Below are positions 1 through 32,000 of a stretch of 32,000 nt of DNA, one piece after another; position 1 is the first letter of the stretch, and each line of letters opens with the position of its first letter. A program made the position numbers and the translations under genes. The stretch is from Candidatus Heimdallarchaeota archaeon. Its GTDB lineage: Archaea; Asgardarchaeota; Heimdallarchaeia; JABLTI01. The stretch covers positions 119-32,118 of the forward strand of contig JAUWKS010000037.1 in the NCBI GenBank assembly GCA_030614005.1. Direction: 5' to 3'. The notes beneath the pieces were generated by a model. That model saw only the letters and a list, made by a program, of their open reading frames with translations. It did not search any database and had not been told where the DNA came from.

Positions 1-83
1 CTCGTGCTACATAAAATTACTTGATCTTCAAGCGTTTATTCTTCTCCATGTCTTATTTGTCCATATTTCATGACAGCAGTTGA

Positions 84-644
84 AGCCCTCGATTCAAAGA
101 ACTATCTGGGGAGATATTTGCAGATGTAGAATTTGATACTTTTCTTCGTGCTTTAAATAAAGTAAATCCATCCAAGATTCGTGTTGAAGCGGATCCAGTA
201 ACCTACTCACTTCATATTATTTTGCGCTATGAAATCGAGAAGGAACTATTCGCTGGAAAACTTTCTTTAGATGACTTGCCAAAGGTTTGGAATCAAAAAA
301 TGAAAGATTATCTGGGAATTGAAATTGAAAATGATGCAGAAGGTGTCTTACAAGATACTCATTGGGCTGGTGGTGGTTTTGGCTACTTCCCTGATTATGC
401 GTTGGGTAATATATATGATGGGCAGCTTCTCTGGAAGATGGAACAGGATATTCCTAATTGGAGAGCTCAAGTTAAAAAAGGTGATAACTCAAAAATCGTA
501 AAATGGATGATTGACCAAGTTCATCAAAAAGGCAATATTCTAGATGCACTCGATTTAATCAAAGAAATTACCGGTAAAGAACTGTCAACAAAATACTTCC
601 TAGATTATTTACAAAACGAATACAAAAAATTGTATAATTTGTAG
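84..644 (+). pseudogene. Carboxypeptidase M32 (thermostable carboxypeptidase 1 family), C-terminal part only
   Basis: The frame of ORF 222..644 is open from nt 84 and reads PRFKELSGEIFADVEFDTFLRALNKVNPSKIRVEADPVTYSLHIILRYEIEK...WNQKMKDYLG...GVLQDTHWAGGGFGYFPDYALG, the M32 C-terminal signatures. In-frame TGA (81-83) and TAA (12-14) lie upstream, and nt 1-83 shows no M32-like text in any + frame. Confidence 0.85.
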
Positions 645-690
645 GAAAATTCTCTTCGGAGATTTTCTTCCAAAACTTCAAACATAAGGA

Positions 691-1289
691 TTGTCGATAT
701 ATTTGTTATTCAAAGATATTGTTGATAAATTTGATTGGGCTTTAATAGAAAAAAGATTTTTTGAAATCTACCCTGATATGAATCATAATAGTGAAAAATT
801 CACCAACGTTCTTAAGACACTGAAAGAACTACCAATAGATACAGCAGAGGAAGATATTGTTTTACTAATCGTTCATATTACTGAGGATTATACTAAGAAA
901 CCTGCTGATTATCATGAAGTAACCGGTTTCAATCTTGATAAGGAAGAAAATTTTGGAATAGCCTTTATGTCATGGGAAAAATGGCTAGGTATGGATGTTC
1001 GTCACAAACACTAACTAACTATGATCTTGAGAGTATTTTGATTCACAGTATTTGGGAAATGACCTATTATGGTTTTACTCAGGATGAAATTCTAGAAGAA
1101 AGGTCTGGGACTAAAAATGAAGATGAGTTTAGAACAGTAACTCTTAGTAACGGTTTAGAAATACAAATTCCATTGGTGATGTTTGACGACGAAGAAGAAG
1201 CTTTAAACGCCTTCATTAAAAGGATTGAACAATTTTCTGGTACGAAAGAAGAATTAATGAAGAAAATTGAAGAAGGCAAAGCTTTCTAA
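691..1289 (+). pseudogene. DUF6557-like protein split by a one-base frameshift near nt 997-1002
   Basis: ORFs 691..1014 and 972..1289 join into one continuous pattern: ...IAFMSWEKWLGMDV / SQTLTNYDLESILIHSIWEMTYYGF. This matches my recall of DUF6557 (W.EWLGM.I...TL......I..H..WEMT..GF). Could be a sequencing error rather than a true pseudogene. Confidence 0.65.
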
Positions 1290-1401
1290 AATAATTGTTT
1301 CTTTCAGCATTCTGCAATGAATTTTAGCCTTTTTTTGTCTTTTTAATCAGTATATTTCGAAATATATAATATTAGCTGAGTTCAATACTCACTAAAATCA
1401 T

Positions 1402-2190
1402 GTGGAATTACCATTTATGAAATCTCCATCTGGAATTGATGATATAGCCATTACGGATTCTGAGGATATAGCTGTCAGTCGGTCTCAAGAGTTATGTGAC
1501 TTGATAATCCATTTTACCCCTCAACAGAAAACTGATGATTTTTACAAATGGTTAAAGGAATTTTCACAATACAATATTGAATACCCACGAAACAAAGAAA
1601 TACATGATGTCTTAGCAAAATCTTTGAAAGAAGCAATTCGATTATTTGGTGAGCGAAAAACCTTTGCAGATATGTTGTATGTTCTTGATGAATTATACTC
1701 TCTTTACGCAAAGAGTTTTGAATCTGAATATATGAGTGAAATATTAGCGGAAGCATATGCTGTTGCGATTTTCTATCTACGAGGTTCGTGGGATATCGAA
1801 GGAACATCAACACTTCTAAAACGACTTCGAGATTTGCTTAAAAACCATCCCAAGAATAACAAAATCGCTGTGCAATATGCAAAAAGTTATTCCGATGCAA
1901 TAAATCGTTTTTGTTCCGACAGGCATAATTTTACTTGCGATAAGCTCTTGTTTGAATTACGTATGTTTGCAAATAAAACCAAAGACAATGAATCGATTCA
2001 ATATGAGTTTGCTCAAGCATTAACAAGTGTTATTGGCACATTTGCCCGAGAAGAACGTTTTGAAGAGCTTGAAAGAGTTTTGAATGAATTGCGTCAAATT
2101 GCTAGTAGATTCCCTAAAAGTGAGAAAATTCAATTACTCTTAACTCGTGGAACTATTCTCTCATCTCTTGCAGATAATAGCGCCGAGTAA
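1402..2190 (+). CDS. Alpha-helical tandem-repeat protein (44-aa period, TPR/ARM-like), function unknown
   Basis: 262-aa ORF with four full and one partial gap-free 44-aa repeats starting at residues 51, 95, 139, 183 and 227. The start may be GTG 1402 or ATG 1417. Confidence 0.75.
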   Translation: MELPFMKSPSGIDDIAITDSEDIAVSRSQELCDLIIHFTPQQKTDDFYKWLKEFSQYNIEYPRNKEIHDVLAKSLKEAIRLFGERKTFADMLYVLDELYSLYAKSFESEYMSEILAEAYAVAIFYLRGSWDIEGTSTLLKRLRDLLKNHPKNNKIAVQYAKSYSDAINRFCSDRHNFTCDKLLFELRMFANKTKDNESIQYEFAQALTSVIGTFAREERFEELERVLNELRQIASRFPKSEKIQLLLTRGTILSSLADNSAE

Positions 2191-2223
2191 TTTTTAAAAA
2201 AAAGAGAAAAAAAGAAGAATGTT

Positions 2224-2720
2224 TTATTGATTTTTTCTTCTTTTCATTCTTATCAGACCAAAGGAAATTATTGCTAATGTACTAATAAGAAATATTCCAC
2301 TTAAAGTAAACAGTTCAAGACAATATTATTTGTTGGTTCTAAACCATTGATGATATTTGTTACACCAATTTTTGGGTCATGGATAATGATCTCTCCATGT
2401 TGGTAATTCAAAAAGATCTTTTGTTCTTCATCGTCGATATCTTCAGGATTGGTTAAAACAGGCGTTTCTTCTCCATCTATGGTAGCATTTCCAACCCAAG
2501 AGAAAAAGCCAATATAATCATCCACATTGATTTCTATTTCTTCTTCATCTTCGTCATTTATATCAAATATCAGAAAATTATCATTGGAACCATTTGCGAA
2601 AGAAATAGCTGTTGTAGATATAATTATTCAATTAGAAATAGTGAGAGGAGGACCTGTAAATCTTTTTTAAGTAATTGTTTCATTTAATTTTTCATCTTCA
2701 AAATAAATTCGACTAAGAAT
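2224..2720 (-). pseudogene. Decayed C-terminal fragment of a membrane-anchored cell-surface protein
   Basis: One frame reads ILSRIYFEDEKLNETIT*KRFTGPPLTISN*IIISTTAISFANG...FFSWVGNATIDGEETPV...IFLNYQHGEIIIHDPKIGV. After a frameshift near nt 2320 it continues LFTLSGIFLISTLAIISFGLIRMKRRKNQ* (TM helix plus basic tail, stop at 2224-2226). Two internal stops and no N-terminus. Confidence 0.6.
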
Positions 2721-2728
2721 TTAGTCGA
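2709..2728. repeat. Perfect inverted repeat TCGACTAA-gaat-TTAGTCGA
   Basis: 8-bp arms (2709-2716, 2721-2728) with a 4-nt spacer, read directly from the sequence. Function unknown. Confidence 0.8.
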
Positions 2729-2960
2729 TAGATACCATATGGAGGATTTTCCGTATATATGATTACGATTAGAAACTAATGAATAAATGGAAAATTTATT
2801 TAGTATCTAAAAATGGGCTTATTTTATTGTGAATACTTTCGTCTTAATCTTGCCATTGTCTTTAAAAGACATAATCTTTTTTTGTGTATAATAACCTTAA
2901 TTCTAACTACCATTTAATTGTTAATTGTAGGAGAAAATAAATTCAGGGTTTGAGTCTTCG

Positions 2961-3833
2961 ATGTCTGAAAAACAAAAAGAAATTTTGATTGCTGTAAAGG
3001 AAAATGTGGAAAAAATTGAATCTGAACGATATAATTCCGAAGATCCAGTTGTTACTATTGGTAAAAGTGATTCTCATCAAGAAGTAATAGTGAAATTACT
3101 AACATCAGAACGAACTGGTGCACCATTAATACTAGAAAAGGAAACGCTTAACCCAGCAGAAGATTTGGCTAAGGGGAATTTTTCTAAAGGTGTTCGAGCG
3201 TTGAATTCTTGGCAATTTAGAAAAAGTTCTGCTCATTTTACAGAAGCAGCAAACCTTGCCCGCGAACTAGTTTTACAACAAAGAATCAATCTCTATAAAC
3301 AGCTACATCCATTATTGCAATCTGCTGTTTTGACATCACCTGATAAAATAGTAAAAAGTAAAGGAAAATTATTCACCGAAGTTCTTAATTCACTGAAAAA
3401 ATATGATAAATTGTCTGAAGATGAGCAATATTATTATCAAAGGACTATAGATTCTCTTTTTGGTATTGCCGGTTTACTTGTTGCTGGTGATAAAAAAACA
3501 CGCACTCAACAGCTATTTGCAAGATGCACTATTTCTTTAGGTAATCGTGAATATCTCGCAGCTAATATTTGGTTGTATAAAATTTATTTACTGAACAAAA
3601 ATGCATTTGATTCCATAGTTGATAGTGATAAAATTTTTCAAAAAGCACTCAAATCTCTCCAATTATTCGTTGAAGTAGAAACAGGTCTTAAAGGATCTAT
3701 TGAAGATTTGCCAACAATGGCAAGTGCTTTTGATTTACAAACTATTTTTGCTGATCATCTTAAAACTATTTTTGACGTTGAATTCGTTGCTGAAACAAAG
3801 AAAGACTTTAGTTTTCAACAATTTCGTATGTAG
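2961..3833 (+). CDS. Hypothetical helical protein, possibly a degenerate TIGR02710/Csm6-like scaffold
   Basis: Clean 290-aa ORF. Segments ETLNPAEDLAKGNFSKGVRALNSWQFRKSSAHF and QLFARCTISLGNREYLAANIWLYK resemble remembered TIGR02710 patterns, but no HEPN RxxxxH motif is seen. The CDS is well supported; the family call is tentative. Confidence 0.55.
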   Translation: MSEKQKEILIAVKENVEKIESERYNSEDPVVTIGKSDSHQEVIVKLLTSERTGAPLILEKETLNPAEDLAKGNFSKGVRALNSWQFRKSSAHFTEAANLARELVLQQRINLYKQLHPLLQSAVLTSPDKIVKSKGKLFTEVLNSLKKYDKLSEDEQYYYQRTIDSLFGIAGLLVAGDKKTRTQQLFARCTISLGNREYLAANIWLYKIYLLNKNAFDSIVDSDKIFQKALKSLQLFVEVETGLKGSIEDLPTMASAFDLQTIFADHLKTIFDVEFVAETKKDFSFQQFRM

Positions 3834-3850
3834 TATTTGGAGTCGATAGC

Positions 3851-6800
3851 ATGGAACACATCACAAAGAGTCTCGAGATACTCCAAAAAACACCGGGAGA
3901 ACCACAGTTTGTTGATTTTCAAGTTCTTGCTGTTAGGCTGCGGGATGCAGAAAGAGGGTATCACTTAGCTCTACGTATACTTGAACCTGAAACTAGAAAC
4001 CAAATATGCAAAGCAATTATTTATCCGATGGAATGGTACCCAGGACGGTATGACGATCCTTCATTTTCACATTATCACAGTGTTCTTAGATATTGTTATG
4101 CTGGACTCACCTCCGAAGGAAGACCTGCTGAACTGCTGCTACAAGTTATGAAAGCTGTTTGGAAACCTGAAAAACCAAAACCATCTGAAAAATCTACTGG
4201 TACTCATCTAGGTCAATTAGTAATTCTCAAATTTATTATTTCACCTGATTACAATATAACAGGTGGTGAACTCGAGTTAGCTTTTAATTGCCCTGCTAAA
4301 TATTTTTATGAATCATTCCTAGGGTTACAAAGAGCGATTCGTAATGCTCCTACGTCTATTGGATTTGTTAGAGGAAATGCTATTCATAAAGGAATACAAT
4401 ATGCTTCAAATGAATGGGTGCAAAGTGCTGACCCTGTAGCTGCAATGAAATCGTACAATAGAGCAGTTATTGATGAGTGGAGAGATAATTTTGCTGTTTT
4501 ACTTCGCAAAAATTATTTTAGAGGCCCAACAAAAGATTTGAAATTACCTGTTCAAGTAGATTCCATAGTAGTTGATCAAATAGCTGAAAAATTCACTGGT
4601 ATAAAAGAAACGCAACTGTTGAACGAATGTCTATTATTTTCACCTGAAAGAGGTATTTCCGGGAGAGCAGATCAGATCATACTAAAGGAAGATCAAGATG
4701 AACTTTGGGAGATAAAAACAGGGAGTAGATATTTCATTGAATCTGACTATGATCCCTTAACTGGAGTAACTCATCCTGGCGGGATACAAGCATTTGCCTA
4801 TCATGACATCGTGAAAAAAGTGCTAGGACGAGCTCCAAAAGTTTTCATTGAATTTTTTGATGCTGATGCAGGAATGGAGGAGGGTAATCCAGAGATAATT
4901 CCATTGCAAGATCATGCTGTAATAAAGAGGAGAAAAATAGATCTTTCCAACACTCAAAGTGATGAATATCTTGACTTGCTTCTTCAAACAAGAAACATAT
5001 CATTTGCAATTGAATCTGGTTTACTGTCTGGGTATGATCGCTATAAAATAAACAAATTCCTATCAAGAAGATTCATGCCTGCTTTAGGGACAGATTTTAA
5101 CCTTCTTAGCAGCAATTGGAATCGTATTTGCAATTACTGTCCTTCAAATCAACAAGGTATTTGTTCTGATGGTCGAATTCGATTAGATACAGACATCTGG
5201 TTACATTTCCCTCAAGATTTGTATGAATACTGGTCTTGGTATTTCAGACAATTAAGATTTGAATTAAATAATGTTAAAAGACATCTACATCGACTCGCAA
5301 CAACACAAATTTCTGTCCTTGAAGAACAAGGAGTCACTATCTCAGATCTCGAGATGAAAAAATTTGACCCGTACAGATATATTCTCACTTTATCTTCAAA
5401 AAAGAGGATTTTCACCCGAATTCGTGAAGGTGACAGTGTTTTTGTCACTCCTTCCACATTGAAACCGGGAGAAATTTTTAGTGTAGAGGGGAAAGTTGAA
5501 TCTCTCACTACAGATGAAGTGGTCATTAAAACACGCTCTACTTTAAAGTCTCGAGGTAAACAGTCAAAAGAATTTAGGATAGATCAAGTACAAAATGTAA
5601 TTTTTTCCAAATGGCAAACTCGCTCTCTCACTGATTTCCTCTTTGAATCAATGAGGAGAACGAATATTCTAGGTAGAAAGTTATCTAGTAAAGAATTGCC
5701 TAGAACAGTACAGCTTATTATTGGAACCACAAAACCGCGAAAAATTAAACCCGTTAGTAGAAAACGATTACTAAAGAATTTAGACAAATTTAAGGTTGAA
5801 GCGATCGAAAAAGCATTAGGTTTGGAACCAGGTGAATTTCTGTTAGTTCAAGGACCACCCGGAACTGGAAAAACAAGAATGATCTCTCAACTTGCTCGAG
5901 AAATTTTCTCCGAAAAATATCTTCTTCATTCAAAAGATACTAATGAAACGGATTATACTCTTCCAAAACCAGTTCTCATTCTAGCAAATACTCACAGAGC
6001 TGCAGATGAAGTTATTATAAAATTGCGTTCATTTGAAGATTTGAAACCGTATATTGTCAGATTGGAATCTTATTCAAAAAATCATCCTAAAGAAGTTCAA
6101 GAGTTTATTATTCCAAATAGAGTTGAATACTCAGAACACTTTAAAGAAAAAGCAGACCCTAATCTTTTGGTTTCTATTCTTAAGAAAGGCATAGCTATGT
6201 ACAAACAAGCAGGAATCATTGTTGGTACTCTGGGAAGTGTTGGTAATAATCTCTTAAAGGGTTTAAATTTTAATTGGGTAATTATTGATGAAGCTGGGCA
6301 AGCTACTGAGCCTGCTTCACTAGGTGCACTCCGCCATTTATGTCCACCTTCCGATTCAGAAGATGGTTATCCACGAATAGTTTTAGTTGGGGATCACAAT
6401 CAATTACCTCCCGTAGTTTCGGAAGAAACAATTGAACACACTCCACCTGTTCCTAAAGTGCTTCTCAAATCCGGTTTAACGAAAACAGATACGCTCAAGA
6501 CATCACTTTTTGAACGATTGTTCCGAATGTGGAAAGAGAAATCTAACAACGTTGTTATCTTAGCTGATCAATATCGAATGAATGAGGCAATTTCAAGAAT
6601 AATTAAAAATGCTTTTTATCCTAAAATAAACTACGTTCCTGCTAATGATTCTATTGGAAAGCATACTTTGAAGGATTTTTTGGGTGCTTTCACTCCTACA
6701 CGAACGCTAGATCCAAAGAAATTATCAAACCAAATTTTCGATTATAAAATACCTATTGTTTTACTAAACTCGGAAAACGACCCAAATGGTCTGGAAGGAG

Positions 6801-7330
6801 TAGAGGATACTGAAATTCAAACCGAATCTCGTTTTAATATTCGAGAAGCAAAAATAATTGGCTCATTACTAGCTGAATTTCTAATGAATTATTCTGAAGA
6901 GGATCAAATTGTCATAGCAAAACAAATAGGAGTAATTTCTCCCTACCGTCATCAGAATAATTTGATTTATGGTGAATTGCGTACGAAGAAATTCTCTGCT
7001 GCTGTTATTGAGCAGATAAGAGTTGATACCGTTGATAGATATCAGGGTGATGAGCGAGAAATTATCCTCTTGAGTTTAACAAATAGTAACGAACTTAATG
7101 CTATCGGTCAGTTGCATCGCGAATGGCGACGAATGAATGTTTCAATCAGTAGAGCCAAAGCTAAGCTTGTAATCATAGGCAATAAACAAACTTTCATTTC
7201 ACCCAGTTCTGAAAGCAAAGATGCTGAAGCAAAAGAAAAATTCAAGAAAATGTTTGATACGATTGAGGTATTAAAGAACGAAAAATTAGCTTTAGAACTT
7301 CCTACAGCGAAACTATTCACTGATGAATGA
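3851..7330 (+). CDS. Dna2-like nuclease-helicase (Fe-S PD-(D/E)XK nuclease plus SF1B Upf1/Dna2 helicase)
   Basis: Nuclease part: IISPDYNITGGELELAFNCPAK (C147), GNAIHKGIQ, SPERGISGRAD (D274), WEIKTG (E287, K289), QAFAY, and C427-x2-C430-x7-C438. Helicase part: GPPGTGKT, DEAGQ, LVGDHNQLPPV, SLFERL, QYRM, TVDRYQGDE, RRMNVSISRAK. Confidence 0.92.
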   Translation: MEHITKSLEILQKTPGEPQFVDFQVLAVRLRDAERGYHLALRILEPETRNQICKAIIYPMEWYPGRYDDPSFSHYHSVLRYCYAGLTSEGRPAELLLQVMKAVWKPEKPKPSEKSTGTHLGQLVILKFIISPDYNITGGELELAFNCPAKYFYESFLGLQRAIRNAPTSIGFVRGNAIHKGIQYASNEWVQSADPVAAMKSYNRAVIDEWRDNFAVLLRKNYFRGPTKDLKLPVQVDSIVVDQIAEKFTGIKETQLLNECLLFSPERGISGRADQIILKEDQDELWEIKTGSRYFIESDYDPLTGVTHPGGIQAFAYHDIVKKVLGRAPKVFIEFFDADAGMEEGNPEIIPLQDHAVIKRRKIDLSNTQSDEYLDLLLQTRNISFAIESGLLSGYDRYKINKFLSRRFMPALGTDFNLLSSNWNRICNYCPSNQQGICSDGRIRLDTDIWLHFPQDLYEYWSWYFRQLRFELNNVKRHLHRLATTQISVLEEQGVTISDLEMKKFDPYRYILTLSSKKRIFTRIREGDSVFVTPSTLKPGEIFSVEGKVESLTTDEVVIKTRSTLKSRGKQSKEFRIDQVQNVIFSKWQTRSLTDFLFESMRRTNILGRKLSSKELPRTVQLIIGTTKPRKIKPVSRKRLLKNLDKFKVEAIEKALGLEPGEFLLVQGPPGTGKTRMISQLAREIFSEKYLLHSKDTNETDYTLPKPVLILANTHRAADEVIIKLRSFEDLKPYIVRLESYSKNHPKEVQEFIIPNRVEYSEHFKEKADPNLLVSILKKGIAMYKQAGIIVGTLGSVGNNLLKGLNFNWVIIDEAGQATEPASLGALRHLCPPSDSEDGYPRIVLVGDHNQLPPVVSEETIEHTPPVPKVLLKSGLTKTDTLKTSLFERLFRMWKEKSNNVVILADQYRMNEAISRIIKNAFYPKINYVPANDSIGKHTLKDFLGAFTPTRTLDPKKLSNQIFDYKIPIVLLNSENDPNGLEGVEDTEIQTESRFNIREAKIIGSLLAEFLMNYSEEDQIVIAKQIGVISPYRHQNNLIYGELRTKKFSAAVIEQIRVDTVDRYQGDEREIILLSLTNSNELNAIGQLHREWRRMNVSISRAKAKLVIIGNKQTFISPSSESKDAEAKEKFKKMFDTIEVLKNEKLALELPTAKLFTDE

Positions 7331-7353
7331 ACTGAATTAACAAGAGGATATGA

Positions 7354-7890
7354 TTGATTATGTTAACGGCAGAAAAATTACCGGAAATAATAGCTGAGCT
7401 TTTGGCTTTAGAAGAAATTGGATGTACATATGATTTCAAAGAACGCTATGGTGTTGGGTTAAATAGTTTAGAGGTATTAGGCTTAACTAAGCTTATCAAA
7501 ACGCGTATTCCAAAATGTGGTGATCATTGTACAAAATACCGTGATTGTCAATATATACCATTGTTTGAAAAAAGAAAGAGCAAAACAAAATATCGATTAA
7601 CTAAAGAAGGAAAAATTCTAGCTGATTATCTTTCTTCTGATGCTGTCACTAGCGCGAATATCAAATCATTGCTTCAAAAAGAATTCAGTAATTATTCCTT
7701 TGTAGATTTGATTCTGTCTCTTCTGATGGATAACCCCGAATTAGCAATTGAGAAATTAGTTTCAAGCATTTTAGAAACTACCAACTCAACACTATACAGT
7801 ATTCGTACTTCTATTCGAGATATTTTGGATTTACTTGTATCATTAGAGTTACTGGTTATACACGAAGGGAAAATAACCATTTATACTTGA
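7354..7890 (+). CDS. Tandem winged-helix protein with a Cys-rich insertion
   Basis: 178 aa. First wHTH-like unit: LNSLEVLGL...KYRLTKEG, with CGDHCTKYRDC inserted in the wing. Second unit: IRTSIRDILDLLVSLELLVIHEGKI. Starts 23 nt after the helicase stop. Confidence 0.6.
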   Translation: MIMLTAEKLPEIIAELLALEEIGCTYDFKERYGVGLNSLEVLGLTKLIKTRIPKCGDHCTKYRDCQYIPLFEKRKSKTKYRLTKEGKILADYLSSDAVTSANIKSLLQKEFSNYSFVDLILSLLMDNPELAIEKLVSSILETTNSTLYSIRTSIRDILDLLVSLELLVIHEGKITIYT

Positions 7891-8000
7891 AAGAATGATT
7901 TTTAAGTGGTATTTGAGTGATATATTAATTAATTTAGCTGTAAAGAGACAAAGATATTTTATAGTCATAAATCATTCAAATTTAGAGCTTAAATTGTGTT

Positions 8001-10298
8001 GTGCCGAAAATGTCATTGAAAAAAGTAAGTAGTTCATTACTAAGTCAAATTGGTTTCTCAGAACTGGAGCAGCAAGTGTATTTGACTATTCTGGGAATTG
8101 GGAATGCATCCTTGGGTGAAATGTACCTTCAAACAGGAATATCTTTAGAAGATTTGCAAACCGTCGTTGATGAATTATCTGATAGAGGTTATCTTAAAAA
8201 AATAACCGGCAAAATCAACAGATATATTGCTGTCGAACCATTTCTCAAAGGGTTCTTATTTGTTGAAAAGGAATTTCAAAACGACATCATTGGTATTGAA
8301 AATTCTTTAATTAATTCTTTTGATTCTAGTTATGATAAATTATCTCTTAGTATGGATAGTTTCGTAGGATCAATAAGTCCTATTTACGATAAAATAGTAG
8401 AAGAGCTACGGCTTTCAAATGAGAAGCTAAAGATGGAGTTAACAAATTCTATTTATCGTCATTCAGATAAAATATCCAATCTTGCAGAAGATTTTGATGT
8501 CATACTTTCTGAAGGATTCTCTAAAACTTATTTGTCTATTAGTAATGAGCTTTCAAATCTTAGTAATGAAATTAGCGTTATTCTTCGTGAAGAATCCACC
8601 AATGCTTCATCTCGTTTACAGAATTTTGAACAAATTACAAACGAGACACTTTCAAGTCTCATCCAACCATTAAATGATGCAATAATTGAATATAAAGCAT
8701 CTGCACCTGATAAACAAAAAATAATTTTGGATGAAAATAGACACGAAATAGCTACTCTACAAAAGAATATCAAATCAATCACTAAATTGAGTTTGAAAGA
8801 TATTACTACATCGATTAAGGACTTCGAGAAGGAATTTTTAGAGGTGCTCTCTGTAGCTTCAAATGGATATGCTACTGTCATAAAAGATTACAAAACTGTT
8901 ACTCGTACATTAATAGATGAAAAGAAGAAAAAATTAGATGGTGCAGTAGTAATACTAGTTCAATATGTTGGTAAAAATATTGATCAACTTTCAGTGGAAG
9001 CTCATAACCTGAAAGAAAATATTGATGAATTAACCAAAACTGGTTTATTAAAACGACCTCCTCCCCATTTGGTCCAAGAAGCAAAAGAACGTGCTGATAA
9101 AATTGATCGTCTATCCCAAGATATCAAAGGCGCTTATGATGAAACACTTAATACGTATCAGAAGGGCATCATAGAAGGTTTGAACGATTTAATAAAAGCA
9201 AATGACACCTTGTTAACAAAACAACTTACAGATGGAAATAACCGGATTAAAAATCTCAAAATAAAAATTGCTAATAGCTGGACTGCCATTACAAAGAAAT
9301 ATGATCAAGATTTAACGGCAGCTGTTAAAGAAGTGCTTAAGGAGTCCAATCCAAAACTCACAAGTACCTCTAAAGAGGTGTTTAATAATACTCTCAAACA
9401 CATTGAGGATCTAAAGAACAGTATTTCCGCAGTTTTAGCCCCATTAAAGGATGTTATCTTTAAGGATCTTGAAGATTGCATGGAAAACCTCTTTTTGAAT
9501 TCAGCAAAGAGATTGCGATATCACAATGATTCGAATAATAAATCATTAGAAACTATTCGCCATCTAACCGATGATATGAAATTTGTTTTCAAGAATCAAG
9601 TACAAGAAGAATTAAGTAAACCTAAACAAATTGCTTCTGATATGATAGGCGATTATACAAGTACTCTCGACAACTATCTAACCACTCTTAATAGAGACCA
9701 AGGTGCAACTCTCGATACCATTACAACAGCAGCAGAAACTTTTCTCAGTGTTCTGAAGGATTCCTATGCGACTTCGAGCAATGAAATTTCCAATAGATTG
9801 GCTGCAATTATTTACAAGGTAAACGAAACTAAAACATACCTCCAAGAAATCACCAATGCAGTAGATCAAATTCTTCCTATTCCAAAACCACATTCAATTA
9901 TTGTCTATGGCAATCAAAATTCAATGAACACTATTTATGATATGCTACTTCGTACACGATCAACTTGTACCATTGTAGTTCCAACAATAGATCAATATCT
10001 TGTAGAACTTCTTACTAAACAAGTCTCAAAGAGAGTCAGAGTAAGAATATTAGCTGATGTTGACGCATTCAGAGATGAAGCGTTGGTTGCAGCCTTGAAA
10101 GGACAAGGGAACATAACTATTTGGAATTACAATATGAGAGACTTCTTCGCAGTTACCCGTGATGGTGCAGAAGTATTGCTTGCTCCTGTCACTCGAGACG
10201 GAGAGCTAACAAGTTTCGTAACAGAACAAGATGCTTTGGTAAGAGCAATTCAACAAATTATTAATGCTTCTTTCATGGCTCGTTCAAAAGAAGTCTAA
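8001..10298 (+). CDS. TrmB-like regulator (N-terminal wHTH, C-terminal PLD-like/sugar-binding domain) with a long helical insertion
   Basis: N-terminus IGFSELEQQVYLTILGIGNASLGEM...LSDRGYL...RYIAVEP is a TrmB-type wHTH. C-terminus IVYGNQNSMNTIYDML...CTIVVP...RVRVRIL...FFAVTRDGAEVLLAP is TrmB_C-like. Residues ~81-625 are amphipathic helical. Confidence 0.8.
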   Translation: MPKMSLKKVSSSLLSQIGFSELEQQVYLTILGIGNASLGEMYLQTGISLEDLQTVVDELSDRGYLKKITGKINRYIAVEPFLKGFLFVEKEFQNDIIGIENSLINSFDSSYDKLSLSMDSFVGSISPIYDKIVEELRLSNEKLKMELTNSIYRHSDKISNLAEDFDVILSEGFSKTYLSISNELSNLSNEISVILREESTNASSRLQNFEQITNETLSSLIQPLNDAIIEYKASAPDKQKIILDENRHEIATLQKNIKSITKLSLKDITTSIKDFEKEFLEVLSVASNGYATVIKDYKTVTRTLIDEKKKKLDGAVVILVQYVGKNIDQLSVEAHNLKENIDELTKTGLLKRPPPHLVQEAKERADKIDRLSQDIKGAYDETLNTYQKGIIEGLNDLIKANDTLLTKQLTDGNNRIKNLKIKIANSWTAITKKYDQDLTAAVKEVLKESNPKLTSTSKEVFNNTLKHIEDLKNSISAVLAPLKDVIFKDLEDCMENLFLNSAKRLRYHNDSNNKSLETIRHLTDDMKFVFKNQVQEELSKPKQIASDMIGDYTSTLDNYLTTLNRDQGATLDTITTAAETFLSVLKDSYATSSNEISNRLAAIIYKVNETKTYLQEITNAVDQILPIPKPHSIIVYGNQNSMNTIYDMLLRTRSTCTIVVPTIDQYLVELLTKQVSKRVRVRILADVDAFRDEALVAALKGQGNITIWNYNMRDFFAVTRDGAEVLLAPVTRDGELTSFVTEQDALVRAIQQIINASFMARSKEV

Positions 10299-10326
10299 AA
10301 TAGAACAACAGTTAATTGGTTGTTAA

Positions 10327-11019
10327 TCATTTGAAAATGGTTAACAATCTCTGAATTTCTTTTAACCAATTTGCAATGCTTCTTTGAATAACCTTCTTCG
10401 TCTTTTCAGGTACATGCCACAACTCTATAAGATCAAACTCTCTTTTAGACGTTTCAAACATATTTTTGAGAAGTGCTAGAACAGTTTTGTTCTTTTTCAT
10501 TAATTTACGTGAAATACCGGTTGGTGGAATTGGTTCTTCCTTACCGAAGGATTCCATTATACCCAAAATTCCTAAACAGCTGCTTTCAAGAAAAACATCA
10601 AAAGAATTTGTTAGGGGGATATAAACGCGATAGGTAGGCATAGTTAAGAGGATTAAGGGATTGCCATTTGGATCAAGATTTTTCATATCAAGTAAATAAA
10701 ACGCTTCTTCTTCGTTAGTTGCAAATAAAATAAAACGATTGTCGGGGAGAAGATTAACTTTCTTTTTAGTAAGAATGAGGTTCTCACATGAATTTATTAG
10801 AAGATGTGATGGGTCATCTAAATCATCCAGAAAATACTCGGAATCAATCATTAATCCATTTGTTTGCTCGTAAAAAAGCTTCAAATGATCTGGTAATACC
10901 ATGTCCTTAAAAAATAACAGTTCTTTGATATGAATACGGGTGAGTCCATTGTAAAAAATGACTTCTACTTTTGAATCATCTAAATAATTATCTAGTATCT
11001 GAATTTCTTTCACCAACAA
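10327..11019 (-). CDS. SMI1/KNR4 (SUKH) family protein
   Basis: LPDHLKLFYEQTNGL, FILFATNEEEAFYLLD, GNPLILL and YIPLTNSFDVFLE match the SUKH pattern (LP..Y..F....NG ... FA......Y ... A.SF.EFL). Confidence 0.75.
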   Translation of the reverse strand: MLVKEIQILDNYLDDSKVEVIFYNGLTRIHIKELLFFKDMVLPDHLKLFYEQTNGLMIDSEYFLDDLDDPSHLLINSCENLILTKKKVNLLPDNRFILFATNEEEAFYLLDMKNLDPNGNPLILLTMPTYRVYIPLTNSFDVFLESSCLGILGIMESFGKEEPIPPTGISRKLMKKNKTVLALLKNMFETSKREFDLIELWHVPEKTKKVIQRSIANWLKEIQRLLTIFK

Positions 11020-11094
11020 CTGCTCTTGAACAAATTAGTATAATATTGTTTTTTCAAGTTAAAAAAGAGATGGAATAGAAGGAGGCAAAGTTGC

Positions 11095-11718
11095 CTACTT
11101 CATTAGTTCTTTCATTGTGTTGTAACCTTTATCGAATGCTTCGATATTTGTTGCAACAACTTTTTCGTTTTTTCTAAAGCGTATATTGAGCGCTTTGATA
11201 AGTGATTCTTTTGTAAGAGGAAAGTTTGGTATGGCAAAGAGAGCTCCAACTAAAACAACATTTTGAGTTCTCGTATCACCAACTTCAGAAGCTAATTTGA
11301 AGGCATCAATTAAGAAAACATTATTAGTAAATTTCTTAATGATAGCAAGAATGTCTTCTGTTTCGGGGTATTTTCCTCCTTTTTTGGCACTCAGGCTAGG
11401 TGGGATGATTTTGTGACTATTCATAATAACGTAACCATCTTTAGGAATTATTTTGCGAATAGCTCGTGCTGTTTCTCCAAGTTCAAAACTTAAGAGAACA
11501 TCTGCATCTCCATCTGCAATTAGAGGACCACTAACAGGTCCAAAGCGAATTTCAGTGTTAACAACACCACCTCTTTGAGCCATACCATGGATTTCACTTT
11601 GCACAACAAAAATATCTTGGACTAGTGCTGAGTTACCTATAAGCATGGCTGCAGTGAGAACACCAGTTCCGCCTACTCCTGCAATTTCAATTTGATATGG
11701 TTTGTCTAATTTAGTCAT
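11095..11718 (-). CDS. iorB: Indolepyruvate:ferredoxin oxidoreductase beta subunit
   Basis: IAGVGGTGVLTA, SEIHGMAQRGGVV, GDADVLLSFELGETAR, NVVLVGAL. Directly downstream of iorA. Start placed at the second ATG (MTKLDK). Confidence 0.92.
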   Translation of the reverse strand: MTKLDKPYQIEIAGVGGTGVLTAAMLIGNSALVQDIFVVQSEIHGMAQRGGVVNTEIRFGPVSGPLIADGDADVLLSFELGETARAIRKIIPKDGYVIMNSHKIIPPSLSAKKGGKYPETEDILAIIKKFTNNVFLIDAFKLASEVGDTRTQNVVLVGALFAIPNFPLTKESLIKALNIRFRKNEKVVATNIEAFDKGYNTMKELMK

Positions 11719-11723
11719 TTTCT

Positions 11724-13586
11724 TCACCTCTTAGTAAAAGCATCGTAGGGGCAAATTATTCTGCAAACACCGCATCCAATGCAAGTTGATTCATCAACAT
11801 GAGCTTTCTTTTTCTCATAATCGAATGTGATTGATGGACAAGCAAAAGTTCGCACACAAGTTCTACATCCTATGCAGATTTCTTCATCTACGAAATACTT
11901 TTCGATTTTCTCTTTTGCTCTTTTTGCTACTCTAGCGTATTCTAAAGCACAGTCTCTTCTTGAGATGACAACAGCTAGTTCTCCACTGTCAATTGCTTTT
12001 CCTATAACTTCTATAGTATGGTCGAGGTCATAGGGATCAACAATCGCCAAATTTTTGATTCCAATTCCTTCGCAAACTTGTTCAATAGTTACAATACCTG
12101 CTGGTTCACCAAACGCCGTTTTACCTAATTCAGGCGTTGGTTGACCACCGGTCATTGCAGTTAGATGATTATCAACTATTACTAAGACAAATTTAGCATT
12201 GTTTACTATAGCATTTACTAAAGCTGGAATGCCTGAGTGGAAGAATGTACTATCTCCTATAACTGGGATAATCAATTGATCGGTTGATTGAGCAAGACCA
12301 TTTGCTATACCAATTGATGAACCCATTGATACCGTTGTGTCAACAGAGCTCAGAGGGGCCATAAATCCGAGAGTATAACATCCGATATCTCCAGGCATTA
12401 TTGGTTTGAGTTGTCGTTTCTTTGCTGCTTTCTTAATTGCAATGAACGTTGCTCTATGTGGACATCCTGGGCAAAGCTCGGGTGGCCTGATTGGTAATTG
12501 CGCGTTAATTTCATCTTGTGATGGTAGGTCTTCCTCATATTCTGCAAGTTTAATGCCCATTACTTTTGCGAAAGCACGTTTCAAAATCAACGGATTTAGT
12601 TCATTTGAAATTGGAATAGCTCCTTCCTTTCTTCCATATATTTTAACTTTGATGCCATTTTCTGCTGCTAAAGCTTTCACCAGTAATTCAAAGTACGGTT
12701 CAACTTCTTCTGCAATGAGGCATTTAGGATTTTCTTTTAATAACTCAATTATTTTTGCTTCCGGAAGAGGATTGCTAAAACCAATCTTGTAAATAGTGGG
12801 ATCAATATCCATTTCTCTTATGGCGTCAATTACGTAAGTGTAAGAAACACCAGAAGTGATAACTAACAAAGGATCTTTTCCTTTGGTAACAACGTTCCAT
12901 TTTGATTTGCATGAGTAGTCCTTCAACTCATCCAATTTTTGTAATAAGAGTGGTTTTGCTTTTCGAGCACTACTGGGTAAACAAACGAATTTTTCAGGAT
13001 TCTTCACGAATTCACCCTTTATTTCTCTCTTTGCAGGGATTTCACCTATTTCAACTGGTCCCCGAGAATGACTTAAACGTGTTGTTGATCGTAAGATAAT
13101 CATTGATTCGTTTTTTTCAGAGAACTCATAGGCATATTTTACCATATCTAAAGCTTCCTGTGGAGTTGAGGGTTCCATACAAAGTGCGTGTGCAGCAAGT
13201 GCATACATTCTTGTATCTTGTTCATTTTGACTTGAATGGAAACTTGGATCATCTGCAATACACATAACAAATCCGCCTTTCATCCCACCGAATAATGCTG
13301 CTGTGAAGAATGGATCTGCTGCAACATTTAGTCCTACATGTTTTGCTACAGTAAAGGATCGTAAACCGCTCCACGCAGCACCTAATGCCACTTCAAAGGC
13401 AATTTTTTCGTTGATTGACCATTCAGCATGCATTCCGGTATCTTTTCCAAATAAAGCAATGGTTTCCATTACTTCTGTTGAAGGAGTACCCGGATACGCA
13501 GCTGCGACATCAACACCAGCTTCTAAGACACCTCTAGCTATGGCTTCATTGCCGCTTAAAAGCATCATAGTTTTTTTATCTGACAA
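11724..13586 (-). CDS. iorA: Indolepyruvate:ferredoxin oxidoreductase alpha subunit
   Basis: LLSGNEAIARG, AYPGTPSTE, KHVGLNVAADP, DDPSFHSSQNEQDTR, RPPELCPGCPHR, GDIGCYTLG, TPP motif IGDSTFFHSG...IVDN, and two C-terminal ferredoxin motifs. Start probably TTG 13586; the ORF track extends to 13619. Confidence 0.95.
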   Translation of the reverse strand: MSDKKTMMLLSGNEAIARGVLEAGVDVAAAYPGTPSTEVMETIALFGKDTGMHAEWSINEKIAFEVALGAAWSGLRSFTVAKHVGLNVAADPFFTAALFGGMKGGFVMCIADDPSFHSSQNEQDTRMYALAAHALCMEPSTPQEALDMVKYAYEFSEKNESMIILRSTTRLSHSRGPVEIGEIPAKREIKGEFVKNPEKFVCLPSSARKAKPLLLQKLDELKDYSCKSKWNVVTKGKDPLLVITSGVSYTYVIDAIREMDIDPTIYKIGFSNPLPEAKIIELLKENPKCLIAEEVEPYFELLVKALAAENGIKVKIYGRKEGAIPISNELNPLILKRAFAKVMGIKLAEYEEDLPSQDEINAQLPIRPPELCPGCPHRATFIAIKKAAKKRQLKPIMPGDIGCYTLGFMAPLSSVDTTVSMGSSIGIANGLAQSTDQLIIPVIGDSTFFHSGIPALVNAIVNNAKFVLVIVDNHLTAMTGGQPTPELGKTAFGEPAGIVTIEQVCEGIGIKNLAIVDPYDLDHTIEVIGKAIDSGELAVVISRRDCALEYARVAKRAKEKIEKYFVDEEICIGCRTCVRTFACPSITFDYEKKKAHVDESTCIGCGVCRIICPYDAFTKR

Positions 13587-13854
13587 TTTTGTTAACCTTC
13601 TGTTTCTTTTTCTATACAAAATAAAAGTCCAACACTATATCTTCTGTTTGTCTTTTCATCAAATTTAGTTGTTGTGACTTTTTTAGTATCTGTTTAATTC
13701 TAAGTAAAACTTCAGTTATACCAAAAATATAAGGTCCGAAGACCCTTTTTAACTTCTTTCTTCTCTCTACTTTTGATAAAGGTTTCCTAGAAATCAAAAG
13801 TTTTTTAATCACTTAATATAAGGACACATTATAAATTTACTTTAGAACGTGTGA

Positions 13855-14916
13855 TTGACTATGGATACTATGCAATGGATTTGGTTAGCAATAATATTCG
13901 TTTTTGCTTTTGGAGCCACATTCTTTCTTACTTGGTTTCTAAGCAAGTACTTTTTGAAAAAAGGTATTTATGGTCATGATGTTCATAAAGCTGCTAAACC
14001 AAAAGTTGCAGAAATGGGTGGAGTCGGCTTCGTTATAGTTATGATAGTAGTAATTATTTGTTGCATTTTCATCTATCCTGAATATTGGCAACATTTTACT
14101 GTATCTGCAATCGCAATCTTGCTTGTAGGATTGATCGGTATTTGGGATGATTTGAAATCTTTAGGTGCAATTACAAAACCTTTCTTATTATTAATACCAG
14201 GTTTACCAATCATAATTTGGCAATTAGTAGCCAACCCTTCCCTCGCAAATGATGAACTAATGCTCTTTTTCCCTAACCCCTACTTGCCTTTAATTGGTCC
14301 AATAAGAATAACAGTCATTTATTGGCTCTTGGTTCCATTTGCTATTACCGTCCTTTCTAACTCAACAAATATGTTAGATGTTATGAATGGTTCTACACCA
14401 GTTACAATGATGTTTGTATCTGGAACAGCAATAATTTCCACTATTGTACTCTATGTAAAAGGTGTAGTTAATGTTCCAGGTATAGTTTTGTCTGTTCTCT
14501 TATTCAGTTGTTTATTCGCATTCTTTTGGTTTAATAAATATCCAGCAAAAATTTTCTGTGGAGATACTGGAAGTTTGACAATCGGTGCCATGATTGCTTT
14601 AGTAGCGGTTTTCGGTCGTATTGAATTAATAATCATAATTGCAATGATGCCACAAATAATGAATTCATTCCAGATTATTTCAAGTGTTCGAGGCTTTAGA
14701 GAACGTAGAGAAATTAAAGAACGACCAACAAAAGTGCTCAAAGATGAATCAGTAGCAGCAAATCCACATAAGAAAGCACCATTAACATTGACTCGATGGA
14801 TCGTTGCAAGAGAGCCCTTGAAAGAGTTTGAAATTGTCTCGTCGATGGGTTTGATATCCTTCTTTTCGAGTTTGTTAGGGATTGTGACTATGCTTTTAAT
14901 CATAATTACAATATAA
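13855..14916 (+). CDS. UDP-GlcNAc:dolichyl-phosphate GlcNAc-1-phosphate transferase-like (AglH/GPT, MraY/WecA family)
   Basis: Polytopic membrane protein with GHDVHK..KPKVAEMGG, GIWDDL, SNSTNMLDVMNG, FNKYPAKIFCGDTG and PQIMNSF. The HK..P and PQ..N motifs favour the GPT/AglH branch. Confidence 0.85.
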   Translation: MTMDTMQWIWLAIIFVFAFGATFFLTWFLSKYFLKKGIYGHDVHKAAKPKVAEMGGVGFVIVMIVVIICCIFIYPEYWQHFTVSAIAILLVGLIGIWDDLKSLGAITKPFLLLIPGLPIIIWQLVANPSLANDELMLFFPNPYLPLIGPIRITVIYWLLVPFAITVLSNSTNMLDVMNGSTPVTMMFVSGTAIISTIVLYVKGVVNVPGIVLSVLLFSCLFAFFWFNKYPAKIFCGDTGSLTIGAMIALVAVFGRIELIIIIAMMPQIMNSFQIISSVRGFRERREIKERPTKVLKDESVAANPHKKAPLTLTRWIVAREPLKEFEIVSSMGLISFFSSLLGIVTMLLIIITI

Positions 14917-15048
14917 AACACCCTTTTTCCCCTATTTCTGCCCAATGTATTCTCTAGGTACTATCACCATTGATATGAGAAAAATGTCTTGGTAGCACAC
15001 GGGTTTTTAATATTTCAACGATATTTGTATCCATATAAGGTGAGGACA

Positions 15049-16188
15049 ATGGAATCTTTTATCAAAAATATCACTGAAAAAGAGCAAGTACCAAAGCTTT
15101 TTCCAACCGAAGAATCAAAGCATGACTCTCAAGATGTTGATCAAGATTTACGAAGGATTATCGAGGACATCCAGGCGAAAATATTGGTTATAGGTGTCGG
15201 TGGTGCGGGAAATAACGCAGTCACTCGATTAAATCAATCGGGTCTTGTTGGGGCAATTACTCTAACAGCAAATACAGATGCGCAACAATTGCTCTTCTCA
15301 AAGAGTCATAAGAAAATGCTCCTAGGCAGAGAGCTCTGCAGAGGGCTTGGTGCAGGTAATGATCCACAAATTGGCGCAGAAGCTGCAGATGAATCAAGTG
15401 AAACCTTGAAAGGCATTCTAACTCAAGTTGATATGGTCTTTATTGTTTGTGGACTTGGTGGGGGAACCGGAACTGGTGCTGCCCCTGTTATTGCCCGTTT
15501 AGCCAAAAATTTAGGTGTACTAACTGTATCAATATGCACTCTTCCATTTGATGTTGAAGGGAAGATGAAAGCTTTACATGCAAAAGAAGGTTTGAGACGT
15601 TTATATGAAAGTAGTGACACTACAATTGTAGTTCCAAATGAAAAATTAATAGAAATAGTCCCTGAACTTTCATTAAAAGAAGCTTTCTTGGTTGCTGATG
15701 AAATACTCATTCGTGCAGTCACAGGTTTAACAGAACTCATTAATCGTCCAGGAGATGTTAATGTTGATTTCGCAGATGTTCGTCGAGTTCTTGGTGAAGG
15801 CGGAGCAGCAATAATTGGCCTCGGGGAATCTAGCAGTGTAGATAATAGAGCTCAAGAAGCTGTTGAAGATGCTTTGAACAATCCATTACTCGAAGTTGAT
15901 ATTCGCACAGCGAAAAGCGTTTTGCTAAATATTACTGGTGGTAAAGATCTCAATCTGAAGCAAACCGAAGAAGTAATTCGCGCGGTTACAGATCAGCTTA
16001 GTTCAGATATCATCGTTAAATTCGGTGTTTTGATTGATCCCGACCTTCAAGGAACAATTAGAGCAACAATTGTAGTTTCTGGAGTAAGAAGCCCCTATAT
16101 TCTTTCAAATTTACAGGATTCGATTTCTTCAGATATGGATTATGATTTAGAAGACGATCTCGACTTAGGGCTCGAAACATTTGAATAG
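15049..16188 (+). CDS. ftsZ: Cell division protein FtsZ (FtsZ1-type context)
   Basis: VIGVGGAGNNA, NTDAQQL, GLGAGNDP, tubulin signature GGGTGTGAAP, T7 loop NVDFADV. ATG 15049 is preceded by GGTGAGG. Confidence 0.97.
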   Translation: MESFIKNITEKEQVPKLFPTEESKHDSQDVDQDLRRIIEDIQAKILVIGVGGAGNNAVTRLNQSGLVGAITLTANTDAQQLLFSKSHKKMLLGRELCRGLGAGNDPQIGAEAADESSETLKGILTQVDMVFIVCGLGGGTGTGAAPVIARLAKNLGVLTVSICTLPFDVEGKMKALHAKEGLRRLYESSDTTIVVPNEKLIEIVPELSLKEAFLVADEILIRAVTGLTELINRPGDVNVDFADVRRVLGEGGAAIIGLGESSSVDNRAQEAVEDALNNPLLEVDIRTAKSVLLNITGGKDLNLKQTEEVIRAVTDQLSSDIIVKFGVLIDPDLQGTIRATIVVSGVRSPYILSNLQDSISSDMDYDLEDDLDLGLETFE

Positions 16189-16199
16189 ATACAAAAAGG

Positions 16200-16223
16200 A
16201 AAGGAGAATCTTCTTTCTCCTTT
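16200..16223. terminator. Hairpin between convergent ftsZ and MFS genes
   Basis: AAAGGAGAA-tcttct-TTCTCCTTT: 9-bp stem flanked by A- and T-runs, 12 nt after the ftsZ stop. Confidence 0.5.
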
Positions 16224-16256
16224 TCAACTAATTTCTTTTAATTACTATTTTGTTAT

Positions 16257-17756
16257 TTAATTTCCATCGCCATATTTTATACTTGGTGATTTCACTCCAT
16301 CAAAGGGTTCTTGCAAGCTTTCTAATTCAATGAACTTTTCACTACCTTCTATTGTTTCCTCTAATGGGTAATCTGAAGACATCAAGTCTTTTTTGTTAGA
16401 ATAAATTAGTCCACCAAAGATTACAACAGTGCATATTCCTGAAGCAGCTAATAGAACATACATAGGGAGAACAAAATTAGCGATTATAGCAACAATACCC
16501 ATTCCAGCTAATTGAGCAATTCCTTGTACAAGTTGTTGTGTTCCAAAAACTCTGCCTTGTTTTTCATATGGAATCGATTCTTGAATAAGTGTAGAAGATG
16601 GAATGTTAATTAAAACGATTATTATTCCAAAACTGAACATAATACCCATCATTGCCCACTTATTTCTTACTGTAGCAAAGAGATACATTGCAACAGTAGC
16701 TAATAAAAAGGCTGCATTGAGTAGCAATATCTTCCGTTTAATTTTTCCTAGACTCATTAGAATGATAGCTGTAATAATACCTGAAGCGCCCATTAAAGCT
16801 TGCATAATGCCATACATTGTTTGGTCTAATCCCATTTCACCCTGTAATATAACTATGAATAGAACGTTTATTGCGCCAAAGGTAAAAGTGATCATTGAAA
16901 AAATCAAGAGCATATAGGTTATCTTTGGATGTTCTCGTATGGTTCGATAACCTATGATAAGGTCCTTTGAAATGCTTTTCATTTCTTGTCTTACGTTTTG
17001 ACTTTTTTCTCTATGAACCTTTGGTGGTTTCTTTCCTATGAAGAAAATAACCCCGATTAACAATCCTGAAATGAGAAAAGTGCTTGCATTAAAACTGAAG
17101 CTTAGTAAATAGCTTTTAGCTGCAAGTACTCCTGCTAATAGATACCCAACAATTGTTGCTATTTGGAATACAGTCGATCCAATGGAGTTTGCTACTAAGA
17201 GATTTTTCTTTTCAACAATCAATCGCGTATAAGCATTTCTCGCAGGAAAGAAGAAGGCTGCAGCAGAGGAGTTAATGAAACAAAGGACAAACAAAGGCCA
17301 TAAAACGTGTGTGTAATCTGTTAATTGAAGTACTTTTGAAATACCATATACTGCTGGTAATTGCGTGAATGTTATTATTGTTAAGGCATCCTTCAAAACA
17401 TAGACAATAACGAAACCGATAGCAGCAATACAGCTAACTATATTTGAATAGAGCATTATTTTTCTCTGATCAAATCTATCTGTGTAGACTCCTGCAAATG
17501 GAGCAATGACAACAAATGGCAATAACCAAATGATAGCGAGAACACCCATTAGCAATGGGCTACCTGTTAATTCAAAGATAAGAAATTCAATAGCTAATCC
17601 TGATACTGCTCTGCCAATATTTTCGGTAAATTGTGCTCCAAAGAGAACCATAAATGGACTGTTCTTTAAAACGTCTTTGATAGATGGTTTGTCTGATGCG
17701 TTTATAGTTCCGTTGATTGTTTTTGCTTCCAAAGTGTTCACAACACAATACTTCAA
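16257..17756 (-). CDS. MFS transporter (12 TM, DHA3/macrolide-efflux-like)
   Basis: Motif A-like AGVYTDRFDQRKIM, FFFPARNA, LLVANS, and C-terminal IPYEKQGRVFG. The true start may be about 8 codons downstream. Confidence 0.9.
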   Translation of the reverse strand: MKYCVVNTLEAKTINGTINASDKPSIKDVLKNSPFMVLFGAQFTENIGRAVSGLAIEFLIFELTGSPLLMGVLAIIWLLPFVVIAPFAGVYTDRFDQRKIMLYSNIVSCIAAIGFVIVYVLKDALTIITFTQLPAVYGISKVLQLTDYTHVLWPLFVLCFINSSAAAFFFPARNAYTRLIVEKKNLLVANSIGSTVFQIATIVGYLLAGVLAAKSYLLSFSFNASTFLISGLLIGVIFFIGKKPPKVHREKSQNVRQEMKSISKDLIIGYRTIREHPKITYMLLIFSMITFTFGAINVLFIVILQGEMGLDQTMYGIMQALMGASGIITAIILMSLGKIKRKILLLNAAFLLATVAMYLFATVRNKWAMMGIMFSFGIIIVLINIPSSTLIQESIPYEKQGRVFGTQQLVQGIAQLAGMGIVAIIANFVLPMYVLLAASGICTVVIFGGLIYSNKKDLMSSDYPLEETIEGSEKFIELESLQEPFDGVKSPSIKYGDGN

Positions 17757-17942
17757 TATGTTTTGAATGTTTAATTTTTATTAATGCTTTCGGTTGCTCT
17801 TAATTTGAAAGAAAGAATCTACGAATTAGTAGCAATAAAAATGATTACTCCAATACTCAAATGCTTACAAAAGATTTTAAAATATAGGTTTGATTTTAGA
17901 ATCAGAAATCAATCATAAAACAGTAACACGGAGTTATCCCAG

Positions 17943-18119
17943 ATGAACATTGGAGAATTCTTCACAAAAAGTAGACGACTATTGACTCACAGCAAACGAC
18001 CTGATCGGAAAGAAATTTGGTTAACTGTTAGAATTACTGCTATTGGTATCTTAGTTATTGGTTTAGTTGGATTTCTTATACACATCCTCTTCACAGTAAT
18101 TATCCCAACACCCACTTAA
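17943..18119 (+). CDS. secE: Protein translocase subunit SecE/Sec61-gamma (absent from the ORF track, 58 aa)
   Basis: Manual translation: MNIGEFFTKSRRLLTHSKRPDRKEIWLTVRITAIGILVIGLVGFLIHILFTVIIPTPT*. Has the K-P-D/E..E motif and the G....G..GF.I TM helix, and lies upstream of spt5 as in other archaea. Confidence 0.93.
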   Translation: MNIGEFFTKSRRLLTHSKRPDRKEIWLTVRITAIGILVIGLVGFLIHILFTVIIPTPT

Positions 18120-18319
18120 GTTTACGACTAGCTATCTTAATTTATAGCTATTTTCTTCTTCTCTTTTCTCTTTACACCAAAGGATGAATATTATAACATA
18201 TCCTTTCTCCACCAAATCTCTTTGGAATAGTGTCTAGAAGGAATATGTTTTTATGGAGCTCTAAAAAAAGATTAATATACCAAAGAAACTCGGTTTGAAC
18301 TGAACGGGATGGAATACCC

Positions 18320-18880
18320 ATGACTATCTGGACTTTACGTGCGACCATAGGTCAAGAAAAAGCAATTGCCAAACATATCCACTCTAAAATAGTGAACAAT
18401 AAAATAGATGTTTGGTCTCTCCTAATACCTGAAGCTTTAAGAGGTTATATTTTCATTGAATCAGATTCTATTCAAAGTATTGATAGTGCTGTTCAAGGTA
18501 TCCCTCATGTAAGAAATAAGGTTGTTGGTGAAGTAGAAATAATTGAGCTGGAAAGTTTCTTAGTTCCCAAGCCAACAATTGAAGGACTTCATATTAACGA
18601 TCTCATTGAGATAATTAGTGGTCCATTCAAAGGTAGCCGTGCAAAGATAAACAGAATAGATGTAGGGCGAGAAGAAGTTACTGTTGAATTATTGGATTCG
18701 CAAATTCCGATTCCCATTAAATTACATTCTGATTTCTGCAAAGTAATTGAAAGTGCAGCTGGTGATGAAGCAGAAGAAGATCTTATGCCTGCTAAATCTG
18801 ATGATGATTCTGATAGGAAAGGTGATGGAAAGAAAGGTGAAAAGGACGACGATGTTTTCACTGAACTCTTTAAATCTTAG
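18320..18880 (+). CDS. spt5: Transcription elongation factor Spt5 (NusG) with an acidic C-terminal tail
   Basis: NGN domain (ATIGQEK, LRGYIFIE, GIPHVR) and KOW (DLIEIISGPFKGSRAKINRID..REEVTVEL), followed by about 42 extra residues. Confidence 0.95.
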   Translation: MTIWTLRATIGQEKAIAKHIHSKIVNNKIDVWSLLIPEALRGYIFIESDSIQSIDSAVQGIPHVRNKVVGEVEIIELESFLVPKPTIEGLHINDLIEIISGPFKGSRAKINRIDVGREEVTVELLDSQIPIPIKLHSDFCKVIESAAGDEAEEDLMPAKSDDDSDRKGDGKKGEKDDDVFTELFKS

Positions 18881-19086
18881 ATTGTTTTTCGTACATTCTC
18901 GGAAAATACTCTAATTTTTCCCTCTTTTTTATTACTTTAATTTCATCTAACTGACAAAGCTTTTTTATGTAACCAATATTTGAAAAAGTACTGTTAGAGA
19001 TATGTTTGTACGAGAACGAAAGTTCATAATTTCAAACTCACTAGCACAATATAGACAACAAGAAGAAGCGAAAGAGGCAAATACTA

Positions 19087-20898
19087 TTGTCAACCAAAAG
19101 AGTTGGAAAAATATTAAAGATTTCTGGACCTGTCATTGAAGCTGACGGCATGCTCGGTAGTTCTATGTATGAAGTCTGTAAAGTAGGTGAGGAAGGACTT
19201 ATTGGTGAAATTATCAAGATTAAAGGCGATGTCTGTACTATCCAAGTATATGAAGAAACTGATGGTATTCGCCCCAATGAAAAAGTCATTGGTACTGGTG
19301 CAGGTTTAAGTGCAGAATTGGCTCCTGGATTAATCGGTCAAATTTACGACGGTATTCAAAGACCCTTGCCATTAATTCTTGAAAAAACTCAAGATGATTT
19401 CATCAGAAGAGGAGTAATTGCAATTCCCTTAGAATATGACAAAAAATGGCCTTTTGTCCCAACCATTGAAAAAGGAGCAAAAGTCACCGCTGGTGATATC
19501 ATTGGTACCGTTCAAGAAGGACCAGTTGTAAATCACAAAGTTATGATTCCCCCAAAAGTAAGTGGTACAATTACCAGTATTGTTAAAGCAGATGATTATA
19601 CTGTTCTTGATCCTATAGTTACAGTGAAATCTAATGGCACTGAACTAGAAATCCCTATGCTCCAAAAATGGCCTGTAAGATTTGGTCGCCCAATTAAAGA
19701 GAGGCTAGAACCAACAATACCCCTTATTACTGGTCAAAGAGTTTTTGATACATTCTTTCCAATCGCTAAAGGCGGAACAAGTGCAATTCCAGGTGGTTTT
19801 GGAACTGGAAAAACAGTTTCTCAGCATCAATTAGCCAAGTGGTCTGACGCTGAAATTGTCGTTTACATTGGTTGTGGAGAACGCGGAAACGAAATGACAA
19901 ATGTGCTTGAGGACTTTCCGAAACTGATCGATCCAAATACAGGCGAACCTTTGATGAACAGAACTATTCTCATAGCCAATACAAGTAATATGCCTGTTGC
20001 TGCTCGAGAAGCAAGTGTGTATACTGGGATGACTCTTGCAGAATACTATCGTGATATGGGTTATAATGTTGCTTTAATGGCTGATAGCACTTCTCGATGG
20101 GCAGAAGCGATGAGAGAAATTTCCGGAAGACTGGAAGAAATGCCTGGTGAGGCTGGGTATCCTGCATATTTAGCAAGCAAAATTGCTCAGTTTTATGAAC
20201 GAGCTGGACGTGTAAGTACTTTATCAACTGCTGAACGACAAGGTTCAATTACAATTATTGGTGCAGTTAGTCCTCCTGGTGGAGACTTTTCCGAGCCTGT
20301 AACACAAAATACTCTAAGAATCACAAAGGTCTTTTGGGCTCTAAGTAAAGATTTAGCTGCAAGAAGACACTTTCCTGCAATCGATTACTTGAACTCATAT
20401 ACTCTGTATACAAATGAGCTTGCTCCCTGGTTTGCAGAGAATGTTAACCCTAGGTTCCAGGCTTATCGTTCTGAAGCTATGGTTCTCTTACAAAAGGACA
20501 AAGAATTAGAAGATATTGTGCAACTTGTAGGCCCTGAAGCTTTGCCTGAATCTGAGAAAATAATTCTTGAATCAGCACGAATGATAAAGGAAGACTTTCT
20601 CCAACAAAATGCTTTCAACGAAGTAGATAGTTTCTCTTCACTTGAAAAGCAATGGTTGATGTTGAAAATAATTATTGACTTTTATCATAAAATGGGTGAG
20701 CTGTACAACCTCGGTGTGAAGCTCCCTGAAATGATGAATTTGCCTATCATTGATAAGATTACTCGAATGAAGTATATCCCTAATGATAATGTGGGTAAAG
20801 AGCTTGGTGCAATTCTCGCAGAAATTGAAGCTCTACAAGTCGATGCAATTACAAATCGCATTGGTGGCAGAATGATGACTGATTTAACAGATAAATAG
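19087..20898 (+). CDS. atpA: A/V-type ATP synthase subunit A
   Basis: P-loop [61 protein letters not shown]. 603 aa, no intein. Confidence 0.97.
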
Positions 20899-20906
20899 TG
20901 GAGCGA

Positions 20907-22370
20907 ATGAAAATGACTGAAACACCAAAAATTAATCCAGAAACACTTGCAAAGAGAATATTTAAAACTGCTATAGAAGTTACCGGTCCCTTGTTATTTG
21001 TGGACTTGAAAGGTAAAGCAGGAGTATCCTATGGTGAAATTGCTAAAATAAAGCTTCCAGATGGAGAAATACGCTCTGGTCAAATTCTTGAAGTATCAAG
21101 AGATATTGCTGTTGTGCAACTTTTCGAAGGCACTTCTGGAATGGATGTCGAAAAAACAACCATACAATTTCTTGGAGAAACAATGAAACTCCCTGTATCT
21201 AGTGATCTTCTTGGTAGAATTTTCGATGGAAGAGGCGAACCCCTTGATAAACAACCTCCAATTGTTGCTGTAGATGAGTGGCCTATTAACGGTTCCCCAA
21301 TTAACCCATATGCAAGACAATATCCTCGAGAGTTTATACAAACAGGTATTTCATCTATAGATGGTTTGTTTACACTTATTCGAGGACAAAAATTACCCAT
21401 CTTCTCTGCAAATGGTTTACCACATAATGAAGTTGCAGCACAAATTGCTAGACAAGCTGCAGTATTAGGTGCTCAAGCTGAATTCGCTGTAGTCTTTGCT
21501 GCTATGGGAATTACTGCAGAAGAAGCACAATACTTTAGAAAAGAATTCGAAAAAAGCGGCGCTCTCGATAGAGTTGTTCTTTTCTTGAATTTAGCAGATG
21601 ACCCTGCTATTGAAAGAATTCTTACTCCAAGATTAGCTCTCACTGCTGCAGAATATCTCGCATACGAATGTGATATGCACTTATTAGTTATCCTTACAGA
21701 TATGACAAACTATGCAGAAAGTTTGCGTGAAATTGGTGCAGCAAGAGAAGAAGTTCCTGGTAGACGAGGTTTCCCCGGCTATCTCTATTCTGACTTAGCA
21801 TCTATCTATGAACGTGCAGGAAGAATTAAAGGACGCAAAGGAACAATTACCCAGATGCCCATTCTTTCTATGCCGAATGATGACATAACGCACCCAGTAC
21901 CTGATTTATCTGGATATATCACAGAAGGCCAAATTATTTTGGATCGAGGGTTACACAGAAGAGGCATCTATCCTCCAATAAATGTAGGACCTTCTCTAAG
22001 CAGGTTACAAAAAGAAGGTATTGGCAAAGGTCTAACGCGTAGAGATCATAAAGAATTAGCTGATCAATTATATTATGCGAATGCCCGCGGTAACGATTTA
22101 CGTAATCTCGTTGCTGTAGTTGGAGAAGAATCTCTTACAGAAGAGGATCATCGTTTCTTGAAATTTGCTGATGATTTTGAACAAAAATTCCTAAAACAAG
22201 GGCGAGATGAAAATAGAAACATCTTTGAATCTCTGGATATTGGTTGGGAATTACTTAAAATCTTCCCCAATCCAAAAAGAGAGCTAAAGCGCATTTCAGA
22301 AGAAACAATTAATTTCTTCCATTTGGAAAGACGTGATCCAAAAATAAATTATAATTCAAGAGACGTCTAA
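20907..22370 (+). CDS. atpB: A/V-type ATP synthase subunit B
   Basis: [80 protein letters not shown]. Start ATG 20907 or 20913. Confidence 0.97.
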
Positions 22371-22482
22371 TTTTTTAGTACTCTCTTGTTCCTCCTTTCT
22401 TTTCTATTTTTTAGCTCTTTATAAGTTATTTTTGTCAGTAGTATATTGATACTATTTCCAATTTGGAAAATATCTCCGCCAA

Positions 22483-22499
22483 AAAGAAACGTATATAAG
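22483..22499 (+). promoter_or_regulatory. Putative archaeal BRE/TATA promoter of galU
   Basis: Purine-rich AAAGAAAC followed by TATATAAG (22492-22499), 36 nt before the TTG start. Confidence 0.45.
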
Positions 22500-22535
22500 A
22501 GCATTTGGAATTAAATTAATTGGAGAATAGGTAAT

Positions 22536-23432
22536 TTGAAAGGTGTAATACCAGCAGCTGGTTTAGGAACCAGAATGTTACCAGCAACAAAATCTCAACC
22601 AAAGGAGATGTTACCTGTTGCTAGAAAACCTGTTATTCAATATATTGTTGAAGAACTTGAAAAAGCAGGCATTCGTGAAATTCTGATTGTAACTGGCAAA
22701 AATAAACGAGCAATTGACGAACATTTTGATCGAGATCCCATATTACTTGAGGATTTAAGACGAAGAAACAAGTATCATCAAATACAATTTCTTGAGGAAT
22801 TGGAGAATTTAAATATCGAAATATACTATACTCGACAAACCATTCCAACAGGTTTAGCTGATGCTGTCTATAAAGCAAAGAATTTTGTTGGAGATGAAGA
22901 GTTTGTAGTCGCTCTAGGAGATACAATTATTGATTCTGCTAACAATCCAAATCATTTGCAACGATTGATTGATTTCCACAAAAATTCTGGCGCATTGTGC
23001 ACGGTATCAACAGAAGAGATCCCAAGAGAACACTGCAATCGGTATGGTATACTAGATGTTCAACCTTTTACTAGTTCTACACAAAGTAAACCTGAAAACA
23101 GTTTTGTAGTTAAGGATTTAGTTGAGAAACCTTCCATTAAGGAAGCACCAAGCAATTTGGCAATTTGTGGACGATATATCTTCAAACCAACTATTTTTGA
23201 TTACATTGATAAAACAACTGTTGGAGTTGGCGGAGAAAAACAACTTACAGATGCCATGAAAGGAATGCTTGAAGCAGGACCAATGACTGCTTTACAATTA
23301 GGACCAAATGAAATTAGATATGATACAGGCACTTTTCCGTTATACGCTAAAGCATTTATTGCCATGTGCTTACAAGATGAAGAAATTGGCCCAGAAATAA
23401 AAGAATATCTCACTAAATTGAATTTAAGTTAA
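22536..23432 (+). CDS. galU: UTP--glucose-1-phosphate uridylyltransferase
   Basis: VIPAAGLGTRMLPATKSQPKEMLPV, IVTGKNKRAIDEHFD, GLADAVYKA, LVEKP, SNLAICGRYIF, EKQLTDAM. The exact sugar substrate is inferred. Confidence 0.85.
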   Translation: MKGVIPAAGLGTRMLPATKSQPKEMLPVARKPVIQYIVEELEKAGIREILIVTGKNKRAIDEHFDRDPILLEDLRRRNKYHQIQFLEELENLNIEIYYTRQTIPTGLADAVYKAKNFVGDEEFVVALGDTIIDSANNPNHLQRLIDFHKNSGALCTVSTEEIPREHCNRYGILDVQPFTSSTQSKPENSFVVKDLVEKPSIKEAPSNLAICGRYIFKPTIFDYIDKTTVGVGGEKQLTDAMKGMLEAGPMTALQLGPNEIRYDTGTFPLYAKAFIAMCLQDEEIGPEIKEYLTKLNLS

Positions 23433-23453
23433 GGTTAGATTATTCTTTTCTTT

Positions 23454-24233
23454 TTACTTTTTTTCCTTTGATTCTGAAAGTTTTGCGGCATTACTTTTTC
23501 TTAGGTTATTAAGTGAATCGTCAACCAAATAGAAGTTGCTATCAACATTTATAATATAAACCATTTCACCAGGTAAGAACTCTTGTTGTTTGTGTACAGC
23601 TTTGGCTGGAACTTTCAGTGGCTCAATTTGACCGGGAATTTCTACTCTTATTAACCCGCCTTCAGAGTTGACTTTTATTGAAACAATTGCTTCGCGTCCT
23701 ATGAAATCTCGGTTGGAAGGTAACCGATATGTTACTGTTTTTGAAATCTTCTTCCAAATAACGTTAACAATTATTGAGAGAATAATTGGTGAAAGTATGG
23801 TTAAAACTAATCTTAGATATGAATTCATACTTGGTTCTTGCCAAAAGAGTAACAACCCTAACCCACCAAATGAAATTGAGAAAACTGCAAGTGAAAGCAT
23901 TAATGGAGTTGCGCCTCCTTTTTCTATTTGGAACGGACCCACATCATCCAATGCATCTAAACCGACTTCAAAATCTACATCAATATCTTTGTCGACACTT
24001 ACATCTTTGTCTACTGAAAAATCTTTGTCAATAGTTAGATCTTTATCAATCGAAATGTCTGCATCATGATCGATATCATGGCTAAGGCTCTGACCTGTGC
24101 TAATTCCAAAAGTGACTAACACAAGAATAATAACAATTGAACCGAAAATTAAAAATCCTATACAAAACCCTCGAAACCATTCTTCCCAAAGAAGCAAATC
24201 TGCTGCAATATTTAAATGAAGTAATCGTGCCAT
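23454..24233 (-). CDS. NfeD-like (YuaF/YqiJ-type) membrane protein with C-terminal OB fold
   Basis: N-terminal TM helix, Asp-rich loop, two further TM helices (PLMLSLAVFSISFGGLGL), then FIGREAIVSIKV...GLIRVEIPGQIEPLKVPA...PGEMVYII. Downstream of a flotillin gene. Confidence 0.75.
   Translation of the reverse strand: MARLLHLNIAADLLLWEEWFRGFCIGFLIFGSIVIILVLVTFGISTGQSLSHDIDHDADISIDKDLTIDKDFSVDKDVSVDKDIDVDFEVGLDALDDVGPFQIEKGGATPLMLSLAVFSISFGGLGLLLFWQEPSMNSYLRLVLTILSPIILSIIVNVIWKKISKTVTYRLPSNRDFIGREAIVSIKVNSEGGLIRVEIPGQIEPLKVPAKAVHKQQEFLPGEMVYIINVDSNFYLVDDSLNNLRKSNAAKLSESKEKK
23975..24080 (-). repeat. 18-nt / 6-aa coding tandem repeat (D-x-[ST]-[IV]-D-K)
   Basis: ATCTTTGTC recurs at 23985, 24003 and 24021, with ATCTTTATC at 24039. 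Protein reads DISIDK DLTIDK DFSVDK DVSVDK DIDVDF. Confidence 0.85.
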
Positions 24234-24358
24234 AAAGTTTAGCATTTTTTTTAACCCTGCTTATATTTTTTCCTTTTGTTTGATTCATATTTTACTATCT
24301 ATAAAGAAGATCCTGGGAGAACCATTCTCCCGTAACCATTCACTTAGGGAATACCTAA

Positions 24359-25594
24359 CTACTTGGTAGTGGTCGTTCTCCTACCTTTTGGTAATTCTTT
24401 CTTTATAGATTTCTTTGGTATTATTTTCACATCTTCAGTGATATTCGCAGACATGATTTTAGAAAAGTCAAGACTTCTGCCAGTGATTTCTGGTAACACC
24501 GTTAGAAATGGTATTATGGATTCAGCAATACTTGAGAATGCCTGTTGTCCATCACCCATAACAAACATTTTATCGACATTCAGGTGTGAATAAATCTCTG
24601 GGAGCATTTCAACAATTTTTAGCTGGAAAAACTTAGGATCAGCTTGGGCCAAAGCTTTGACCTGCTCAAGAATACCATCAGCTTCAGCGATGAGCTTCTC
24701 CTTTACAGCTGCAGCTTCACCTTGAGCTTTAGCAATAAGCTGAGCTTTTTGTCCATCAGCTATTCTGATCATTTTTTCGTATTCAGCATCAGCTTCGATG
24801 GTTACTTTCCTTCTAAGAGTATCAGCTGCGATTTCTGTTCTTTTCAATTCAAGCTTTTGAATTTCAATTTCTCTATTCTTACTTACAGATTGAATTTCCA
24901 ATTGAACATTTTGTTCTTGCTTGCCTGTCTTTCTTGAAACCTCAAGGTCTCTTAATTGAGTAACCTCTTCCATTGCTGCTCGGCGTAACCGTGCTATTTC
25001 TTCTTCATTTATTTGTTTTGATGCTTCCAAGTTTGTTTTCAGAACTCTATTCAATACTTCAACATCTCTAATTTCAACTGAAATGACTACTATACCCATA
25101 TCAGCTAATAAATCATGTAGCTCTTTAGATACAGCTGAAATAATCTCACCGCGTTCTCTGATGATAGCTTCTAAATGCATATTCGCACAAGTGGTACGAA
25201 TGATGCTTTCTGCGGCATTTTTTATTATTGTCTCTATGTAATCCGCATCTCTTTCATTCCAAGATACAGCAGTAAAGGCTATTTCTGGTTTAATAACTTT
25301 CCAAAAAACGAAAGCGTTTACAGATACATCTTGAAACTCCCTTGATAACACTTTTTCTTTTGCTTCTAGAAATGTTTGTTGAGTGGTCGTAGGTATGACA
25401 ATAATTTCATCAATTATTGGCATTAGAAGACATTTTCCACCTTTCCCTGCAGATTTAACTTTACCATTTCTGAATCTAATTACATATTCATTTGTTTTGA
25501 ACTTTCGATATCTGCTGATGAAAAAAATAACGACCAATAACCCTAATACACATATTCCAGCAACAATTAATCCAATTGTAGTTCCGATTGCCAT
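24359..25594 (-). CDS. SPFH/flotillin-like protein
   Basis: N-terminal TM helix, SPFH domain (VLSREFQDVSVNAFVFWKV, IIKNAAESIIR, LADMGIVVISVEIRDV), Ala/Glu-rich coiled region (EADAEYEK, AQGEAAA, AEADG). Confidence 0.88.
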   Translation of the reverse strand: MAIGTTIGLIVAGICVLGLLVVIFFISRYRKFKTNEYVIRFRNGKVKSAGKGGKCLLMPIIDEIIVIPTTTQQTFLEAKEKVLSREFQDVSVNAFVFWKVIKPEIAFTAVSWNERDADYIETIIKNAAESIIRTTCANMHLEAIIRERGEIISAVSKELHDLLADMGIVVISVEIRDVEVLNRVLKTNLEASKQINEEEIARLRRAAMEEVTQLRDLEVSRKTGKQEQNVQLEIQSVSKNREIEIQKLELKRTEIAADTLRRKVTIEADAEYEKMIRIADGQKAQLIAKAQGEAAAVKEKLIAEADGILEQVKALAQADPKFFQLKIVEMLPEIYSHLNVDKMFVMGDGQQAFSSIAESIIPFLTVLPEITGRSLDFSKIMSANITEDVKIIPKKSIKKELPKGRRTTTTK

Positions 25595-25879
25595 CTTATT
25601 TCAAATATTCCTTCAAAATTTATTTAACATAATTTAATAATGTAAAAGTCTTTGTTTTTCAAATCTTTTGTTGCCTGGAAAAGACGAATCTTCATTTAGA
25701 CCTTTTACTTGAGTAAATTATCTGGGTACAAGTATATAAACATTAACAATTCAATCACTAATTTGTAAAAATATTTTTTAAATTAAATAACTTATCTTTT
25801 AATAAAATGCTTTCTTTAATGATACAAAAGAAGAAAAAATAAAGAAAAAAGAGAGATGAATATGTTTCGATCTCTGCTC

Positions 25880-26332
25880 TTAAAATGCTGGGGAAGTAAT
25901 AGTTCCATCGGCAGCAGTAATAGTAATTTCGTAATTAGATGTTGCTGTAAGAATTCCTGATAATTGAATACTGAATTTTACTGTTGAACCTTGAGCTAAT
26001 TCATAAGGGGTAGTAAAATCAATTTCAGTTGTGCCTACAAAAACATGAGTTGCAATATAGGTGTCGGTTGCGTTGGTTACTGTAAAAGCATCCAAACTAG
26101 TGAAGGTAGCGGGGGCACCACCGATGTTTTTTATTTCAAAATAAACACGATCTGAATACCCTGCTTCCTTTCCATATGATAATGGAGTAAGCTCTGATTT
26201 TTGTGCAAATAGTGGCACAACAACGAAATAAACTATTGCAGCTGCGGTTACGGTTAAAGCAATTAATAGAATAGTTGCAATAACTGGGGATACTGCTTTC
26301 TTTTTCTTTAGAATCATTTTTCCTAGTGACAT
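25880..26332 (-). CDS. Archaeal type IV pilin / archaellin-like protein (class III signal peptide)
   Basis: KKKKA|VSPVIATILLIALTVTAAAIVY is a PibD-type cleavage site plus hydrophobic helix, followed by a Thr-rich beta domain. Confidence 0.88.
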   Translation of the reverse strand: MSLGKMILKKKKAVSPVIATILLIALTVTAAAIVYFVVVPLFAQKSELTPLSYGKEAGYSDRVYFEIKNIGGAPATFTSLDAFTVTNATDTYIATHVFVGTTEIDFTTPYELAQGSTVKFSIQLSGILTATSNYEITITAADGTITSPAF

Positions 26333-26628
26333 ACTTAATCAACCATCCGTTTGATTTCAGCTTTATTATAATTTCTCTTTGTGCAAAAGAACTGAAATTT
26401 ATTACTGAATATCAGTCAATTTTTGCGCGTTATCTACTAATTGTTCTACTAATTAAAGAATTTTTGTAGTGGCAAATCGAAAAACAGCCGTTATTTTTGC
26501 CTAGTAAAAAGATAACTTTTTTTATGGCACATTAAAAAGTAATATAAACTATATCCTCAAATTATGAGTAGGTATATTGTACCGACTTTAAAAATAAATT
26601 AGATCTGATTTATTCGGAGTAAAATACA

Positions 26629-27429
26629 ATGGACATAAATGACCCTTACTCTCCAAAACTTGCTGGAATAATTGTTTCATCTTTTGCAGATAGAGGCCCC
26701 GATATCGTTTTTAATAATACTGAATTAGCTGAAGACGAAGCAATGATATTAGCTATAAAAGGTATGACAGTTATTGGTCTTGATAGTCCATTAGATGTTA
26801 TTGAAGATATAAATGATGATGAAGAGCGCAGGGCTACTATCCAACAATTTGGTCCATTTCCAATCAAAGGTCGAGATAACTTAAAAGCGTTAGCAATTTC
26901 ATTTGTTGTGAAAGCTGAGGAATCAGCTGATCATAGAATTATGACCTTTGGTCGTTTTTGTGTAATCTTTTTGGTTTATCATCAAGAGCATACAAGATTG
27001 ATGTTAGATTCATATGGTTTAATTGAACCTTATTTTACCATTATATCTCGAGATCTCGTTATGGATAGCGATTTAAACCCCACAAATCTCAGTAGCGTTT
27101 ACCGTAGAATGAATATGCTTTTTCAAGGTGTTTTGCCTCGAGTATTTACAGTAACAGACAAAGGTGTAATCAAAGAATTAATTGGCAAGGAAATTAGCCA
27201 TAGAGATGTTTTTCTGATTGCTGATAAAAAGAAGAATTCCCTATATACAATGCTTGTTGATCCTGAAATGAATGTTTGGAGGAAACGGAAAATCTATCAA
27301 ACAGCATCAAACCTCAACTCTCATCTGTACCGTCAAAAATTAACCATTAACACCGTAACAGAGCTTGAAGAAATTTCAATCTTACTAAAACGTTACAATC
27401 TCTCTGTTGAAGGCATTTCTCAAGGATAA
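26629..27429 (+). CDS. Hypothetical protein, candidate longin/uDENN-like plus gelsolin-like fusion
   Basis: Residues ~10-165: IIVSSFADRGP...QFGPFP...LAISF...DHRI..GRFCVIFLVY, as recalled for Asgard longin/DENN-like domains. Residues ~170-266: DVFLIAD...LY...RKRKIYQTASNL, a gelsolin-like strand-strand-helix pattern. The CDS is solid; the folds are inferred. Confidence 0.55.
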   Translation: MDINDPYSPKLAGIIVSSFADRGPDIVFNNTELAEDEAMILAIKGMTVIGLDSPLDVIEDINDDEERRATIQQFGPFPIKGRDNLKALAISFVVKAEESADHRIMTFGRFCVIFLVYHQEHTRLMLDSYGLIEPYFTIISRDLVMDSDLNPTNLSSVYRRMNMLFQGVLPRVFTVTDKGVIKELIGKEISHRDVFLIADKKKNSLYTMLVDPEMNVWRKRKIYQTASNLNSHLYRQKLTINTVTELEEISILLKRYNLSVEGISQG

Positions 27430-27481
27430 TCCATCTATCTAAAGAGATGCCTAAGTTTTAGGTATTTTATTTATTATCCAC

Positions 27482-28807
27482 CTAAAACCATTTTGTACTT
27501 GTGTATTGATTTCCAACCGTCATAGAATTGAAAATCCAATTTGAAATTGGATCACTTCTCTCCATATCAAAGCTCTGACTGAGAATAACAATAAGCTTTA
27601 GTCCGACAGTATGTCCGGACTCCAGTTCTATATTTTCTTTAATATCTGTATAAGTTGAATTTTGAAGAGTTTTTGTAGCTAACACTCTTAATGTAATATT
27701 GACAGTATAACTAAAAATACCTCCACTAATTACTACATCTAAATCTTCTATTGACGATGCTGGATCAACTTGTGATAGAATATTTGTTGAGACATCTGTT
27801 GAAATTCTCTGATATCGCCATTGACGACTAATTTGTACTGTGGTTTGAGTAATTGGTACTGCAACAACTAAGAGGACAAGTACCCAAGCAATTACCTGTG
27901 TTTTCATTGATCGCTTTGCTTTGATCTTCTTAACAGCTTGCGGTGGTTCCACTTTTCGAATAATAAATACTAGCAAGCACCCTAGTAAAACACAAGCGAC
28001 ATTTGTTACAAATAGAATCAAACTTCCTAAAGCTGTATCCCACTGCAACATTCCAATTGCAATGCCGATATTTACCGTAACTGGGAGTAGAGCTGCAGCA
28101 GCTGCAACACCAATTAATATTAGAGACGTACCGCTTACAAAACAAATACCTGCTGTTAATCCTGAAGCAATTGCAATAATTAAATTGATAATATTTGGTT
28201 CACCTCGAGCAATAATAAATGCGCTTGGCTCGTTTTGTGTTAATTGATACGTTAGTCCGATAACAAATCCGATGAAAACAGAAATGAACACCCCAATTCC
28301 CTCTGAAAGTAACCCTTCACGTAAGATTTTTTGATTAGATGTAAGTGCACCAAAAGCAATTCCAACAATAGGCCCCATCAAAGGGGCAACTATCATTGAA
28401 GCAATTAATGTAACATAATCATCTCCAATAAGACCCATTGCTGCTAAGATAGAGGAGAGAACGGTCCAAGCAATAAAATTAAAATCAAGCTTTGAAATTG
28501 AGCGAACCTTCGTTTCTAATTCTTCGATAGAAATCCTTCTCAAAAATTTATCTTGTTTTCTCGTTCTGGTTCTAGGGATGGTTGCTTCAATTTCAGTAAT
28601 AGTAATTCTCCCTTTTACTCTCCCAATACCCAAATCACTGAGGTGATCTAAAACAAATCCTGTTCTAGTAGGCATAACAGTTAGTAGAATTAAACTATGG
28701 TCAGATCCTTTGATGTGTTCTATTTGCGAAGGAGAAACAACTTCAATGAGACTGGTAACAATATCATCTCCTTCTGCGGCAGGAACAGTTACTTGGATTT
28801 GTTTCAT
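27482..28807 (-). CDS. TIGR00341 / DUF389 family membrane protein
   Basis: LIASMIVAPLMGPIVGIAFG, ARGEPNIINLIIAIASG..AG, LIGVAAAAALLP, ALGSLILFVTNV. Confidence 0.88.
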   Translation of the reverse strand: MKQIQVTVPAAEGDDIVTSLIEVVSPSQIEHIKGSDHSLILLTVMPTRTGFVLDHLSDLGIGRVKGRITITEIEATIPRTRTRKQDKFLRRISIEELETKVRSISKLDFNFIAWTVLSSILAAMGLIGDDYVTLIASMIVAPLMGPIVGIAFGALTSNQKILREGLLSEGIGVFISVFIGFVIGLTYQLTQNEPSAFIIARGEPNIINLIIAIASGLTAGICFVSGTSLILIGVAAAAALLPVTVNIGIAIGMLQWDTALGSLILFVTNVACVLLGCLLVFIIRKVEPPQAVKKIKAKRSMKTQVIAWVLVLLVVAVPITQTTVQISRQWRYQRISTDVSTNILSQVDPASSIEDLDVVISGGIFSYTVNITLRVLATKTLQNSTYTDIKENIELESGHTVGLKLIVILSQSFDMERSDPISNWIFNSMTVGNQYTSTKWF

Positions 28808-28962
28808 TTTGAATCCTCAAGATACTAAACTAGTATTTGATGTTAGTTTTGCACTCTTTTATTTTTTGGGTAGCTCATTTTAAATCAAAAAGGTTTTTCT
28901 TAGAGAAACTATTTTATGTCTGCTTATCTAAATTATCTAAGAATAGCGAGGAACGATGTGCT

Positions 28963-29280
28963 GTGAACAATATTCGATTTCCCATGATAATTACTTGCTT
29001 TGTAAAGAATCCTAAAAAAATAGCCGATATTTTTGAGAAATTACTAAGAGATATGGGTTATGTAAAAATAGGTGAAAGAGCGTTTGTTCATCAAGGTGGG
29101 GAGCAGCTGACCGCAGCAATTACTTTTGGGAAAACCTATTTGCCTGAAATTGATTCAGTAAAAGACTGTTTAACGCTATATCTCTCCGATGCTGAACATG
29201 CTATTAATATTGAAATATGTCATGAATTGAATAAAATCCTTACTTCTGAGATTACCATTGGTACTTCCTTTTATCAATAG
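28963..29280 (+). CDS. Small hypothetical protein
   Basis: Open frame with a globular alpha/beta-like composition, upstream of and co-oriented with the Hdr-like gene. The 5' part of the tracked ORF (28837-28962) looks like AT-rich intergenic sequence, so GTG 28963 was chosen as start. Confidence 0.5.
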   Translation: MNNIRFPMIITCFVKNPKKIADIFEKLLRDMGYVKIGERAFVHQGGEQLTAAITFGKTYLPEIDSVKDCLTLYLSDAEHAINIEICHELNKILTSEITIGTSFYQ

Positions 29281-29335
29281 AATCAATAGAAAAAATTAAA
29301 CAGATTCAATAAATAATCATTTTGTTCTGATAGAA

Positions 29336-30613
29336 ATGCCATATTACGAAAATTGTGACCAATGCAAAAAATGTTTTCCTTGCCCTGTTACAAGTGGTGC
29401 CAAAAATCAGGGGGCATATCCAATTACTCAAGGATATGGTGATATTTGGTATTGTGCAAATTGCTTCTACTGCGAAGATGTTTGTCCTGATTATTCTCCA
29501 AGGCAATATGCAGTTGATCTACGAAGAACAACTCAACAGTTTTCTGACAGAACAATTGAACCAATCAAACAATTGAGAAAACACGGTTTGTTGTTTGATA
29601 TCACTAAAACTTTGGATGAATATAGGCTTGACATAGGCTTGCCTTCCATATTAAAACCAAATGTTGCTGAAGTTGATTTTCTTTATCAAACCATTTTGGA
29701 TGAAAAAACTTCATCTTTAACAAAGTCAGGAGAGAAAGTAGACTCGAGCAAATTTGAGGGGGACACTAAAAAAGGCAAGATTGCACTGTTTTTAGGTTGT
29801 CTAATTCCATATCGAGTCCATGATTATGAATTATCTGCAAGAAATTTGTTGAAAAAATTTGATATAGAATATATTGATTTACCTTTTTCATGTTGTGGTT
29901 CCGTTATGACTGAATCTCAATCAGAAGAACTATGGTTGACTATTAGTGCGTATAATCTAGCTTTAGCAGAGCAATCTGGTGTTGAAACAATTATTACTTT
30001 GTGTGGAGGTTGTACAGGAAATCTTAGAAGAACAAATAATATCTTACTTGAAAATAGTGATAAATTGAAAAAAACAAATGAACATTTAAGTAAGATTTCA
30101 AAAAACTATTCTGGAAAAATAACTATTAAACATTTCTCAGAATTTTTATTGGACAACAAAGTAACCAAGATAATACCTCGTTTGTTGAATTCTTCAAAAG
30201 TCGAAAATCTTATGCAAATTTCCGCTTCCGTACAAATTCCCTGTCAAGTAATACGTCCTGAAAAACATTCTCCGAATTCTCATCTTGAAACGAAATTATT
30301 AACTGATTTGATGGAATTAACTCAAATCAAACTTATCAAGTATCCATATGAATTATTATGTTGTGGCTCGTCAATTTTAGTCTATGATGAACTGTTGGCT
30401 TATAAAATTGCTAAGAAAAGAATCGATTCTCTTTTAAAAAGAAATGTTGACGCGTTAATTCTTGGATGTGGAAATTGTAGCATGAATTTTAGTGTTCATC
30501 TTTCGGAATATTCTGATATACGATTAGCAACACTTTTTTTTACAGAAGTTCTTGACTATGCACTGGGTTCAGAAAATGAAAAATTAGATGAACTACTTAA
30601 AGATAATAAATAA
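29336..30613 (+). CDS. Heterodisulfide reductase-like HdrC-HdrB fusion (two Fe-S motifs plus two CCG domains)
   Basis: CDQCKKCFPCP and CANCFYCEDVCP at the N-terminus, then FLGCLIP, FSCCGS, LCGGCTGNL, IPCQVIRP, LLCCGS, GCGNCSMNF. Confidence 0.85.
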   Translation: MPYYENCDQCKKCFPCPVTSGAKNQGAYPITQGYGDIWYCANCFYCEDVCPDYSPRQYAVDLRRTTQQFSDRTIEPIKQLRKHGLLFDITKTLDEYRLDIGLPSILKPNVAEVDFLYQTILDEKTSSLTKSGEKVDSSKFEGDTKKGKIALFLGCLIPYRVHDYELSARNLLKKFDIEYIDLPFSCCGSVMTESQSEELWLTISAYNLALAEQSGVETIITLCGGCTGNLRRTNNILLENSDKLKKTNEHLSKISKNYSGKITIKHFSEFLLDNKVTKIIPRLLNSSKVENLMQISASVQIPCQVIRPEKHSPNSHLETKLLTDLMELTQIKLIKYPYELLCCGSSILVYDELLAYKIAKKRIDSLLKRNVDALILGCGNCSMNFSVHLSEYSDIRLATLFFTEVLDYALGSENEKLDELLKDNK

Positions 30614-30625
30614 AAAGAAGCGCAA

Positions 30626-31591
30626 TTATACAATTGCAACTTCGTCTTCAACGATTGTTTGTTCTTTCTTGTGAGTAAAGAATTTTATTTTCTTAAATAA
30701 GACGGGCATTAACAATCCAATTACGGAATACACAATTGTATATCGGATGAAATCGTAGAGGTAATCTAAAGCATAATTCGTTGTTGCAAAAAGATCGAAT
30801 AAAGCACTCAATCCAAAGTAAACGCCACTTAAAAATGCTAATCCCGTAATTATTCTAAGTAGTTTTGAATACCACTTCAGATTATTATTATCCATTTTAA
30901 TGTAACGGGCTTCGAACCAAAAGAACACTGGGAATATCATTAGAGCAGCTACTATTTTTGCAGAATTTTCTGCATCACCTGGTGGCCATTCCACAAATAA
31001 TCCAGTAAAGAATGTAATAAAGAACACGGCTAGCCCGTAACCTTCTCCAACAATTATCTTTACCCAATTAGGCCATTTATCCATCCAGTTAATTAGAAGT
31101 GGGATACTAAAGTATAATGCCGCTAAAACTGCAACACCAATAAGGAATCCAATTATTACATCACCAATAAAATGTACCCCTAAGAATACTCGAGAGATAC
31201 AAATGAGAAGAATAAGAATTGGAATAACAATATATAACCAGATTTTTTTGAAATGAAACATTATCCAACCGTACATTGTTGTAGACGATTGAGCATGTCC
31301 TGAAGGAGTGCTAAAACCTTCTACTTTAATCATATTATCGCTAATCGCTGGTCTGGGTTTCTTAATTAATACTTTTAAGAAAAAATTCAGAAAACTTGTT
31401 GTTAACAAAACATAGATTGCAATTATTGCATCTTTTTTCTTGTATGTCCAAAATGCCATCGCTAGAAGAACGATATAAATAATGGGGTCACCAAAAAATG
31501 TTATAATTTTAAAAGGCCATTCCGACCAAGGAATAGCATTTTGTAACCATTCATTTATTGTTTCATCAAAGAACCAACCCATTGATTTCAC
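30626..31591 (-). CDS. PAP2-family membrane phosphatase
   Basis: C1 KVLIKKPRP, C2 TPSGHAQS, C3 SRVFLGVHFIGDV, plus an extended C-terminal TM region. Confidence 0.92.
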   Translation of the reverse strand: MKSMGWFFDETINEWLQNAIPWSEWPFKIITFFGDPIIYIVLLAMAFWTYKKKDAIIAIYVLLTTSFLNFFLKVLIKKPRPAISDNMIKVEGFSTPSGHAQSSTTMYGWIMFHFKKIWLYIVIPILILLICISRVFLGVHFIGDVIIGFLIGVAVLAALYFSIPLLINWMDKWPNWVKIIVGEGYGLAVFFITFFTGLFVEWPPGDAENSAKIVAALMIFPVFFWFEARYIKMDNNNLKWYSKLLRIITGLAFLSGVYFGLSALFDLFATTNYALDYLYDFIRYTIVYSVIGLLMPVLFKKIKFFTHKKEQTIVEDEVAIV

Positions 31592-31616
31592 CTTAGCTTA
31601 ATTATGGTCTATCTTG

Positions 31617-31647
31617 GTTAACGCACTCTTAAAGAGTTGGTGTTAAC
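31617..31647 (-). repeat. Imperfect hairpin at the tnpB stop, candidate IS right-end/omegaRNA structure
   Basis: Minus strand GTTAAC-ACCA-ACTCT-TTA-AGAGT-GC-GTTAAC folds into 6-bp and 5-bp stems overlapping the stop codon. Confidence 0.55.
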
Positions 31648-32000
31648 TTTTGATTCTCTGCGAGTCCGCCCAACTCCAGAATCATTCTGAAGGAACTTTC
31701 GTTTGACGTTTGGCTGTATGTCGCTAAAAAACTTCTCTCGAAAGACTCGAATATCTTTCAAGAGTCGTTGCCTGACCACAAGGCGTTTCTGTGATAGTGC
31801 TAGTAAGGCGAGGAAGCGCTGCATTTGTGTTCCTGAACTGCTTGTATCTCGATCTATTACTAACCCACAATCACAACTAATAGTTCGTTCGGAGAGTTTG
31901 CGGTTCTCTTTTGCCATACAGTAAGTGCATAGTTTGGTTGTATCTCGTTCACTGATCCTTATTACTTTCTTACCTACTCGCTGTGCTTTGTAGGTTAAGA
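31618..32000 (-). mobile_element. tnpB: IS200/IS605-family TnpB (RNA-guided nuclease), 3' end; gene runs off the window
   Basis: The frame is open from the window edge: LTYKAQRVGKKVIRISERDTTKLCTYC...LSERTISCDCGLVIDRD. This is the TnpB zinc ribbon and RuvC-III DRD motif. Confidence 0.88.

Follow-up and report, generated by a model that had tools for sequence, protein, structure and literature searches.

TrmB and TrmBL2 share one domain order, in which a winged helix-turn-helix (wHTH) is followed by a dimerisation helix and a C-domain; in TrmBL2 the domains are joined by one dimerisation helix of ~35 residues, and the protein oligomerises beyond the dimer, into tetramers (PMC4877046). TrmBL2 is a chromatin protein of Thermococcales (TK0471/PF0496; PDB 5bpd, 5box, 5bpi and 5bqt), while TrmB is a sugar-responsive regulator of Thermococcus/Pyrococcus (PDB 3qph and 2f5t). 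A different architecture is found in SMC, Rad50, MukB and JetC, where two helical stretches far apart in the chain run antiparallel to one another, so that the globular regions of both termini come to lie side by side at the end of arms tens of nanometres in length. Long helical hairpins also form the cytoplasmic signalling domain of chemoreceptors (2ch7), which dimerises into a four-helix bundle, and the hyperactive type I antifreeze protein Maxi (PDB 4ke2), which is untwisted, built from 11-residue repeats and likewise pairs into a four-helix bundle.

In this study, a window of 32,000 nucleotides from a Candidatus Heimdallarchaeota archaeon (contig JAUWKS010000037.1 of assembly GCA_030614005.1) was analysed. 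Among known prokaryotes, Asgard archaea stand closest to eukaryotes. The first-pass annotation of the window had described a TrmB-like protein split by an exactly symmetric helical hairpin, with a PPP hinge and SMC/Rad50-like geometry. Our analysis indicates that the gene likely encodes a TrmBL2-type two-domain protein with a fold-back rod of hendecad repeats.

The open reading frame at 8001..10298 (+), given by the ORF list and its translation as 765 aa counted from GTG 8001, exists as it was called and has its stop at 10296-10298. Its start, however, is ATG 8010, which is conserved in 43/43 full-length homologues in the alignment and gives a 762-aa product; a comparison of orthologous loci revealed that the upstream GTG is not conserved, while an ATG/GTG-TCA start is kept. 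The gene for the rod protein is therefore placed at 8010..10298 (+), and the 765-aa numbering runs 3 too high (the 762 numbering is used below, unless stated otherwise). A candidate archaeal promoter (7947..7962, +), composed of a purine-rich BRE-like stretch and the TATA-like ATATTTTAT (7954-7962), is located ~50 nt 5' of ATG 8010. When the intergenic regions are compared between five orthologous loci, whose proteins are 54-72% identical, it is the only conserved block, and its ATTTTAT core (7956-7962) is invariant across all five. Judging from this position and the likeness to the archaeal TATA consensus, the rod gene probably has its own conserved BRE/TATA promoter, from which it would be transcribed.

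Residues 1-80 (8010..8249, +) constitute a TrmB-type wHTH according to Pfam, profile and model. The match to PF01978 (32.2 bits, cut-off 25.6) covers residues 14-80 in the 765 numbering, in agreement with the domain end previously set at P80. Moreover, the family profile matches the solved structures of TrmB 3qph (E 6e-13) and TrmBL2 (E 1e-11), and model residues 2-115 superpose on TrmBL2 5bpd_A (Z 9.1). At the opposite end, residues 623-762 (9876..10295, +) comprise the linker L-P-I-P-K-P and a PLD-like domain of the TrmB/TrmBL2 type, as recognized from AlphaFold and structural matches. The AlphaFold model of residues 618-762, built on 77 diverse relatives, reached a pLDDT of 94.8, and its best structural match is the N-terminal subdomain of the TrmB effector-binding domain (2f5t, Z 17.1, rmsd 2.1 over 129 aa; 3qph, Z 16.0), the best Foldseek match being TrmBL2 5bpd (TM 0.76, E 3e-9). 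Other proteins of the PLD fold were matched as well, among them the nucleases NucT (6ehi, Z 15.3) and Nuc (1bys, Z 13.9), and Zucchini (Z 12.2). The catalytic H-x-K-x4-D motif is missing from the domain, whose single histidine (H628) is not followed by x-K. At the sequence level, the profile of the C-domain matches that of the TrmBL2 C-domain from end to end (E 0.19), with a D-x-EE motif common to both; columns R648, P658, R717, D718 and E721 are conserved family-wide, and a stand-alone relative, P0072, reaches the PF11495 cut-off. With a wHTH above the Pfam cut-off and a C-domain of the TrmB-type fold, both the TrmB-like nature of the protein and its PLD-like domain, as first proposed, were borne out.

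The 762-aa protein thus has the same two domains in the same order as TrmBL2, and neither of them carries the sugar-binding subdomain, a part confined to TrmB and TrmBL1; the 762-aa chain ends straight after the PLD-like domain. In contrast to TrmB, the C-terminal sugar-binding barrel and the short coiled-coil linker are absent, and the NCBIfam TrmB equivalog model gave 23.8 bits against a cut-off of 600. No single short amphipathic dimerisation helix lies between the domains; whereas TrmBL2 has a helix of ~35 residues at this place, the 762-aa protein has a fold-back rod of ~545. A further difference concerns the recognition helix, which in the orthologue alignment is the variable, least conserved stretch of the wHTH. 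In the 762-aa protein it contains five acidic residues and zero basic ones, and the R-x-Y of the recognition-helix start of TrmB/TrmBL2 is missing in the profile alignment, the aligned positions being D and Q (these columns are mixed, mostly acidic, across 72 relatives). The assumption that the head binds DNA is weakened by this acidic helix without R-x-Y, and DNA binding appears doubtful. Charge alone leaves it possible, because the wHTH net charge (-1; family median -2) is close to the value of ~ +1 counted from the profile alignment for TrmB and TrmBL2. The invariant part of the wHTH is the wing, R59-Y72, which includes the basic residues K63, K64, K68 and R71. A basic wing is the sort of element that touches the DNA backbone in winged helices.

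Between the two domains there are ~545 helical residues with a central break. AlphaFold and periodicity define an N-arm (residues 81-344; 8250..9041, +), which is one continuous helix with an unbroken hendecad register, and a C-arm (residues 353-622; 9066..9875, +), also helical and hendecad, which returns to the head; the helices of the model extend over 75-343 (N-arm) and over 352-497 and 506-619 (C-arm). The repeat is 11 residues long with a period of 3.67 (3.66-3.68 in the N-arm, 3.68 in the C-arm; median 3.66 over 77 relatives). Heptad periodicity was not found, the power at 3.5 being about one eighth of that at 3.67. Over the 24 repeats of the N-arm, hydrophobic occupancy at frame positions 2, 5 and 9 equals 0.82, 0.73 and 0.81, respectively. 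Strong hydrophobicity is confined to a narrow stripe of three positions in every 11 (~65 degrees), and the rod is net acidic (-2.4 per 100 residues). An internal-repeat search in the rod yielded weak offsets of 11, 22, 44 and 48 only and no clear duplication. Conserved helix-perturbing residues face each other across the arms (P220/P478 and P124/G565). The confidence of the whole-protein model is modest (pLDDT 65.8, pTM 0.28) and is low at 182-201 and 479-504, which allows the path of the rod to be either straight or elbowed; an elbow may possibly be located at these two facing stretches.

The arms are separated by an apex loop, residues 345-352 (G-L-L-K-R-P-P-P; 9042..9065, +), identified as the hairpin turn from AlphaFold (helix break at 344-351), the mirror centre and conservation. 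Among orthologues the consensus of the apex is K-R-P-D-P, with G345, P350 and P352 conserved; the PPP is peculiar to this one sequence and only P-x-P is shared, so the earlier designation of PPP as the hinge was abandoned. In distant relatives, a basic-aromatic tip motif occupies the equivalent point, and in two relatives (P0132 and P0056) 25-30 Pro/Gly-rich residues are inserted at the rod centre. In a group of ~670-aa paralogues, indels gather at the rod midpoint. Helix breakers are enriched at the apex predicted for 69 relatives (p=2e-4); the strongest Pro/Gly cluster, tried as an apex marker in 90 relatives, did not fall reliably at the midpoint.

A Foldseek search with the whole model placed SMC5/6, Rad50, cohesin and dynein stalks first, with TM of 0.09-0.20 and rmsd of tens of angstroms. 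As this result is too weak alone, the hairpin reading rests on VIA structure alignments instead. In these, the chemoreceptor hairpin 2ch7 covers model residues 191-498 (298/309 residues, Z 12.4); the model is matched as well by the coiled coil of Rad50 and by the CHMP4B hairpin (rmsd 2.5), and each of these superpositions has its centre at residues 344-348. Residues 187-503 are covered by coiled coils of Rad50 and SMC, and matches spanning 1..621 and 83..611 indicate that the proximal ends of the arms are adjacent in the model. AlphaFold therefore gave a hairpin, neither stacked bundles nor an open rod. When the N-arm (81-346) and the C-arm (352-622) were submitted to complex prediction as separate chains, a score of 0.09 (mark 0.32) was obtained, which weighs neither for nor against their pairing.

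Sequence variation among relatives points to the same geometry. Conservation is mirror-symmetric about residue ~347 (i+j=693, r=0.86), a value reached by 0/500 block permutations, while the best parallel shift of the conservation profile gives r=0.22. After APC correction, the mutual information shared by the two arms is highest at i+j=694-696, and 12/100 top covarying pairs lie no more than 4 from the anti-diagonal (3.4% expected). In six relatives with a shared tip motif, the N-arm measures 257-407 and the C-arm 276-424 residues; the arm lengths differ by 150 residues among these relatives, and the C-arm minus the N-arm stays at 19, 19, 19, 17, 19 and 19 (slope 0.99), i.e. both arms change jointly. 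Comparison of protein sequences also revealed that the 323-aa relative P0059 equals the closely related 853-aa P0065 minus residues ~125-655, a deletion symmetric about the midpoint. Profile alignment of the arms across distant relatives was set aside, since hendecad repeats align in many registers and the matches were overlapping and contradictory; the comparison of arm lengths was confined to relatives with the shared tip motif and to the pair P0059/P0065.

Five independent lines, namely model superposition, mirror conservation, covariation, lockstep arm lengths and the midpoint indels of the ~670-aa paralogues, support antiparallel pairing of the arms with a turn at ~350. As the first-pass annotation had proposed, this would bring the wHTH and the PLD-like domain next to each other on the same end of a rod of ~40 nm; the rod most likely folds back on itself. 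Both checks named in that annotation, an AlphaFold model and the joint change of arm lengths in homologues, came out in favour of this reading. The landmarks used there (in 765 numbering, KRPPP from 351, with P353-355, and LPIPKP from 625) and the equal spacing derived from them (354-80 = 628-354 = 274) are correct. The symmetry itself is far beyond chance, but its exactness depends on the landmarks picked, because the independent centre obtained from mirror conservation, covariation and AlphaFold helix ends is ~347 (~350 in 765 numbering), 3-4 residues before the middle proline.

The model geometry, mirror conservation, covariation and lockstep arm lengths argue for an intramolecular antiparallel coiled coil of the kind that characterizes SMC and Rad50, and this part of the proposed SMC/Rad50-like geometry was retained. 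The likeness is limited to folding back, as the remaining features of those proteins are missing: Pfam and NCBIfam returned no P-loop or SMC_N match that would indicate an ABC-type ATPase head (Walker A, Walker B and signature motif), the apex is an 8-residue loop without Cys in which neither a hinge domain nor a CxxC zinc hook was found, and the arms follow an uninterrupted hendecad (3.67) in place of interrupted heptads (3.5). No sequence homology of the rod protein to SMC, Rad50, MukB or JetC was detected. The best match of the rod, the chemoreceptor signalling domain, reflects geometry and not homology, because its heptads, conserved kinase-binding tip, methylation sites and membrane anchor all lack counterparts in the 762-aa protein. 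The chemoreceptor family is reportedly (in work of Alexander and Zhulin from 2007) variable in length through matched insertions in both arms, a mode of length change common to chemoreceptors and the rod family. Maxi 4ke2 gave the lowest rmsd among long alignments (4.4 A over 196 residues, model 237-450), although this Ala/Thr-rich fish protein is unrelated and has no terminal domains, so that it resembles the rod in geometry and periodicity only.

We propose that ~545 residues of hendecad helix have taken the place of the dimerisation helix (~35 residues) of TrmB/TrmBL2; this helix would run out for ~265 residues, turn at the loop G345...P350-x-P352 and then run back. Folded in this way, the rod would be antiparallel, straight and free of supercoiling, with a length of ~40 nm, and would carry the two globular domains at the same end and a basic tip at the far end. 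Such a protein could serve as a stiff spacer or tether whose length is set: its head, which is probably a dimer as in TrmB, would attach to DNA or a partner protein via the invariant basic wing and the neck, and the tip would contact a second target. DNA bridging, polymerisation and membrane contact, the activities suggested in the first-pass annotation, are conjectural. We regard the structural part as likely and put the spacer/tether role forward tentatively; the complete statement, with a TrmBL2-type head, a hendecad fold-back rod and this role, is one towards which we lean on balance. The geometry predicts a one-headed rod of 40 nm and cross-links at i+j ~693.

The same pairing could arise between two chains, in an extended antiparallel homodimer of ~80 nm single helices with a central kink, paired head-to-tail into a bridge with two heads, each made up of one chain's wHTH and the other chain's PLD-like domain. 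Intermolecular i-to-(693-i) pairing would account equally well for mirror conservation, covariation and lockstep arms, and a monomer AlphaFold run cannot separate such a homodimer from a hairpin. However, AlphaFold leaves 8 residues non-helical at the centre, where a helix-breaking loop (G, P-x-P) is conserved, and the Pro/Gly-rich central insertions of P0132 and P0056 are more readily placed at the tip of a hairpin than halfway along a continuous paired rod, which makes the homodimer improbable. A fold-back monomer might also be the lipid-free storage form of an apolipoprotein- or perilipin-like amphipathic 11-mer protein, whose helices would open onto lipid or membrane. The period of 3.67 equals that of lipid-binding 11-mer repeats, the tip is basic and aromatic, and Pfam Apolipoprotein A1/A4/E is matched weakly (E 4.5e-5), as is ApoLp-III, but these scores are far under the curated cut-offs (23.7 bits vs 90 for the former), and the narrow hydrophobic stripe and net acidic rod are further arguments against lipid binding. 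As inter-arm covariation and the exact lockstep of arm lengths identify arm-to-arm pairing as the selected state, we regard opening onto lipid as very improbable.

Two other explanations retain the fold-back rod and concern its function. The protein could be an ordinary TrmB-type regulator, acting with its wHTH on specific operators and using the rod as a sensory or oligomerisation module to control neighbours, e.g. the Dna2-like cassette; its TrmB-family wHTH and TrmB-type C-domain are genuine, and the order of genes for a Dna2-like protein, a ~175-aa protein and the 762-aa protein is kept in 5/5 orthologous loci, down to 54% identity. The 110-nt gap noted earlier between the upstream 178-aa ORF (stop 7890) and the ORF start at 8001 is also correct. 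This adjacency is nevertheless weak evidence, since the whole 20-kb region is syntenic in those genomes and the linkage is limited to one syntenic clade, distant family members occupying unrelated gene contexts. Moreover, the recognition helix is acidic, poorly conserved in the orthogroup and without R-x-Y, the sugar-binding subdomain is missing, and a regulator would not need 1-7 paralogues with strictly kept rod lengths; a regulatory function of this type is therefore quite unlikely. The acidic, variable recognition helix would agree with a scaffold that does not bind DNA, in which the TrmBL2-like head self-associates only and rods are joined head-to-head or tip-to-head into a lattice or filament in the Asgard cell. 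The high conservation of the wing, neck and C-domain, the presence of several fixed-length paralogues per genome and the oligomerisation of TrmBL2 beyond the dimer (PMC4877046) are in line with this. Set against it are a wHTH net charge near the TrmB/TrmBL2 value and the resemblance of the invariant basic wing (K63, K64, K68, R71) to a DNA-backbone contact element, and we consider such a scaffold unlikely.

The 762-aa protein is one member of a large family that has to date been met in Asgard archaea only: all organism names encountered in sequence records were Asgard, except for one record labelled Zixibacteria. A profile of the family C-domain matches in 146/151 genomes of the phylum, with 1-7 copies in each, and owing to this distribution in several copies the family is unlikely to be incidental. 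All 43 orthologues, of which the most distant has 54% identity, share the length of 762 aa and are indel-free, except for one that is short by 2 residues. Across the family, rods range from ~100 to >1500 residues, and natural mini forms of ~320-360 aa occur; among orthologues the rod does not vary by a single residue, and where its length does change, the two arms change symmetrically. P0205 (391 aa) was rejected, as it is a C-terminal fragment of P0098.

The family bears on how Asgard archaea organise the cell interior and chromatin. It represents an alternative design for a long fold-back rod, with unbroken 11-residue repeats and no ATPase, and with a head borrowed from a family of chromatin proteins and regulators; should this head prove to bind DNA, the family would add a new class to the architectural chromatin proteins. 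A broader proposal, which we regard as speculative and unlikely in its full form, is that these are Asgard-only (so far), ATP-independent molecular rulers, i.e. rigid hendecad hairpins with a TrmBL2-type head on chromatin and a tip holding a second structure. Both arms would lengthen by equal steps, most of them of 44 residues, several fixed lengths per genome would cover roughly 20 to 115 nm, and the basic-aromatic tip would hold a membrane, the cytoskeleton or another DNA segment at a defined distance. If true, such rulers would amount to a prokaryotic scaffold, in the organisms nearest to eukaryotes, that bridges the nucleoid or links it to the cell periphery.

A search of the open-access literature (TrmB/coiled-coil/Asgard/Lokiarchaeota and hendecad/archaea) found no published description of a TrmB-headed rod family. 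At present, genes of the family carry the misleading labels 'sugar-specific transcriptional regulator TrmB', 'gas vesicle protein' or 'hypothetical'. No RNA run is among those listed as holding the sequence, and the DNA runs are marine sediment and cold seep metagenomes.

The rod gene, as mechanically called in the window, spans positions 8001..10298 (+) and encodes 765 aa when read from GTG. A word-indexed homologue search retrieved 47 relatives of its product, of which 43 were full-length; all 43 are 762 aa long, start at an ATG equivalent to position 8010 and share 54–92% identity with the window product. The alignment of these orthologues comprises 762 columns and is free of indels, except for one sequence that is 2 residues short. 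When five orthologous loci are aligned, the start codon (ATG, or GTG in one of them) and the TCA after it are kept and the upstream GTG (8001) is not conserved, and therefore the 762-aa numbering was adopted here (residue numbers in the first-pass annotation are 3 higher).

Both ends of the protein were compared with known domains. Pfam recognizes a TrmB winged helix-turn-helix (wHTH) at residues 14–80 (765 numbering; 32.2 bits vs the cut-off of 25.6), and a profile built from 72 diverse relatives matches the solved structures of TrmB (E 6e-13) and TrmBL2 (E 1e-11). The C-terminal 140 residues are unrecognized by Pfam, and a C-domain profile from 77 relatives covers the TrmBL2 C-domain over its full length, with an E-value of only 0.19. 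The AlphaFold model of this domain, built on the 77-relative alignment, is confident (pLDDT 94.8) and resembles TrmB (2f5t: Z 17.1, rmsd 2.1, 129 residues; 3qph: Z 16.0) and TrmBL2 (TM 0.76, E 3e-9), with the PLD nucleases Nuc and NucT as the next structural matches. The H-x-K motif is absent from the sequence of the PLD-like C-domain, and the columns conserved family-wide are R648, P658, R717, D718 and E721. Based on these profile and structure matches, the two ends of the rod protein are therefore the two domains of TrmBL2, normally linked through one dimerisation helix (PMC4877046). The protein represents a new architecture within the TrmB/TrmBL2 family. No paper describing the rod family was found in the open-access literature.

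The region between these domains is a hendecad (11-residue repeat) rod that is not supercoiled. The hydrophobic period of residues 85–620 is 3.67 (11/3) and next to no power falls at 3.5; the N-arm (residues 81–344), written in rows of 11, keeps a single unbroken register through 24 repeats, with hydrophobic occupancies of 0.82, 0.73 and 0.81 at frame positions 2, 5 and 9. The rods of 77 relatives, ranging from 220 to 1550 residues, show a median period peak of 3.66. Pfam matches to Apolipoprotein (23.7 bits vs the cut-off of 90) reflect only the 11-residue repeat. Neither a transmembrane segment nor a signal was evident in the translated sequence or Pfam matches. The AlphaFold model of the whole protein, based on the 43-sequence alignment (pLDDT 65.8, pTM 0.28), contains helices 75–343, 352–497 and 506–619, with a break at 344–351. 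Its low-confidence stretches, residues 182–201 and 479–504 (window 8553–8612 and 9444–9521), roughly face each other in the hairpin, fall where the rod is most conserved (residues 125–212 and 477–564) and could form an elbow or a partner-binding joint.

The rod is predicted to fold back on itself, and five lines of evidence support this as far as computation allows. In structure comparison, model residues 191–498 align to known long hairpins, all alignments being centred at 342–348; these include the chemoreceptor 2ch7 (298/309 residues, Z 12.4), PrgA, the Rad50 coiled coil (residues 187–503), the antifreeze protein Maxi (237–450, rmsd 4.4), the CHMP4B hairpin (306–383, rmsd 2.5) and the seryl-tRNA synthetase arm (296–388). 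Matches spanning 83..611 and 1..621 bring the proximal ends of the modelled arms together too, beside the wHTH. The entropy of the alignment columns shows mirror symmetry over the rod (r=0.86 for i+j=693–694; the best parallel shift gives 0.22), and 0/500 permutations of 11-residue blocks reached this r (null maximum mean 0.42, sd 0.10). The variable patch 103–124 lies opposite the variable patch 565–586, conserved P220 opposite P478, and P124 opposite G565. Inter-arm APC-corrected mutual information (~24 effective sequences) has its maximum on the anti-diagonal i+j=694–696, and 12 of the top 100 inter-arm pairs fall within 4 of 693.5, compared with 3.4% among all pairs. An extended chain paired antiparallel with a second chain would give identical sequence signals; however, the Gly/Pro loop at the rod centre is both conserved and insertion-tolerant, which argues for a true turn at this point.

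The lengths of the arms also point to a fold-back. Six relatives (P0087, P0090, P0065, P0131, P0151 and P0097) have in common the tip motif R-G-S-A-[FW]-K-A-L, and their N-arms of 257, 301, 308, 319, 363 and 407 residues are accompanied by C-arms of 276, 320, 327, 338, 382 and 424 residues. The difference is 19 in five of them and 17 in the sixth (r 0.9999, slope 0.99), i.e. the two arms change length in lockstep; the equivalent difference in the window protein is ~16. The steps are mostly of 44 residues (four hendecads) per arm and, together with weak offsets at 22, 44 and 48 in the self-comparison of the window rod, suggest growth by matched 44-residue modules. Moreover, a 323-aa relative corresponds to an 853-aa one lacking residues ~125–655, a deletion symmetric around the midpoint, with flanks 64–72% identical. 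The apex also tolerates change: among eleven ~670-aa paralogues the chief indel hot spot is the rod midpoint, including a 25-residue insertion, and helix-breaker density is raised at the predicted apex of 69 relatives (17 above the 90th percentile vs 7 expected, p=2e-4).

These results confirm, with small corrections, the observation made in the first-pass annotation and support, within the reach of computation, its proposal of a fold-back hairpin, which it had given a PPP hinge and SMC/Rad50-like geometry. Its landmarks P80, KRPPP (351–355) and LPIPKP (625–630; 765 numbering) are correct, with 274 residues on either side of P354, and the two outcomes that would have spoken against the fold-back did not occur: the model is a hairpin instead of stacked short bundles or an open rod, and homologues alter both arms jointly. 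The PPP itself is not a fixed feature, since the orthologue consensus is K-R-P-D-P; conserved among orthologues are G345, P350 and P352. The likeness to SMC and Rad50 holds for the fold-back but not beyond it: these proteins have interrupted heptads, unlike the hendecad rod, and no P-loop, ABC head, hinge or zinc hook was found in the translation or its Pfam and NCBIfam matches. The protein would work like a passive fold-back rod, not an SMC-type motor.

DNA binding is the weak point of all functional readings. The recognition helix of TrmB and TrmBL2 starts with a common R-x-Y, and in the alignment the rod protein has D and Q there; its helix contains five acidic and no basic residues, and the R-x-Y columns of 72 relatives are mixed, for the most part acidic. 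Within the orthogroup, conservation of the wHTH is lowest in this helix; R59, K63, G67, K68, N70, R71 and Y72 of the wing do not vary, nor does the N-arm over its first 25 residues. The family wHTH has a median net charge of -2, and charge alone leaves DNA binding undecided because that of TrmB and TrmBL2 is only ~+1 (our own count from the alignment). Putative anchoring to DNA through the wing is possible, and our best guess, made with low confidence, is that the protein acts as a spacer or tether of fixed length, with the head as its anchor.

In the window's phylum, the C-domain profile matched 146/151 sampled genomes and 70/72 high-quality ones; each has 1–7 matches, and the open frames that contain them reach 2092 aa. 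The window's own genome (G000) carries at least three further family matches, one being a 646-aa paralogue (G000:C4; L008 1501–3441); a 758-aa open frame contains a C-domain match (G000:C24:66976–67389) and a 791-aa one a TrmB-wHTH match (G000:C4:57554–57772). The organism names of relatives cover Heimdall-, Thor-, Gerd-, Hod-, Hel-, Atabey- and Promethearchaeota. A 762-aa orthologue labelled 'candidate division Zixibacteria bacterium' by NCBI (P0009) is 74% identical to Heimdallarchaeal proteins and probably comes from a mis-binned contig. In Atlas clusters, long forms belong to Promethearchaeota, and other archaea and bacteria have short TrmB-like forms. A separate Heimdallarchaeal orthogroup (765–767 aa) is likewise fixed in length.

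Within the 119-nt gap upstream of ATG 8010, intergenic conservation across the orthologous loci is confined to one block, in which purine-rich sequence leads into ATATTTTAT (7954–7962, +), ~50 nt upstream of the start. It reads as a candidate archaeal BRE/TATA, so the rod gene most likely has its own predicted promoter. The upstream cassette (2961–7890, +) encodes a 290-aa protein, a 1159-aa PD-(D/E)XK + SF1 Dna2-like nuclease-helicase and a 178-aa protein, and is conserved in orthologous loci extending that far. The order Dna2-like protein, ~175-aa protein, 762-aa protein was found in the window and in 4/4 other orthologous loci inspected (54–72% identity). On the other strand downstream, a SUKH/SMI1-KNR4 family gene (10327–11019, -; PF09346, E 1e-6), convergent to the rod gene and 28 nt past its stop, precedes iorBA (indolepyruvate/2-oxoacid ferredoxin oxidoreductase subunits, 11095–13619, -). 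The SUKH gene keeps its position in the two closer loci (L001 and L002); in the two most distant (L013 and L014) a similar-sized gene (~195 aa) without a Pfam match replaces it. Adjacency is weak evidence for shared function because synteny extends to the wider surroundings (peptidase M32 through FtsZ, SecE, Spt5 and ATP synthase) in loci with long enough contigs; distant family members adjoin unrelated housekeeping genes. By synteny, 14989–16188 and 18320–18880 (+) are probably FtsZ and Spt5; these and the oxidoreductase assignments derive from Pfam matches of the orthologous loci, where gene order is conserved, not of window ORFs. In L001 (6248–9352) three ORFs (462, 216 and 330 aa) are called for the Dna2-like gene; frameshifts, gene breakage or assembly errors could explain this.
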